From NCBI GenBank assembly GCA_963668315.1, contig OY764216.1:2240001-2304000 (forward strand): 64,000 nt of DNA, in the 5' to 3' direction. The position numbers and the translations under genes are program-made. Origin of the DNA: Spirochaetia bacterium. GTDB lineage: Bacteria > Spirochaetota > Spirochaetia > DSM-2461. Below are positions 1 through 64,000 of this stretch, one piece after another. A model generated the notes under the pieces. That model was not told the origin of the DNA, ran no database searches, and saw nothing but the letters and a program-made list of their open reading frames with translations. Position 1 is the first letter of the stretch, and each line of letters begins with the position of its first letter.

Positions 1-345
1 ATCCGGTTTGAGGGAAATCTTCAGGGGCCTATGGTCCAGAGAGTAGAGCGTCAGGCGGCGGGAACCCTTTCTGCCGTAGCCCAGCATACTGTCGAAACGG
101 TGTTCCTCCCTGTCCTCCTTGTAGGGAAGGAGAACCTTCAGAACTCTCTCGTCATAGGTGATATAGGGGATGGAGTTGTTATAGATGATCAAACCGAGAA
201 TCAGTATCATCCCCCCCGCGAAAATCAGGGTGTCCAGAAGGCTGTAGTTGATAAAGAGAGGACGGAGCCCCAGAAAGAGGGGAAGGATAAAGAGGAAATT
301 GAGAAGTTTGCTAGTCGGACTTTTATGAAAGGCTCCCAGATCCAT
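1..345 (-). CDS. hypothetical membrane protein, partial (runs off window start)
   Basis: Hand-translated minus frame from ATG at 345: MDLGAFHKSPTSKLLNFLFILPLFLG...LIFAGGMILILGLIIY..., open to position 1. Two hydrophobic segments; TGT-TATTAT -10 box 6 nt upstream. Confidence 0.7.
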   Translation of the reverse strand, partial: MDLGAFHKSPTSKLLNFLFILPLFLGLRPLFINYSLLDTLIFAGGMILILGLIIYNNSIPYITYDERVLKVLLPYKEDREEHRFDSMLGYGRKGSRRLTLYSLDHRPLKISLKPD

Positions 346-412
346 GGATCAATAATAACACAATTGGAGAAAAATACTACACCCTGACTGGGAAATCTGC
401 TATAATTCAGCC

Positions 413-1207
413 ATGCATCCCCGATCCGTTCAAATCATGGCCATAGCCAACCTGACGCCCGACTCATTCTATGCTTCCAGCCGGACAAAAGCGGTGGATC
501 AGGTGCTGAAAATGATTGACGAAGGGGCCGATATCATCGATATCGGCGGGGAATCCAGCCGTCCCGGCGCGGAGTATGTTTCTCTGGAGGAGGAGACGGA
601 AAGGGTCATTCCCTTCATCGCCGAGCTCCGAAGACACCGGGATATTCCCATTTCGGTGGATACAAGAAAGAGCGAAGTGGCCCGGAAAGCCCTGGATCTG
701 GGCGTTCAGATCATCAATGATATCTCCGCCTTGGAGGATGACGGGAAGATGGGGGAGGTCATTGCCTCCTACGGAGCCCGGGTCATTCTTATGCATAAGC
801 AGGGCATACCCGTCTCCATGCAGGAAGACCCCCATTATGAAAGCGTCACCGACGAGGTTCTCCGCTATCTGCTTGAGAGAGCGGAGGCGGCGGTAGGAGC
901 GGGTATCTCCCGGGATAATATTATTCTCGATCCGGGTATCGGTTTCGGGAAAAGGCAGGAGGACAACCGGCGCCTGCTTCAGGATATCCCCCGCTTCAAG
1001 GAGACCGGTTTTCCCCTCCTTATCGCCCTGTCCCGAAAATCCTATATCGGGAATATACTGGGCGCGCCTCCCGAGGACCGTCTTTACGGAACCCTGGCGG
1101 CGGACATGTACGCCTGCCGCCTGGGGGCCGATATGATCCGGGTTCACGATGTGAAACCCCACAGGGATATGCTCGATGTTTTGGGGGATCTCCAGTGGAT
1201 TGGATAG
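413..1207 (+). CDS. folP: dihydropteroate synthase
   Basis: NLTPDSFY, DIGGESSRPG, ISVDT, DPGIGFGK, SRKS and RVHDV motifs. Confidence 0.96.
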   Translation: MHPRSVQIMAIANLTPDSFYASSRTKAVDQVLKMIDEGADIIDIGGESSRPGAEYVSLEEETERVIPFIAELRRHRDIPISVDTRKSEVARKALDLGVQIINDISALEDDGKMGEVIASYGARVILMHKQGIPVSMQEDPHYESVTDEVLRYLLERAEAAVGAGISRDNIILDPGIGFGKRQEDNRRLLQDIPRFKETGFPLLIALSRKSYIGNILGAPPEDRLYGTLAADMYACRLGADMIRVHDVKPHRDMLDVLGDLQWIG

Positions 1208-1986
1208 AGAACAGCTGGTTTATCAATCATCTCCTTCTTCCTTTTCTCGATGTGGGGATTCTCTCTTTCATCATCTATCAGGCCTATACGATCCTGGAAG
1301 AGTCCCAGGCCATCCAGCTTCTCAAGGGTGCGCTTACGGTGGTCATCATCTATATCGCCGCCCTTTTTCTCAAGCTGGAGACCCTGCTGTGGATTCTTAA
1401 CATCCTCGCACCGGGCATCATGATAGGGCTGGCCATCGTTTTTCAGCCCGAACTGAGAACTGTATTCACCCGGATCGGCCAGCGGGAGGTATTCTCCATT
1501 AAGGGACGTTCCCGCTCCTATCATATCGATTACACCCTGAGCGCTCTGGAAGTTCTGGCCAGCCGCCGGAGGGGAGCCCTGGTGGTCTTTTCCCGCTCCA
1601 GCGACCTCAAAAGCATCATCGAGACGGGTACCCGGCTGAATGCCGATCTGTCCTCCAGCCTGGTCATTACCATCTTCGGGCACGATACGCCCCTCCATGA
1701 CGGGGCCATCGTCGTTTCCGAAGGCAAGATCGTGGCGGGCGGCTGTTTCCTTCCCCTGTCGCGGCAGACGAATCTGAGAAAAAGTTTCGGTACCCGCCAC
1801 CGGGCCGCCCTGGGACTGACCGAGGAGACCGATGCGGTTGTGCTCGTCGCTTCGGAAGAGACGGGAGCCATCTCCCTGGTGTACGATTCCAGTCTGTATT
1901 ACGACCTTTCCATACCCGAGGCGGAGAAGGAGCTCAAGAGACTTCTGGGCATACAGGATGAGCTGTCCGGGGATGAGGAGATATAA
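1195..1986 (+). CDS. cdaA: diadenylate cyclase CdaA/DacA
   Basis: Three N-terminal TM segments, FQPELR, catalytic HDGA and GTRHRAA motifs. Confidence 0.95.
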   Translation: MDWIENSWFINHLLLPFLDVGILSFIIYQAYTILEESQAIQLLKGALTVVIIYIAALFLKLETLLWILNILAPGIMIGLAIVFQPELRTVFTRIGQREVFSIKGRSRSYHIDYTLSALEVLASRRRGALVVFSRSSDLKSIIETGTRLNADLSSSLVITIFGHDTPLHDGAIVVSEGKIVAGGCFLPLSRQTNLRKSFGTRHRAALGLTEETDAVVLVASEETGAISLVYDSSLYYDLSIPEAEKELKRLLGIQDELSGDEEI

Positions 1987-2918
1987 TGAAACTGCTCGAC
2001 CGATTCATGCACCGCTGGCATATTAAAATATTCTCCTTCCTTCTGGCGCTGGTTCTCTTCTGGTTCTATCGGATCTCATCTCTGGATGAACGGTTTTTTT
2101 CCGTGCCCCTCCATCTGGAAATGAATCAGGAATTCATTCCCGCCGGGGATTATCCCAGTCACGTGACGGTCACCATCCGGGGGACTTCCGAAGAGATCTT
2201 CTCCGTCCTGGAGGAAGATATATCCGTCAAGGCCGACTTCTCCTCCCACGGAACGGAAGGAAGTTTCCGCGAACCCATCGAGGTGAGCAGCAAGGGGACC
2301 GCTGCGGATCGGGGCAACCTGGAAATCCATATCGATCCGGGCGACGTGGTCATAAGACAGGAGAAAAAAGTAACCAGAACACTGCCCGTTGATCCGACAC
2401 TGACGGGATTTCCCAGTATGGGATATGAACTCAGTCAGTACTTTGTCTCGCCCTCATCGATAACCGTTGTGGGTCCCAGAAGCGTGGTGGAATCCCTTGA
2501 AAGCCTCTCCACCGAAGCAATCGATCTCTCGGGCAAATTCGAGGACTTTACTTCCATGTCCCGTCTGGTCTATCCTTCCGGTCTGATCTATTTCCCCGGG
2601 GGGGATGTGGTCGAGTTCCGCGGAGTCATATCCGAAGCCCTTCTGGTTAAGACCATCGCCAATCTCGATGTTTCCCTTCTGAACCTTTCGGATAAACTGA
2701 TTGTCCAGGGTGCGATTCCCGGGGGAAGCATTACGATTCAGGGAAATCAGGTGCAGATTGAGGATCTGGCGAAGGAGAATATTCTGCTCTTTGCCGACTG
2801 CAGCGGGATTACCGCCCCCGGTGAGTATACCCTGAATGTCCGGCCCCAGATCCCCGGCGATGCGGCCCTTCTTAACTGGCTTCCCAAGGAAATCACCCTG
2901 ACTGTCACAGGAGAGTAA
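1986..2918 (+). CDS. cdaR: YbbR-domain regulator CdaR
   Basis: N-terminal anchor (KIFSFLLALVLFW), YbbR-like repeats (PSSITVVGPRSVV), directly downstream of cdaA. Confidence 0.85.
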   Translation: MKLLDRFMHRWHIKIFSFLLALVLFWFYRISSLDERFFSVPLHLEMNQEFIPAGDYPSHVTVTIRGTSEEIFSVLEEDISVKADFSSHGTEGSFREPIEVSSKGTAADRGNLEIHIDPGDVVIRQEKKVTRTLPVDPTLTGFPSMGYELSQYFVSPSSITVVGPRSVVESLESLSTEAIDLSGKFEDFTSMSRLVYPSGLIYFPGGDVVEFRGVISEALLVKTIANLDVSLLNLSDKLIVQGAIPGGSITIQGNQVQIEDLAKENILLFADCSGITAPGEYTLNVRPQIPGDAALLNWLPKEITLTVTGE

Positions 2919-2919
2919 T

Positions 2920-3774
2920 TTGACCGGACCGAAAGTTAGTTATTATGCCAAGAACGCGACCTCCTGCCCCGTCTGTCAGACCGAGTTCAAGCGGGAGGAG
3001 CTACTGACCGGCGGGGGAAGAATGAATGCCGGTGATTTGACCGATGAACTCCACAGGCAATACCTGACCACGGGAAAGTACGGCGATGTGTATCCCCTTA
3101 TCTATCCCGTAACCGTCTGTCCCAACTGTTTTTACGCCGCCTATACGCCCGATTTTGATGTGATCGGCCCGTCGGCGGCGGGGGAGCTGAAGCATCAGAC
3201 CGGGGACAGAAAGAATCTGGTAAAGAATATCGATCCGGCGATTGATTTTCACAATATCCGCGGCCTTAAGGAGGGAATCGCCTCCTATCTTCTGGCCATG
3301 ACCTGCTACGAGAAGCACGGCGTCGACAGGGCTCCCTCCTTCCGGCAGGCCGTCTCTTCTCTCCGGGCCGCCTGGCTCTGCATGGATTATCATCAAAAAG
3401 TTCCCGACGATAACTGGGATTACCTGGGGCAGGTTTTCTACAGGAAGGCGGCGTTCTTCTATACCCTGGTTATCGAAAACGAGGAGAACGGAAAAGAGCA
3501 GGTCTCCTCCCTGGGAAATCTGGGGCCGGACATTGATAACAACTACGGTTTTGACGGAGTGCTGTATCTATCGGGGCTTTTAGAGTTCAAGTACGGGCAG
3601 CGCAACAATATCTACGAGCGGGGAGAAAAGCTTAAGCGGGCCCGCTCCATGGTCGCCAGGATCGTGGGCATGGGAAAATCCTCCAAGTCCAAACCGGGGC
3701 CCCTGCTGGAATCCTCCCGGGAGCTCCATAAGCGGATCAAAGTGGAACTTGACGGGATGGGTGTGGATGTCTAA
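2920..3774 (+). CDS. DUF2225-family protein (Zn-binding CxxC pairs plus helical domain)
   Basis: TTG start; CPVC and CPNC pairs, LRAAWL motif. Confidence 0.75.
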   Translation: MTGPKVSYYAKNATSCPVCQTEFKREELLTGGGRMNAGDLTDELHRQYLTTGKYGDVYPLIYPVTVCPNCFYAAYTPDFDVIGPSAAGELKHQTGDRKNLVKNIDPAIDFHNIRGLKEGIASYLLAMTCYEKHGVDRAPSFRQAVSSLRAAWLCMDYHQKVPDDNWDYLGQVFYRKAAFFYTLVIENEENGKEQVSSLGNLGPDIDNNYGFDGVLYLSGLLEFKYGQRNNIYERGEKLKRARSMVARIVGMGKSSKSKPGPLLESSRELHKRIKVELDGMGVDV

Positions 3775-4534
3775 ACAGCGTATCGCCCTGCTGGTTTCCT
3801 ACGACGGAACGGATTTCTGCGGATGGCAGATACAGAACGGACAGGACTCGGTAAGCGTTCAGGGAACTCTGGAGAGAGCTCTTTCGGAGATCTGCGGGGA
3901 AGCTGTGGCCGTTACCGGGTCAGGCAGAACCGATTCGGGTGTCCATGCCACAGGCCAGGTCGCCCATGCCGATCTGGGAACCAACATCCCCGCCGCAAAG
4001 GTCCGGGAAGCCCTGAACTCCCGTCTGCCCGGAAGCGTTCGCATACTGAAGAGCCGGGCCGTTCCCGATGATTTCCACAGCAGATACAGTGCCGTCCGAC
4101 GGGATTACGCCTACTATATCTCCTCCGGAACCATTCCCCCGGCCCACAGGAGGAACTACTGCCACTTCACGCGGAAACGCTACTCCCTGACCGAGCTTGG
4201 CCGGGTGGCTTCCGTTCTCTCAGGTATTCATGATTTCAGTACCTTCGCCGCGGCGGGAGATCAGAGTAAAAGCCGCATCCGGGAGATCTACTCGGCTTCT
4301 TTTCACCGGGAGGGGGATTTGCTGGTCTTCCGTATCGGGGGAAATGCCTTCCTCTGGCGGATGGTCCGGTCCCTTACGGGGACGATACTCCACGTGGCCG
4401 ACCAGGGCGGCGGTCCCGAAGAGATGCGGCGCCGGCTGGAGGCCTGCGACAGGAACGAAGCCGGCCCGACTGCCCCGGCGAGGGGATTATTTTTAGAAAA
4501 GGTGCAATATGGATCTGAATACGGTTTTTTCTGA
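3767..4534 (+). CDS. truA: tRNA pseudouridine(38-40) synthase
   Basis: SYDGTDFCGWQ, GSGRTDSGVHA, FLWRMVR, APARGLFL; start moved to ATG at 3767. Confidence 0.96.
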   Translation: MSKQRIALLVSYDGTDFCGWQIQNGQDSVSVQGTLERALSEICGEAVAVTGSGRTDSGVHATGQVAHADLGTNIPAAKVREALNSRLPGSVRILKSRAVPDDFHSRYSAVRRDYAYYISSGTIPPAHRRNYCHFTRKRYSLTELGRVASVLSGIHDFSTFAAAGDQSKSRIREIYSASFHREGDLLVFRIGGNAFLWRMVRSLTGTILHVADQGGGPEEMRRRLEACDRNEAGPTAPARGLFLEKVQYGSEYGFF

Positions 4535-5237
4535 TTACTGGGAACTTCTCAATCTCTGCGAAGATTATATAAACGGGGGCTACCGCTCCGACCATGAACC
4601 GGCTCCGGAATTCCGCTTTCAGAGTGATAAGCCCCTTCCCGGTTCCGGGGCTGCGGAATCTCCCTCGCATCCGGAAATGTCACCCCAGCCGGGAACTCTG
4701 GGCGAAAGGATACTTTCCTGCCGTCGCTGCGACCTGCATATGGCCCGAAAACAGGCTCTTGTCGGTTCGGGAACGGAGAATCCCCGCCTTCTTGTACTGC
4801 TTCCTCCCCCGGGATATGACGAGGATGAACAGAATACCCCTCTTACCGGAGAAGGGCTGGATTTTCTTGATAAATGGCTGGGTGCCGTGGGGGTCGAGCG
4901 CAAGGACGTCTATCTGACCAACAGCATCAAGTGCCGGACACCGGGAACCCGTCCCCCCTTCGAACCGGAGGTGGAAGCCTGCCGGGCCTATCTGGAGGAG
5001 CAGCTCGAACAGCTTCAGCCGGAAGCGGTTCTGATTCTGGGAGAAACGGCTCTGGCCTCACTGACCGGCGAGAGGGGAGGTCAGGCTCTGGAAAACCGCA
5101 GGGGCAAGCCTTTTTTTCGGAACAATATCTTCTGCCTGGCGACCTATGATCCGGCAAAGGTTCTTCAGGAGCTTGCTCTGAAAAGGCCTGTATGGGAAGA
5201 CCTGAAAATCCTGCGGGACTTTCTGAATCATGGATAA
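4509..5237 (+). CDS. uracil-DNA glycosylase family 4-like protein with degenerate motifs
   Basis: CRRCDL, TNSIKCR and later Cys (4Fe-4S ligands), KRPVWEDL. Motif A reads LPPPG and motif B reads YDPA. Confidence 0.8.
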   Translation: MDLNTVFSDYWELLNLCEDYINGGYRSDHEPAPEFRFQSDKPLPGSGAAESPSHPEMSPQPGTLGERILSCRRCDLHMARKQALVGSGTENPRLLVLLPPPGYDEDEQNTPLTGEGLDFLDKWLGAVGVERKDVYLTNSIKCRTPGTRPPFEPEVEACRAYLEEQLEQLQPEAVLILGETALASLTGERGGQALENRRGKPFFRNNIFCLATYDPAKVLQELALKRPVWEDLKILRDFLNHG

Positions 5238-7200
5238 GTACATTGAATTAGCCTTCAATATCCCCCTTAACCGAAGCTTCACCTATCTGCTGCCCGGGGA
5301 AGAACTGCCAGAAGAGGACACTCCCCTGGTAGGGCGGAGGTGTGAGGCTTTCTTCGGGCGTAAAAAAATGACCGGATGGATCACATCTGTATCCGAGACG
5401 CCTCCGGACGATCTGGAACCGGAGAAGATCAAGCCGGTGAAGCGCGTCGTCGACGGGGAGCCTCTCTTTGATGAGGAGTACGGACGTCTGGCCCGATGGC
5501 TCAGCGATTTCTACCTCTGCTCCCTGGGAGAAGCCCTATCGGCCATGCTGCCCGGAGGAAGGCGTGAGAAGGAACTGCCCGCCATGGGTACCGAGGATGA
5601 TCCCGGGGTTCATGCGGCCGTGACGCTGACACCCGACCAGGACGGGGCCGTGGGGACGGTTCTCAGGGATGAGGGACCCTTCTTTTATCTACAGGGGCCC
5701 ACCGGTTCGGGGAAGACAGAGGTATTTCTCCAATGCGCCGAAAGAACCATTGACCGGGGACGGGGCGTCATCTATCTGGTCCCCGAGATCGCCCTGACCC
5801 ATCAGATGGTTGATAATCTGAGACAGCGCTTTAAGGGTTCCATGGCTCTGCTCCATTCCCATCTCACCCCGTCCCAGCGGCTCAGGGAGTGGAACCGGAT
5901 CAGAAAAGGGGAGGCCCGCTTTGTCCTGGGAGCCCGGAGCGCCGTTTTCGCCCCCCTTCCCGACCTGGGACTGATTATCATCGACGAAGAACACGAAGGC
6001 TCCTATAAGGCCGGTTCAACCCCGCGGTATCATGCCCGGCAGGTGGCCATGCACCGGGTAAGGAGATCTTCGGCGAAGCTTATCATGGGAAGCGCCACTC
6101 CCTCCCTCGAGGCCTGGCACGGTATGGACGAAGGGGCCATCGTTCCCGTCCGGCTGACCCAGAGAGTGGGGGGAGGAGAATTCCCCCGCATCCGCCTGGT
6201 GGATATGAGAAAGGAGACCCAGCTCTTTTCCCATGAGCTTATCCGTGAGATCACGCGGGTCACCGAGGAGGGAAACCAGGTCATCCTGTTTCTCAACCGG
6301 CGGGGATTCAGCTATAACTACGCCTGCCGGAGCTGCGGTTTCGAAATGGTCTGCCGCAATTGTTCCATACCCATGACCTACCACAAGGAAAAGGGAGGGA
6401 TGGTCTGCCATTACTGCGGCTATCGGACGGCTCCTCCCCGGGCCTGTCCCTCCTGCGGTTCCCTGGATGCGGGTTTTTCCGGTTTCGGAACGGAGCAGGT
6501 GGAGGAGGAGATGGTCCGCCTTTTCCCCCATCTCAAAACGGTACGCCTCGACAGGGACAGTTCCCAGAAGAAGGGAATGGGAAAGCAAGTCATAGAACAG
6601 TTCCGCAAGGGGGAATTCCATGTCCTTCTGGGAACGCAGATGGTGGCCAAGGGGCTGAATTTTCCCAAGGTGAAGCTGGTGGGTATCGTTCTGGCCGATA
6701 CGACTCTGAACATGCCCGATTTCCGTTCCCCCGAAAGAACCTTCGCCCTGGTGACCCAGGTTTCCGGCAGAGCCGGCCGCTACTCCGCCGGAGGGGAAGT
6801 CCTCATCCAGACCTACCGTCCGGAAGCGGATGCCCTGGCCCTGGCCGCCCGGTACGATCAGGAGGAGTTCTACCGAAAAGAGCGGGAGAGCCGGCTCATG
6901 CTCTCCTTCCCCCCGTCCAACCGCCTCTTTCGTCTTGTCTTCCGTTCACGTAAGGAGGAGGACGCCCGAAAGGCGAGTGAAAAAGCGGCCTATATGCTGG
7001 AGCATGCGGGAGAAAAGGATCTCCTGGGCCCTTCCGAGTGCCCTCTGGCCGTAGTGGCGAACAATCACCGCTGGCATCTGATCGTCAGAACGGCGGAGTT
7101 TTCCCTGACCCACGACAGAATCTCCTGGTGCCGGGAACAGATCGAGCTGCCCTCATCGGTCTATATGGAGATCGACGTGGATCCCCAGTCTATTATGTAG
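5230..7200 (+). CDS. priA: primosomal protein N' (replication restart helicase)
   Basis: GPTGSGKTEV, DEEH, NRRG, four CxxC pairs, GTQMVAKG, QVSGRAGR. Confidence 0.97.
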   Translation: MDKYIELAFNIPLNRSFTYLLPGEELPEEDTPLVGRRCEAFFGRKKMTGWITSVSETPPDDLEPEKIKPVKRVVDGEPLFDEEYGRLARWLSDFYLCSLGEALSAMLPGGRREKELPAMGTEDDPGVHAAVTLTPDQDGAVGTVLRDEGPFFYLQGPTGSGKTEVFLQCAERTIDRGRGVIYLVPEIALTHQMVDNLRQRFKGSMALLHSHLTPSQRLREWNRIRKGEARFVLGARSAVFAPLPDLGLIIIDEEHEGSYKAGSTPRYHARQVAMHRVRRSSAKLIMGSATPSLEAWHGMDEGAIVPVRLTQRVGGGEFPRIRLVDMRKETQLFSHELIREITRVTEEGNQVILFLNRRGFSYNYACRSCGFEMVCRNCSIPMTYHKEKGGMVCHYCGYRTAPPRACPSCGSLDAGFSGFGTEQVEEEMVRLFPHLKTVRLDRDSSQKKGMGKQVIEQFRKGEFHVLLGTQMVAKGLNFPKVKLVGIVLADTTLNMPDFRSPERTFALVTQVSGRAGRYSAGGEVLIQTYRPEADALALAARYDQEEFYRKERESRLMLSFPPSNRLFRLVFRSRKEEDARKASEKAAYMLEHAGEKDLLGPSECPLAVVANNHRWHLIVRTAEFSLTHDRISWCREQIELPSSVYMEIDVDPQSIM

Positions 7201-7828
7201 CGTAGTATCCCCGGTAATCCTCGGGGAGAAGTTCGGCGATTTTTCCCATCATACTGTCCGCCAGGGCCTGTCTTTTCTCCCCGGTGAGCCGTCCTTCCGG
7301 GAAATCCGGATAAAAGGGTTCCCCCACGCGCAGCTTCATGGGGGTGCGCCGGCCTTTCTTCAGGTTGGCGCTGTATTTCTCCAGCCCCCAAACGGCTATG
7401 GGGTAGACGGGAATCTCCGGCTTGGTGAAAAGGGTCACCCCCGGTTTTGCCTGAATCAGCCGGCCGTCCCGGCTCCTTGTTCCCTCCGGGGCGATACAGA
7501 GAAAATCCCCCTCTTCCAGTACTTGCCGGCAGGCGCCTATGGCCTTCTGGTCCACACCGGCCCGGGAGATGGGAATGCACTGCCAGACCTCCATCATCTG
7601 TCTGGTTGCCCATTTATCCCACAGCTCCTCTTTTCCCAGGGCTATGGTGCGGCGGGGGCGCAGATAGGAGTAGATGACCGGTCCTTCGATATTGGACATA
7701 TGGTTGGTTATAATCAGGGCGGGGCCGTTCTTCTGAACCTTCTTCAGCTCGTTCCGGCTCTCCCTGTCCAGTTTCACAGTGAGTCTGATAGCAAGCCTTA
7801 TGGCTGCATTTACAAGAAAAGTCCTCAT
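7193..7828 (-). CDS. lysophospholipid acyltransferase (PlsC family)
   Basis: NHMSNIE (HxxxxD-like, with E) and APEGTRS motifs. Confidence 0.85.
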   Translation of the reverse strand: MRTFLVNAAIRLAIRLTVKLDRESRNELKKVQKNGPALIITNHMSNIEGPVIYSYLRPRRTIALGKEELWDKWATRQMMEVWQCIPISRAGVDQKAIGACRQVLEEGDFLCIAPEGTRSRDGRLIQAKPGVTLFTKPEIPVYPIAVWGLEKYSANLKKGRRTPMKLRVGEPFYPDFPEGRLTGEKRQALADSMMGKIAELLPEDYRGYYAT

Positions 7829-7834
7829 AGGGTT

Positions 7835-7863
7835 ATTCTAAACCGCCCTTCCGGCTTATTCAA
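7835..7863 (-). promoter_or_regulatory. sigma70-type promoter, leaderless candidate for the acyltransferase
   Basis: TTGAAT-17 nt-TAGAAT, then 6 nt to ATG at 7828. Confidence 0.7.
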
Positions 7864-8788
7864 TAGGAGGCACGGACACCCGGTTCAGCAGACCGTCGAT
7901 AAATTCCTTTTCCCCGGTCTGACCGGCATAGCGGCTGCCTTTCAGAAGGATTCGTTTTTTCAGGACCGGGTAGATCATGGTCTGGATATCGCCGGGGGTC
8001 ACATAATCCCTGCCCCGCAGCGCCGCCAGGGCCTGAGACGTTTTATAGAGAGCCAGGGAGCCCCGGGGTGAGACGCCCATAATCAGGGAGACGTCGCTGC
8101 GGGTCAGCTCTATCAGAGAGAGGATATAATCGCGGAGCTTGTCATCCACATGGATTTCCAGAACCTCCTCCTGGCGTTTCTTAAGCTCTTCAAGCCCTGT
8201 GATCCGATCCAGCACTTCTCCCTCGTCGGGTCGCTTCATAATCCACCGCTCCTCCTCCATCCCGGGATAACCGAGGCTCAGCGTGAGAAGAAAGCGGTCT
8301 TTCTGGACTTCCGGCAGGGGAAAGGTGCCCTCCGTCTCCACGGAGCTTTCCGTGGCAATCATGAAAAAAGGGTCCGGGAGGGACAGGCTTTTCCCCTCCA
8401 CGCTTATCTGCCCTTCCGCCATGGCTTCCAGCAGAGCCGACTGGGTGCGGGGGGTGGCCCTGTTGATTTCATCGACAAGAAGGAGATTGGTGACCACCGG
8501 TCCCTTGCGGAAAAGGAATTTCTCTTTCTCCTCATTGTAGACGGATACGCCCAGAACGTCGGCGGGGAGCAGATCGGGGGTGCACTGGATGGATTTGAAT
8601 TCCCCGCCCACCACCGAAGCCAGGGACCGGGCCAGGAGGGTTTTACCCGTCCCTGGTTTGTCCTCTATGAGTATATGCCCCCGGCAGAGGAGGGCGGCGA
8701 GGATGGTCTCTATCGCTTCATCCTTGCCGAAATACCGCTTATGTATCTCACGGCCGACCTTATCGGCCCACTGCTGAAGGGTGGTCAT
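7856..8788 (-). CDS. MoxR-family AAA+ ATPase (downstream copy)
   Basis: EDKPGTGKT, IQCTPDLLPAD, DEINRA, QKDRF, SPRG. Confidence 0.92.
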   Translation of the reverse strand: MTTLQQWADKVGREIHKRYFGKDEAIETILAALLCRGHILIEDKPGTGKTLLARSLASVVGGEFKSIQCTPDLLPADVLGVSVYNEEKEKFLFRKGPVVTNLLLVDEINRATPRTQSALLEAMAEGQISVEGKSLSLPDPFFMIATESSVETEGTFPLPEVQKDRFLLTLSLGYPGMEEERWIMKRPDEGEVLDRITGLEELKKRQEEVLEIHVDDKLRDYILSLIELTRSDVSLIMGVSPRGSLALYKTSQALAALRGRDYVTPGDIQTMIYPVLKKRILLKGSRYAGQTGEKEFIDGLLNRVSVPPIE

Positions 8789-10284
8789 TTTCTCTTTCGC
8801 TCCTCTTTCACTATCATTTGGGTCTGTTCTATAAATCGGTCTATCTCATCGGGCTCTATGATCCGGGTCGAGTAGAAGTAGTCGTCCAGGAAGCGGGCCA
8901 TGGAATGGAGTTCCTCTTTTCTGTGGGGAATCGTCCCGGTAAGTTCTTTGAGATAGTCCGCCGGGGAGAGGCCCGTGCGGTAATCCCGCCCTCTCTTTCC
9001 GCCCCAGCGGCAGAGTCTGGTAAAGGCTTTGATCACTCTCCCTGACGATGGGAGGGCCTGTGATGATTCCCGGTGCTTCTTTCCCCTTTTTCCCTTCTCT
9101 TTCTTATTTCCCGCCCATATCTTTCCGGGATCAAAGGCATTCTCTCTTTGCCAGCCCCGCCGGCGGATAAGCAGGTTCATCAGCTGGGAAAGGTACTCCT
9201 TCAGTTCGGCCAGCCCCTCTCTTATTACTCCCTTGCTCTGGGCACGGCCCTTTATTGATAGGAAAGGGTGGAGAAGAAAAAGGATAAAAACACCGATTCC
9301 CGCTCCCAGCAGTACTCTCTTAATCAGGGCCTTCAGGGCATCGGAGAGCAGAGGCTCCCGGGGAGCCGAATCTCCCGGCATCATCAGGGGGGAACTGACC
9401 GCCGGCATGGTTCTCTCAAAACTCGGGATGTCAGGAAGAGGAACGGGTTTTCCCGGCGCCCCGGCGAAAAAATTTCCCAGCCAGGTGAAAAAATCCTCTA
9501 TGAGAGAGAAGGGAAGGCTCAGGTCGGAACGGCTCAGCATAAGCGCCGGAAGGGCGAGAAGAAGGAGCAGCAGGAAAAAGCGCCTTGCCTTGAGAGATTG
9601 CCATTCGCTTGCCAGTCGGATTCCTTCGGAAAGAAGGAGCAGTTCCTCCTCCATGCCGCGGCACAGGAAGAGAAAGCTCAGGCAGAAGATGAGCAGCACG
9701 ACTATCGAGGCCACCTGATAGGCAAATACCTTCCCCGTGATAAAGGAGAGAAAGACGAGGAGGATAATCGCCGACAGGGTGAATACCAGGGGAAAGAGAC
9801 GGATCTGACCGGCATATCCTTTCATTTCCTGGAGTTCGTAGCTGTACTGCCTTGTCCTGGCGGCCAGTTCCTTTTTATCAAAGGGAGCGAACAGGCTGAT
9901 AAGCTTTTCCCTGTACACCATGGCTTTGGTAAAAAAGAGAGTCAGACTCCAGCCGGCGGCACAGGAAAAGAGTACGGTCAGGGAACCGGCGGTGGCAGGC
10001 GTATAAAGGCCTCTGAAAAGTTCTCCCGAGAGGAGTTTATAGGCGAGAAAGGCGAAACACAGGAAAAAAACGAAGAAACGGAAGAGCAGGAAGAAGGGAT
10101 TCTCCCGTTTCCCCGAAGCGGAACGATAAAGCAGGAAGGCGCATAAATCGGCCAGTAAAACGAGACCGAAGAGAAGATAAAGGTTGATAAAAGGTTCAAT
10201 GAAAGGCGCGGCAAGGGTATAAACCGTCAGGAGCATCAGTACAGGCCAGAGCACGGCGAAGAGGGCGGCTTCTTTATGATTCAC
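8785..10284 (-). CDS. multi-pass membrane protein with DUF4129-like C-terminal domain
   Basis: About 8 hydrophobic segments; C-terminal GLSPADY...FLDDYFYS helical domain; MoxR/DUF58 context. Confidence 0.6.
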   Translation of the reverse strand: MNHKEAALFAVLWPVLMLLTVYTLAAPFIEPFINLYLLFGLVLLADLCAFLLYRSASGKRENPFFLLFRFFVFFLCFAFLAYKLLSGELFRGLYTPATAGSLTVLFSCAAGWSLTLFFTKAMVYREKLISLFAPFDKKELAARTRQYSYELQEMKGYAGQIRLFPLVFTLSAIILLVFLSFITGKVFAYQVASIVVLLIFCLSFLFLCRGMEEELLLLSEGIRLASEWQSLKARRFFLLLLLLALPALMLSRSDLSLPFSLIEDFFTWLGNFFAGAPGKPVPLPDIPSFERTMPAVSSPLMMPGDSAPREPLLSDALKALIKRVLLGAGIGVFILFLLHPFLSIKGRAQSKGVIREGLAELKEYLSQLMNLLIRRRGWQRENAFDPGKIWAGNKKEKGKRGKKHRESSQALPSSGRVIKAFTRLCRWGGKRGRDYRTGLSPADYLKELTGTIPHRKEELHSMARFLDDYFYSTRIIEPDEIDRFIEQTQMIVKEERKRK

Positions 10285-11476
10285 GGATCAACCCCTCCCC
10301 GTACTCTTCGACCCGGTGGACCGGCAGGCCGGGAATGAGCAGCTTCTTCTTTTCCGTTCCCTGGGCTGCGATGATGAAATATTCCAGATCACGGCCTTTT
10401 CTCTTCTGCTCGAACAGAAAGTTCCCGTCCTCCGTCAGGGGAGGGGGACCTATGATAAAATATTTCGTGCCCCTTCTCACCGGATTCTCCTTTCGGGACA
10501 TAAGGTCGATGAGGTTTAGCCCCTCCGGATGGGCTTTTACGGCGGCCAGAGTCTTCAGTATGAGCGCCGACTGCTCCACTCCGCTGTTTTCCGGGAGGGA
10601 GAGGGGGGCTCTGCTCAGGTTTTTCCGGGATTCGGGACTCTCGTCCATTTCCGGGATATACCCGGAGACGATAAGGGACACTTTCTGCCCCATCCGGATA
10701 AAGCAGACCGCCAGGGATGCGGCCGTTTCCACGGCTCTTTCCAGCAGTTCCCCCCGATGGGAGAGAGGGTATTCCCCGGCGGAAAGGTTAAGGATGATAT
10801 GGACGGGAAAGTAGATGGTGCTGTCGTATTCCATAGTGTATAATTTTCCCAGCCGGGCGGAGACCTTCCAGTTGATCCGCTTCAGCTCGTCGCCGGGGAT
10901 ATATTCCCTGAGGGACTGGAAACTTGTCACGTCTTCATACAGCTTGTTGCTTATCTTGACGCTGCCCCCGCTCATCCCCCGCTTCTGATCCAGCCTGACC
11001 CGGTAGACCTGAGGATAGATGATCACCTGCTGGCAGGCGTCGATCTTCTTTTCCCAGCTGAACAGCCGGAAGGGGCCGTTTCCCTTCAGCTTCACCGGAC
11101 CGGAGCGCTTGACACCGCGGGAGTCGCCCACCGCCTTGTAGGAAATCACTTTTTCCTCGAAGGGACGGAGGGACAGGGCTCTCTCCCGTTTTTCCATGGG
11201 GTAGAGGCCGTACAGTTCGTCGGAAAGGATAAAGTAGGAGAGGGGAAAGGGGCTCTTGTTTATGAGGCGTATCTCCAGATCGAATTCCCGATGGCAGAGG
11301 GCATAGAGGGTTTTCCGGTCCCTCTCAATCCGGATAAACCGGGGAATCAGCCTTTGGGCCGTAAGGGCCCAGATCCTCATCAGAAGAAGCAGCATGAGAA
11401 TGAATCTGACCGGGACAATGGGGGTAAAAAGAAAACCGCCTGTCAGGATAAGGATCAGAATTAGCTGGCCGATCAC
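10274..11476 (-). CDS. DUF58-domain protein
   Basis: SLREYIPGDELKRINWKVSAR motif, ERAVETAASL. Confidence 0.9.
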   Translation of the reverse strand: MIGQLILILILTGGFLFTPIVPVRFILMLLLLMRIWALTAQRLIPRFIRIERDRKTLYALCHREFDLEIRLINKSPFPLSYFILSDELYGLYPMEKRERALSLRPFEEKVISYKAVGDSRGVKRSGPVKLKGNGPFRLFSWEKKIDACQQVIIYPQVYRVRLDQKRGMSGGSVKISNKLYEDVTSFQSLREYIPGDELKRINWKVSARLGKLYTMEYDSTIYFPVHIILNLSAGEYPLSHRGELLERAVETAASLAVCFIRMGQKVSLIVSGYIPEMDESPESRKNLSRAPLSLPENSGVEQSALILKTLAAVKAHPEGLNLIDLMSRKENPVRRGTKYFIIGPPPLTEDGNFLFEQKRKGRDLEYFIIAAQGTEKKKLLIPGLPVHRVEEYGEGLIRES

Positions 11477-12423
11477 GTAAGGGAGGGTTCCTCTTCCCGT
11501 GACTTCTCAAGAAGAGATGCTACGATATCCCTTTCATCCAGTCCGTTGAGAATGGCCTCCGAACGGAGCTTTATTCTTTTAAGGAGGATGGGAAGGGCCA
11601 GTTCATAAAGATCGTCCTCTTCGGCCCTGTCTCGCCCCCGCAGGGCGGCGAGAGCCTGTACGCCCTTATAGAGGGCCCGGGTTGCCCGGGGGGAGGCTCC
11701 CAGTTCCAGGCGGCTGTCCTTTCGGGAAAGATCACCCAGGACCAGGATCCGGTTCTCCAGGGAGGAAGGAACATCTACCCGGGTCACGAGGCGACGCAGT
11801 TCAGCAAGGTCGCCCAGATTTCCCTTCGGTTTCAGATCGTTTACCGGATGGGTTATACGGTTCTGGCCGGCCATGATCTCTCCTTCGGAAATCCTGTTGG
11901 GATAGCCCATGGACAGGGTCATGAAAAAACGGTCCTTCTGGGCTTCGGGAAGGGGAAAGGTACCCTCGAAATCCAGGGGATTCTCCGTGGCTATCATAAA
12001 AAACGGGGAGGGCAGCTCCATCGTCTTTCCTTCCAGGGTGACCGAACTGCTCTCCATGGCTTCCAGCAGGGCCGACTGGCTCCGGGGCGTGGCCCTGTTG
12101 ATTTCATCAATCAACAGGATATTGGAGAAGACGGGCCCGGGATGAAAACGGAACTGCTTTGTCGAAGGGATATAGACGGAAACACCCAGAATATCGGAAG
12201 GGAGAAGATCGGGGGTGCATTGAATCCGCTGGAATCGCCCCCCCGTCACGGCCGAAAGAGCCCGGGCGAGAATGGTTTTTCCCACCCCCGGGACGTCTTC
12301 CAGAAGGACATGGCCTCCGCATAAAAGGGCGGTCAGAACCTTCTCAATGACTTCGTCCTTGCCCAGGATAACTCTGCCTATCTCCCCTTTCAGGGTATCG
12401 GCCCAACTTCTGACTTCATCCAT
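11473..12423 (-). CDS. MoxR-family AAA+ ATPase (upstream copy)
   Basis: EDVPGVGKT, DEINRA, ATENP, EGTFPLPEAQKDRF; start at ATG 12423 behind a GGGGAG RBS. Confidence 0.93.
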   Translation of the reverse strand: MDEVRSWADTLKGEIGRVILGKDEVIEKVLTALLCGGHVLLEDVPGVGKTILARALSAVTGGRFQRIQCTPDLLPSDILGVSVYIPSTKQFRFHPGPVFSNILLIDEINRATPRSQSALLEAMESSSVTLEGKTMELPSPFFMIATENPLDFEGTFPLPEAQKDRFFMTLSMGYPNRISEGEIMAGQNRITHPVNDLKPKGNLGDLAELRRLVTRVDVPSSLENRILVLGDLSRKDSRLELGASPRATRALYKGVQALAALRGRDRAEEDDLYELALPILLKRIKLRSEAILNGLDERDIVASLLEKSREEEPSLT

Positions 12424-12511
12424 GCTCGCTCTCCCCACTCCCTGTGACAGGGAATTACTCCCGGTTCATTTTAACAGGGAATCGGGGGATTTGAAAGCAG
12501 TTTTCTCTTTC

Positions 12512-13330
12512 TCAGCCGAGGGCTACGTCCAGAGTCATCATCACGGCGAATCCCAACATGGCGCCGATGGTGGAAATATCATTATGCTCTTCGTCCTCCT
12601 GGGCGCTGGGAACCAGTTCTTCGACAACGACGTAGATCATGGCGCCCGCGGCAAAGGCGAGGGCGTAGGGGAGTATGGGGCGGAATATGATGACCGCCGC
12701 GGCGCCCAGAACTCCGGCGATAGGCTCCACGATACCCGAAGCCTGTCCGTAGACAAAGCTTTTAAACCGTCCCATCCCCTCTCTTCTCAGAGGAACGGAT
12801 ACGGCGGCTCCTTCGGGAAAGTTCTGAATGCCTATACCAAGGGCCAGGGCGACGGCTCCCGCTATGCCCGCTCCGGGAATTCCCGCCGCCACCGCGCCGA
12901 AGGCGACGCCGACAGCCAGACCTTCGGGAAAATTATGCAGTGTGATCGCCATCACCAGGAGAACGCTTCTCTGCCAGCTGGATTTGAGCCCTTCCTTCTC
13001 ATCGGATGCCTGGAAACTGGGGTGCATATGGGGCAGGGTTTTATCCACGGCCAGGAGAAAAAGCCCTCCCATCAGGAATCCGATGACCGCCGGGCCCCAG
13101 TCGGGCCCGGGCATTTCGGAGGACATTTCTATGGCAGGCGCCAGGAGCGACCAGTAGGACGCGGCAATCATGACGCCCGAGGCAAAGCCCAGCATGCCGT
13201 TGAGGATTTTTTTGTTGATGGATTTGAAAAGGAAAACCACCGCCGCACCCAGGGCCGTGAAAGCCCAGGTGAAAAGCGTCCCGAGAAGGGCCTGAAAGAC
13301 GGGGGGAAACTGGGAAAGCCACTGAATCAT
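12512..13330 (-). CDS. ZIP-family (ZupT/GufA-like) metal transporter
   Basis: AITLHNFPEGLAVG, GIQNFPEG, AAGAMIYVVVEEL. Confidence 0.93.
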   Translation of the reverse strand: MIQWLSQFPPVFQALLGTLFTWAFTALGAAVVFLFKSINKKILNGMLGFASGVMIAASYWSLLAPAIEMSSEMPGPDWGPAVIGFLMGGLFLLAVDKTLPHMHPSFQASDEKEGLKSSWQRSVLLVMAITLHNFPEGLAVGVAFGAVAAGIPGAGIAGAVALALGIGIQNFPEGAAVSVPLRREGMGRFKSFVYGQASGIVEPIAGVLGAAAVIIFRPILPYALAFAAGAMIYVVVEELVPSAQEDEEHNDISTIGAMLGFAVMMTLDVALG

Positions 13331-13400
13331 ATATTATCTCCTTATGTTGTACTGATAAGTATAGTAGACTTTCCCCGAAAGATGAATCTTTTTTGTCTTT

Positions 13401-13646
13401 TTACAGGCAGGGGACCTGACGGGTGTCTATGAAATCCGCGGCCATCTGGTAGGTTATTTCCACGGCTTCTTCCCGGGTCTCGCAGTATTTGGGTTCATGG
13501 CTTACGGGGAGGACCTCTTCGGTCTCCTCATCGACAAGAATATAGTGGCCCAGTACCCACAACCCCTTATAGGGGCCTTCCCATCCCCGGATATGAATGA
13601 GCGGTTTAATAGCGAATCCTTTGTATTTTTTAATATCTAATGACAT
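13401..13646 (-). CDS. small hypothetical protein (81 aa)
   Basis: GGGAG RBS, extended -10 TGATAAAAT upstream, fills the intergenic gap. Confidence 0.65.
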   Translation of the reverse strand: MSLDIKKYKGFAIKPLIHIRGWEGPYKGLWVLGHYILVDEETEEVLPVSHEPKYCETREEAVEITYQMAADFIDTRQVPCL

Positions 13647-13774
13647 AATTTCTCCCTTGGAACCAGGTTCCGGATAGTGATAATTTTATCACAGCCCCGG
13701 AGGGAGAACCATGGATATCATCCGCCCCCTGTGGGGTTTCCATGAAGAATGGGGGGATCCCTTGAACCCTGCTT

Positions 13775-15979
13775 TTATTCCGCCGGAGTTGGTTCCGGGG
13801 GGGCAGCGAAGGCTTTTCCCGAAAGATATATGAAGTATCCGGCGATGAGAAAATGTATTTTCTCCGAAAGAACCGTCTCTTCGTCCCTGTCTATAAACTG
13901 AAGAATATATTTCAGGGGCGGTTGATCCCCGATGGTTTTACCGTCACTTTCAGTAAGCTTTCTGATTTCGGGGAAAAAATCCGCCCCTTCCCGGGATTTT
14001 ATAAGATAGTGGAGGGATTGGCTCCAGGGGCCTTCGTCAATCTCCTGCTTCAGTTCCCTGATCCCCTTGTGCGGCTTTTCCAGGAAGGAGAAGAAGAAGG
14101 GGTAGAACCACTCGCTGAACCCCATGAGCGAGGCGGCGTTCATAATAAGATCGTCCGTCAGATGGGGGTAGGTCTTCACCTCCACATGGTGCAGAAGGGA
14201 GGGGAGGGCATCGGTTTTTTTCAGAAGCTCAAGGGCTTTCGCGCAGAACATGATGATGCGGGGATTATCGGTATCCTCCAGAATCTCCAGGATTCGGTCC
14301 CCCTGTTCCCGGGCGCCCAGCTGTCCCAGGGCAAGGGCCGCCTTGCTGACGAGCAGATAGTCGGGAGAGTCCAGAGCCTCGGTAAGAGGTTTGACGGCCC
14401 TCTCTATCCTCCGCTCTCCGATAATCTCGGCGGAGATATGGGCCGTGGTGAAGGGATGCTCTTTCATATCTTTTATCAGGTACGATTCGGTCTTATCGGT
14501 GAGGGGGTATTTTTTCAGGCTGTTCAGAGCTTCTATGCGGACGAAAAAACTGGGGGAATCCAGTCTGTTGTAGAGCTCCTCCAGGTTGAGGGGGGATTTG
14601 TTCTCACCCATGGCGGAAACAATTTCCCTTTCATCTTCGGAGGAGGTCGTCTTATCCAGTTTGTTCAGGTAATAGATGGCCTTCAGATCCCGGGGATTGA
14701 ATATGATGCCCAGTACATCGGTTATGGAGTATTTACCCCTGTCGGGAAGCTTGTTGATCATAAGCATATTGACGGCGAGAATCACTATGGGAAGGGCGTA
14801 ATAGATCTGGAACGCCTGTGATTCGGGCGCCCTGTTTTCCAGGAAACTCAGAAGAAAACCGCCTCCCAGAGCGCCGATCATCCCCGAGAGACCGCGGATA
14901 ATATTATAGACCACGCTCTGGTCCAGCCGGTCCTCTTCGCGGGTGATGGAAAAGAAGTAGATATCCGCCGAGTAGCCCAGTCCCCAGATCATCATCTGGT
15001 TGAAGAAGAAGAGCATGCAGAGGAAGAAGAAAAGCATACGGGAAGAGGGAAACACCGGTGAAATCAGTATGGGAATCAGACAGATAATCTGCAGGATATG
15101 AAAGGTGAAATACATCGGTTTAGCACCGACTCTGTCCGTTATGAAACGGGCGAAACGGGTCATGATAAGGGAGCCGACCGCCCCGGCCACGGTAAAGAAT
15201 ATGACGACCCCGTCCGACTGGAGATAGACCTTTTTACAGTAGAGGAGGAGAAAGCCGCCGCTCATTCCTGTCACGATGGTGCTCAGTACCACCAGGAGGA
15301 TAAAACGGGAGAAACCCTCCCGCTTGAACGTATCGCTTATGCTTTTTATAAGGGACAATTCGCTTCGGTCCGGCCGTTCCTGTTCGGGAAGCTTCAAAAT
15401 ACTGACCGCCGCAAAAATACCCGCGATGATTCCTACCAGAATAAAAAGGGGATATTTATAGAGGGGGGCTTTATCTCCCAGCAGCAGGGCTATGGTGATG
15501 CCCGTAATTATCTGGCCGGCAAAGTTTATCATGTTGTTATTGGCCAGAAAGGCCGCCCGGGTTTCATTTCTGGTTATGTAGCCCAAGATGGGATTCGTGC
15601 TTGTCAGGGCGATTCCCTTGAGAAAGTTGAAGCCGAAGACGCCTATGGATATGGTCAGGAGCGAATAGAAGGGATTGTCCCGGAAAGAGGGAATCAGGGT
15701 TAACAGAACGGGAACCATGATGATATAGCGGAAGAGCCAGAAGTACCCCATGGTCTTCACATACCCCAGCCGGGGAACGATCCGGCGGCCCAGAAGACTG
15801 AACACGAAGGTAATGGAATTGCAGGCCGAGAGAATCCCGATCAGCCGGGTACCCGCCCCCAGTCTGATGGCGTAGAGAAGGATGACGTTCCCCGCCATGA
15901 AACTGTAGGAAAGCACATTGAATACGGCGTATCTGGTATAGTTCGCCTGGGCCTTTTTCATCTGGTTCGTGCTGAGCAT
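13775..15979 (-). CDS. MFS transporter fused to a C-terminal HEAT-repeat domain
   Basis: About 12 TM segments in the first ~430 aa, then HEAT-like repeats (VRIEALNSL, LVSKAALALGQLG). Confidence 0.8.
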   Translation of the reverse strand: MLSTNQMKKAQANYTRYAVFNVLSYSFMAGNVILLYAIRLGAGTRLIGILSACNSITFVFSLLGRRIVPRLGYVKTMGYFWLFRYIIMVPVLLTLIPSFRDNPFYSLLTISIGVFGFNFLKGIALTSTNPILGYITRNETRAAFLANNNMINFAGQIITGITIALLLGDKAPLYKYPLFILVGIIAGIFAAVSILKLPEQERPDRSELSLIKSISDTFKREGFSRFILLVVLSTIVTGMSGGFLLLYCKKVYLQSDGVVIFFTVAGAVGSLIMTRFARFITDRVGAKPMYFTFHILQIICLIPILISPVFPSSRMLFFFLCMLFFFNQMMIWGLGYSADIYFFSITREEDRLDQSVVYNIIRGLSGMIGALGGGFLLSFLENRAPESQAFQIYYALPIVILAVNMLMINKLPDRGKYSITDVLGIIFNPRDLKAIYYLNKLDKTTSSEDEREIVSAMGENKSPLNLEELYNRLDSPSFFVRIEALNSLKKYPLTDKTESYLIKDMKEHPFTTAHISAEIIGERRIERAVKPLTEALDSPDYLLVSKAALALGQLGAREQGDRILEILEDTDNPRIIMFCAKALELLKKTDALPSLLHHVEVKTYPHLTDDLIMNAASLMGFSEWFYPFFFSFLEKPHKGIRELKQEIDEGPWSQSLHYLIKSREGADFFPEIRKLTESDGKTIGDQPPLKYILQFIDRDEETVLSEKIHFLIAGYFIYLSGKAFAAPPEPTPAE

Positions 15980-16094
15980 AATGGCCTATTGTAACCTCCG
16001 ATCAGGAAGGGTTCAAGCCATAAATATGATTATGGTCTTTTCCATCGCCTAGCCGGGAGTGAAAAGGAGAAATACCCTTATTCGGGCCGATATT

Positions 16095-17360
16095 TTACTG
16101 AAATCTCAGGAAATGGCTGCCGCCGTTTTCGCTTCTGCTTTTTTTCCTGTGCCTTATGCGAGTGCAGACTTCGTCCACATTAAATATGAGGATGGAGAGA
16201 ACCTTGGCATCTATGGGCATATCCCGCATAATTTTTATGGCATCCTTTCTATTGAGGGAAGAGCGGTAGGGTCTTTGACCGACCAGGGCTTCAAATATGT
16301 CGGCCACGGCGATAATCCTGCTTTCCAGGGGGATCTGATCTTCAAGAAGCCCGTCGGGATAACCCGATCCGTCGTTTTTTTCGTGATGGTACAGGATGAA
16401 GTCTTTCAAGTGCTTCAGGCTGTCGAAATGTTCTATGATCTCTGCGGAATAGTGGACATGTTTTTTTATCTCGCCGAACTCATCTTTGCTGAGCGCTGAG
16501 TCTTTATTGAGTATTTCCACGGGTACCGAAATCTTCCCGATGTCGTGGAGATAGGCGGCAACCTTGAGATCTTTCAGCCTCTTACCCCTCAGTCCGTATT
16601 TCTGCCCGAGAAAATGGGATATCTCTGCCACGTTCCTCGAATGGTTGGCGGAATACTCCTCGGTCTTCTCAAAAAGATAGATGATGGTTTCCAGACCTTC
16701 GGAATTATAGAGATAGGACCGGAATCTGTTGATTATCCTTTTATAAATAATGTAAATAAGCAGGCTGATGAGTACACTGAGGATTATCTGATTGACGGAA
16801 ACGGGAAGATTCCTTGGTTTTACCCTCAAGCCATACGCTAGGAGATAGGATTCGGGAGAAGTAGTTAAGGAGAAATCCTTCAGTATCTGAAGATTGCTCA
16901 GGGTCGTTTCTAGGTCATAGGCGACCTGAACATACCTGTCCCTTATGTACCGGCTGCCGTCACTGTTGGAAATCTTAAAGTTGAAGAATAACTCCGTCCC
17001 CTCCGTACGTATGGCATAGTCCCGCATGGAAAGGACTGTCGGCTTCTCGACTAACTCTATATCCAGAAAGAGGGAAGAGAGCTTCTGGATCTCCTCGAGA
17101 AGTCCATTCAGGTCGAGGGTGCCGTTTTCCAGATACTGCTCATATAAGGCATCATTCAGGAAATAGCGGTCGTTTATGACTTCCGCCGTCTTATCAATAA
17201 TGTTATAAAGAAATAACCGGTAGCTGGAAAGGGTACGTCTGTTGGCATAATCATTTATCAGCGAGAAAATGGCCAGGGACAGAAGGCAGACTGATATCAG
17301 CAGAATGATGCCGAAGTGCTTTTTCCTTAATATGTGCTGCCTCTGTTCCTGTGAAAACAT
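16095..17360 (-). CDS. membrane-anchored HD-GYP phosphodiesterase
   Basis: Two TM segments flanking a sensor domain; intact HSRNVA, LHDIGK, HHEKNDGSGYP, IAVADIFEAL. Confidence 0.9.
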   Translation of the reverse strand: MFSQEQRQHILRKKHFGIILLISVCLLSLAIFSLINDYANRRTLSSYRLFLYNIIDKTAEVINDRYFLNDALYEQYLENGTLDLNGLLEEIQKLSSLFLDIELVEKPTVLSMRDYAIRTEGTELFFNFKISNSDGSRYIRDRYVQVAYDLETTLSNLQILKDFSLTTSPESYLLAYGLRVKPRNLPVSVNQIILSVLISLLIYIIYKRIINRFRSYLYNSEGLETIIYLFEKTEEYSANHSRNVAEISHFLGQKYGLRGKRLKDLKVAAYLHDIGKISVPVEILNKDSALSKDEFGEIKKHVHYSAEIIEHFDSLKHLKDFILYHHEKNDGSGYPDGLLEDQIPLESRIIAVADIFEALVGQRPYRSSLNRKDAIKIMRDMPIDAKVLSILIFNVDEVCTRIRHRKKSRSENGGSHFLRFQ

Positions 17361-17450
17361 AGAGACATATTAGATCAGGCTGTAAATAAATCAACTCTTT
17401 TTTTTGAAAACTGAAAAATCAGTCGCTAATGAAAACCGGGCACAGCCTCA

Positions 17451-17486
17451 TCCTGTCTGCCGGTTCAAAGTTCCGGCAGGACAGGA
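17451..17486. repeat. intergenic inverted repeat
   Basis: TCCTGTCTGCCGG ... CCGGCA(G)GACAGGA, a 13-bp stem with one bulge. Confidence 0.6.
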
Positions 17487-17498
17487 AAATCGGAACGG

Positions 17499-17590
17499 AA
17501 AAAAAAGGAGGCGGCTCAATAAGGGGAAAAGCCGCCTCCCTGAGAGAAGTCAGAGAATTAATAGTATTTAGGAGAGAGAATCCTCTGATG
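17499..17590 (-). ncRNA. candidate small RNA (two hairpins, CU-rich loops, intrinsic terminator)
   Basis: TAGAAT -10 at 17597-17602; 5' stem UCAGAGGAUU/AAUUCUCUGA; terminator GGAGGCGGCU/AGCCGCCUCC followed by U8; no minus-strand ORF. Confidence 0.5.
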
Positions 17591-17699
17591 CATCCTATTC
17601 TATCCCATTAATTCCGTCAGTTCTATTAACAGAATATGAACGCAACATAAACAGAGAGAAGGAAATCTCCCTGCTCTGCAAACGGGATTCGGGGAAAAT

Positions 17700-17728
17700 A
17701 AAAAAGGCAAGACCGGAGCCTTGCCTTT
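17700..17728 (-). terminator. intrinsic terminator of tRNA-Asn copy 1
   Basis: GGCAAG/CTTGCC stem followed by a T-run on the minus strand. Confidence 0.8.
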
Positions 17729-17743
17729 CAGAAACTTAAGATG

Positions 17744-17816
<73 letters not shown>

Positions 17817-17832
17817 TCGTTAAGCGAAAGCT

Positions 17833-17861
17833 ACTATAGCAGGGGAGGGAAAAATTGTCAA
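17833..17861 (-). promoter_or_regulatory. sigma70 promoter of tRNA-Asn copy 1
   Basis: TTGACA-17 nt-TATAGT with extended TG. Confidence 0.85.
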
Positions 17862-17952
17862 TGGATTTCAGGGTAATGAGAGCCGGAATGAATGACAGGG
17901 ACATCTCTTTCCGAGCGGTGAAATCAGACAGTAAGGGCGGTTTTTTTCAAGC

Positions 17953-17983
17953 AAAAAAAAAGGTAAGACCAAAGCCTTACCTT
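17953..17983 (-). terminator. intrinsic terminator of tRNA-Asn copy 2
   Basis: GGTAAG/CTTACC stem followed by T9 on the minus strand. Confidence 0.8.
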
Positions 17984-17999
17984 GCAAAAACTTAAGATG

Positions 18000-18072
<73 letters not shown>

Positions 18073-18089
18073 TCGTTAAGCGTGAGCGT

Positions 18090-18118
18090 ACTATAGCAGG
18101 GCCGGAAAAAATTGTCAA
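18090..18118 (-). promoter_or_regulatory. sigma70 promoter of tRNA-Asn copy 2
   Basis: TTGACA-17 nt-TATAGT with extended TG. Confidence 0.85.
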
Positions 18119-18193
18119 CCGATCTCGTAAAAAAAGGAAAAAAATCTTGCCCGGACTCTGGCCTTTCAGGGCGATCGGCGTTAGGATAGGGTT

Positions 18194-18559
18194 ATGTACA
18201 GCGTAAGAGTAGAAGCGGATTTTGCCGCCGCCCATTTTCTGGTCAACTATCATGGAAAGTGCGAGAACCTCCATGGCCACAATTACAAGGTTTTCCTCCA
18301 CGTAAAAGGGGAGGAACTGGACGAAGGGGGGATGCTCTGCGACTTCGGCATCCTCAAAAAGGCCCTCCGCCAGGTCTGCAAGGAACTGGACCACACCAAC
18401 CTGAACGACCACCCCTTCTTTGCCGACGGCCGCCCCAGCGCCGAAAAAATTGCCCGGTACATCTTCGATCAGGTGGAAACCCTCATCGCCCCCATCACTC
18501 CCGCCCGGGTGGACGTCTTCGAAACCGACACCAGCCGCGCCACCTACAGCCGGGACTAG
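18194..18559 (+). CDS. queD: 6-carboxytetrahydropterin synthase
   Basis: FAAAH, CENLHGHNY, LDHTNLN, PSAE, ET motifs. Confidence 0.92.
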   Translation: MYSVRVEADFAAAHFLVNYHGKCENLHGHNYKVFLHVKGEELDEGGMLCDFGILKKALRQVCKELDHTNLNDHPFFADGRPSAEKIARYIFDQVETLIAPITPARVDVFETDTSRATYSRD

Positions 18560-18569
18560 TCCTTTCACC

Positions 18570-18696
18570 GGCGAAGCCGGCTCTGCCGAGCCGGCCCGGG
18601 CTGTCCGTTCGAAGGGGCTCATCCCGGCCGCTCACTCCGGCTCACTCCCGCTCCGCCGGGCGCCCGGGGCCCCTAACCACTGCCATCCCTTTCGCG
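18570..18696 (+). ncRNA. structured intergenic element A (Flavo-1-like repeat/ncRNA candidate)
   Basis: Closing helix GCGAA/TTCGC, hairpin GCCGGCTC/GAGCCGGC, core CCGGGCTGTCC...CCACTGCCATCCCT shared with 33843-33945. Confidence 0.5.
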
Positions 18697-18724
18697 TACC
18701 CGCCGTGTGTGATATAATGAACCC

Positions 18725-19237
18725 ATGGAAACTCTTTTCGTCAAAGTTCTGTTCTATCTGGCCGCCTTCGTGCTCTACGCCGTTCAGATCATCGGCATTC
18801 CGGGCAATTTCGCCGGTCCCCTTGTCGCCCTGATCTACCTCCTCGCCACCGACGTGCCCCTAACCTGGGGCCGGTTCGTTGTTATGCTCCTTCTGGCCCT
18901 TTCCGGGGAGGCCATGGATACTCTCATGGGAATCTTAGGAGCCAAAAAGTTTGGCGCTTCCAAAAAGGGCATGACCGCCGCCGTGCTGGGCGGTTTTGCC
19001 GGGGCCCTGGTGGGGGGGATGATCGTCCCCGTGGCAGGCTCGGTCATCGGGGTTTTTCTGGGCATTTTTCTCTTCACCTTTCTGGTGGAGTTCCGCATTG
19101 AGGAGAAGGGAGTGGCCGAGGCGAAAAAGGCCGGCTGGGGCGCTGTTCTGGGAAGGCTGGCGGCCATGGCTTGGAAGTATGCCGCCGGGCTGGGAATCCT
19201 TCTGCTCCTGGCCTTTTCTCTTTTCAGAACTGCTTGA
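18725..19237 (+). CDS. DUF456-family membrane protein
   Basis: Hydrophobic; GAKKFGASKKG...G.LVG motif. Confidence 0.85.
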   Translation: METLFVKVLFYLAAFVLYAVQIIGIPGNFAGPLVALIYLLATDVPLTWGRFVVMLLLALSGEAMDTLMGILGAKKFGASKKGMTAAVLGGFAGALVGGMIVPVAGSVIGVFLGIFLFTFLVEFRIEEKGVAEAKKAGWGAVLGRLAAMAWKYAAGLGILLLLAFSLFRTA

Positions 19238-19270
19238 TTTTTCCCGGCCTTTGGCCTAACATGAACACCC

Positions 19271-20458
19271 ATGAAAAGCATCGCCGAAATCAATGAGAAA
19301 ATTGCTTCGGGAAAGGCCGTCGTCCTTACCGCCGAAGAGATTATAGACTACGTGGAAGAGAAGGGTCTGGAGAAGGCCGCCAAAGAGGTGGACGTGGTCA
19401 CCACCGCCACCTTCGGTCCCATGTGCTCCTCCGGCTGTTTTCTCAATTTCGGCCAGACCAAACCGAAAATCCGCATTACCGAGGCCTGGCTCGACGACGT
19501 GCTCTGCTACTCGGGCATCGCCGCGGTGGACGTTTTCCTCGGGGCGACCGAACTCCGCCACAACGATCCGGCCAATATGTACTATCCCGGGGAGTTCCGC
19601 TTCGGCGGAGGCCATGTCATAGAAAAACTCGTGGCCGGGGAGAAGGTGCAGCTTTTCGCCCTCTCCTACGGTACCGCCGAGTATCCCCGCAAGGAGATCC
19701 GCACCTACATCGATATCAACGACCTGAATCAGGCCATCATGGTCAATCCCCGCAACTGCTACCAGAACTATAACGTGGCGGTCAACTGCTCGGACAAACC
19801 TATTTATACCTACATGGGCTACCTCAAGCCGCACATGAAGAATATCAGCTACTCCTCCGCGGGACAGCTTTCCCCCCTCCTTAACGATCCCTGGTACCGC
19901 ACCATCGGAGTCGGGACCAAGGTGTGGCTGGCCGGCGCCCAGGGCCATGTGTACAGCCAGGGCACTCAGCACGCACCCACCTGCGATCGCACGGAGAACG
20001 GCGTCCCCGCCGAAGGAGCCGGAACCCTGGCCCTGACCGGCAACATGAAAGAGATGGACAGCGAGTTCGTCCGGGGCGCCAGCTTCAAGGGCTACGGGGT
20101 TTCCCTCTCCCTGGGAGTGGGAATTCCCATTCCCGTTCTGGATGAGGAGGTCCTCAAAGCCACAACCGTCAGAAACCGGGATATCCGGGCGGCGTTGGTG
20201 GATTATTCCTCCGATTATCCCGAAGCGGTGAGCCGTGCCATAACGAGTTACACCTACGAGGAACTGATGTCGGGGCAGGTCGAATTCGAGGGGAGAAAAA
20301 TCCCCACCGGCTCCCTTTCCTCCTACAGCAAAGCCCGAAAAATCGCCGGCATTCTGCAGGCCGAAGTCAGGGACGGAAAGTTCCTCCTGGCCGAGAAAAG
20401 CGCCGACCTTCCCACGGCCCAGTCCAATTCGCCCATGCCTGCCAGAAAACACCCGTAA
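19271..20458 (+). CDS. homocysteine biosynthesis protein (DUF39, aspartate-semialdehyde sulfurtransferase-like)
   Basis: KSIAEINEKI, VDVVTTATFGPMCSSG, GGGHVIEKL, PRNCYQNY, SPLLNDP, IGVGTKVWLAG. Confidence 0.88.
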   Translation: MKSIAEINEKIASGKAVVLTAEEIIDYVEEKGLEKAAKEVDVVTTATFGPMCSSGCFLNFGQTKPKIRITEAWLDDVLCYSGIAAVDVFLGATELRHNDPANMYYPGEFRFGGGHVIEKLVAGEKVQLFALSYGTAEYPRKEIRTYIDINDLNQAIMVNPRNCYQNYNVAVNCSDKPIYTYMGYLKPHMKNISYSSAGQLSPLLNDPWYRTIGVGTKVWLAGAQGHVYSQGTQHAPTCDRTENGVPAEGAGTLALTGNMKEMDSEFVRGASFKGYGVSLSLGVGIPIPVLDEEVLKATTVRNRDIRAALVDYSSDYPEAVSRAITSYTYEELMSGQVEFEGRKIPTGSLSSYSKARKIAGILQAEVRDGKFLLAEKSADLPTAQSNSPMPARKHP

Positions 20459-20470
20459 GGAGACGTCCCC

Positions 20471-20881
20471 ATGCCTACCCAGAAAGTATCCCTCTATTTT
20501 CCCAAATGTCAGACCGAAACCCCCGTTGTTTATCATCTTGTGAAGGACTATGATCTGGAAGTGAATATTTTCCGGGCCAAGGTCAATGCCGAAGAGGAGG
20601 GCTACCTGATTCTCGATCTTACCGGCGGTCAGGAACGACTCGACCGGGCCATGGAATATCTGAATTCCCTCGGTGTCCAGGTACGCACCTCCGAAAAGGG
20701 GCTCTCCTGGAATCCCGATAGGTGTACGGGCTGCGGAAACTGCCTTCCCCACTGTCCCACCGGAGCCCTTTACCGAACCGACCGGCTGACCATGGACGTT
20801 GCTTTCAACGGGGATAAGTGCATCGAGTGCTTCGCCTGCATCGACAACTGCCCCTTCGATGCCTGTTCCTCCCTTTTCTGA
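20471..20881 (+). CDS. NIL-domain plus 2x[4Fe-4S] ferredoxin protein
   Basis: PVVYHLVKDYDLEVNIFRA (NIL); CTGCGNCLPHCP and CIECFACIDNCP. Confidence 0.9.
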   Translation: MPTQKVSLYFPKCQTETPVVYHLVKDYDLEVNIFRAKVNAEEEGYLILDLTGGQERLDRAMEYLNSLGVQVRTSEKGLSWNPDRCTGCGNCLPHCPTGALYRTDRLTMDVAFNGDKCIECFACIDNCPFDACSSLF

Positions 20882-20882
20882 T

Positions 20883-21626
20883 GTGAAGTTCCGGGAATTC
20901 TCCTACAAATCCGCTTCCTATCGCATACTGGCCCGGGGCTATGAGAAGGCGGCGGAAGCCATAGAACAGCTCAGGAACGAGCTGGAAGCCTATCTCCCCC
21001 TGAATCCCCCTTTTCTCGATTCCCTCGTGCCGGTTGATCCCGTGGAGCCCATGGCGGAGATCGTCCGGAGAATGCAGGACGCCTCCCTGAAAACTGGGCT
21101 GGGACCCATGGCCGCCGTAGCGGGAACCATTGCCCAGATGGCCTGCGAACGCTGCCGGGCCGCGGGCTTTCCCGAAGGGGCGGTGGAGAACGGAGGCGAC
21201 CTGTACCTTGACGTGAAGAGGGCGGTGACCCTGGGAATTTATGCCGGTTCCGATGTTTTCGGAGGACGGCTGGCCTTCCGCATCCCCGTAGAGATGATGC
21301 CCCTGGCCGTCTGCTCCTCCTCGGGAACCATGGGCCACTCCCTGAGCCTGGGGAACTGCGATCTGGCTACGGTTTTCTCAAAAGACGCGTCCCTTGCGGA
21401 CAGCGCGGCGACTCTGGCGGGGAATCTTGTCTCCCGGGAGGAAGATCTGGAACCGGCGGTCAAATGTATCCTGGCCATCGACGGTGTACAGGGGGTGTTT
21501 CTTGTGAAGGGTGATAAAATCGGCCTGGGGGGAAAGCTGCCCGAGCTGGTAGCCGTGGAGGAGACGGATATTACCGCCAAAATCAGCCGGGACCGTTCTT
21601 CGGCGAGCAGTTTCCCCGGTCAGTAA
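20883..21626 (+). CDS. UPF0280 / ApbE-like protein
   Basis: GPMAAVAG, ENGGD, CSSSGTMGHSLSLG, LADSAAT; start uncertain (GTG 20883 or ATG 20859). Confidence 0.87.
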   Translation: MKFREFSYKSASYRILARGYEKAAEAIEQLRNELEAYLPLNPPFLDSLVPVDPVEPMAEIVRRMQDASLKTGLGPMAAVAGTIAQMACERCRAAGFPEGAVENGGDLYLDVKRAVTLGIYAGSDVFGGRLAFRIPVEMMPLAVCSSSGTMGHSLSLGNCDLATVFSKDASLADSAATLAGNLVSREEDLEPAVKCILAIDGVQGVFLVKGDKIGLGGKLPELVAVEETDITAKISRDRSSASSFPGQ

Positions 21627-22171
21627 AAAACTTTATCCATAAGAATGTCATGGGGCTCCGCGGGAAGTTCGTCCACGATCTGGCAGGGGTAGGCCGTACC
21701 CGCCAGGATCAGATTTCCCCTGTCCTTTTCCAGATAACGGTCATAGAACCCTCCGCCACGGCCCAGCCGTCTGCCGTCCCCGGTAAAGGCCACACCCGGC
21801 AGGAGCATAAGGGGACGGGAGAAATCCTCCCCCCTTCCTGAGGGAAGACGGCGGTCCGGCTCGTAGATACCCCATTTATTGGGAACTAATTCTGTCTTAA
21901 CCAGAGAATGGACTCGGCGGAAAGTCATCTCCTTTCCTGCAATCAGGGGCAGAAAAACCGGAATATTCTCCTTTAAAGCCTCGTTCAGCAGGGGGAGAAG
22001 ATTCGTCTCCCTCCTAAAGGGATAGTAAGCGAAAAGAGCGTCCGCCTCCCGATACTCCGGTGATGTCCGGATTGACCGGCATAAGTTTCGGGAGAAAGCT
22101 TTTTCCTCTTCCGGGGAAAGCCGATTTATGCGGGCGGCCATCTCCTTTCTCAGGGAATCCTTAGAAAACAT
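21620..22171 (-). CDS. 5-formyltetrahydrofolate cyclo-ligase
   Basis: KDSLRKEM, WGIYEP, PGVAF, RLGRGGGFYDRYL, EPHD; start ATG 22171. Confidence 0.93.
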   Translation of the reverse strand: MFSKDSLRKEMAARINRLSPEEEKAFSRNLCRSIRTSPEYREADALFAYYPFRRETNLLPLLNEALKENIPVFLPLIAGKEMTFRRVHSLVKTELVPNKWGIYEPDRRLPSGRGEDFSRPLMLLPGVAFTGDGRRLGRGGGFYDRYLEKDRGNLILAGTAYPCQIVDELPAEPHDILMDKVFY

Positions 22172-23300
22172 AGTCCTGGGAGATCTTTTTGAGGGTCGCC
22201 GTGAAGCGGGCCAGTTCATCCCGGCCTGTCGTCGGGCCGAGGGAGATCCGTATGGAGCAGTGGGCCGTTTTCTCGTCCACCCCCATGGAAAGCATGCCCT
22301 GGGTGCGGCTTTTTTTGTTGGAGGAACAGGCCGAACCGGTGGAGACGGCAAAACCCTCCTCATTCAGAATCCTCTGCAACACTTCCCCGGGAAGGGGAGG
22401 GAGGGAGATATTAAAAATCGAAGGGGCAAAGTGCTCCGGCTCTTCCCGGCGGGCGGGCGGATTGAACACGACTTTCTCCATCCCTTTCAACTGGCTGAGC
22501 AGAAAGTCCGAGGCCTCTCTGGCCCAGGGATTTCCCCATTTTTCCAGGCTCAGGGCCATGGCATGGCTGTTGAAAAGGCTCTCCGTGCCCGGGCGGATTC
22601 CTTTCTCCTGTCCGCCGCCCCGGTAGAGAACGGCCTGATCCTTTTTCAAATAGAGGAGTCCCGCTCCTTTGGGGCCCCTGAGCTTGTGGGCGCTGAATGA
22701 GGCGGAATCCAATCCGGAAGCTTCCAGGTCAAGGGAAATCTTACCGGGAGCCTGAACCATATCGCTGTGAAAATGGATGGGACGGCTGCCCTCTTCCCTT
22801 TCAAAGGTCCTCACTGTCCGAACGAGTTCGTCAATCGGCTGAATCGCTCCGGTTTCGTTATGGACGGCCATCAGGGAGACCATACGGGTGTTCTTATCCA
22901 GGAGACGGGCCAGCTTTTCCGGGGAGAGAATCCCGTTGGTCTCCGGTTTAAGGAGTTTCACTTCGGCCCCTTTCTTTTTCATAAGCTCCTGGGGCTCGGA
23001 GAGGGAAGGGTGCTCAAGGGAGGAGATGATCATTCTTCCCGGGTTCCTGTCGGCCAGCCGGGAAAGGAGAACGAGGTTGTTGGACTCCGAACCGCCGGAT
23101 GTGAAGAAAAGCCTGTCCGCCGGGCATCGGAGCACGCGGGCACAGCGCGCCCGGTCTTCTTCAAGACGCTCTTTCGCCTCCGTCCCCAGTTCGTGCTGGG
23201 AAGAGGGATTGCCCGGATATTTCAGGGACCACTCCAGGGCCTCGCGGTAGATCTCCTCATCGGGAGAAGCCGTGGCGGCCCAGTCCAGATAAAGAATCAT
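22161..23300 (-). CDS. cysteine desulfurase (class I, IscS/NifS-like)
   Basis: YLDWAAT, NPSS, TSGGSESNN, EHPS, SAHK (PLP Lys), STGSACSS; start ATG 23300. Confidence 0.92.
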   Translation of the reverse strand: MILYLDWAATASPDEEIYREALEWSLKYPGNPSSQHELGTEAKERLEEDRARCARVLRCPADRLFFTSGGSESNNLVLLSRLADRNPGRMIISSLEHPSLSEPQELMKKKGAEVKLLKPETNGILSPEKLARLLDKNTRMVSLMAVHNETGAIQPIDELVRTVRTFEREEGSRPIHFHSDMVQAPGKISLDLEASGLDSASFSAHKLRGPKGAGLLYLKKDQAVLYRGGGQEKGIRPGTESLFNSHAMALSLEKWGNPWAREASDFLLSQLKGMEKVVFNPPARREEPEHFAPSIFNISLPPLPGEVLQRILNEEGFAVSTGSACSSNKKSRTQGMLSMGVDEKTAHCSIRISLGPTTGRDELARFTATLKKISQDYVF

Positions 23301-24577
23301 GAAACGGGCCTCGGCAGATGGAAGTCCAGTTTGAATCCCTTGACCGTGGAGAGAATCTTTTTGATATGCAGGTAGTCCTTTTTCTCTATTTCTCCCGCTT
23401 CGTAGCGATCGATGAGATCGACATAAATCTCTTCCCAGCGGCTGATGATGGTGTCGATATAGTGGATTTTTATCCATTCCCGGGCTTCTTCGCTCATCTT
23501 TTTCTGCAGTTTGCTGTCTTTGAGAATTTCCAGCATGCTCTGAGCCATGATATCAATAGAACGGGGGGGAACAAGGAAACCGGTCCGGCTGTGCATAATC
23601 GTTTCCGAAACGCCCAGGGCATCGGCCCCCACGCAGGGAAGACCGCAATGAAGCGCTTCCAGCAGGGTGATCCCCTGGGTTTCCGTTTCCGACGCGGTCG
23701 CAAAGAGACGGCAGGCCCCGAATATCCCGCTTTTAATCAGCTCTTCGTGGGGAATCATTCCGGTGAAGATGATACGGGACGCCGCTTTCTTCCGGGATGC
23801 GTATTTCTCAATCTCCTTCCGTTTGGGCCCGTCTCCTACGATGAGCAGCTGAGCCTCGGGAAGGGCTTCGTAAACCTTCTCAAAGGCGTCTATGAGAATG
23901 TTGATGTTCTTTTCCTTGGAGACCCGGCCCACGTAGAGCACCGTCTTGTCTCCCAGCCCGTATCTGGTCTTAATCTCCTCCGAACGGGAATTGTCGAACT
24001 GGGAAGGATCGATTCCGTTGGACAGGGCGATTTTTTCCGTGGTGCAGCCGTGCTCTTCCAGAAGATTGATCATATTCTGGGTCGGGGCCGTTACAAGATC
24101 TGCCGCGTTGTAGTAGAGGTTTGTATAGTACCAGACCGATTCGGGAGTGGCTCTGACCACTCCGTTAAAGAGCTGTTCGTAGTAATTGGGGTCGGCAATA
24201 AGGGTATGGTAGGTCCCCACCAGGGGGACATTCAGCTTCCGGGCTATTTTAATGCCCAGATAGCAGGTGAAAACGGGCGTCATGAAATGGATAAGATCGA
24301 TTCCGGTCCCTTCCAGTTTTTCCTGAATTTTCGTCGTTCTCAGAGTAGACCAGCGGAATTCCTCATAGTAGGAGGCCGGAAGGGAAGGAACGTTCATCAG
24401 GGTGATATTTTTATGGAGAGACTGTAATTCCGGGGTGATGGTCGGGGACAGTATGGTGAATCTGTGACCCCGCTCCGCCAGGCGTACGGTGAGATGATCA
24501 ATGGAAGTGGTAATACCGTTCACAGATGGTCTGTAGCTGTCTGTAAAGATGGCAATATGAAGTGAGCGATTGTTCAT
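23297..24577 (-). CDS. GT4 glycosyltransferase (diacylglycerol glucosyltransferase-like)
   Basis: IAIFTDSYRPSVNG, VGRVSKEKN, ETQGITLLEA; start 24577 supported by a TATGAT box 6 nt upstream. Confidence 0.88.
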   Translation of the reverse strand: MNNRSLHIAIFTDSYRPSVNGITTSIDHLTVRLAERGHRFTILSPTITPELQSLHKNITLMNVPSLPASYYEEFRWSTLRTTKIQEKLEGTGIDLIHFMTPVFTCYLGIKIARKLNVPLVGTYHTLIADPNYYEQLFNGVVRATPESVWYYTNLYYNAADLVTAPTQNMINLLEEHGCTTEKIALSNGIDPSQFDNSRSEEIKTRYGLGDKTVLYVGRVSKEKNINILIDAFEKVYEALPEAQLLIVGDGPKRKEIEKYASRKKAASRIIFTGMIPHEELIKSGIFGACRLFATASETETQGITLLEALHCGLPCVGADALGVSETIMHSRTGFLVPPRSIDIMAQSMLEILKDSKLQKKMSEEAREWIKIHYIDTIISRWEEIYVDLIDRYEAGEIEKKDYLHIKKILSTVKGFKLDFHLPRPVS

Positions 24578-24709
24578 AGGGGCATCATACATCAATGGAG
24601 AAAAAAAGTCGAGAAAATCCAGCCGCTCCCTCTATTAATATTAAGAGGGACAGGGGGTGCAAAAAATTCTATTGAAACTTTATTACTAATTCTATATAAT
24701 AATTCTGTT

Positions 24710-25015
24710 ATGAATGATGAAAAACAGTGCTGTTCCAGAGAACGGATCGAAAAGACAGCAGAAAAGCTTAAAGTTCTAGGTCATCCTCTGCGATTGGAAA
24801 TACTCTGCCTTATAGAAAAGAACAGTTCCTGCGTCTCGGAACTGTGGAAATGTCTGGATCAGCCCCAGCCTGTTATTTCTCAGCATCTGGCAATCCTTAA
24901 AAACCGGGGTATTGTCGAATCTCAGACAAGCGGCAACAAGCGCATCTACAGCATTACCGATCCCTTCGTCAAGGAGATCATCGCCATCGGTCTGAAAAAC
25001 GGACCGGATTTCTAG
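24710..25015 (+). CDS. ArsR/SmtB-family transcriptional regulator
   Basis: LKVLGHPLRLEIL, CVSEL, ISQHLAILK; TTGAAA-17-TATAAT promoter. Confidence 0.92.
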   Translation: MNDEKQCCSRERIEKTAEKLKVLGHPLRLEILCLIEKNSSCVSELWKCLDQPQPVISQHLAILKNRGIVESQTSGNKRIYSITDPFVKEIIAIGLKNGPDF

Positions 25016-25078
25016 TTTTTGTTCCCTGGGTATACCGGATTTCTTCCCATGGCGGAAACGGTCGTATCTGATTAGAAT

Positions 25079-25771
25079 ATGGTAAAAATCGATCTGCACC
25101 TTCATACCAACCGTTATTCTCCCTGTTCCCGGCTCAGTCCGGAGGAGCTGGCGGCCATTGCCCCCTTCACGGGGCTGCACGGTATTGTTGTGACGGAACA
25201 TAACTTTTCCTGGACCCGGTCGGAAATAGAGGACCTCCAGAGTCAAACCGATTCTGTTCGCTTTTACCGGGGAATGGAGGCCGATGTCAGGGAGGGGCAC
25301 TTTCTGATTATCGGCGCCGATATGAAGGAAAAGTGGAAGCCCGGACGGACACTCCGGGATCTGGTTTCCCTGGCCGAAGAGCAGGACGCCGCGTTGATCT
25401 GGGCCCATCCCGGCCGGTTCAGCTCCCTTCCCGCAGCGGATGATCTTCCCGGGGAGTACCTCGCCCTGGACGGCCTGGAAGTCATGAGCGGGAATATTCA
25501 GGAAAAACACCGGGACGGCATCAGCCGGATGCTCGCCCTTTTGAAGAAACCCCAGGTCGCCGGATCGGACAGTCATATCTCCCTGACCCTGGGAACCTAT
25601 GCCACCATGTTTCCCGAACTTCCCCGCAATGAAAGGGAGCTGGCCCGTATGATAAAAGAGCCTTCCGGCGTCCCCTGGGCCAACAAAAAGGCTCTGATTC
25701 CCATAAACGGTAAATATAAAGAGGACGGAGAAAAGCTTCTGCTGTCGGCTCCGGGAGCTTCTAGTATTTGA
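25079..25771 (+). CDS. PHP-domain metal-dependent phosphoesterase
   Basis: DLHLHT, TEHN, AHP, GSDSH. Confidence 0.88.
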   Translation: MVKIDLHLHTNRYSPCSRLSPEELAAIAPFTGLHGIVVTEHNFSWTRSEIEDLQSQTDSVRFYRGMEADVREGHFLIIGADMKEKWKPGRTLRDLVSLAEEQDAALIWAHPGRFSSLPAADDLPGEYLALDGLEVMSGNIQEKHRDGISRMLALLKKPQVAGSDSHISLTLGTYATMFPELPRNERELARMIKEPSGVPWANKKALIPINGKYKEDGEKLLLSAPGASSI

Positions 25772-27440
25772 ATCCGCTGTTGCCGATGAATTCCCTTAGA
25801 AGAGAGAGTTTGGGGATGTCCTCCGAAGGAATGGGGGCAAAGTAGTTCAGAAAGGAGAGAAGGCGGCAGGCTTCGCTGTACTCCTCTTCCGTGGGTTTGA
25901 CGCTCTTTAATAGCGGTTCGGCCCAGCTTTTCAGAACTCCCAGTTCGTAATCCAGAGCGGAGTTGAATATGATGTCCGCCTCTCCCTGGTAGGGAAAAAT
26001 ATTCCTCTGTTCTCCCCGTCTGACCGATGGCCATATCCTTATCGTCGTATGGGCGCTGTAACCGCGGAACTGGTAGTCCCGCACCATGCGTCTTATCATG
26101 CGGTTGTCCGTTGTGGAGATGCGGTTGTTGTCGTCCAGGTTCAGCTGGGTCAGAGCGGATATGTAGATTTTATACTTCCGCTCCGCCGGAATGCGGTCGG
26201 TCAGCTTCTCATTCAATCCGTGAATCCCCTCCATGATAAGCAGGGAATTATCCTTTAGCTTCAAAAGCCGTCCTTTCTCCTCCCGGCCTCCCTTCTTGAA
26301 GTTGAAAAGGGGAATCTCCGCTTCCTTCCCGGCCAGCAGGTCAAGCAGATTTTCATTCAGAAGATCCACATCGAGGGCTTCCAGGGCTTCAAAATCCTGT
26401 TTCCCCTCCTCATCCAGGGGAATCCTGTCATGGGGGAGATAGTAGTCGTCCAGAGAGACCATGACCGGATCGTATCCCAGCGTCTGGAGGTTGAGGGCCA
26501 TCCTTTTGGTGAACGTGGTTTTCCCCGAAGAGGAGGGACCGGCGACCAGAACCAGGCGGATTTTCCCCCGGGTTTTTATATCGTGGGCTATATCGCTCAT
26601 CTTCTGCTCGTGGAGCGTTTCGGAGGTGAGGATGAAATGTTCCCTTTTGCTTCTGTCCATGGCCAGGGCATTCAGCTGGCCCACGCAGTGAACATCGAGA
26701 ATCTTTCCCCATTTCTTGTGTTCCTGGTAGATGGAGAAGAGCTTCGGCTCATCCCTGAAGGGAGCCATCTCGAGGGGGGAGCGGGACGGGGGATACCGGA
26801 GCAGGAAGCCGTCGGCATAGGCCTGTACTTCCCAGCGGGAGAGAACCCCCGTGCGGGAGACAAGGGGGCCGTGGAAGATCGTCCGGTAGCCGCCGCAGTT
26901 CACAATCATGATGCGCGGTTTGTTCTGTCCCTCCATCAGCGTGAGGGTTTTCTCGGCCCCGCCTCTTTTTTTGATCATCTCCAGAGTTTCCGAATAGTTC
27001 AGATGGGTCAGAACCAGGGGAAGATCCTGCTTTATCAGGTCATTCATCTCTGCGGTCAGAAGGGGGACCAGTTCGGTTCCGGCGGGCTTTTCCCCTTCCA
27101 GGTGATAGTAGAACCCGTTTCCCAGGGAGTGATCAATAACCAGATCCCCCTTGGGAAAAAGCCGGCTGAAGGCCATCTCCACAAGAAAGCAGAGGCTCTG
27201 GCGGAATATCCGGAGGCCTTCCCTGTCATTGAGGTAGATGGCTTCCAGATCGCCGTTGATATCCACTCTGTGCTGGAGGGACAGGGTCTGGTTGTTCAGC
27301 TTTATTCCCACCAGGGGAAAACCGTGGTTTTCCCGCATTTCAGCGGGAAGGAAATCGTCGAATATCTCTCCGCCCAGAGGATGAATCATTCTGTCAGTCC
27401 CCTTGATCCTCAGGGACAGCTTTTTTCCGTGGTAACTCAT
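25761..27440 (-). CDS. uridine/nucleoside kinase with N-terminal ThrRS-like domain
   Basis: N-terminal ThrRS-N-like region (NGFYY, HGPLVSRTG), AGPSSSGKTT, SLDDYY, EGIHGLN, RRMVRD. Confidence 0.87.
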   Translation of the reverse strand: MSYHGKKLSLRIKGTDRMIHPLGGEIFDDFLPAEMRENHGFPLVGIKLNNQTLSLQHRVDINGDLEAIYLNDREGLRIFRQSLCFLVEMAFSRLFPKGDLVIDHSLGNGFYYHLEGEKPAGTELVPLLTAEMNDLIKQDLPLVLTHLNYSETLEMIKKRGGAEKTLTLMEGQNKPRIMIVNCGGYRTIFHGPLVSRTGVLSRWEVQAYADGFLLRYPPSRSPLEMAPFRDEPKLFSIYQEHKKWGKILDVHCVGQLNALAMDRSKREHFILTSETLHEQKMSDIAHDIKTRGKIRLVLVAGPSSSGKTTFTKRMALNLQTLGYDPVMVSLDDYYLPHDRIPLDEEGKQDFEALEALDVDLLNENLLDLLAGKEAEIPLFNFKKGGREEKGRLLKLKDNSLLIMEGIHGLNEKLTDRIPAERKYKIYISALTQLNLDDNNRISTTDNRMIRRMVRDYQFRGYSAHTTIRIWPSVRRGEQRNIFPYQGEADIIFNSALDYELGVLKSWAEPLLKSVKPTEEEYSEACRLLSFLNYFAPIPSEDIPKLSLLREFIGNSGFKY

Positions 27441-28621
27441 TTTATCACACCGTTTTCCTTAAGGCTCGCCACTTCCGTGGTTGTGAGAACCCGGGTAATT
27501 TTCCCGTTTTCATCCTCCGAGGTCTGAACCATCGGCGGTTCTTTGAACAGGTGGCGGTTATTGTCGACGAGAAGCTTTACAATGGGATAACGGGGCTTGT
27601 CGCTGTTGACCTTCGTCACGACTCCGATGGAGTTGTTTTTCATGATCACATAGCAGCCGATGGGGTAGAGGGAGAGAGACTCGAGAAGGGGAAGAAGGAT
27701 GTCCCGGTCGTATAGCCTCTCCATCTCTTTGAGAAGGGTAGTCATGCTGGTATGGGCATCCTTTTCGCTGCGGAAGGGGCGGGAAGAGATCTGGGCGTCG
27801 TAACTGCAGGCTATGGCGATGATTTTCCCGTACAGGGAGATTCGGTTTCCCCCCAGCTTCTGGGGATAACCCGATCCGTTCTCCCTTTCATGATGCTCCA
27901 GAATTCCCAGCATGATATCCTGGGAGAGGGGCGGCTGAAGATCCTTCAGATCTTTTATCATTCTGTAGCCGAGCAGGGGATGGAGGGAGATGGTTTTTTT
28001 CTCTTCCGGCGTCAGGGCTCCCTCCTTATTGTAAATCTCCGGGGGAATCTGCAGCATTCCCACTTCATGAAGCATGCAGGAAATACCCACCTCGATCACT
28101 TTATGGGGGGCGATCCGGGGCGTTTTCAGCTTGGAGGCGATAGTCAGGGCGATAATCGTCGTTCTGACGGCATGGGTGAGAAAATAGGGATGGTTCTTAA
28201 CATTCTTCAACTCGGAGAACCTGAGAATATAGGTCTCGTTCTCCTTAATCATGCCTATTATGTCCTTGATCAGTTCCGTGAGTGTATTCAGGTTGATGCT
28301 GTTCGTTCTCTTGAAGCGCTCGAAGAAGTCCTCCGACTGATCGAGATAACGGTTATAGGCCGACTGGGCCTGGGCCAGTCCCTCCCTCTCTTTCTCGTAT
28401 TGGTCCAGAGAGGCTCCGGTCAGGGCATTGGTCGCCGAGACTTCGCTGGGAATGGGGGAGCCTTCGGTGAAACATTTGGCATACTGCCACTTTTTAAGCA
28501 GTTCGATAAGCGTATCGCTGACGGGTAAATCACCTGAGAGCACCATAAAACCGGAATCAAGGTACAAGGGTGATTCGTAATACGTTCCCGTTTCCATTTT
28601 ATTGACTTCTACTACATTCAT
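27437..28621 (-). CDS. HD-GYP-domain protein with degenerate HD motif
   Basis: LHEVGM, HHERENGSGYP, IAIACSYDA, YPIG; start ATG 28621 behind GGGGAG. Confidence 0.85.
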   Translation of the reverse strand: MNVVEVNKMETGTYYESPLYLDSGFMVLSGDLPVSDTLIELLKKWQYAKCFTEGSPIPSEVSATNALTGASLDQYEKEREGLAQAQSAYNRYLDQSEDFFERFKRTNSINLNTLTELIKDIIGMIKENETYILRFSELKNVKNHPYFLTHAVRTTIIALTIASKLKTPRIAPHKVIEVGISCMLHEVGMLQIPPEIYNKEGALTPEEKKTISLHPLLGYRMIKDLKDLQPPLSQDIMLGILEHHERENGSGYPQKLGGNRISLYGKIIAIACSYDAQISSRPFRSEKDAHTSMTTLLKEMERLYDRDILLPLLESLSLYPIGCYVIMKNNSIGVVTKVNSDKPRYPIVKLLVDNNRHLFKEPPMVQTSEDENGKITRVLTTTEVASLKENGVIK

Positions 28622-28722
28622 GCATGCTTCTCCCCAGGTGTGATTTCTGCGTTGACCACCTTGATAAAATACTCTAAACTGCAACATGTTCAAGGTTTAC
28701 TTATATTATAGGAGAATCGGAC

Positions 28723-29544
28723 ATGAAATTTAAGACAATATTCATCCTTTTTAACATTATCGTACTGTTTGCGTTTCTGTTTATCACTCTGATTCCCCTG
28801 ATTATGCTGGGTAATGAATACTCCTCGCTCTTCTGGTCGCAGAATTGGATCCTGGTGGCCCTTTTCCTGCTTTTCATCGGGATTCTGGACGGCTATTTCA
28901 TTATGAACTGGAAGCTTTTCCATTATCTGGAGGAGGAGGACTGGCCCGGACTTCTTTACTACCTGGAAGAAAAAATCTTTGATAAGAAGAGACTTACGAG
29001 ACGATACGCCTCCCTTTATATCAACGGAGCGCTTTCCGTTTCCAATCTGGATAAAATCGACAGGCTGGAAGCGGAGGTCCGGGAAAGAAAACCGGCCCTT
29101 TTCCGCACGGTCGGACTGCAGCTCGGCGTAAACCGATTGCTCAAGAAGGATTCATCCGGTTCGGAGACGTTTTTCCGTGATCTTCTGGCTATGGAAAGGG
29201 TTCGTGACAGGGAGTGGCTTCAGTGGTGTCTGGCCTTCTCCTGCTACAGCGACAAGAGGGTCGACGAAGCCCTTGAGCCGCTTATGGTGATCCTGGAAAG
29301 CAAAGCGAAAGATCCGGTTCTCCGTCTGCTTGACTGTTATCTTCTGGATACCCTGAGAAGCAAGATCCCCCTGGAGAAGCAGAGTGTACTTTCCGAGAAG
29401 ATCCTGGCCCTGAAAAAGGAGACGATCTCCCAGTCCTCCTGGAACCGGGCCGTTGAAAAGAGCCGGGAGAAAAACATCCTGTCCGTATTCATGTCTTCCC
29501 TCATCGAAGACGCCTATAAATGGATCGGTCAGATCGAAGGTTAG
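28723..29544 (+). CDS. hypothetical protein with two N-terminal TM segments
   Basis: AGGAG RBS, two hydrophobic segments, helical C-terminus. Confidence 0.8.
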   Translation: MKFKTIFILFNIIVLFAFLFITLIPLIMLGNEYSSLFWSQNWILVALFLLFIGILDGYFIMNWKLFHYLEEEDWPGLLYYLEEKIFDKKRLTRRYASLYINGALSVSNLDKIDRLEAEVRERKPALFRTVGLQLGVNRLLKKDSSGSETFFRDLLAMERVRDREWLQWCLAFSCYSDKRVDEALEPLMVILESKAKDPVLRLLDCYLLDTLRSKIPLEKQSVLSEKILALKKETISQSSWNRAVEKSREKNILSVFMSSLIEDAYKWIGQIEG

Positions 29545-29552
29545 GATTAAGC

Positions 29553-30764
29553 ATGATTGAGAAATCCCAGAAACTTGCCAATGTCTGTTACGATATCCGG
29601 GGGCCCGTTATGGATGAGTCCGCCCGGATGGAAGAGGAGGGGATTTCCCTCATCAAGCTGAATATCGGCAATCTGGCGCCCTTCGGGTTCCGGGCTCCCG
29701 ATGAGATTGTCAGGGATATCATCAGAAACCTTCCCGACGCCGAAGGCTACAGCGCTTCCAAAGGGCTTTTCGCCGCCCGGAAGGCGATCATGCAGGAGTG
29801 TCAGAAGCTGGGGATCGTCGGCGTGGATATCGAGGATATCTATACGGGAAACGGCGTCAGCGAACTGATACAGCTCTCCACCCAGGCCCTGCTGAACCGG
29901 GGGGACGAGATGCTTGTCCCCGCTCCCGACTACCCCCTGTGGACCGCGTCGGTCAATCTGGCCGGAGGACGGGCCGTCCATTATCTCTGCGATGAGGAGT
30001 CCGGCTGGATTCCCGACCTGGCGGATATGGAGAAAAAGATAAGCGACAAGACCCGGGGGATCGTCGTCATCAATCCCAACAACCCCACGGGAGCCGTCTA
30101 TCCCAGGAGCGTGCTGGAAGGAATCGTCGAGCTGGCGAGAAAGCATAAGCTGATTATTTTCGCCGATGAAATATATGACAAGATCCTTTATGACGGAAAC
30201 GTGCACATCCCCCTGGCGTCACTGGCGGATGATCTCTTGTTTCTGACGTTCAACGGCCTCTCCAAAGCCTACCGTTCCTGCGGGTTCCGGGCGGGCTGGA
30301 TGGTACTGAGCGGAGCAAAGAAAGAGGCGACCGGCTATATCGAAGGACTGAATATGCTCTCTAATATGCGCCTGTGCAGCAATGTGCCGGGGCAGTTCGC
30401 CATTCAGACGGCCCTGGGCGGCTATCAGAGCATCAACGAGCTTATCCAGCCGGAAGGAAGACTCTGCAAGCAGCGGGAGTACCTCTACGAACGGCTTTCC
30501 GCCATACCGGGCATCAGCTGTCAGAAACCGGGAGGCGCCCTGTATCTTTTTCCTAAAATGGATAAGAAGCGTTTTCATCTGAAGGATGATATGCAGTTTG
30601 CCCTTGACCTTCTGCGGGAGACCCGTGTTCTGATCGTCCAGGGCACCGGTTTCAACTGGCCCGAGCCGGATCATTTCCGCATTGTCTTTCTCCCCGATCT
30701 GGAGAGCCTGTCAATGGCTGCCGATCGTCTTGAGAAATTCTTCGCAGGCTACCGTCAGGGCTGA
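29553..30764 (+). CDS. alaA: PLP-dependent aminotransferase (AlaA-type)
   Basis: KLANVCYDIRGPV, KLNIGN, NPNNPTG, DEIYD, NGLSKAYR..GFRAGW, VQGTGFNW. Confidence 0.88.
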   Translation: MIEKSQKLANVCYDIRGPVMDESARMEEEGISLIKLNIGNLAPFGFRAPDEIVRDIIRNLPDAEGYSASKGLFAARKAIMQECQKLGIVGVDIEDIYTGNGVSELIQLSTQALLNRGDEMLVPAPDYPLWTASVNLAGGRAVHYLCDEESGWIPDLADMEKKISDKTRGIVVINPNNPTGAVYPRSVLEGIVELARKHKLIIFADEIYDKILYDGNVHIPLASLADDLLFLTFNGLSKAYRSCGFRAGWMVLSGAKKEATGYIEGLNMLSNMRLCSNVPGQFAIQTALGGYQSINELIQPEGRLCKQREYLYERLSAIPGISCQKPGGALYLFPKMDKKRFHLKDDMQFALDLLRETRVLIVQGTGFNWPEPDHFRIVFLPDLESLSMAADRLEKFFAGYRQG

Positions 30765-32843
30765 CAATTCCTCTTCCTGCCCCCTGATAAAGCTGTCCTC
30801 CTCCAGTTTTCCCAGTACGGCATCCCTCTCTTCCGGCGAATCGAAGGTGATGAGCCTGAATTTCTGGGTATAATCCTTTTCCCGGGATTGGCGGGTTACG
30901 TTCAGGAGCTCTTCCGCCGTAGCCAGGGCTCCCCGGATCAGCCCGTCCAGGTCTTTTCCCGTGAGTTCCTTCTTCCCGGTCATTTCAAACCAGCAGGCGG
31001 CGCTGTGGCGTAATTTTTCCAGAGGGTAGCCCTCTCCCCAGGTACGGTAAAGACCGTGAAGGTCATCCCAGCTGTCGATGAGTCCCGCCTTCATATCCCC
31101 CTCCAGCCGGTCAATCCACCCATGGGGCACCAGCTGGCCGCCCGCGTTGTACCAGGTTTCCCGGCGGCAGCCCTTCACCAGGTCCCCGTACCCATCGATT
31201 CCGATGGCTTTCCCGGTAAAATCCAGAAGATTCAGGGCAAAATAGTACTCCACAAGCCGTCCGTAGGTCCGCCAGGCCCGGGCGGGGTAAAGGATACGCG
31301 CCGGACGGCGTCCCTTTTCCAGGGAATGCTTCTGCAGGACGATATCTTCCGGGTCCCGGTTGGGATCCATCAGGTTCTCCTTCCCGCACCACTCTTCCAG
31401 CAGCCGCCGGGCTTTCATCACCGCTTCCATGGAGTCGGGGGCCAGATAGTGAAATTCCAGTTTCTGGTGTTCCTCCCGCCTTTTATCGCGGCGGGCATAT
31501 TTCCAGCTGTTCCGGGCCATGGCGTACATGTTGTAATGGAACCAGTAGGCGGGCATAATCGTCAGCATGCCCCGGCTCTCGTCATTGGAGAGGAGGGAGA
31601 AGGGCAGGGGAATATCCAGTTCCGCCGGGTAGGCCCCCTTGCTTATCAGGGTGTAGGGGGCGAAGCGGCTGTTATGCTTGAGGCTTGTGTTCAGCCCCGG
31701 CCAGAATCCCCGGGAGGCTACGATCTCTCCGTCCGATCCGCGGGAGTTATGGTTGGAACCCACCGTGGCTCCCGCGGCCATATTGGTCTGCCCCTGAAGG
31801 ACGGAGGCTATGAGAAAGGAGTTGTTGTGGTGCTGCTCATGGAAGGGGAAAATGAGGGCGTTGAGAACTTCGCAGCACGATATGGTGCTGTTCGCCCCCA
31901 GAAAGCTGTTGATAAGCCGGGCCCCGTATTTAAGCTGGGACTCTTCGCCCAGGATAAAGCGGACCGCTTTGACGCCGTAGAAAATACGGGCCCCCCGATG
32001 GACGATGCCGTTTACAAGCTCCACTCCCTCGCCGATCTGGACAGGCTGCTCCTTTGTTCCCCCCAGGGTGAGGTTTTTGAGCTTATTGGCTCCCTTTACA
32101 TAGGAACTCTCTCCGAAGAGAACGTCCTTGATAATCCGGCAGCTCTTGATGATGCTCTCTTCGCCCACCTCGCCGTAGAAGCCTCTTCGGGGGGAAATCC
32201 GCTCTTCCGTCCATCGGCGGAAGCTCTCCTGGAAAACGGGGCGGTCACGGAATTTTGACCAGAGCCATCCGTCGCCGGGGAGCATGCCCTCGAAGGGGAG
32301 AATCTTCCGGGAGCCGTTCTCATTGGCCACTTCCACGGCGATTCTTACGGACTCCTCCTCGCCCTCTTTGACGATGCCGTTGCCGAATTTGGAGTGGTTG
32401 GTTGCGGACATCTCGTCAATATTGAAAAGAATGGAGCGGTTCCCCACAATGTAATGGGATAGATAGCGAACATTATGAAGAGCGGTATGGTCGCCCAGAT
32501 CGCTGGAAATGATCAGGCTGTCATAAATGCCGCAGGGGAGGGAGAGGTCGTGGTAGGTCAACTGCCCCTCTTCGAGGCAGCCGATCCTGACAAGTCCCTC
32601 GAAACGGGAATTTCTGATCAGGTCCGGATCGAATGGATCGGCCACAAGAACGTCGCTCCAGTTCCCCGCGCCGTTCCCGTTCTCCCTGAGCCTGTCAATT
32701 TCCTGTGGGCTGAGGGGCCGGAAATCCTGCCGGGGATTCCGGGCGAAGCGGAAGATGTATTCGTCTTCACCCGCTTGAAGATACTCGCAAGGTATGAAGC
32801 CATATCCCCTCCGGGCGGAATCTCCCTTTATCAGTTTGACCAT
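30711..32843 (-). CDS. DUF4954-family protein
   Basis: EVANENGSR, GANKLKNLT, FPFHEQHHNNS, GATVGSNHNSR pattern. Confidence 0.78.
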   Translation of the reverse strand: MVKLIKGDSARRGYGFIPCEYLQAGEDEYIFRFARNPRQDFRPLSPQEIDRLRENGNGAGNWSDVLVADPFDPDLIRNSRFEGLVRIGCLEEGQLTYHDLSLPCGIYDSLIISSDLGDHTALHNVRYLSHYIVGNRSILFNIDEMSATNHSKFGNGIVKEGEEESVRIAVEVANENGSRKILPFEGMLPGDGWLWSKFRDRPVFQESFRRWTEERISPRRGFYGEVGEESIIKSCRIIKDVLFGESSYVKGANKLKNLTLGGTKEQPVQIGEGVELVNGIVHRGARIFYGVKAVRFILGEESQLKYGARLINSFLGANSTISCCEVLNALIFPFHEQHHNNSFLIASVLQGQTNMAAGATVGSNHNSRGSDGEIVASRGFWPGLNTSLKHNSRFAPYTLISKGAYPAELDIPLPFSLLSNDESRGMLTIMPAYWFHYNMYAMARNSWKYARRDKRREEHQKLEFHYLAPDSMEAVMKARRLLEEWCGKENLMDPNRDPEDIVLQKHSLEKGRRPARILYPARAWRTYGRLVEYYFALNLLDFTGKAIGIDGYGDLVKGCRRETWYNAGGQLVPHGWIDRLEGDMKAGLIDSWDDLHGLYRTWGEGYPLEKLRHSAACWFEMTGKKELTGKDLDGLIRGALATAEELLNVTRQSREKDYTQKFRLITFDSPEERDAVLGKLEEDSFIRGQEEELSALTVACEEFLKTIGSH

Positions 32844-32875
32844 GCCGTCCCCCTTACCGTCTGATTTATCCGTGT

Positions 32876-33739
32876 CTATTCAAAAACAACCGTCTTGTTT
32901 CCGAAAACCAGTACTCTGTTGTCCAGGTGAAGCTCCACCGCCTGGGCCAGAACGCTCTTCTCCAGGGCGCGCCCCTTCTTTACCAGGTCCTCCACCGAAT
33001 CGCGGTGGCTGATATGGGTTATCCCCTGGGCGATGATGGGCCCCTGATCCAGGTCGCTGGTCACGTAATGGCTGGTGGCGCCAATGATCTTCACTCCCCG
33101 CTGAAAGGCCTGGTGATAGGGTTTGGCCCCCACAAAGGCGGGAAGGAAGGAGTGGTGTATGTTGATGATTTTCTGGGGATAGTGATCCACAAATTCCGGT
33201 GAAAGAATCTGCATATACCGGGCCAGAACAATAAGGTCAACGTTCAGGGAGTCGAGCAGCTCCTTCTCTTTCTCCTCCATCTCCGCCTTGGTGGCCCTGG
33301 TAATGGGGATATGGGTAAAGGGAATATCGAAATAGTCGGCGATGGGTTCGGCGTCCTTGTGGTTTCCCACGATTTGAACGATATCTCCGTTCATTTCGCC
33401 CGATTTGTGTCTCTGGAGAAGCTCGAAGAGACAGTGGTCATATTTGGATACCATGATGGCTATACGCGGCTTGACGTGGGAAAATTTCAGTTTCCACTTC
33501 ATATTGTACTTTTCGGCGATCGGCTCGAAGGCGGATTTTATTTTTCCCTCGGGAATGGTAAAATCGGACAAATCCCACTCAACACGCATGAAAAAGGCCC
33601 CCGAACTGTCGTTATGCTGATCGGAAACGACGATGTTGCCCTTGTAAGTGGATATGAAAAAAGATACTTCCGCCACCAGTCCCCGCTGATCCTCGCAGGA
33701 AATTAAAAGTATCGCTCTGTCTGCTTTTGCCTTTGCCAT
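32876..33739 (-). CDS. purU: formyltetrahydrofolate deformylase
   Basis: ACT domain, VSKYDHCL, LARYMQIL, NIHHSFLPAF, LDQGPII. Confidence 0.97.
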   Translation of the reverse strand: MAKAKADRAILLISCEDQRGLVAEVSFFISTYKGNIVVSDQHNDSSGAFFMRVEWDLSDFTIPEGKIKSAFEPIAEKYNMKWKLKFSHVKPRIAIMVSKYDHCLFELLQRHKSGEMNGDIVQIVGNHKDAEPIADYFDIPFTHIPITRATKAEMEEKEKELLDSLNVDLIVLARYMQILSPEFVDHYPQKIINIHHSFLPAFVGAKPYHQAFQRGVKIIGATSHYVTSDLDQGPIIAQGITHISHRDSVEDLVKKGRALEKSVLAQAVELHLDNRVLVFGNKTVVFE

Positions 33740-33842
33740 AGGATGAATTCCTCTTTTTTAGTTATATCTGGAAGACTGGAATGATAGCTCTTTACCGCTC
33801 TTTTTACAAGAGTGTGGAAGATCGGCCCGCCATGCTGATTTT

Positions 33843-33945
33843 GGGGGTGTCCCCGGGTTTCGCCCGGGGCCGTGCTTTCCACGGGTATCGTCTCAATGGG
33901 ATAAATCCCCTTGAGACCGCTTCGCGCCGTTACAATCACTCACCC
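33843..33945 (+). ncRNA. structured intergenic element B (Flavo-1-like repeat/ncRNA candidate)
   Basis: Closing helix GGGTG/CACCC, hairpin CCCCGGG/CCCGGGG, core CCGTGCTTTCC...CCGTTACAATCACT, inner hairpin GTCTCAA/TTGAGAC. Confidence 0.5.
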
Positions 33946-34092
33946 ATGACGCCCTGTCCCTCAAATCGTAAGTGCCACCTTGTGTTCCCGATCATTGACA
34001 TGGGGGAAATAATGGCTTATGACAAGGGATAGCAACCGGTTTTCCGTCTCTGCAAGAGGTAGGGAAATCGGGAAAAAGGAACTATTATTTCA

Positions 34093-34686
34093 ATGTCAAT
34101 GATCGGGAACATAGAGAATAGGCTCGCCCTTCTCGGCGGCTACGAGAACCAATACCCGGGAGAACGGGATACCATAGGCCTGTGCCGTACTTTTCTGACC
34201 TGCCGGGATTCCCTTCCCGAAGAGTATTCCCGCGGTCATATCACCGGATCAGCCTGGATTCTGAACTCTGCCCGGAACAAGACGGTTCTGACGCACCACC
34301 GGAAACTGAATCTCTGGCTTCAGACGGGCGGGCACCTGGAAGAGGGGGAGGAACCCCGGGAAGGGGCCATCCGGGAAGGAATGGAGGAAACGGGACTGAC
34401 CTCCCTCCGGTCTATCCAGAAGACGCTGTTCGATCTGGATATCCATCTTATTCCCGCACGGGGCGATCAGCCGGCCCATTACCATTTCGACATGCGTTTT
34501 CTTCTGGAGGCCTTAGGAAATGAGTCCCTCGTTATTTCCCGTGAATCCCGGGATCTCCGCTGGGTCGACCTGGAAGACGTGCCTCAGTACAACCGTTCCG
34601 AATCGGTCCTGCGCATGGTTCTCAAATCCGCTCCTTACGGGGGATTTGATTTCCCCGGGGAATTCCCCTATAATGGGCATCATTAA
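34093..34686 (+). CDS. NUDIX hydrolase
   Basis: [16 protein letters not shown]...[11 protein letters not shown]udix box. Confidence 0.9.
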
Positions 34687-34709
34687 TACGTGAGAGACGG
34701 AGAATAACA

Positions 34710-35195
34710 ATGAAAGATTGTCCCTGTAAGAGCGGCATGGCATTTGACCTGTGCTGCGGTCCTATTCTGGACGGAAAGACGGAGGCTCCCACGGCGGAAG
34801 CCCTGATGAGAGCCCGCTACAGCGCCTACGCTACGGGTAATGTGGACTTTATCATAAACAGTAATGAGCCGAAAAGCCGGGAGAATCTCTCCCCCGAGGC
34901 TATCGAGGAGTGGTCCAAAGGATCGGAATGGCTCGGTCTGGAAATCATCAAGACAAAGAAAGGCAAAGAAGGCGACAGCGAAGGCCTTGTGGAGTTCAAA
35001 GCCCACTATATGCAAAACCGAGCCCGGCTGACCCACCATGAACTGGCGGAGTTCAAGAAAATAGACGGCAAATGGATGTTCTTCGACGGTGACCAGATCA
35101 ATGAGCCCGCTCACCGGGAGGCTTCGAAAGTAGGCCGAAACGATCCCTGTCCCTGCGGCAGCGGAAAAAAATACAAAAAGTGCTGCGGCAAATAG
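34710..35195 (+). CDS. YchJ/UPF0225 family protein with SEC-C motifs
   Basis: CPCKSG...[16 protein letters not shown]-terminal [18 protein letters not shown]. Confidence 0.93.
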
Positions 35196-35202
35196 GTCCT
35201 GT

Positions 35203-35907
35203 GTGAAACTGACTCCCGATCGGATCCTTTATGAGGATAACCACCTTATCATCGTTAACAAGCTGGCCGGCGAGATCGTCCAGGGAGATAAGACGGGCGA
35301 CCGGGCCATGCCGGATGATATCAAAGAGTACATCGCCCGGCGCGACAGCAAGCCGGGCAATGTTTTCCTGGGGGTAACCCACAGGATTGACCGGCCTACC
35401 AGCGGTGCGGTCGTCTTTGCTAAAACTTCCAAAGGACTGTCCCGGATGAACGATCTTTTCCGCAAGGGCGGGGTGGATAAGTTCTACTGGGCCGTGACCG
35501 AAAAGGCGCCTCCCAAAGGGGAGGATACCCTGACGGGATGGCTCTTTCGGGACAGGCGTAAAAACCGCTCTTTCTGCTGGGGCGAGCCGGGCGAGGGAAG
35601 GCAGGAAGCCCGTCTCCGTTATCGTCTGCTGGCTTCAAGCGACCGTTACTATCTGATCGAAGTGGAGCTCCTTACAGGAAGACACCACCAGATCCGCTGC
35701 CAGCTGGCCGATATGGGCTGCCCCATCAAGGGTGACCTGAAATACGGAGCCAAGCGTTCCAATCCGGGCGGTGGCATCAGTCTCCACGCCAGACGGATTC
35801 AGTTTGAACACCCCATTAAAAAGAGTCCGGTGGCCGTAACGGCTCCTGTTCCCCGGGATGACAGTCTCTGGCTCTACTTTGAAGAGAACCGGGAAGGAAC
35901 GACCTAA
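35203..35907 (+). CDS. RluA-family pseudouridine synthase
   Basis: HRIDRPTSG, TGRHHQIR, PIKGDLKYG, LHA. Confidence 0.92.
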   Translation: MKLTPDRILYEDNHLIIVNKLAGEIVQGDKTGDRAMPDDIKEYIARRDSKPGNVFLGVTHRIDRPTSGAVVFAKTSKGLSRMNDLFRKGGVDKFYWAVTEKAPPKGEDTLTGWLFRDRRKNRSFCWGEPGEGRQEARLRYRLLASSDRYYLIEVELLTGRHHQIRCQLADMGCPIKGDLKYGAKRSNPGGGISLHARRIQFEHPIKKSPVAVTAPVPRDDSLWLYFEENREGTT

Positions 35908-35908
35908 G

Positions 35909-37333
35909 GTGAAAGACAGTTCCTATTTGAGGGGACACCGTTACTTCCGGGATCTGAATCCGGGGGAACTCGATGAGCTGGCCGGTTTTTTTTCCCTTTT
36001 CAGGGGAAGGGCGGGAGCCGTTCTGATTCCCGCGGGAGCTCCCGTGGAAGGTCTGTATCTTCTGGAGGAGGGCATTCTCAAGGGGGAGGACGGAAAGGGG
36101 AATGACCGTGTCTACACCCGGGGAGATACCATAGGGGAGGATGCTCTTTTTTCTCCCTATGCCGCCTCCGGTCCTGTTTCCGTACTGGAAGAGTGCCGTG
36201 TCCTCTATCTGGCCAGGTCCGATTATCTTCTTTGGAAGAGCCGCCGTCCGAAAGGCGTGAAAAGACTGGCCCTGCCGACGGGAAAAGACGGCCCTGTCAA
36301 AGGGGCCGTACTGCGGGAAAGCCGTATCTTCTGGCTGGCGAAGACCCTTCCCTCCCTGATTTTTCCTCCCCTTTTTCTTGCCCGGCTGTTACTGCGCCGG
36401 AGGAACGGAACCTTTGTGGAGGGGGATAAACTGATCTTTCGCTACTTCCGCTGGAAATCCCTGAAAAATATTAATCTGACCATTCCTCTCGAGCAGATCC
36501 AGTCGGTGGAAAGCGGGCAGAAAGGGCTGCTCTCCCGGCTGATGAAAACGGGAGATCTTCTGGTGAGGGTTGACGGATCGGAGGGACATGTCCTGGTGAA
36601 GAACATCCCCCGTCCCCGGGAGGAGCAGGAGAGAATCCTTACGCTGAAACGGCGGGCGGAAGAGACGGCCCGCGCCGCGAAGCACCGGCGGATACGCCGG
36701 GATATCGCCCGTTGGATCCGGAAGGAAGAGGGAATCGAGCTGATCGAAGAGGGAAAGTCCGACAATGGGGCGCCAAAGCGGAAGAGCTCTCTCTTCCATC
36801 GGTCGCTTTTTGTTCTCCTCGCACAGATCTGGTGGCTGATCATACTCGCAGGCGGGTGCGGCGGACTCTACTGGGGCGGGAAGATCTCTTCAGCCGACTG
36901 GGTGCAGCTCCCCCTCGCCGCCGTGATGATTCTGGCCGGACTGATCCTTTACCGGCTCGTTGACTGGGCCAATGATCTATTCAAGGTGGAGGGGGGCTAT
37001 CTTCTGGATGTGAACAGGAAACCCCTGGGTGAGGAGCGGACGAGCCGGCAGGCGGAACTTTCGGCCATTCAGAATGTCATTGCCGAACAGAAGGGGCTCT
37101 GGGCCAACCTTTTCGATTACGGCGATATCCGCATCATCCTCTCCGGATCGGGACAGGGGCTTTTATGGGAGGGAATGAAGCATCCCCGCCGGGTTCAGGA
37201 ACGGATTCTCTTCGAAAGGAGGGCCTGGCTGGACGGACTGGAAGAAAAGGAGAGGCTGTCCCAGCAGGAGGATCTTATGCTTTACTGCCGCTTCCTTTCT
37301 CAAGAGTTGTCCGAAAAAAACCGATCTTCATAA
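35909..37333 (+). CDS. membrane protein with cyclic-nucleotide-binding and bacterial PH-like domains
   Basis: cNMP fold (LYLLEEG...GDTIGEDAL); two bPH_2-like segments (IPLEQIQSVE..GDLLV; IQNVI...FDYGDIRI); GTG start 35909. Confidence 0.65.
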   Translation: MKDSSYLRGHRYFRDLNPGELDELAGFFSLFRGRAGAVLIPAGAPVEGLYLLEEGILKGEDGKGNDRVYTRGDTIGEDALFSPYAASGPVSVLEECRVLYLARSDYLLWKSRRPKGVKRLALPTGKDGPVKGAVLRESRIFWLAKTLPSLIFPPLFLARLLLRRRNGTFVEGDKLIFRYFRWKSLKNINLTIPLEQIQSVESGQKGLLSRLMKTGDLLVRVDGSEGHVLVKNIPRPREEQERILTLKRRAEETARAAKHRRIRRDIARWIRKEEGIELIEEGKSDNGAPKRKSSLFHRSLFVLLAQIWWLIILAGGCGGLYWGGKISSADWVQLPLAAVMILAGLILYRLVDWANDLFKVEGGYLLDVNRKPLGEERTSRQAELSAIQNVIAEQKGLWANLFDYGDIRIILSGSGQGLLWEGMKHPRRVQERILFERRAWLDGLEEKERLSQQEDLMLYCRFLSQELSEKNRSS

Positions 37334-37334
37334 C

Positions 37335-38885
37335 ATGAAAAGATTCGCATTTATCTTAATGATGATTCCGGTCTCACTGGTTCTGTTCGCACAGGAGTCG
37401 GCATGGTTCCGTCAGATAAGTTTTGACGGTTTCGACCGCGTCCGGGGGATCTATCCCATAGATGAGAGGGAGAGCGGAGAGGTAAATTGCTACCGCTTTA
37501 CCCTGGACGGGGAGAATCGTCCCGTGCTCATAGAATACCTTAACAGCGGACGTGCGCTGGATAATCCGGAACGGGGCGTCTTTCGTATGGAACTGGTTTA
37601 CGGGGAAGGATTTGTGGAAAGGGTACATCAGACCCGTTCCGGCCTGCCCGCCGCCGACTCCCGGGGAGTCTACCGGTTCCGTCTTGTCTTTGACAGCGAA
37701 GGCCGTCCGGCGGCTTCCTTCAATTATGACCGTTACGGAAACCTTTTTCCCGATAACGGGGGCGTGGCATCCCGGCGCTGGGAATTCGACAGTTCCGACA
37801 GAATCGGCTCTCTTATTTTCTTCAATCGATACGGCGCCCGCATAAGCGATAAGGCCGGTGTCTGGGAGGAGAGGCGTTTTTATGAGGGAGACCACATTTC
37901 CGAAGTCATCTATCTGGACGAATCCCTTAAGTCTCTGGGAGGGCTCAGCTACCGTTGGGACGATCAGGGGAATCTCGTTGAACAGACCGTGCTGGACAAA
38001 TCCCTCGAGAGGGGCTCCGACGTTATGGGCGTTTCCCGTATTGCCCGCACCTATGACAGGCAGGGTAACTGCCTTGTCAAAGAGATCTATAACGGGGGAG
38101 ACGAATTGACCACCGATGAGAACGGCATTGCCCTTTATGTTTACGGTTATGATGAATGGGGCAATCCAACCCTGGAAGAGCGCTACGGGGCTGACGGGGA
38201 ACCCAGCGATGACATGGACGGCATTTTCCGGATCAACTGGGTCGCCTACAGCCAGGGGAGGGTTCTGGAAAGGACCAACCACGCCGCTTCGGGTGAGCTG
38301 GCCGCCGACGAGTGGGGCGCCGCCAGTTACCGCTGGGTGATCGATGAAGAGGGCCTGGTGCGTGAAGAAAAATATTACGGTGTCGATGACAGGCTGATTC
38401 AGGACCGCTGGGGCATCGCCATTTATCAGTGGGACTATGACGGGATGGGCAATCGCACCGAAGCCCGCTGTTATGACGACTGGGAGAGCCTCTGCGAGGA
38501 TACCCGGGGAATCGCCGTCTACCGCTGGGATTACGATGAGGAGGGGCATATGGCCGCCGAGCATCACTACAACGCCGCCGGTGAACTGAGCGAGGATACC
38601 CGTGGCATAGCCCGGATGACCTGGTCCTATGACGGAGAAGGAAACCGGATAAGGCAGGAGCAGTACGGTCTTTACGGCCAGCTCCGTGCCGATCCTTCCG
38701 GTGTGGCCGTCTACCACTGGGATTATGACCGCTACGGGAATCTTCTGGAGGAGAGCTACGGCGGCATCGACGGCCGGGCTGTGGAGAATAACGGGGGGGT
38801 CGCCCTTTCCCGCTGGGAATATGACGGAGACGGTACGCCTCTGGCTTCAGTGAAGCTTGACAGGAATCATGAAATCCATGAATAA
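37335..38885 (+). CDS. secreted protein built from ~32-aa YD-like repeats
   Basis: Signal peptide; repeats GIAxYxWxYDxxGNxxExxxY; 13-bp DNA repeat at 96-bp spacing (38494 and 38590). Confidence 0.75.
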   Translation: MKRFAFILMMIPVSLVLFAQESAWFRQISFDGFDRVRGIYPIDERESGEVNCYRFTLDGENRPVLIEYLNSGRALDNPERGVFRMELVYGEGFVERVHQTRSGLPAADSRGVYRFRLVFDSEGRPAASFNYDRYGNLFPDNGGVASRRWEFDSSDRIGSLIFFNRYGARISDKAGVWEERRFYEGDHISEVIYLDESLKSLGGLSYRWDDQGNLVEQTVLDKSLERGSDVMGVSRIARTYDRQGNCLVKEIYNGGDELTTDENGIALYVYGYDEWGNPTLEERYGADGEPSDDMDGIFRINWVAYSQGRVLERTNHAASGELAADEWGAASYRWVIDEEGLVREEKYYGVDDRLIQDRWGIAIYQWDYDGMGNRTEARCYDDWESLCEDTRGIAVYRWDYDEEGHMAAEHHYNAAGELSEDTRGIARMTWSYDGEGNRIRQEQYGLYGQLRADPSGVAVYHWDYDRYGNLLEESYGGIDGRAVENNGGVALSRWEYDGDGTPLASVKLDRNHEIHE

Positions 38886-41016
38886 ATATTTTGCCTCATG
38901 CCCCAGGCATGTGGAAGATCTGGCCGCCGCCGAAGCGGAAAGGGCCGGCGGAAAAAATGTCTCACCCACCAGGGGAGGAGTCTCATTCGAGGGTGATCTG
39001 GCCGCGGCCTACAGGTTCTGCCTCTGGTCACGGGTCACGTCCCGGCTGCTTCTGGAAATCGGTTCCTGGGAAGGCGATTCGGAAGAGCCCTTCTATGCCG
39101 AGATGAACCGGTGGGCCTGGGAGGAGATGTTTCCCGCCGATGACGGATTTCTCTGCCATATGACCGGTACGGGCCAGGCTCCCTTTTCCGACCGATTCGC
39201 CCTTCTCAAACTGAAGGACGCCATTGTCGACCGATTCAGGGACAAGACGGGGCAGAGGCCTTCGGTGGATCGGGAAAACCCTTCGGTTATCGTTGAGTGT
39301 CACAGGAAAAATCAGACCTATACCGTCTATCTCGACCTTTCGGGGGAGAGCCTTCATAAGAGGGGATACCGCCTGGATAAGGGAGGCGCCGCCTTAAGAG
39401 AGAATACCGCCGCTGCCCTGCTCATCCGGTCGGGATGGAATGAACCGACGGACAGGGCCTTTCTGGACCCCATGTGCGGTTCCGGGACCCTCTGCATCGA
39501 GGCGGCCATGATCGCGTCCGACAGAGCTCCCGCCCTGGAAAGAACCCGCTGGGGATTCCGGGGATGGAAGGGGCATTCCGAAGAACTCTGGCAGGAAATC
39601 CTGGAAGAAGCCCGGGAGCGTTTCGAGAAGGGCCGAAAAACCATGGGGCCGATCCAGGGCTACGACAAGGACGAAGTGGTGGTACGTAAAGCCCGGTCCA
39701 ATTTCAACCGGAGCGGCATGAAGGGTGTACGCTTTGACGCCATGGCCATAGAGAAACTGAAACTGCAGAAGAACCTGACCGAAAGGGAAGGGCTGATAGC
39801 CGTCAATCCTCCTTACGGTATCCGGCTGGAAGAGAGAATGGGCCTGGAAGGTCTCTACCGCAGTCTGGGAGTCTTCTACAAGGAACAGCTTCCCCACTGG
39901 CAGCTTTCTCTCATCACTCCCGACAAGGAGCTGGGCATGGCCGTTCAGATCCGGTCTTTCCGTGAGAACAAGCTGGATAACGGAGGCCTTCCCTGTCTTA
40001 TCCTCCACTTCAGGGAGCCCGAAAGGAACAGCCTTGTCCGTGTTCTCAGTCCCCAGGCGGAGCAGTTCAAAAACCGTCTGGTCAAAAATGTGAAGCGCCT
40101 GGGCAAATGGGCCCGCAAGAACGAAGTGACCAGCTATCGCATTTATGATGCCGACCTTCCCGATTACAACTTTGCTCTGGACTGGTACGAGGGCAGATGG
40201 ATTCATTTTCAGGAGTACGCCCCCACCGTAAGGATCGACAACGACAAGGCGGAGAAGCGTGTCAGGGAAGGAATAGATGCCATCTGCCAGGTTCTGGAAA
40301 TAGAGAGGTCCGCCGTATTCGTCAAAACCAGAAGACGGCAGAAAGGGGCCTCCCAGTATGTGAAGGGAGAAAACCGCCAGACCGCACCCGCCGTCGGAGA
40401 AGGGGATAAGCTGATCGCCCGGGAGTCCGGTTCCCTCTTTCTTCTGAATCTGACCGATTATGTGGATACGGGACTCTTTCTGGATCACCGCCCTGTAAGG
40501 CGATGGATAAGGGACAATGCCTCGGGTAAGGATTTTCTCAATCTCTTCGCCTATACGGGGAGTGCCACCGTTCTGGCGGCGGCCGGAGGAGCCCGTTCCA
40601 CCACGACAGTGGACGGCTCCAAAACCTATGTGCAGTGGGCCCGGGATAATATGGAGATCAACCGCCTGTCCGGAGAGAACCACCGGTTCTTCGCCGACGA
40701 TTGTTTTGCCTGGCTGGAGAGGGAAAGGGGGAGCTATGACCTGATTTTCCTCGATCCTCCCACCTTCTCTAACAGCAAGGGAAAGAAAACAACCTTTGAT
40801 ATTCAGACCGATCATGTCCGTCTGATCGAACTGGCCCTTTCCTGTCTCAGGCCGGGAGGAACGTTGATCTTCTCCAATAATTTCCGTAAATTTCAGCTGG
40901 AATTTGAGTCCGGTGAGTATTCCATAGAGGAAGTCACCCCATGGAGCATCCCGGAGGATTTCAAGTCAAGCAGCGGGATACACCGCTGCTGGTTCATCTC
41001 CTCTCCCGGCAGATAG
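38878..41016 (+). CDS. rlmKL: bifunctional 23S rRNA methyltransferase RlmKL
   Basis: CLWSR, THUMP region, LHKRGYR, DPMCGSGT, NPPYG, YRIYDADLP, DTGLFLDHR, DPPTFSNSK. Confidence 0.94.
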   Translation: MNKYFASCPRHVEDLAAAEAERAGGKNVSPTRGGVSFEGDLAAAYRFCLWSRVTSRLLLEIGSWEGDSEEPFYAEMNRWAWEEMFPADDGFLCHMTGTGQAPFSDRFALLKLKDAIVDRFRDKTGQRPSVDRENPSVIVECHRKNQTYTVYLDLSGESLHKRGYRLDKGGAALRENTAAALLIRSGWNEPTDRAFLDPMCGSGTLCIEAAMIASDRAPALERTRWGFRGWKGHSEELWQEILEEARERFEKGRKTMGPIQGYDKDEVVVRKARSNFNRSGMKGVRFDAMAIEKLKLQKNLTEREGLIAVNPPYGIRLEERMGLEGLYRSLGVFYKEQLPHWQLSLITPDKELGMAVQIRSFRENKLDNGGLPCLILHFREPERNSLVRVLSPQAEQFKNRLVKNVKRLGKWARKNEVTSYRIYDADLPDYNFALDWYEGRWIHFQEYAPTVRIDNDKAEKRVREGIDAICQVLEIERSAVFVKTRRRQKGASQYVKGENRQTAPAVGEGDKLIARESGSLFLLNLTDYVDTGLFLDHRPVRRWIRDNASGKDFLNLFAYTGSATVLAAAGGARSTTTVDGSKTYVQWARDNMEINRLSGENHRFFADDCFAWLERERGSYDLIFLDPPTFSNSKGKKTTFDIQTDHVRLIELALSCLRPGGTLIFSNNFRKFQLEFESGEYSIEEVTPWSIPEDFKSSSGIHRCWFISSPGR

Positions 41017-41416
41017 TGCACCCCAGTACATGCACCTGAGTTTTCCCCGGTTTATTGAATACCCGGGCGATGACGTAGTCGTCAGGGCCCAGACTCTCCC
41101 CGCAGTAGGGACAGATTCTTCCCTCCCCGCCGCGGCCGCCCGAATCGGGATGGCCGTGGTAGCATCGGGGACAGCCGAATATATGCATGAGGCCGTCAGG
41201 CTTTCCCGGGTACAGGTGGGAGTGAACCCTTTCCCCCCGATTCAGCCACTCTCCGCAGAGAGGACAGCGGGTCCCGAAGCTTTTTGCCGGCGTCTCCTCT
41301 TCTTCCCTTATAATCCACTCATCCCGGGAAGGTTTCTCCTTTTTACCGGTGAGAAATATCAGCAGGAGGAGAAGGATTATAAGGAGTAAGGCAATGACGG
41401 CTATTTCCGTGACCAT
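40994..41416 (-). CDS. membrane-anchored protein with two tandem Zn-ribbon-like units
   Basis: N-terminal TM; CPLC...HIFGCPRC and CPYC...HVLGCTIC. Confidence 0.7.
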   Translation of the reverse strand: MVTEIAVIALLLIILLLLLIFLTGKKEKPSRDEWIIREEEETPAKSFGTRCPLCGEWLNRGERVHSHLYPGKPDGLMHIFGCPRCYHGHPDSGGRGGEGRICPYCGESLGPDDYVIARVFNKPGKTQVHVLGCTICRERR

Positions 41417-42636
41417 GGATATATCTTCAACGTGGGAATAAGAACCCGGACAAGGGCGGTTCCGGCCGATCCATGGGCCAGAATAAGGGGCAGATAGAAA
41501 AACAGGACGGCCCCGTTGTCCTGGACGACTCCCGGCAGCAGTTTGAAGAGCAGGGAGAAAAGGGCCAGAAAAGCCTGCATATTCCAGAAGCGCTCGTAGT
41601 TACGGGGAGCGTCAGCGCTTTTCCCGCAGCGAAGGGCCGGTACGAGCGCCCCCAGCAGGACGGGACAGGTTATCAGAGCATTCAGATTCCAATGGGTGAC
41701 GTCATGGTCGGTAAAAAACATCATGAAACAGAGGAAAACACCGGGAAGGGCCGTCAGAAGAACGGAAAAGACACGCCAGAGGGCGGTAAGCTTCCCGTAT
41801 GGTATCACTCTGAAGCCAAGGGTGATAAAAAACAGGAGCATTCCCCAGAGAAAAGCGGCTCCCCACCAGGGAAACGGGATTTCCGGGATGTAGGGCGTCA
41901 AACCCTCCTGGTAGATATTTGTTTTCTTCACCAGAGGAGTTCCGTCCGGTCTGATATGGGTCTGAACCATCTTTTCCAGTTCCCGGGGGAGAAACAAAGC
42001 TTCCCACTGACCTATTTTTTTATCGACCGAAGGACCCTGGAGATAATTCAGCAGGAGATAGGGCCAGAAAGACCGGATAAAGCGGTTTGACTGGTCCCTG
42101 AAGGTCAAAGCATAGTCGCCGCAGGCATCGTGAAGCTCGCCGTTCATGGCATGGTCAAGGGTGTCCCTGATCCGGGTGGAGCAGTTGTCTTCGTAATGGT
42201 GGTAGAGATAGGTGCGGTTCTCCGGTTTTATGCCTTCCTCCAGTTCCTCGTAAACAGCCTGCTTCTCTCCGGCGGTCAGGTTCAGATCGTAGATAGCCAC
42301 TTTGCGGTTGAACCAGGTGAGATAGCGGAGGTAGGGTTCTGTCCTCGACCTCACCTTGAGATAGTAGAGACGGCCCATGGCGAAATTCCGGTAGAAATGG
42401 TCCGCCTCAAAGGAAAAATTCCCGAAATCATAGAAATAGGACCAGTTCATTTTTTTATTTTCCACAATCAGACCAATATGACCCCACCATACATAAAGAG
42501 GCATGCCCGGTCCTATGACCATAAGGGAAACGGAGAGGTCATCGCCGACTCCGAAGCTTCGGGTACCAGCCCAGAGAGGGGACAGGGAAAGGAATAATAT
42601 AAGAATAAGTAAAAGGGTCTTCTGTTTCAGGGACAT
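41401..42636 (-). CDS. DUF4105 / Lnb-like membrane protein
   Basis: Signal peptide, WWGHIG, Y.Y...DNCSTRIRD, FLP; C-terminal TM bundle. Confidence 0.8.
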   Translation of the reverse strand: MSLKQKTLLLILILFLSLSPLWAGTRSFGVGDDLSVSLMVIGPGMPLYVWWGHIGLIVENKKMNWSYFYDFGNFSFEADHFYRNFAMGRLYYLKVRSRTEPYLRYLTWFNRKVAIYDLNLTAGEKQAVYEELEEGIKPENRTYLYHHYEDNCSTRIRDTLDHAMNGELHDACGDYALTFRDQSNRFIRSFWPYLLLNYLQGPSVDKKIGQWEALFLPRELEKMVQTHIRPDGTPLVKKTNIYQEGLTPYIPEIPFPWWGAAFLWGMLLFFITLGFRVIPYGKLTALWRVFSVLLTALPGVFLCFMMFFTDHDVTHWNLNALITCPVLLGALVPALRCGKSADAPRNYERFWNMQAFLALFSLLFKLLPGVVQDNGAVLFFYLPLILAHGSAGTALVRVLIPTLKIYPWSRK

Positions 42637-42762
42637 GTGTTCCTCTCTTGTTCGTCTGAATAAGAGAATAAAAGAACAGAGCTTCCCTGTCTATATGGAT
42701 GGGGAAAAACCGGGAAAATGAGAGTCCGGGCCTAAAAAAAACGTAAAAAAGGGTTCAAACAC

Positions 42763-42791
42763 CTCGACTTCTTAATCGAAAGTGCTATAAT
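42763..42791 (+). promoter_or_regulatory. promoter of the histone-fold gene
   Basis: Extended -10 TGCTATAAT (42783-42791), weak -35 CTCGAC/TCGACT, A-rich upstream region. Confidence 0.7.
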
Positions 42792-42848
42792 CTATGAAAG
42801 AACTCTCGGAAGGGACGTTCTCAACTGCAAGACAAGGAGATTAATATT

Positions 42849-43034
42849 ATGGCCGAAAAAGAAACATTGGTTATTGCATCAAAAGTAAAAAACTACATTA
42901 AGGCTACCGGCGACATGAAATGTTCAGCCAAAGTTATCGAAGTCCTTTCTGATAAAATCAGAGAAATGTGCGATGAAGCTATTGAGGCTGCTCAGAAAGC
43001 TAAAAGAAAAACTGTACAGGAGAAGGATTTCTAA
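42849..43034 (+). CDS. bacterial histone-fold protein (short, truncated alpha3 type)
   Basis: MAEKETLVIASKVKNYIK...EAIEAAQKAKRKTVQEKDF: LVxxSKVK start, long alpha2, RKTV-x3-D loop; AAGGAG RBS; own promoter and terminator. Confidence 0.88.
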   Translation: MAEKETLVIASKVKNYIKATGDMKCSAKVIEVLSDKIREMCDEAIEAAQKAKRKTVQEKDF

Positions 43035-43053
43035 GAATCTCTTTAACTGGTAT

Positions 43054-43082
43054 AAAAAAGCTGCCCCGGGGCAGCTTTTTTT
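43054..43082. terminator. bidirectional intrinsic terminator
   Basis: Perfect palindrome AAAAAAGCTGCCCCGGGGCAGCTTTTTT between convergent genes. Confidence 0.88.
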
Positions 43083-43084
43083 AT

Positions 43085-43651
43085 TTAATCCCAGCCAATG
43101 TCCAGCTTGATGAGATTTACTTCGGTATCCTTGCGGATTTCCTCGGGTATATCCATATCAAGAAGCATCAGCATGGTTTCCCTGGCTTCCTCCCTGTTAT
43201 CGAATTCCCTGTGGACATAGGAGAGGGCATAGAGGGTCCGGTAGTCGTAGGGACTCATTTCCAGGGCCCGCTTCAGCATGTCATAGCCCATCTGTCTCTC
43301 TCCCTTGACGCCGAAGAGGACTCCCAGATTTCTCAGAACCGAGGGATTCTCCGGTGCCAGTTTCTGGGCTTCCCTGAAATAGCGGTAGGCCGCCGCATAA
43401 TCCTTCCGCCGGAAATAGGCACACCCAAGGGCTTCCCAGGCACGGGGATTATCCTTTATCCTGCCCGTGTAGTACTCGAGGGCTCTGATGGCTTTGATAT
43501 TTTCGCCCGTCTCCGTATAGGCAATACCTATGTTGCAGATGGCTTCTATGTCATCCGGATTCAGGGCCAGGATCTGCTCCAGAATCTCTCTCGCTTTGTC
43601 ATATTTACCCGACTGCATGTAGGTTTCGGCGTCTTTAATGGATATCATCAT
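43085..43651 (-). CDS. tetratricopeptide repeat protein
   Basis: About 5 TPR units (AICNIGIAY, AWEALGCAY, VLRNLGVLF). Confidence 0.88.
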   Translation of the reverse strand: MMISIKDAETYMQSGKYDKAREILEQILALNPDDIEAICNIGIAYTETGENIKAIRALEYYTGRIKDNPRAWEALGCAYFRRKDYAAAYRYFREAQKLAPENPSVLRNLGVLFGVKGERQMGYDMLKRALEMSPYDYRTLYALSYVHREFDNREEARETMLMLLDMDIPEEIRKDTEVNLIKLDIGWD

Positions 43652-43739
43652 AGTCAGATTATCGTATGGTGAGTTTTTTTTATGAAGAATAATTTGTTTT
43701 TTTTAAGGCTTGTAAGGTCAAATGTCGTATAATAGAAGT

Positions 43740-44360
43740 ATGAAGAAAAAGGTTCTGATCCTCGCTGTCTTTTCCATGTTTACCGTTATGTCCTTTTCTC
43801 TGGACACTTCCCTGACCTATTTCAACAGTCTTGTGTATGGCAATACAATTCTCTCCGGAGATGCGGCCTGGGATCATATGGATCAGATTAACATGAATAC
43901 GGGATTGGTTTTTATCCGTCCCCTGGAAGAAAAACCCCGGTACGGAAGCCGGATTCGTCTGGCCTTCGACCAGCCCCTGTGGGCCAGAATCCGTCAGCTG
44001 GACGGGGAGGATAATCTCATTCAGGCCCCCGGTGACGGTCTGAGCTACGGAATCAACCTCTTTGCCGGTCTGGAGATTCCTCTGGAAGGTGCGGGAAATC
44101 TCTTTCAATCCTCAACGGTCTATCTGGGGCCGATGCTGGGTTATCAGTCATTAAAGGATTCTTTTCTTCTTACCCTGGGAGTCGAGGGAGGCGTCGATCT
44201 CTGCTTTGACCTGGTGGGAAACTGGTCTTTCGTGTCGGGGATTTCCGCCCGCTATTATTTCGGCGGGCTGCATACGGCGGGTGATGCGACCCGTTACGAT
44301 GTCTCCGTAAAGAGAGGATGGGGCGCAGGGCTGAGTCCGGGCATCCGTTATACCTACTGA
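43740..44360 (+). CDS. putative small outer-membrane beta-barrel protein
   Basis: Signal peptide MKKKVLILAVF, alternating beta-strand pattern, terminal GIRYTY; start ATG 43740. Confidence 0.6.
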   Translation: MKKKVLILAVFSMFTVMSFSLDTSLTYFNSLVYGNTILSGDAAWDHMDQINMNTGLVFIRPLEEKPRYGSRIRLAFDQPLWARIRQLDGEDNLIQAPGDGLSYGINLFAGLEIPLEGAGNLFQSSTVYLGPMLGYQSLKDSFLLTLGVEGGVDLCFDLVGNWSFVSGISARYYFGGLHTAGDATRYDVSVKRGWGAGLSPGIRYTY

Positions 44361-44788
44361 CCGGAATTCAGGGAAAAGTAGTCTTTTAATTCTTCCCACC
44401 TCTGTTCCGAAAGGGGGGTCATGATAATTTCTTCCCGGCCGATAGTGGTCACGAGCCGGCCGTTCTCTTCCTCCCAGAGGAAAGAGGCGAATTCTCCCCA
44501 GTTATCCATGAGGAACAGCCTTTTTCTTCCGTCGTAGTACCAGTTTTCCTTGACCGTTTTCTTTTCGAAGGGAATTTCTTCTCCCTTTCTCAGGTAGGCA
44601 TGGGTGGTCAGGCACAGGCCTCCCGGGTTCAGCTCTATTACCAGAAGGGCTTCCATGCTGTCCGACTCGGAAAGGGCAAGCCATTTGGTTCCTTCCCATT
44701 CCATGGCAAAGAGGGGAAAGAGGAAGGGGAAAATGATAAAAATACTAATAATAAAGACTCTTTTCACCAATAATAATGATAGACCCAA
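44354..44788 (-). CDS. hypothetical exported protein (start uncertain)
   Basis: Hydrophobic signal-like segment ending LFA, then a beta-rich domain. Confidence 0.55.
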   Translation of the reverse strand: MGLSLLLVKRVFIISIFIIFPFLFPLFAMEWEGTKWLALSESDSMEALLVIELNPGGLCLTTHAYLRKGEEIPFEKKTVKENWYYDGRKRLFLMDNWGEFASFLWEEENGRLVTTIGREEIIMTPLSEQRWEELKDYFSLNSGQ

Positions 44789-44889
44789 ATGAAAACTAAA
44801 ACAAGTCGTTGACGGAACTTGTAAAAAACCAAGGACTATGATAAACTTTTTCGGTGTATTGTACCCGTATCCAATGGGAGATTTTGTGA

Positions 44890-45876
44890 ATGAGAAATAA
44901 GAGGGGAATTCCTTCCGATTTAGATAAAGAGAGCCGCCGTCTCTTGAGACAGGGGAGAAAGCGGTTTACCGTTATGATTGTTCCCCATTCCGAGAATAAG
45001 GGGATCAGTTTTCATATATCCCTGTTCAGCCTGATCTTTTTCTTTGTCCTCCTGGGCGGGCTTCTCTTCGGTTTTTTCTTCTTTTCCGCGAATTATACTG
45101 GGAAGAACAGAACCATGGCTCTGCAGAAAAAGAGCCTGATGGATACCGAAGCCAGCCTTGACGTGGTTCTGGGCGAAGTCAGCTCTCTGGTTAAAGCATC
45201 GGGATTTTTTGAAGACGCCCTGGATAATACTCTTAATACCATTCAGACAGACAAGGCCGATGAGGATCTTTTCCTCAATTCCGGCGGAGATCTTTCCTCC
45301 CTTCTTGATATGCAGGAGACCGACGGCAACTCCTTCAACGAGGTGGTGGAACTTCAGCGGCTCAAGGCATCCCTGGAGAGTTCCGTTACATCCCTTAAGG
45401 AGATCAGTCAGATTATGGACCGGCAGCGGTTCCTCATGGCTGACGTTCCCAATCTCTGGCCCGTGGAAGGCGGCGGCGGTCATATCTCGGCTCTTTTCGG
45501 TCCGGATACCCACCCCTTCGGCGGTTACTGGTATATTCACAAGGGTGTGGATATCGGCAGTTTTTCCGGCGCTCCCCTCGTTGCTACGGCAAATGGGGAA
45601 GTATACGAAGTCGGTTATGATAAGAACGGTTACGGATATTATGTTATACTCAGGCATAAGTACGGTTTTTATACCATGTACGGTCATATGCAGAGATATC
45701 TTGTTAAGGAAGGGCAGACGGTGACTCAGGGTGAGCGCATCGGTCTGATGGGCAGCACCGGTTTATCCACGGGGCCCCATGTGCATTATGAGATCCGTGT
45801 CGGTACCGACGTTGTTGATCCCATGTCCTATCTTAACATTATGGAGGTAAGGACGAAGACGTCCTCTGCCCGGTAA
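44890..45876 (+). CDS. M23-family metallopeptidase with TM segment and coiled coil
   Basis: HKGVD, YGHM, STGPHVHYE. Confidence 0.92.
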   Translation: MRNKRGIPSDLDKESRRLLRQGRKRFTVMIVPHSENKGISFHISLFSLIFFFVLLGGLLFGFFFFSANYTGKNRTMALQKKSLMDTEASLDVVLGEVSSLVKASGFFEDALDNTLNTIQTDKADEDLFLNSGGDLSSLLDMQETDGNSFNEVVELQRLKASLESSVTSLKEISQIMDRQRFLMADVPNLWPVEGGGGHISALFGPDTHPFGGYWYIHKGVDIGSFSGAPLVATANGEVYEVGYDKNGYGYYVILRHKYGFYTMYGHMQRYLVKEGQTVTQGERIGLMGSTGLSTGPHVHYEIRVGTDVVDPMSYLNIMEVRTKTSSAR

Positions 45877-45885
45877 GGAAAAACT

Positions 45886-46332
45886 ATGAAAAGCAGCGAC
45901 ACTTCCTCTAAAAATTTTCTCAGTTCCATCGTAGGTGACGGCGCCCATTTTTCCGGTAACCTGGAACTGTCCGGCCTTCTGAGGCTTGACGGGGATTTCA
46001 ACGGTATAATAAAAAACAACGACCGTATCCTGATAGGGAAAAACGGCCGGGTTCAGGGAACGGCCTATGCCGATACCATAATTATCGGCGGTGTTTTCAA
46101 AGGTGAGATCTACGCGTCCGAAAAGGTCGTTATCCTCTCTTCTGGCATTGTCCTGGGCCATATTTACTCCTCCCGCATTGTAATCGAAGAGGGCGCTTTC
46201 TGGGACGGTAAGAGCATCGTCACCCTTCAGGAAAGGGAAATCAAAAAGGACAGTATCCTCCGGGGTACGTTCAAGCTGGACTGGAATAAGGTCGGCCAGT
46301 CCGTCCCGTCCTATACGGGCGGTTTCCGCTAG
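45886..46332 (+). CDS. bactofilin (polymer-forming cytoskeletal protein)
   Basis: SIVGDGAHFSGNL...LRLDG...IEEGAFWDG beta-helix pattern. Confidence 0.9.
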   Translation: MKSSDTSSKNFLSSIVGDGAHFSGNLELSGLLRLDGDFNGIIKNNDRILIGKNGRVQGTAYADTIIIGGVFKGEIYASEKVVILSSGIVLGHIYSSRIVIEEGAFWDGKSIVTLQEREIKKDSILRGTFKLDWNKVGQSVPSYTGGFR

Positions 46333-46842
46333 ATGGCTAAAATCGGTCAGCTCGGCATAGGAAGTTATGTACCCGCCCAGCTGAAAGGGGAGAAGGAAAA
46401 GGATAAAAAAACATCCCGGACCGCTTCCTCCCGCTTCTCCGCTTATATTGATTCCGCAGAGCCGGGAGCGGAGAAGCAGATGATAGCTTCCGCCGAACTG
46501 GGGGCTCTTGAAAATCCCCGGATTCTTGAAGAGCTGATAGATAAGCTTTTTGAGAGCGGAGAAAACCTTAAGCGTTCACCCGTAGAAGAGAACCTGGATG
46601 AGTACAAGAAGAACATCAGGGTTCTGGTGAATTTTATTTCCAATAAGAGCTATAATGTGGTAAGGGAAAAGGGGGTTATGAATCCCCGTACCTTCAAGCA
46701 GAAAGAATTCGTGAATATCGAACTGATAGATAAAAAACTGGATAGTCTGGCCGTCTATATCCTTTCCCGGCAGAAAAATCAGATGGAAATTCTGAGACGG
46801 GTTGATGAGATTAACGGATTGGTCATAAATGTTGTCCGGTAA
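46333..46842 (+). CDS. YaaR/DUF327-family protein
   Basis: GENLKRSP...YKKNIR, IDKKLDSL, VDEINGLVIN. Confidence 0.8.
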   Translation: MAKIGQLGIGSYVPAQLKGEKEKDKKTSRTASSRFSAYIDSAEPGAEKQMIASAELGALENPRILEELIDKLFESGENLKRSPVEENLDEYKKNIRVLVNFISNKSYNVVREKGVMNPRTFKQKEFVNIELIDKKLDSLAVYILSRQKNQMEILRRVDEINGLVINVVR

Positions 46843-46856
46843 TTAAGGGGTCTTTC

Positions 46857-47780
46857 GTGTCGGAAAGAAGAAAAAAAAGAAAAAATCCCGGTACGGCCGG
46901 TAAAAATACGGGGGCGGGAACCGCCATTTCAAGGGAAAAGCTGGAAGGTCATGTTTTCAGGGCGAAATTCCTCTATTCCTGTGAGATGGAATACTGTGTT
47001 CTGCCCGAAGACTATGAGGCGGGGGCGGGTGATTATGTCATTATGCATACCCGTTACGGTAAGGACCTTGTGCAGCTTCTGGGCAAGGTGGAGGATTTCG
47101 TCTCCCTGTCGATCGATTCTCTCCGCAAAGTAGAGCGGATCGCCACTCCCGAAGATATGGAAAAGAGGGCCGATTATGAGGAGCGGGAGAGGGAAGCCTT
47201 TGACATATGCAAGGAAAAAATTTCCAAGCACGGTCTGGACATGAAGCTGGTGGCCGCCCACTACCTTCTTGAAGAGTCGAAGGTGATGTTTTTCTTCACC
47301 GCCGACAACCGCATCGATTTCCGGGAACTGGTAAAGGACCTGGTATCCGTATTCAGGATGAGAATAGAGCTGCGCCAGATCGGGGTAAGAGATGAAGCCC
47401 GTTTCCTCGGGGGAATGGCCGTCTGCGGACGCAGCTTCTGCTGCCACGGCGTTATGGATTATCTGAAACCCGTTTCCATTAAAATGGCCAAGGAGCAGAA
47501 TCTCTCCCTCAACTCCCTGAAAATATCCGGACCCTGCGGAAGGCTGCTCTGCTGCCTCTCCTATGAGTATGATTATTATGAAGAGGAGAAAAAGAAATTC
47601 CCTCCCGAAGGCTATCGATTCAAGGTAAAGGATCTGAATCTGAAAATTACGGATGTGAATATTTTCTCCCGAAGAGTCTCGCTGTCCGGATCGGAAGGAT
47701 TGAGGCTCGATCTTGACCCGAATGATTTTAAAAAGCGGGAAGACGGGCGGTGGATAATAACTAAAAAGCTTGAAATTTGA
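46857..47780 (+). CDS. ricT: PSP1-domain Fe-S protein RicT/YaaT
   Basis: RIDFRELVKDL, IELRQIGVRDEA, CGRSFCC, KISGPCGRLLCCL; start uncertain. Confidence 0.9.
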   Translation: MSERRKKRKNPGTAGKNTGAGTAISREKLEGHVFRAKFLYSCEMEYCVLPEDYEAGAGDYVIMHTRYGKDLVQLLGKVEDFVSLSIDSLRKVERIATPEDMEKRADYEEREREAFDICKEKISKHGLDMKLVAAHYLLEESKVMFFFTADNRIDFRELVKDLVSVFRMRIELRQIGVRDEARFLGGMAVCGRSFCCHGVMDYLKPVSIKMAKEQNLSLNSLKISGPCGRLLCCLSYEYDYYEEEKKKFPPEGYRFKVKDLNLKITDVNIFSRRVSLSGSEGLRLDLDPNDFKKREDGRWIITKKLEI

Positions 47781-47800
47781 TAAGTGAGCATAATTACTTG

Positions 47801-47829
47801 TTGACAGTATAATTGTTCTTTGTTATATT
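47801..47829 (+). promoter_or_regulatory. strong sigma70 promoter of the small ORF-rpsT-HU operon
   Basis: TTGACA-17 nt-TATATT with extended TG. Confidence 0.8.
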
Positions 47830-47919
47830 CATTCTGCTATTCAAAAAGTTTATTAAACAGGGACTGCGGTAACATAATTACTGCAGCCTGATGATTGTAT
47901 TTTATGATGAGGTATAAAT

Positions 47920-48090
47920 ATGGCTGGAGTAAGTAAGAATGCCCGTATCGGATCGGGGACCCATAAATTTCTCTGCCCCTGCGGAGGAGAAATCAAGATG
48001 AAGTCGGTTTTTGCCAAGGGCAGAATGAAGCATCACGCTGAATGTGAAAAATGTAAAAGGACTGAGCGGCGTCCCAGCGATTTTAAATAA
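47920..48090 (+). CDS. small basic Zn-ribbon protein (56 aa, absent from the ORF track)
   Basis: GAGGT RBS; MAGVSKNARIGSGTHKFLCPCGGEIKMKSVFAKGRMKHHAECEKCKRTERRPSDFK with CxC and CxxC. Confidence 0.75.
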   Translation: MAGVSKNARIGSGTHKFLCPCGGEIKMKSVFAKGRMKHHAECEKCKRTERRPSDFK

Positions 48091-48117
48091 AATCGACGCT
48101 GCCGGGGAGGATAAAAA

Positions 48118-48381
48118 TTGCCTAATAATAAGAGTACTGAAAAAAGACTTAGACAGAGCCTTAAGAAAAGAGCTCATAACAGAGCCATCAAGAGCAGAGT
48201 AAGAACCAGCGTAAAGATTTTTGAATCTGCCGTTGCCAACCACGATAAAGCACAGGCCGAATCGTGCTTCAAGGAATTCGTAAAACTGGCTGATACAGCC
48301 GCAGGCAAAGGTGTATACCATAAGAATACTATTGCCAGAAAGAAGTCCAGGCTTAACAACGTATTGGCAGGTATGAATTAA
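48118..48381 (+). CDS. rpsT: 30S ribosomal protein S20
   Basis: KSTEKRLRQ, NRAIKSRVRT, KGVYHKNTIARKKSRL; TTG start with GGGGAGG RBS. Confidence 0.96.
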   Translation: MPNNKSTEKRLRQSLKKRAHNRAIKSRVRTSVKIFESAVANHDKAQAESCFKEFVKLADTAAGKGVYHKNTIARKKSRLNNVLAGMN

Positions 48382-48405
48382 TCTTATAAAGAGAGTGGTT
48401 TTGTT

Positions 48406-48708
48406 ATGGCTAGCAAAAAAATGACCAAAGCGGAGATTATCGAAAATATCTTTGAGGATACCAATATATCCAGAAAAGATATTCATGAGATAATCGACAA
48501 TTTCTTTTCCGAAGTTAAAACCGCTTTAACCGATGATCGTATCGTGGAGTTGAGAGGCTTTGGCACATTTGAGATTCGGACAAGAAAGGGCAGGGAAAAG
48601 GCGAGAAATCCTAAAACGGGTGAAATCGTTCCTGTCAATACCCATGGTGTCACTGTCTTCCGTCCCGGTAAGGAACTGAAGCAGATGGCCTGGGATCTCA
48701 GAAATTAA
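48406..48708 (+). CDS. HU/IHF-family DNA-binding protein (Hbb-like)
   Basis: VELRGFGTF, ARNPKTGE, FRPGKELK. Confidence 0.95.
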   Translation: MASKKMTKAEIIENIFEDTNISRKDIHEIIDNFFSEVKTALTDDRIVELRGFGTFEIRTRKGREKARNPKTGEIVPVNTHGVTVFRPGKELKQMAWDLRN

Positions 48709-48713
48709 TTACG

Positions 48714-48745
48714 AACCCGGTCTGCATAGAAGATCGGGTTTTTTT
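48714..48745 (+). terminator. intrinsic terminator after HU
   Basis: AACCCGGTCT/AGATCGGGTT stem followed by a T-run. Confidence 0.8.
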
Positions 48746-48911
48746 GTTGAAATCGCCCCTGGGGCAGCACGAATCCGCCTTTTGCGGGCGGGTCCATTTT
48801 ATACATTACGGCCTTCTACCGTTTTGTTGATTAATCAAAAAGTGTATCGAGCCGGTAATAATCATTCATGGTAAAATTCCGGTTACATATTGATCTGAGG
48901 GAGGACCTTTC

Positions 48912-49133
48912 ATGGTTTCCGAAGAAAAGAAAAGGGTTTTAGCTCTGTTTTCCGAAGGGCGGGAGCTTTATAAAAAGCAGGAATTCGCTAAAGCAAAAAT
49001 GAAATTTGCCGAGGCGCTTAAGCTTGATTCAGAGGACGGGCCTTCCCAGGTATACTATATGAGATGCGATCATTATATGAAAAATCCGCCCCCTCCCGGT
49101 TGGGATGGTGTATTTGTTATGCATACAAAATAG
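48912..49133 (+). CDS. small TPR-like protein resembling the C-terminal tail of class III adenylate cyclases
   Basis: GGAGG RBS; DGPSQVY..RC....PPP.GWDGVFVMHTK. Confidence 0.75.
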   Translation: MVSEEKKRVLALFSEGRELYKKQEFAKAKMKFAEALKLDSEDGPSQVYYMRCDHYMKNPPPPGWDGVFVMHTK

Positions 49134-49152
49134 GGAATAGTAGAGGATTACA

Positions 49153-49551
49153 TTGGCAAAGGCAAAGATAACAACGGAATTCGGACTGGGAGAGGATACC
49201 TTTTTTAAAGGTGTCATGCGGTTTGACAATTCACTGCGGATATCGGGGAAATTTGAGGGTTCCATTGAGTCAGATGGTTTTCTTTATATCGAGAAGGGAG
49301 CGGAAATCTCGGCTGATATAAATGTAAATTCCGTTATTGTAGGCGGTACGATCCACGGTGATATACGCGCCAAGGATAACCTTGTCATGCTCGAAACGGG
49401 AAAAGTTTTCGGGAATATTGAAACGGGCTGTTTAAAGGCGAATGACGGTTTTGAATTCAAGGGTAAATGCGAAATGATAAACGACCGGATACCGGCGGAT
49501 ATTTTTTCCATCACGGCAACCCAGCTGCGGAAAAGTCTGAATGAGAGCTGA
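49153..49551 (+). CDS. bactofilin (second copy)
   Basis: LGEDTFFKG...LRISGKFEGSI...GTIHGDI...GKVFGNI...FKGKCEM; TTG start. Confidence 0.88.
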   Translation: MAKAKITTEFGLGEDTFFKGVMRFDNSLRISGKFEGSIESDGFLYIEKGAEISADINVNSVIVGGTIHGDIRAKDNLVMLETGKVFGNIETGCLKANDGFEFKGKCEMINDRIPADIFSITATQLRKSLNES

Positions 49552-50023
49552 TTCTCTAGGAACCGTTGCCCAAGTAACGATTTCCGGTTTACTTGGCAAG
49601 GGAAAAACTCTAGCCGTGGCTGAATCCTGTACGGGAGGATTAATCGGAAAAACGTTGACCGATATATCCGGCAGTTCGGCCGTCTTCTACGGCGGTTTTA
49701 TCCTGTATAGTAATGAAGCTAAACAGAACTTGGCGGGAGTTTCCCGGGAAACTCTCGAAAAATATGGAGCTGTTTCGGCAGAAACAGTTCAAGAGATGGC
49801 TGAGGGAACGAGAGCGCGGTGCCGAACCGACTACGCCCTGTCTGTCTCCGGAATTGCCGGTCCGGGAGGTGCTACTCCCGGTAAGCCGGTAGGTACTGTC
49901 TGGGTGGGACTTGCCCGCCCGGAAGGTACCGATGCTTTTCTTTTTCATTTTTCCGGTGATCGGGATAATGTTCGGTCAGAGACGGTGAGAGAAGCATTAA
50001 GTCTTTTAAATCGAATACTTTAG
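49541..50023 (+). CDS. CinA C-terminal domain / NMN deamidase (PncC-like)
   Basis: AVAESCTGG, SGSS, YGAVS, SGIAGP, KPVGTV. Confidence 0.92.
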   Translation: MRADSLGTVAQVTISGLLGKGKTLAVAESCTGGLIGKTLTDISGSSAVFYGGFILYSNEAKQNLAGVSRETLEKYGAVSAETVQEMAEGTRARCRTDYALSVSGIAGPGGATPGKPVGTVWVGLARPEGTDAFLFHFSGDRDNVRSETVREALSLLNRIL

Positions 50024-50102
50024 ATAAATCCCGGGAATGGGAAAATCCAATTGAAATGTTGAAGGGGATAAAAAGATTCACCCCTTCGGGAGTGTATGAA
50101 AA

Positions 50103-51827
50103 ATGGCTATTATCCGAAAGAAGAAACTGGTAGAAAACGCAGCCGAAGGGGCCGAGCAGCCAGAACTGGACTTGTTGTCTGAAAAGAGGGAAGGAAAAGA
50201 TTTCTCCCCGGAAACGACTGCTACTGTTACAATAAAAATGAAGAAAGAAGCGCCTGCTGACACTGGGGATGGCGAAGTAAAGAACGAAGAAAAACAGAAT
50301 GAGGAGAGGGAGGAGAACGGCGAGAGCGTTACTGTCAAGCCGGTAAAAAAGACTACTTCCAACTCTCCCAAGAAGAATAATGGTCCCAAAAATAGCAGGA
50401 ATAACCAGAAACCCTTCAGGACCAACAATAATAATAATAACAATAACAGCAACAATAGTAAAACGGGCCGGAACAGTCAGAACCGTCCCAAGAAGAATGC
50501 TTTTAATTACAATGCGATAAATAACGCCCCACTTCCTACCGATGATCAACCCCGGATCCTGATAAATGACCTCTCTGCCATGACGATGCCGGAACTGAGA
50601 AGCCTGGCGGAACAGGGGGGGATGGAAAGAGAAGATCTGATCGTTTTAAAGAAGCAGGAAGTTATTTTCCAGATTCTGAAGAAACATATTGAGGATAACG
50701 GGGTAATTTTTGCCCACGGTTCTCTGGAAATTCTTCCCGATGGGTACGGTTTTCTCCGCTCCCCCGAAAATTCCTATCTTCCGGGCAGTGATGATATCTA
50801 TGTGGCTCCCGCCCAGATTCGTCTTTTTAACCTGAAAACGGGAGATACCGTTTATGGACAGATCCGCTCGCCCAAGGAAAGCGAGAGATTCTTTGCCATG
50901 CTCAGGGTGGAAAAGGTTAACTTTGATGAACCGGCGATTGCCCAGCAGAGAGTCTCCTTTGAGAATCTTACGCCTCTTTTCCCCACCGAGCGGCTGGATA
51001 TGGAGACGAAAATACCCGATCCCGGTACCAGAATGATCAATCTTTTCTGTCCCATCGGAAAAGGCCAGAGAGGCCTTATCGTTTCTCCTCCCCGGACCGG
51101 AAAAACGGTGCTTCTAAAGAAGGTCGCCAATGCCATTATTGAAAATCAGCCCGACGTGCATCTCATCGTGCTGCTGATTGATGAGCGTCCCGAAGAAGTT
51201 ACCGATATGAAGAGAAGCGTTAAGGGTGAGGTAATCGCCTCTACCTTTGATGAGCAGGCTACGAGACATGTCCAGGTGGCTGAAATGGTTCTGGAAAAGG
51301 CCCGCCGGCTGGTGGAGCACAAAAAGGACGTGGTGATTCTGCTGGACTCCATTACCCGTCTGGCCAGAGCCTATAACCAGACCGTTCCCACTTCGGGTAA
51401 GATTCTCTCCGGCGGTGTGGATTCCAACGCTCTTCACAGACCCAAGAGGTTTTTCGGAGCTGCCCGTAATATTGAAAACGGGGGAAGTCTCACCATCGTG
51501 GCGACGGCTCTTATAGAAACGGGAAGCCGCATGGATGAAGTCATTTTTGAAGAGTTCAAGGGAACCGGTAATATGGAGCTCGTTCTTGACCGTCGTCTGG
51601 CCGATAAGCGCGTTTTCCCTGCCCTCAATATCAAAAAATCCGGTACCAGAAGGGAAGATCTGCTTCTGACCAATGACGAGTTGAATAAAATGTGGGTACT
51701 GCGGAAGGTATTGAATCCCATGGATGATATGGAAGCGACCGAGATGATAGTTGACAAAATGCGAAAAACAAAGAATAATGAAGCGTTTCTTAAGTCAATG
51801 AACACGGCCCGTTACGACGAAGCCTGA
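50103..51827 (+). CDS. rho: transcription termination factor Rho with a long N-terminal low-complexity region
   Basis: [52 protein letters not shown]. Confidence 0.98.
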
Positions 51828-51890
51828 GAGAAACAGTAAAGAGAAATCAATAGGGAGCCTTTGAATCGGAGGCTCTTGGAGGATAGTAAA

Positions 51891-52100
51891 ATGAAAGAGG
51901 GAATACATCCCAAATATGTAGAGGCCAAAATTACTTGTGCCTGCGGTAACGTGGTAGAGACAAGATCTACTGCCGGTGATATCGAGGTGGAAATCTGTTC
52001 CGCTTGCCATCCCTTCTTTACGGGTAAGCAGAAGCTTGTTGATACGGCAGGTCGTGTTGAGCGGTTTAACAGAAAATACGGTATCAAATCAAACAACTAG
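51891..52100 (+). CDS. rpmE: 50S ribosomal protein L31 (Zn-binding type)
   Basis: [29 protein letters not shown]. Confidence 0.97.
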
Positions 52101-52113
52101 TTTGTTTATCATG

Positions 52114-52141
52114 AAAGAGATCCTTCGGGGTCTCTTTTTTT
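52114..52141. terminator. intrinsic terminator after rpmE
   Basis: AAAGAGATCC-TTCG-GGGTCTCTTT followed by a T-run. Confidence 0.85.
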
Positions 52142-53234
52142 ATTCCATAAAGACAAAGCGGTTCCTTCCCTCGTCCTTCGCCCTGTAAAGGGCTTTGTCC
52201 GCCTCAAGTATTATTTCTGAAGGATTATTTCCTCCCCTTAAGCTGCTCATTACTATTCCCATGGATAGGGTTACCCGCTGGAAGGGACTTCTTTCGTGGG
52301 GAATGTCCAGTTTTTTCAATTCATCCAGTATTTCCCGTGAGAAGGTCAGAGATGTTTCTCTGTTGCAGCCGTAAAGAAGGCAGCAGAACTCTTCTCCTCC
52401 GTAGCGGAAGACATAATCGGTTTTTCTCCTGATCTGTTTTTTCAAAAGGAGACCGATTTTTTTGAGAACCTCGTCACCCATGGGATGGCCGTAGTAGTCA
52501 TTGTATTTTTTAAAATAATCCAGATCCATCATGATGAAGGTGACGTATTTCTCTGAATCATGAAAATTCCTTATCAGAAAAGCCCAGATGCTGTCCAGGT
52601 ACCGACGGTTATAGAGACCGGTCAGCCCGTCCTTGATGGCCTGGTCCTTAAGCTCCTCTAAGGTAATCAGAAGTCTTTTCTCCATTTTTTCACGGGTCTT
52701 CTCATAGAGGAATATGAGGAACGTTGCCAAAAGATAGCTGGTCACGAAGCGATAGAGAAAGGTTGAAGGGTAATCGGGGAGAAACTCAAAGGAAAGGGAG
52801 AGGGGGAGAATGCTGAAGGAGATCAGAATAAGGGAGTAGAGGGAGCCCTTTTTCCCGCCAAGCATGAACATGCTGAGTATGGGATAGGTATAGAACCATA
52901 CAAAAGAGTATCCTCCTGCACGGCTGGTGAGGAAAAGGGAGAGGAAAAAGAGCAGGACGAGAATGAGGGTCGCTTCGATGATCCTGTCGGGAGATTCCGC
53001 TTTTCCCATGGCCGTAAGAAGTGTTACCAGCACCAGCGCGAAGAGAAAGTCCAGAAAGCCCAGCATCCGGTCTCCTCTCAAGCATGACAGAAGTCCAATG
53101 GCAAGGAGAACTGTCAAACCGGTAAAGACCATAATGGTGTACATGAGCCTCTTTCTCTGTCTTTCGTCGGTGAGTGAAACCCTTTGGGACAGATACGCCT
53201 CCAGCTGGTTGATGTACATCTTGAATAATTTCAT
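52140..53234 (-). CDS. membrane-bound diguanylate cyclase
   Basis: About 6 TM segments; DGLTGLYNRR, DLDYFKKYND, RKTD I-site, GGEEF; start ATG 53234. Confidence 0.92.
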   Translation of the reverse strand: MKLFKMYINQLEAYLSQRVSLTDERQRKRLMYTIMVFTGLTVLLAIGLLSCLRGDRMLGFLDFLFALVLVTLLTAMGKAESPDRIIEATLILVLLFFLSLFLTSRAGGYSFVWFYTYPILSMFMLGGKKGSLYSLILISFSILPLSLSFEFLPDYPSTFLYRFVTSYLLATFLIFLYEKTREKMEKRLLITLEELKDQAIKDGLTGLYNRRYLDSIWAFLIRNFHDSEKYVTFIMMDLDYFKKYNDYYGHPMGDEVLKKIGLLLKKQIRRKTDYVFRYGGEEFCCLLYGCNRETSLTFSREILDELKKLDIPHERSPFQRVTLSMGIVMSSLRGGNNPSEIILEADKALYRAKDEGRNRFVFME

Positions 53235-53348
53235 GAATTCATTATAAGGGCTGGAGGTGAATAACGCAAAAAAAGAGAAATCCGCCGAAAAAGCGGCGGT
53301 AGATTTTTCCGTTGCAAAAAAAGCCATAATAGCTTACTATAAATATGA

Positions 53349-54491
53349 ATGGACACAATCGCCAGTCTGCATCAGAAAGAATACAAGGAAGCTCCTCTCA
53401 TTATCGTATCAGCACCGGGTCAGGTTAACATAATGGGGGAAAGAAACGAATATGCCGATGCCTATGTCATGGGTATGGCCCTGGATAAGAGGCTGGTCAT
53501 GTCCGTATCCAGATCAAAGGACAACTCCCTTTATCTCTACTCTTCCACCCTGGGAGAGAGGAAAAGAGTCAACCTTTCCACACTTAAATACAAACGTGAA
53601 GACCGGTGGGCTAATTATTTCAAGGGAATTATCGTGGCTTTCCAGCAGTTGGGCGCCGAACCGGAAGGGGTGAACGTCACCATAGGGGGAGATCTTCCCC
53701 ACGGCATAGGTCTGGGATCCTCTTCTGCCATGCAGGTGGCCTTCGCTTTCGCTCTGAATGAAATAATCGGCAGCGGCTTTTCCCTTATTCAGCTGGCCGA
53801 TATTGCCAGGCTGGCCGATTACCAGTTCCTCAAGGACGATTCGGGAATTGCCTCTCCCCTTATCAGCTGTCTGGGCCGGAACGATCATTTCCTCATGATC
53901 GATACGAAAGATCTGACCTCCGAGTTCTTCCCCATTAATATGGAAGGGTACTCCCTTATCATAACCGACTCCCATGTCCCCTTTCATCTGGACAAGGACG
54001 ATCATATCGATTTCCGCCGGGAATACAGCGAAGCGGGGCAGATCATACGCCGCCATAAACTGGGCATGTCCGTCAGGGACCTGACGGGACGGGACATCTC
54101 TCAGTCGGTTGAGATCCTCTCCGAAGACACCCGGCGGTACTGCCTGCATCTTATTGAGGAGAATCAGCGTGTTGAAGAGATGAAAGAGGCGCTGAAAAGG
54201 CAGGACTGGGAACAGATGGCCCGTCTTCTCATCAGGTCCCATGAGAGTCTGCGGGATCTTCTGGAAATTACCTGTCCCGAGCTGGACTGGCTGGTCAAAC
54301 GTATACAGGAACTATCACCTCCCTCGGGCAGCCGCATGTTCGGACCCGGTTTCGGCGGGTGTACAATTTCCCTGATCCATGATAGTAATATACCCAAGTA
54401 CGAAGAGATATTGGAGGAGTATGAGCGGATTTTCGGATTCAAAGCGGAATACTTCTTTTGCCGTCCTTCTGCAGGGGTAAGGAAAGAATGA
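53349..54491 (+). CDS. galactokinase-like GHMP protein with degenerate substrate motifs
   Basis: APGQVNIMGERNEY, PHGIGLGSSSA, SHESLRD, GPGFGGC. Confidence 0.8.
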   Translation: MDTIASLHQKEYKEAPLIIVSAPGQVNIMGERNEYADAYVMGMALDKRLVMSVSRSKDNSLYLYSSTLGERKRVNLSTLKYKREDRWANYFKGIIVAFQQLGAEPEGVNVTIGGDLPHGIGLGSSSAMQVAFAFALNEIIGSGFSLIQLADIARLADYQFLKDDSGIASPLISCLGRNDHFLMIDTKDLTSEFFPINMEGYSLIITDSHVPFHLDKDDHIDFRREYSEAGQIIRRHKLGMSVRDLTGRDISQSVEILSEDTRRYCLHLIEENQRVEEMKEALKRQDWEQMARLLIRSHESLRDLLEITCPELDWLVKRIQELSPPSGSRMFGPGFGGCTISLIHDSNIPKYEEILEEYERIFGFKAEYFFCRPSAGVRKE

Positions 54492-55234
54492 ATATTCTTC
54501 TGACAAATGACGACGGGTATGACAGGCAGGGTATTTCCCAGCTGGCCCGTGAACTCGGTAAGGAACACACCGTCTGTATTGTGGCTCCCGACGGCAACCG
54601 TTCCGGTTATGCCCACGGTTTTACTCTCCATGATCCGGTAAGGTTCCGCCGTGTGGCCGAAAGTGTCTGGGCCTGCAGCGGTACTCCCGCGGACTGTGTG
54701 TCCATCACGGCCCATGGAATGTTCGGATTCGAGCCGGATCTTATCATTTCCGGTATTAATTACGGGCCCAATCTGGGAACGGACATCATCTACTCCGGGA
54801 CCGCCGCGGCTGCCCGTGAGGGAGCGCTGAAGGGAATCCCCTCGGTGGCTGTTTCTCTGGTGCAGAGGGACGCACCCTATGATTTTTCCCGTTCCGTTGA
54901 ATTTATCGCCTCGAGAATTGAAGAGTTCCGCTCCCTCTGGGACAAGGACCATTTTCTGAATATCAACATACCGGCGGTGATTAAAGACCCCCTGGAGGTC
55001 CGTATCACCTCGCCCTGTATGAGAAAATATGTTGACAATTATCAATGCTTTACCGATCCCCACGGAGACCTTTTCACTTTTATGGACGGGGATATCGACG
55101 TTTCCCAGCCCGAAGAGGGGTCGGACCTGGAAGCGGTGGAGAAGGGGGTGATTTCCCTGTCTCCCATTTCCATCCATCCGGAAAACAGCCGGCAGGTGTT
55201 GAACGCGTACCGGCAGGCGTGGGAAAGGGAGTAA
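54488..55234 (+). CDS. surE: 5'/3'-nucleotidase SurE
   Basis: ILLTNDDG, SGTPADCV, SGINYGPNLG, YSGT. Confidence 0.96.
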   Translation: MNILLTNDDGYDRQGISQLARELGKEHTVCIVAPDGNRSGYAHGFTLHDPVRFRRVAESVWACSGTPADCVSITAHGMFGFEPDLIISGINYGPNLGTDIIYSGTAAAAREGALKGIPSVAVSLVQRDAPYDFSRSVEFIASRIEEFRSLWDKDHFLNINIPAVIKDPLEVRITSPCMRKYVDNYQCFTDPHGDLFTFMDGDIDVSQPEEGSDLEAVEKGVISLSPISIHPENSRQVLNAYRQAWERE

Positions 55235-55238
55235 TTCC

Positions 55239-55904
55239 GTGGGCAAGGAACAGGGAATTCAGGCCTACGGCGAAGGTGATTTTCACGAAGCTCTGGAGCA
55301 GTTTCTTCTGGATGACACCGATCCGGCAGCCGATGTGGAACTCTCCTATTATCTGGGACTCTGCTACACCCGCATGGACGATCTTGAAACAGCCCAGCTC
55401 TACCTTAACCGCGTGGTGGAGGCCGATTTCAACCTAATAAGAATCTATCAGTCCCGTATGATCCTCAGTTATATCTTTGCCATTTCGGAAAGGTTTGAAA
55501 GCGCCCGGTATCAGCTGGAACAGATCATAAACGAAGGCTTCGAGTCTCCCCAGGTATTCGCTTCACTCGGGTATAACAGCTGGGCTCTCGGTGAGACGGA
55601 TAAGGCGGTGGAGTACTATCGAAAAGCCATAGAGATCGACAGTGAAAATATCACCAGCCTGAACTCTCTCGGCTACATCCTGGCCGATGAGAAGATGGAT
55701 CTCAGGGAAGCGGTGGAGAACTGCCGCAAGGCCGTCGAGAGCAATCCGGAGAACAGTAATTATCTTGATTCCCTTGGCTGGGCCTATTATCGCATGGGAA
55801 ATTACAAGCTCGCCTACCAATACCTTCAGAGAGCCATAACTCTGGACAGGAACAATGGAGCGGTAAAACAGCATCTTACTGTTGTGGAGAAGCATCTTGG
55901 ATAG
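55239..55904 (+). CDS. tetratricopeptide repeat protein
   Basis: TPR units, including SLNSLGYILAD and YLDSLGWAYY. Confidence 0.88.
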   Translation: MGKEQGIQAYGEGDFHEALEQFLLDDTDPAADVELSYYLGLCYTRMDDLETAQLYLNRVVEADFNLIRIYQSRMILSYIFAISERFESARYQLEQIINEGFESPQVFASLGYNSWALGETDKAVEYYRKAIEIDSENITSLNSLGYILADEKMDLREAVENCRKAVESNPENSNYLDSLGWAYYRMGNYKLAYQYLQRAITLDRNNGAVKQHLTVVEKHLG

Positions 55905-57918
55905 AAAAATCGCCCTCTTTCTGCTTTTCATTCTGCTTCTTTTCTCTCTCCATTCACAGAATATCGATATGGATCAAGTCAATGCGGACGAGGAATTTCG
56001 TATCGGTGTGAATGCCTTCCACCAGGGGTTCTTCAATAAGGCCGTTCTGGCCATGGAGCGCTCTCTCGCTCTAAAGCCGGAAAGCAGTCTGGTGCGTGAA
56101 TGGCTGGGCCGCTGCTATTATCAGTCGGGATACGAAAATGCCGCCCTGAACGAATGGGATAATATCATACAGTCCGGTAAAGGCGGAGAAGCCTTAAATA
56201 ATCTGCGCAATATGGTGTACGAGCGGCGGGGTCTCTTGAACGAGCTGAAGGAGAGAGACTCTTGGGTGGAGCTGCTTCAATTGAGCCGAAACAGCGAGGA
56301 TATGCCGCTTTTTACCCGGCCCACTTCGGTCGACGCGTCACGGGACGGAACCGGCGGATATTATGTCGTGAACTTTGCCGGCGGAGAGATTGAAAAGTTT
56401 GACGCCAACGGTAATATGAAGGACCGTTTTGACGGGGGAATCGACAGTTTCAGGCGTCCCTTTGATGTCAAAGTCCTTCCCGACGGGAGAATGCTCGTTT
56501 CCGAGTACTCCGGCGACAGGGTGACCCTGACCGATCAGAGGGGTTACCGCTCCCTTACAATAGGGGAGACCGGAACGGGGGAGGGAAAGCTTCTGGGCCC
56601 CCAGTATCTGGCTCTGTCGGATAACTATTTTTATATCACCGACTGGGGAAACTCCCGGGTTGTCAAATATGATCTGGAAGGGCAGTTTATCCTTCAGTTC
56701 GGCGGAAGTACCACCTATTATGAGGGGCTAAAAGGGCCTTCGGGCATCGCTGTCATCGAGGGCGTTGTTTATGTGGCCGATACGGATCTGGGAAAGATTT
56801 TCGCCTTTGATGAAAACGGCAACTATCTCTATACCCTCATCGAAGAGGGGCTGGATAAACCGGAAGGGCTTACCTTAAGAGATTCGGGGGATCTGCTTAT
56901 CGCCGACGGACAGAGAATTCTCAATTTTGACTTTGAGACGGAAACTCTGGCGGTGATCTACGAACAGCCCGAATCGGAAGAGGGGCGTATCATGAAAACC
57001 GCCTTTGATGAAAACAACAACCTCATCGTCCCCGATTTCAATAATAACAGGATTTCCCTGATGACGGAACTCTCCACCCTTTACGGGGGGCTTTTTGTTA
57101 CCATTAACAGGGTGGATACGGCGGCATTTCCCGAAGTCCTGGTAGATTTCACCGTTCTTGACCGTTACGGCAATCCCTGTGTCGGACTGGATATGGCAAA
57201 CTTCCTCATCAAAGAGGATCAGTACTATCTTAACAGGATGGAACAGTTCGAAAGAGGAACAGATCTGGCTGTTTCCTTTCTCTTCCAGTCCTCCGCCGAT
57301 GTGGTGGATTCCAGGGAGAGGATAAAAGAGTCCCTGCTGGAATTGCTGAACACAAAAAATCCGGAAGACCGGTTTTCCTATCAGGCCACGGCCGAGACAC
57401 CCTATGAGCTTATCGGAGAAGGGGGAAACCCCCTGGTCGGTCTGGAAGAGAATTGGGGCATAAGGGATAATGCCCAGCTGGATACGGCCTTACGCATGGC
57501 CTCTTCCGGTCTGATAAATGACCGGAGGAGACGGGTCCTTTTCTTCTATACAGACGGCAAGCTCCCCGTGGATGCCTTTGATACCTACGGACTGGTCGAA
57601 ACCGGCCGTTTCATGAAGAATAACAACATATTGTTCTATCCCATCTATATCGACGGTGCTCAGCGGAGCGAAGAGCTGGATTATCTGGCCGATGAGACGG
57701 GCGGGGAAGGTTCCTATCTGCTGAGAAGCCGGGGATTGGGAGAAATACTGGAAGGAATCAGAAAGGAAAGGATGGGGAACTACACTCTGTCTTTTGTTTC
57801 TCAGAGCCGTAATGATTTCGGGAGAGCTTACATTCCCCTCAGTGTGGAAGTGAATTATCTGAAGAAAAGCGGACGGGACGAAATGGGATATTTCGCCCCG
57901 CTGGATTTCAGTTATTAA
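55897..57918 (+). CDS. exported TPR + NHL beta-propeller + VWA-like protein
   Basis: Signal peptide, TPR pair, NHL repeats (GPQYLA...YITDWGNSRV, GPSGIA...YVADT), C-terminal VWA-like segment (YTDG, LADETGG). Confidence 0.75.
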   Translation: MDRKIALFLLFILLLFSLHSQNIDMDQVNADEEFRIGVNAFHQGFFNKAVLAMERSLALKPESSLVREWLGRCYYQSGYENAALNEWDNIIQSGKGGEALNNLRNMVYERRGLLNELKERDSWVELLQLSRNSEDMPLFTRPTSVDASRDGTGGYYVVNFAGGEIEKFDANGNMKDRFDGGIDSFRRPFDVKVLPDGRMLVSEYSGDRVTLTDQRGYRSLTIGETGTGEGKLLGPQYLALSDNYFYITDWGNSRVVKYDLEGQFILQFGGSTTYYEGLKGPSGIAVIEGVVYVADTDLGKIFAFDENGNYLYTLIEEGLDKPEGLTLRDSGDLLIADGQRILNFDFETETLAVIYEQPESEEGRIMKTAFDENNNLIVPDFNNNRISLMTELSTLYGGLFVTINRVDTAAFPEVLVDFTVLDRYGNPCVGLDMANFLIKEDQYYLNRMEQFERGTDLAVSFLFQSSADVVDSRERIKESLLELLNTKNPEDRFSYQATAETPYELIGEGGNPLVGLEENWGIRDNAQLDTALRMASSGLINDRRRRVLFFYTDGKLPVDAFDTYGLVETGRFMKNNNILFYPIYIDGAQRSEELDYLADETGGEGSYLLRSRGLGEILEGIRKERMGNYTLSFVSQSRNDFGRAYIPLSVEVNYLKKSGRDEMGYFAPLDFSY

Positions 57919-57926
57919 AGTTTCTT

Positions 57927-58616
57927 TTAAAGTATAGCGAAAACTTTCCAGCCCCTGTCGGCTTTCTTGAAGTAGAAGTTCTGGATGTCATTCCAGAAAA
58001 TCACCAGCTCCAGAGGTGTGTTCTCAGAATTGATATTGGCTTTGACTTCCAGGATGATGACGTCCTTTGAATTGTCGGAGTAGCTGAAGCTTAAGTTTTC
58101 CATATCGTAAAGATCGCTTGAATCGTAGATCGTCAGATCATAGGCGGAGAAAATATAGTCCAGGTCCTCTTCTATTTTGTCCCGGGGAACTCCCGAGAGA
58201 TATCCGTCCATCGCCAGAGGCTCGTCCAGAAGGGAAAGTACCTTTTCCTTGTTTTCGGCGAGAAGAGCCCTCACCAGTTTCCGGAAATAATAACCCACGG
58301 CCTTCTGATCCTCTTCTGAAACCATGCTGACCTGGGGTGTGTCCTCGGCCAGCGCGGCTTCTCTGACCGCCGTCTGTCTCGCCCGGGCGGCTTCGGAAAG
58401 ATCGGCTATCTGATTTCTGAGAATTTCGGCGGTTTCCTCGTAGGCTGCTCCCCGTTCCTCTTCTCCGTTAAGAGCAAAATGCTCCCCCACGGCCTGATAA
58501 GCTTCGGCCAGAGCCAGTTTCTGAGCGTCATTCAAACCTTCGAAACGGTCCTCTACAGCACTTAGGGTTAAGACAAACCCTATGAGAAGGGGTAAGGTTA
58601 AAAGCAGTTTCTTCAT
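57927..58616 (-). CDS. hypothetical exported protein
   Basis: GGAGG RBS before ATG 58616; signal peptide MKKLLLTLPLLIGF; C-terminal domain ending GWKVFAIL. Confidence 0.75.
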   Translation of the reverse strand: MKKLLLTLPLLIGFVLTLSAVEDRFEGLNDAQKLALAEAYQAVGEHFALNGEEERGAAYEETAEILRNQIADLSEAARARQTAVREAALAEDTPQVSMVSEEDQKAVGYYFRKLVRALLAENKEKVLSLLDEPLAMDGYLSGVPRDKIEEDLDYIFSAYDLTIYDSSDLYDMENLSFSYSDNSKDVIILEVKANINSENTPLELVIFWNDIQNFYFKKADRGWKVFAIL

Positions 58617-58744
58617 GATTACCTCCAAATTGTGAAGCGCCTCTGCCCCTTCATTAGGAGAGGGACGGTTCAACATTACTATAAAGGATATCACGTTTTC
58701 TGTCCATTGACAAAGATTCAATAATAAATAATATGATAGTCGCC

Positions 58745-59827
58745 ATGGGCAGAATAGTAGTAAAGATCGGAACGAATACATTAACCGGGGAAAAGGGGAT
58801 AGACAAGGAGTATCTTGACCTTCTTGCCGACCAGGTAGAGGAACTCAGAAGTAAAGGGCATCAGGTGATGATTGTCACCTCCGGAGCCATCGGTGCGGGC
58901 TCCCGCCGCATGGGGGTCAAAAAGAAGGTTCGGAAAATCGAGTACCGCCAGGCCTATGCCGCCATCGGCCAGCCCCTTCTCATGCACAGCTACCAGAAGG
59001 CTTTCCAGCTGAGGAATATTCCTATTGCACAGATTCTCGTCACCAGACAGATCTTCAACAACCGGGAGTATTACCTGAATGTGAGGAATTCGGTGGATAC
59101 CCTCCTCAAGATGGATGTGGTTCCCATCTTCAATGAGAATGATTCCATATCCACAAGCGAAATCGGCCCCGTTTTTGGTGATAACGACTCACTCAGCGCC
59201 CATGTGGCCAGCAAACTTGATGCGGATCAGCTCATCATACTCAGTGATATCGACGGCCTTTACGATAAAAACCCCCGTGAATTCGAAGACGCCCGCCTTA
59301 TTCCCCTCGTGGAGCATCTTACCGATGATATCATGGCCATGGCGGGAGAGGGCGGATCGGAATTCTCAACAGGCGGTATGAAAACCAAGCTCGCCGCTGT
59401 GAAAATCGCCTATCGGGCCGGTTGCGAAGTCGTTCTGGCCAATGGCAGGGCCGACCGGATTATCTGCCGCATCATGAACGGCGAAAATATCGGAACCCGC
59501 TTTCTCGCCGGAGAAAAGCTGAACAGCCGCAACCGATGGATCTACAATGCCGAGCCGTCGGGCACGATTTATGTGGATGAGGGGGCCGAAAAGGCGCTTC
59601 TTTCCCATAAGAGTCTTCTTCCCCCGGGTATTACCGGAGTGGACGGTTTCTTCGGTGCCGGAGACGTGGTTTACATCAACCGCCGTTTCAAAGCTGTCAG
59701 CAACCTTTCATCCGATGAAATTCGAATGCTCACGGGGCATCACTCCCGGGATATACCCAAACTTCTGGGGCCGGAAAAACGGGATGACGTGGCCCGACCT
59801 GAAGACATCGTCCTCATCGAAGATTAG
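58745..59827 (+). CDS. proB: glutamate 5-kinase
   Basis: VVKIGT, TSGAIGAG, NEND, GDNDSL, TGGMKTK, PUA-like tail. Confidence 0.96.
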   Translation: MGRIVVKIGTNTLTGEKGIDKEYLDLLADQVEELRSKGHQVMIVTSGAIGAGSRRMGVKKKVRKIEYRQAYAAIGQPLLMHSYQKAFQLRNIPIAQILVTRQIFNNREYYLNVRNSVDTLLKMDVVPIFNENDSISTSEIGPVFGDNDSLSAHVASKLDADQLIILSDIDGLYDKNPREFEDARLIPLVEHLTDDIMAMAGEGGSEFSTGGMKTKLAAVKIAYRAGCEVVLANGRADRIICRIMNGENIGTRFLAGEKLNSRNRWIYNAEPSGTIYVDEGAEKALLSHKSLLPPGITGVDGFFGAGDVVYINRRFKAVSNLSSDEIRMLTGHHSRDIPKLLGPEKRDDVARPEDIVLIED

Positions 59828-60734
59828 CGCGGATCCACTTTTCCGTATTTTCGCGGAAGAGAAGGGGATCGTCCAGTCGCTTCAGTTTCTCCAGTTCCGT
59901 ACCGGGAATTCCGGCAAAGCGTGAAAAGTATGTCCAGAGACCCTTCAGCCGGGCAAAAGATTTGGGTCTGGTTCCCATCTCTTCCGCCAGGTCCCGGTGG
60001 AACTCTATGAACCGGTCACGCTTTTCCTTCACGGGAAGTGAGCCGCCTTTCCTGATCTCTTCCGCCAGAAAGGGATTGTAAAAGACACCCCTTCCGATCA
60101 TGGCCCCTTCCATCATATCCCCCATCTCCCGGGTCAGTGTCTCATAATCGGCGCAGGTGGTAATATCTCCGTTAAAAATCACCGGCTTGCCCCAGACTTC
60201 GGCGCAGCGGGCTATTTCGCTCCAGTCGACCGATCCCGAGTAAAACTGTTCCGCCGTTCTGCCGTGAATAATAAGATCTGTCAGAGGAAAGGAACGCCAC
60301 CGGGTGAGCTGGTTTCTGAGTTCGTCTCTGCCGCTGTAGCCGATTCGGGTCTTAACCGAGAAGGGAAGGGCCGATTCTGCCGAGAGCTCCGTGAGAAGAT
60401 CCAGAAGGGTCTGCGGTTCGGAGAGCAGAGCGGAGCCCTTGTTTTTTCTTATCACCACCGGCGCGGGGCAGCCCAGATTAAGATTGAAACCTTCAAATCC
60501 GTGTTCTCTGAGAAGGCGGGTAAAGGGAATGAGCCGATCGCTTCTCTGTCCCATAAGCTGAGTTATCAGAGGAATGGGGATGGAGCCCCCCTCTCTCTGC
60601 GCCTTAATGGCCTCATCCTCTGAGGAGAGCAGAAAGGGGGCTACCGCTCCGTCAAATCCGGAGAAATGGCTGAAGTAAAAGGAGCGGAAGTGGGCGTCGG
60701 TCAAACCCTTGAGGGGAGCAAAGAGCAATTTCAT
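59814..60734 (-). CDS. tRNA-dihydrouridine synthase family protein
   Basis: APLKGLTD, NLNLGCP, GSALL, SVKTR, HGRT, NGDI, MIGRG. Confidence 0.9.
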   Translation of the reverse strand: MKLLFAPLKGLTDAHFRSFYFSHFSGFDGAVAPFLLSSEDEAIKAQREGGSIPIPLITQLMGQRSDRLIPFTRLLREHGFEGFNLNLGCPAPVVIRKNKGSALLSEPQTLLDLLTELSAESALPFSVKTRIGYSGRDELRNQLTRWRSFPLTDLIIHGRTAEQFYSGSVDWSEIARCAEVWGKPVIFNGDITTCADYETLTREMGDMMEGAMIGRGVFYNPFLAEEIRKGGSLPVKEKRDRFIEFHRDLAEEMGTRPKSFARLKGLWTYFSRFAGIPGTELEKLKRLDDPLLFRENTEKWIRANLR

Positions 60735-60780
60735 GCAGCCAGTATAGTCATTGCCCTTTCCTCTGAAAAGAGCAAACCTC

Positions 60781-61635
60781 TCATAACGGCCCTTCCGCTA
60801 TCTCTTCGAGCAGCTTTTTTACCATCTTGATATTCCGGCCTACCGTGGAAGAGCTGCTACCGGTCAGTTCGGCCACCTGTTCCGCCGTAGGCGTCATCTT
60901 AATACGGGCAATCCGGTCGTTGAGCTTTTCCATTTTGTATTTAAGCTGGGACATCCGTTCGAGAATCTCCTCCCGGTTCTTCTTCTCCTCGGTAATCCGG
61001 AGTTTCATCTCCTGGTATTTACTGTCGATGAAATAGGTCCTCTTCTTCTCCCGGATAGATTCCCGCTTGTCCCTTTTCGAGGCGATCAATTCCTCCGCCT
61101 GTTTAATTTTGCAGAAGAGTTCCTCACGGTTCATCCCAAGATAGTCAGCATAGGTATCTATCATCCTGTAGCTGATATTATCCACATGGTAAAGGATATA
61201 CTCCAGAAACCGTCTTTTGAATCGTTCCCCGGACATCGGGGAGGGCAGATTTTCCTTCCAGCTGCTGTCGGAGGAGTTATAAGCAGGAGAAGGATCATAG
61301 GCGGCTATCAGGTCCTGCTTTCCCGCTGTCTGCCAGTAGAGCTCCTCCCTGCTGTTTGCCCTGGCCCGGTCCGTCTGGAATTTGATCATATGCCATTCCA
61401 GGCAGACCTTCACATAGTGTTCGAAGGGGCACTCGTAATTGCTGTAGTTCCTTACGAGAGCTTCCATGCGGGGAAGAAAGCTGAGCAGAAAATCCGCCGC
61501 CCTGTCTTCGCCCAGATTTTTCTTCCCCAGTCCCCACGAATAGATAAACAGCGAGATCCTTTGTCTTAATTCCAGCCAACCGAGACCCGTATTCTGGTAC
61601 TGCCTGACCAGGCGGGATAGTTCCATTCCGTACAT
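60781..61635 (-). CDS. putative sigma70-like / HTH protein
   Basis: GGAGG RBS; region-2-like N-terminus; C-terminal HTH PTAEQVAELTGSSSSTVGRNI. Confidence 0.5.
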   Translation of the reverse strand: MYGMELSRLVRQYQNTGLGWLELRQRISLFIYSWGLGKKNLGEDRAADFLLSFLPRMEALVRNYSNYECPFEHYVKVCLEWHMIKFQTDRARANSREELYWQTAGKQDLIAAYDPSPAYNSSDSSWKENLPSPMSGERFKRRFLEYILYHVDNISYRMIDTYADYLGMNREELFCKIKQAEELIASKRDKRESIREKKRTYFIDSKYQEMKLRITEEKKNREEILERMSQLKYKMEKLNDRIARIKMTPTAEQVAELTGSSSSTVGRNIKMVKKLLEEIAEGPL

Positions 61636-61790
61636 AACCTTGCCTCCACGGAGTAGGTAAAGCAAGGATCATGCCGGAAAATACCGCTCTGAGAAGGGTT
61701 TTCTGTCGAGAACAAAGAACAAAATGCAACCCTGCGTAGGATGTACTAATATTGTTAACTGTTTTAGGTTATTCGTATATGAAAAAAAAG

Positions 61791-62018
61791 CTACTTTTTG
61801 ATTTCGCTCAGAAAAACCTGGTAGGCGGCAATGGTGGCGCTGATTTCAATCTCTTTTACTTCGCCCCTGCCTCCCCAGTCCTGTCCTTCGTAGATGTAAA
61901 GAGCTTCCAGTTCTTTTTCAATATCTATTATGTCAAAGGAAGGCATTTGACTCTGATTTTCCAGATGGGCGAGAGTTCTTTCGTATATGGTATTATAAAT
62001 TGTATCCAAATCAAACAT
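61791..62018 (-). CDS. small acidic hypothetical protein (75 aa)
   Basis: TTGATC-17-TAAAAT promoter 6 nt before the ATG; helical sequence. Confidence 0.7.
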   Translation of the reverse strand: MFDLDTIYNTIYERTLAHLENQSQMPSFDIIDIEKELEALYIYEGQDWGGRGEVKEIEISATIAAYQVFLSEIKK

Positions 62019-62122
62019 GGCCCCATTTTAGGGGGATCCCGGTCTTTGATCAATCCCGGCTAAACCGGCGGGACTCTTTTTCCGATAATCGAATCGAGAG
62101 GTTTACCGTGAATAGTAGTGAT

Positions 62123-64000
62123 ATGAAAAAGACAACACTGATTATATTGAGTTCCCTGGCCGCCTACCTGGTCCTTTCTCTTATCCTGACCCTTGCCGGA
62201 ATATCGTCGTTTCTGATATCTCCGGGCGCTTTTCTCTACAGCTGTTATCATCTAAGCGGATTTTACATTCCCCTTCTGCTTTTCGCCTTCGCCTGGATGG
62301 TGGGAAAAAGTGTTTTTCCCAAAAGACTGTTCTATTCCCTGGTTTTTTCCCTGGTCCCTTTTTTTACTGCCGCCCTGGCAGAAGGAATCCTTCGGGAAAC
62401 CGGTCCTGTATCCCGGTATTTTCTGGTCTCCTTCGGCCGTCCCATGAGCCTGCTTCTTCTTTCCCTTCTTACGGCGGTGGAGATACTGCTGATCATCAAG
62501 GGGGGAGAATATTTCTTTTCCTCATCGGATGAGGGCGAAGAAAAAAACAGAAAAATCGACCTGAACAAAGTTAAAGAGTATCTGGCCGATACATTCGGAT
62601 TTTCCCGGGAAGAGGAGCATCCCGCGCCCGTGGAAAAGCCGGTTCTGAAAACCAATCTCGAAGGCAGCAGGGACACCATACAGTATGATCCCGAGGCGGA
62701 TGTTGAGTGGGAGGACGTGGACCTTGAGCCCATGAATCAGCCTGAGTTTCCCCCGCCGGCCGACCCGGTTCCCGAAGATCCCAGGGAGACATCCGGCAGT
62801 GACCCTGTACAGGAAATGATCCGCCAGGTTCTGACGGGCCAGAACCGGAAAAGAGAATCTCTTAATGATGTCCCTCCCGAACCGGATGACTTCGTCTCCT
62901 TCCGTCCCTCCCTCTCCGCCGAAGAAGATACGGACGATGAACCGGTCTTTGAAAAGCCCTTCGCTCCCAGTTACCCCATTATGCCTCCTCCTCCCGTCGA
63001 GAAAGAGGAAATAACAGAAGAACAGGAGAGACTGACCCCTCCCGAGTATCCTTCGGACGACGGAATTCTCGAATACTCCGGTTACCGCGAGGAAATTGAT
63101 CCTGCCTATGATTTCCTCTCCTCGGACGAAAGCGAAGAGGAACAGCTGAATCATCTTATTCACGACCTGGATGAAACCCTGTCCGATACGGCAAGGGAGC
63201 TGGAAGAGGAGACCCGTCCCGAATCCATTTCGGACAAGCTGGCACCCCTTGAAGAGGAGGGGACTTTCTCCGATGCCCCCGAACCACCCCGCCCGCGGCG
63301 GAGGACAAGAGGAACCTATAAAGTCCCCGTGGACGGCATCCTCGCCACCTATCCGGATGAAGGAAACAAGGATATCGACGATGAAACTCGCCATGCCGCC
63401 CGGATTCTGGAGGAGACCTTGCGGGAATTCAAGATAGAAGCGGAAGTCACCGGCATCTCCCGGGGACCGGTTATCACCATGTTCGAGCTGCTTCCCGCCC
63501 CCGGTGTCAAACTGAACCGTATTGTGGCCCTTCAGGACAACATCGCCCTGAGGCTGGCCGCTTCCCGCGTCCGTATCGTCGCTCCCATTCCTGGAAAGCA
63601 TGCGGTGGGAATCGAAATCCCCAATAAGAAGCGTTCCATCGTGGCTTTCAGCGACCTGGTCATGTGCCGGGACATGAAAAAAAAGGATACCGCCATACCC
63701 ATCGTCCTGGGGGAGGATATTTCCGGTGACAGTCAGGTTATCGATCTGGCCCGTACGCCCCATCTCCTCATTGCCGGAGCGACGGGAGCGGGTAAATCGG
63801 TCTGCGTGAACTCCCTCATCTGCTCCATCCTCTACCACAGAGACCCGGACGATGTGAAGATGATCCTGGTGGATCCCAAAATCGTCGAGCTTAAGCTCTA
63901 TAACGATATTCCCCATCTGCTGACCCCGGTGATCACCGAGCCCAAACGGGCTTTCCAGGCCATCCAGTGGGCCCTCTACGAGATGGAGAGGCGCTACGCC
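62123..64000 (+). CDS. ftsK: DNA translocase FtsK, partial (runs off window end)
   Basis: Hand-translated from ATG 62123: N-terminal TMs, acidic linker, GPVITMFE, PAPGVK, APIPGK, PHLLIAGATGAGKS, VDPKIVEL, EMERRY. Confidence 0.95.
   Translation, partial: MKKTTLIILSSLAAYLVLSLILTLAGISSFLISPGAFLYSCYHLSGFYIPLLLFAFAWMVGKSVFPKRLFYSLVFSLVPFFTAALAEGILRETGPVSRYFLVSFGRPMSLLLLSLLTAVEILLIIKGGEYFFSSSDEGEEKNRKIDLNKVKEYLADTFGFSREEEHPAPVEKPVLKTNLEGSRDTIQYDPEADVEWEDVDLEPMNQPEFPPPADPVPEDPRETSGSDPVQEMIRQVLTGQNRKRESLNDVPPEPDDFVSFRPSLSAEEDTDDEPVFEKPFAPSYPIMPPPPVEKEEITEEQERLTPPEYPSDDGILEYSGYREEIDPAYDFLSSDESEEEQLNHLIHDLDETLSDTARELEEETRPESISDKLAPLEEEGTFSDAPEPPRPRRRTRGTYKVPVDGILATYPDEGNKDIDDETRHAARILEETLREFKIEAEVTGISRGPVITMFELLPAPGVKLNRIVALQDNIALRLAASRVRIVAPIPGKHAVGIEIPNKKRSIVAFSDLVMCRDMKKKDTAIPIVLGEDISGDSQVIDLARTPHLLIAGATGAGKSVCVNSLICSILYHRDPDDVKMILVDPKIVELKLYNDIPHLLTPVITEPKRAFQAIQWALYEMERRYA

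Follow-up and report, generated by a model that had tools for sequence, protein, structure and literature searches.

A well-kept HBb-type histone in a spirochaete, for which sequence favours a dimer over a face-to-face tetramer

Bacterial-dimer histones form a class that rests on sequence clustering and on the lack of a confident higher multimer (PMC11390915). The one member with experiments in the literature searched is HBb (Bd0055) of Bdellovibrio bacteriovorus, which binds unspecifically across the genome and whose deletion failed; it contacts only the DNA backbone, at the minor groove, bends the DNA by 84 degrees over 36 bp, and in simulation makes its ten main contacts through N22, R57, S9, T53, T8, S24, K10, K12, K52 and K16 (PMC11317129). 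This bending mode (PMC11317129) is disputed by a second study of Bd0055, in which an end-on sheath round straight DNA was proposed, the sprocket arginine was noted as missing, and A48, at the site of the nucleosomal histidine, was mutated to histidine (PMC10627809). Face-to-face histones carry an arginine six residues and an asparagine two residues before the clamp arginine, and the bacterial dimers are without both (PMC11390915). The tetramer interface of HLp from Leptospira perolatii is formed at the same residue positions, by R49 and N53 (PMC12701072). For HTkC of Thermococcus kodakarensis, the R45A mutant is dimeric on elution and resembles HBb in its behaviour, and the face-to-face arginine is described as bridging to the C-terminal carboxyl of the partner, for which an exact chain end is needed (bioRxiv 10.64898/2025.12.06.692711). 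Bacterial dimers have been found in "Spirochaetota (class Spirochaetia)" (Schwab 2024, PMC11390915), and Spirochaetia is listed among the classes with histone homologues (PMC11317129), so that the suggestion of the initial annotation that histone chromatin may be new for this lineage is not supported. The terms Spirochaet, Oceanispirochaeta and Sediminispirochaeta are absent from the three text supplement files of PMC11390915 (text, as distinct from figures), and the literature searched, which covered few subscription papers, yielded no experimental study of a histone from the class.

The gene described here is a well-kept HBb-type bacterial histone in a class that has already been named in print. 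It lies in a window of 64,000 nucleotides (contig OY764216.1 of assembly GCA_963668315.1, positions 2,240,001 to 2,304,000), within a genome that was assembled as a single contig and is 97% complete. The features of the locus, numbered from the first letter of the window, are as follows.

42849..43034, forward strand: alpha3-truncated histone gene of the bacterial-dimer (HBb/Bd0055) type, 61 aa, ATG to TAA; assigned by PF00808, by 8fvx (E 1.6e-9) and by the structure model
42764..42769, forward strand: -35-like hexamer TCGACT from the promoter scan, invariant in five of five aligned loci
42783..42791, forward strand: extended -10 element TGCTATAAT, invariant in five of five aligned loci; TGnTATAAT occurs at most 120 nt upstream of only 57 of 4,498 predicted genes
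42799..42821, forward strand: putative weak hairpin where the predicted leader begins, a minor feature, in the same place in five of five loci
42834..42839, forward strand: Shine-Dalgarno AAGGAG, 9 nt before the histone ATG
43054..43082, no strand assigned: predicted intrinsic terminator flanked on either side by runs of A and T (palindrome 43054-43081), likely shared with the convergent TPR gene
41401..42636, reverse strand: divergent neighbour, Lnb-like membrane protein gene (Pfam Lnb_N and 5TMH_Lnb; NF051878 below cut-off)
43085..43651, reverse strand: convergent neighbour, TPR protein gene (profile match), nearby in 8 of 20 family loci
48406..48708, forward strand: HU/IHF-family gene, 5.4 kb from the histone gene and co-occurring with it

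The translation of the 61-residue frame is as initially annotated, R53, K54, T55, V56, D60 and the terminal F61 included, and the protein has a computed mass of 6.9 kDa, a pI of 8.6 and a net charge of only +2, with 13 basic and 11 acidic residues. Upstream of the ATG the frame stays open for no more than 17 codons, a stretch that contains the promoter-leader. The transcription signals that had been annotated as the gene's own (extended -10, AAGGAG and palindromic terminator) are all in place. TCGACT and the -10 hexamer are separated by a spacer of 16 nt and form the best of six promoter-like sites between 42000 and 44000, with 10 of 12 matches, where shuffled sequences give 2.5 sites; both boxes are invariant and the spacer variable between the window and four related loci (L022-L024 and L034). 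The terminator, between the histone gene and the TPR gene, is a perfect 28-nt palindrome with a 12-bp stem (-15.8 kcal/mol). Among 101 distinct homologous genes, an SD-like motif is found 5' of 97, and a hairpin with z below -2 against mononucleotide shuffles 3' of 73. Given the divergent upstream neighbour and the terminator before the convergent TPR gene, the layout implies a monocistronic histone unit, and the single-gene unit of the initial annotation is to be read in that sense. The leader hairpin keeps its place but not its sequence in the five related loci and could protect the 5' end; as it beats shuffles in only one of the five, a role as regulatory RNA was rejected.

A short open reading frame in bacteria, where histones are patchy, might be spurious, a contaminant or a recent passenger gene, but the chance of this is close to nil. 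Synteny and selection refute it: in the nearest named loci, titled Spirochaetaceae, Spirochaetales and Oceanispirochaeta, the histone is 92-93% identical, 9 to 10 neighbours are shared and the neighbour proteins are 41 to 94% identical. The ratio pN/pS against 19 family homologues is 0.10-0.21 (uncorrected, with synonymous sites near saturation in distant pairs), and by this measure the gene is under purifying selection. The single-contig genome and the retention of the gene throughout the family likewise speak against a passenger. In a relative from a second study (X5/X6, one sample), one contig covers the entire 3 kb histone locus, which, together with the pN/pS values, makes an assembly artefact unlikely. 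X1 is near-identical and may be the source of the window's own DNA. Among the runs listed as holding the locus, six from two studies, there was none of RNA; the four runs compared are contig sets, and X4 does not cover the gene, from which nothing follows.

The codon use of the gene, which had been described as AT-rich and ribosomal-like, proved to be so when scored as the log ratio of codon frequencies in 24 ribosomal-protein genes plus EF-Tu to those in the genome, for which genes were called in the analysis, rplB was identified by Pfam as the anchor of the ribosomal cluster, and the remaining members of that cluster were named by eye from their translations. The histone scores 0.221 over 58 codons, fifth of 4,472 genes outside the ribosomal cluster, and stands above both the ribosomal leave-one-out median (0.147) and HU (0.049, top 2.1%). 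Such a score is reached by 0.16% of 4,418 length-matched windows and by 2 of 202 short genes, the histone included. GC3 at synonymous codons is 0.33, as compared with a genome median of 0.63 and 0.42 for the ribosomal set. Promoter, ribosome-binding site and codons, and these only, suggest that the histone is abundant.

The search for a histone fold proposed in the initial annotation gave a PF00808 match of 26.4 bits against a cut-off of 21.4. The best matches to sequences of known structure are HBb/Bd0055 (8fvx, E 1.6e-9), HLp (2.6e-9) and HTkC (0.0015), the first two of which bear out the likeness to Bd0055 and to the Leptospira histone that had been proposed; archaeal nucleosomal histones match at E 0.11 or worse. 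The alignment with HBb is ungapped, with 26 of 56 residues identical (46%, counted on the printed alignment), whereas a four-residue gap is needed against archaeal histone A and its nucleosomal kin. In an AlphaFold2 model built on 63 aligned rows (pLDDT 87), residues 2-21 and 27-50 are helical and 58-60 form a single turn, in agreement with the truncated alpha3 that had been annotated. Foldseek ranks HBb 1-5, HLp 6-7 and HTkC 8-9, with E of 0.001 or less in one of at least 500 matches; few low E values are unsurprising for so small a domain. The one-turn alpha3 and the shortened alpha2 are those by which alpha3 histones are defined, with 3-4 residues left of alpha3 and 4-5 residues fewer in alpha2 (Schwab 2024), and the nearest representatives at 50% identity in the profile search are HBb-like and zinc-finger-fused forms.

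The motif R53-K54-T55...D60 contains the RD clamp R53-D60, alpha1 carries the lysines K12, K14 and K18, and K12, K14, K54 and T55 are invariant in 63 aligned homologues. The match to NF043032, the archaeal nucleosomal histones, falls below its cut-off (28.7 bits against 50), the nucleosomal histidine site is occupied by K50, and a three-turn alpha3 is absent, all of which agrees with the earlier view that no archaeal-type hypernucleosome would be formed. A ZZ histone or a DUF1931 pseudodimer was rejected, since the protein has 61 residues, a single fold and no N-terminal zinc finger. A second histone was not found in the 97% complete genome by searches with the protein, PF00808, PF09123 and the alignment.

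It is considered probable that the protein is a single-fold histone of the HBb/Bd0055 type that forms a handshake homodimer, likely binds and bends DNA non-specifically, and is probably abundant beside HU. The initial annotation had left the choice between a face-to-face tetramer and a DNA-bending dimer, and sequence favours the dimer: the two diagnostic positions are A47 for the arginine (profile 48) and A51 for the asparagine (profile 52). Among 93 protein matches, 90 have the motif, and these have arginine at -6 in one, asparagine at -2 in none and lysine at +1 in all 90. Pooling this set with 20 of the 27 relatives' loci, 80 of the 504 named loci and 30 of the 96 genomes, three sequences without the motif being dropped, gave 173 distinct sequences; the 137 with a cysteine in loop 1 again have asparagine at -2 in none and lysine at +1 in all, with arginine at -6 in one and lysine there in 20. 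Two HLp-like control sequences have arginine at -6 and asparagine at -2. Given that HTkC has the RKT motif and a glutamate for the asparagine, yet is a tetramer, it is the arginine that carries the argument for a dimer. A face-to-face tetramer ring that wraps about 60 bp, like those of Leptospira HLp and Thermococcus HTkC, is accordingly thought decidedly improbable, given alanine both at position 47, where loss of the arginine turns HTkC into a dimer, and at position 51, the site of the conserved asparagine. Nevertheless, the chain ends at D60-F61-stop, exactly one residue past the clamp aspartate as the salt bridge requires (an end found in 65 of the 137), the HLp match is nearly as strong as the HBb match, the N-terminal half resembles HLp and HBb equally, and the bridge that D49 of HBb makes to the clamp arginine is missing with A51. 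Furthermore, face-to-face histones are common in Spirochaetota according to PMC11390915; in a phylum sample with matches in 96 of 401 genomes, one family accounts for 77 of these, out of 80 genomes searched, with HLp-like sequences at all 13 loci fetched from it, as compared with 0 of 52 in another family. The HLp-like sequences, however, are separated by a long branch (1.72, support 99) from the loop-1-cysteine clade in a quick tree of 62 columns with 47 of 95 forks unresolved.

Multimer modelling, which had also been proposed, returned a handshake dimer and speaks neither for nor against tetramer contacts. Four copies scored 0.81, against 0.02 for the best of three controls, with pLDDT of at least 85 and runs that agree in at least 82% of contacts; in the calibration, which the four-copy job does not resemble, the mark was passed for 20 of 30 pairs and 1 of 23 single chains of solved structure, and likeness to the solved HBb may be the source of the pass. 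The confident contacts are those of the handshake pair (17 with 44/45, 36-36, 37-37 and 24 with 55/56) and lie only between copies 3 and 4, while 47, 50-52 and 59 are unlisted, which means uncertain in a score that takes the best placement of a partner only. In the same prediction, C41 has its best contacts with V13, Y16, I17, T20 and L33 of the partner. A disulfide or redox switch between C25 and C41 found no support, as the 25 best predicted pairs include no Cys-Cys contact and HBb has an equivalent of C41.

In the preferred reading, the two long helices and the one-turn alpha3 are predicted to form an antiparallel handshake homodimer in which the L1 and L2 loops pair (K24 against T55/V56). 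By analogy with HBb, the dimer would hold DNA by its phosphate backbone, at minor grooves, with the ends of alpha1 (S11, K12, K14 and K18) and the L1-L2 loop residues K24, S26, K54, T55 and K59, and it would bend a stretch of about 36 bp while remaining a dimer, because K50 stands at the site of the nucleosomal histidine and A47 at that of the face-to-face arginine. On the ungapped alignment, the ten HBb contacts correspond, in the order given above, to K24, K59, S11, T55, A10, S26, K12, K14, K54 and K18, of which seven are identical, two are lysines (for N22 and R57) and one is lost (T8 to A10); a binding mode shared with HBb would follow by analogy. The same dimer could act mainly as an end-on nucleohistone sheath that coats straight DNA at high density, a mode that is compatible with the handshake dimer and would depend on concentration. 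The L1-L2 residues of Bd0055 are kept (S26, A27, K54 and T55), the short N-terminus and the acidic face of alpha2 (E31, D35, E39, D42, E43 and E46) resemble features described in PMC10627809, and the codon use suggests the high copy number that would be required. As the main mode it is nonetheless unlikely: bending and a different crystal packing were found for Bd0055 (PMC11317129), the in vivo state is left open in PMC10627809, and the sprocket position, Asn in Bd0055, is K24 here and lysine in 127 of the 137 clade members, a basic residue that would be expected to favour bending in the conventional minor-groove mode. That the protein is instead an accessory, non-architectural histone-fold protein, such as a condition-specific regulator or a partner, with HU as the main packager, is very improbable. 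HU-family genes are present in all 36 genomes tested, 31 with a histone and 5 without, many sister families have no histone, and the net charge is low; against this, the codon score is above that of HU and of most ribosomal genes, the near-consensus promoter is conserved, the DNA-contact residues are kept, and no partner histone-fold gene was found in the genome.

The survey of homologues across Spirochaetia that the initial annotation had called for found a histone in 81 of 401 genomes of the class, including all 28 of the family; two other families have it in 6 of 6 and in 8 of 9 genomes, and in three further families it was not found (0 of 49, 0 of 37 and 0 of 13 genomes). Among closer relatives, 27 of 41 genomes have a match; every family member has one (24 of 24), whereas genomes from other families contribute 2 of 16. 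Among the named loci, Myxococcota-type records show 59-64% identity. Given that most families of the class are without a match, the histone is not a general spirochaete requirement. The Lnb-like gene adjoins the histone at all 20 family loci compared and at 25 of the 80 loci fetched from 504 named ones, as would be expected if the family inherits the gene in place; the neighbour is taken as a positional marker only. The distance of 5.4 kb to the HU gene holds as annotated, but a meaning for its closeness is not supported: in the 24 family genomes, HU lies within 6 kb in 4, at 35 kb or more on the same contig in 8 and on another contig, where no distance can be read, in 12, and a functional link through gene order was rejected. 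The Hbb of the initial annotation refers to an HU/IHF protein of Borrelia and has nothing to do with the histone HBb. A link to smc as in Leptospira was also rejected, with an SMC-like gene about 1.66 Mb from the histone.

Several further observations were made on these genomes. The SMC-like protein (G000:C1:3940861-3943632, reverse strand) has 923 residues with SMC_N at both ends, and SMC_hinge (PF06470) has no match anywhere in the window's genome, where a short or divergent hinge is possible. A 281-residue protein (G000:C1:4679496-4680341, reverse strand) has a C-terminal HU/IHF domain and an N-terminal part without assignment; similar frames of 280-315 codons occur in many family genomes. 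One genome of the class holds a second histone copy split over two frames (G540:C60:4135-4316), with an intact copy on another contig, and in a genome of the family a frame of 322 codons contains a weak second match (G013:C1:704293-704424). In the quick tree, histones of Myxococcota and Deltaproteobacteria (L076, L077, L079, L087-L089, L096, L099 and L100; 59-65% identical) group together; L096 falls among them although titled Spirochaetaceae, which suggests a binning error or a transfer. The loop-1 cysteine (K-C-S; 42873-42875 region, C25 codon 42921-42923) marks 137 of the 173 distinct sequences, and the site is threonine in HBb, HLp and the Myxococcota forms. Thr23 of HBb contacts the DNA backbone, and oxidation of the cysteine could in principle affect binding. 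The top matches of the profile search (P0094-P0117 and others) are tandem double HBb-type histones with two folds in 120-270 residues, some with an N-terminal cysteine-rich, zinc-finger-like region; two that were scanned against NCBIfam gave only histone matches below cut-off, and the main text of PMC11390915 does not describe alpha3 doublets as doublet, tandem or pseudodimer.

Within the dimer clade, L097 (4001-4183) has arginine at the tetramer site in a chain that ends right after the clamp aspartate, and L009, L010, L037, L039, L044, L065, L092, L093, L106 and L108 have lysine there with the same exact end. Of the 21 sequences with a basic residue at -6, 16 have the exact end, as do 49 of the other 116, the rows being kin to one another; the basic sequences sit in about seven places on the quick tree (five exact, one mixed and one extended), too few to call an association. 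L097 and the lysine-bearing histones are candidates for a regained tetramer. A wider and unlikely possibility is that, in several free-living families, chromatin is organised mainly by these spirochaete histones, with HU in second place, and that they form a natural dimer/tetramer series in which the alanine state would be a bending dimer and the relatives with lysine or arginine and an exact end (16 of 137) would have independently regained a wrapping tetramer. If true, a single clade would allow the single-residue origin model of the bacterial dimer histones to be tested on natural variants.

A second, distant family that has the histone gene in every genome tested, at one place and with codon use like that of the most highly expressed genes, is a good independent test case, with the sprocket lysine and the exact D-F end as the informative differences from HBb. 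Across the phylum, two ways of organising chromatin would then be present: in Leptospira a tetramer wraps the DNA and HU is absent, and in part of Spirochaetia a dimer that likely bends DNA occurs together with HU. Published surveys already imply such a division, so that what is gained is an example mapped in more detail rather than a discovery.

In comparison with known systems, the spirochaete histone shares the RxTxxxxD clamp and the RKT motif with the archaeal nucleosomal histones of the HMfB type, but its alpha2 is four residues shorter, it has no three-turn alpha3, and K50 stands for H49. It resembles HTkC (PDB 9F2C) in the alpha3 fold, the RKT motif and a basic sprocket residue (R22 there, K24 here), at 29% identity; whereas wild-type HTkC is a tetramer through R45, the natural alanine at this site matches the dimeric R45A mutant. 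HLp (PDB 9QT0-9QT2; PMC12701072) and LA_2458 of L. interrogans are bacterial face-to-face histones. HLp comes from the same phylum and resembles the spirochaete protein in its near-identical N-terminal strand and alpha1 start, in the D-F end and in being the single histone of its genome, with 39% identity in the structural alignment; it nevertheless has R49, S52 and N53, and forms a stable tetramer that wraps about 60 bp (PMC12701072), where the spirochaete histone has A47, K50 and A51. Furthermore, in these two Leptospira species HU is reported absent and the histone gene lies beside smc, whereas here HU is present and the neighbour is Lnb-like. HBb (PDB 8FVX, 8CMP, 8FW7, 9EZZ and 9F0E), the type member of the bacterial-dimer alpha3 histones, differs in having N22 for K24, threonine for C25, T8 and D49 where the spirochaete histone has alanine, and a short tail where the latter ends at D+1; B. 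bacteriovorus also has a second histone, Bd3044, of which no counterpart was found in the spirochaete genome. The two nonetheless have in common a short alpha2, a one-turn alpha3, the RD clamp and RKT motif, no tetramer arginine, asparagine or histidine, a buried cysteine (C41 here, C39 in HBb) and co-occurrence with HU.
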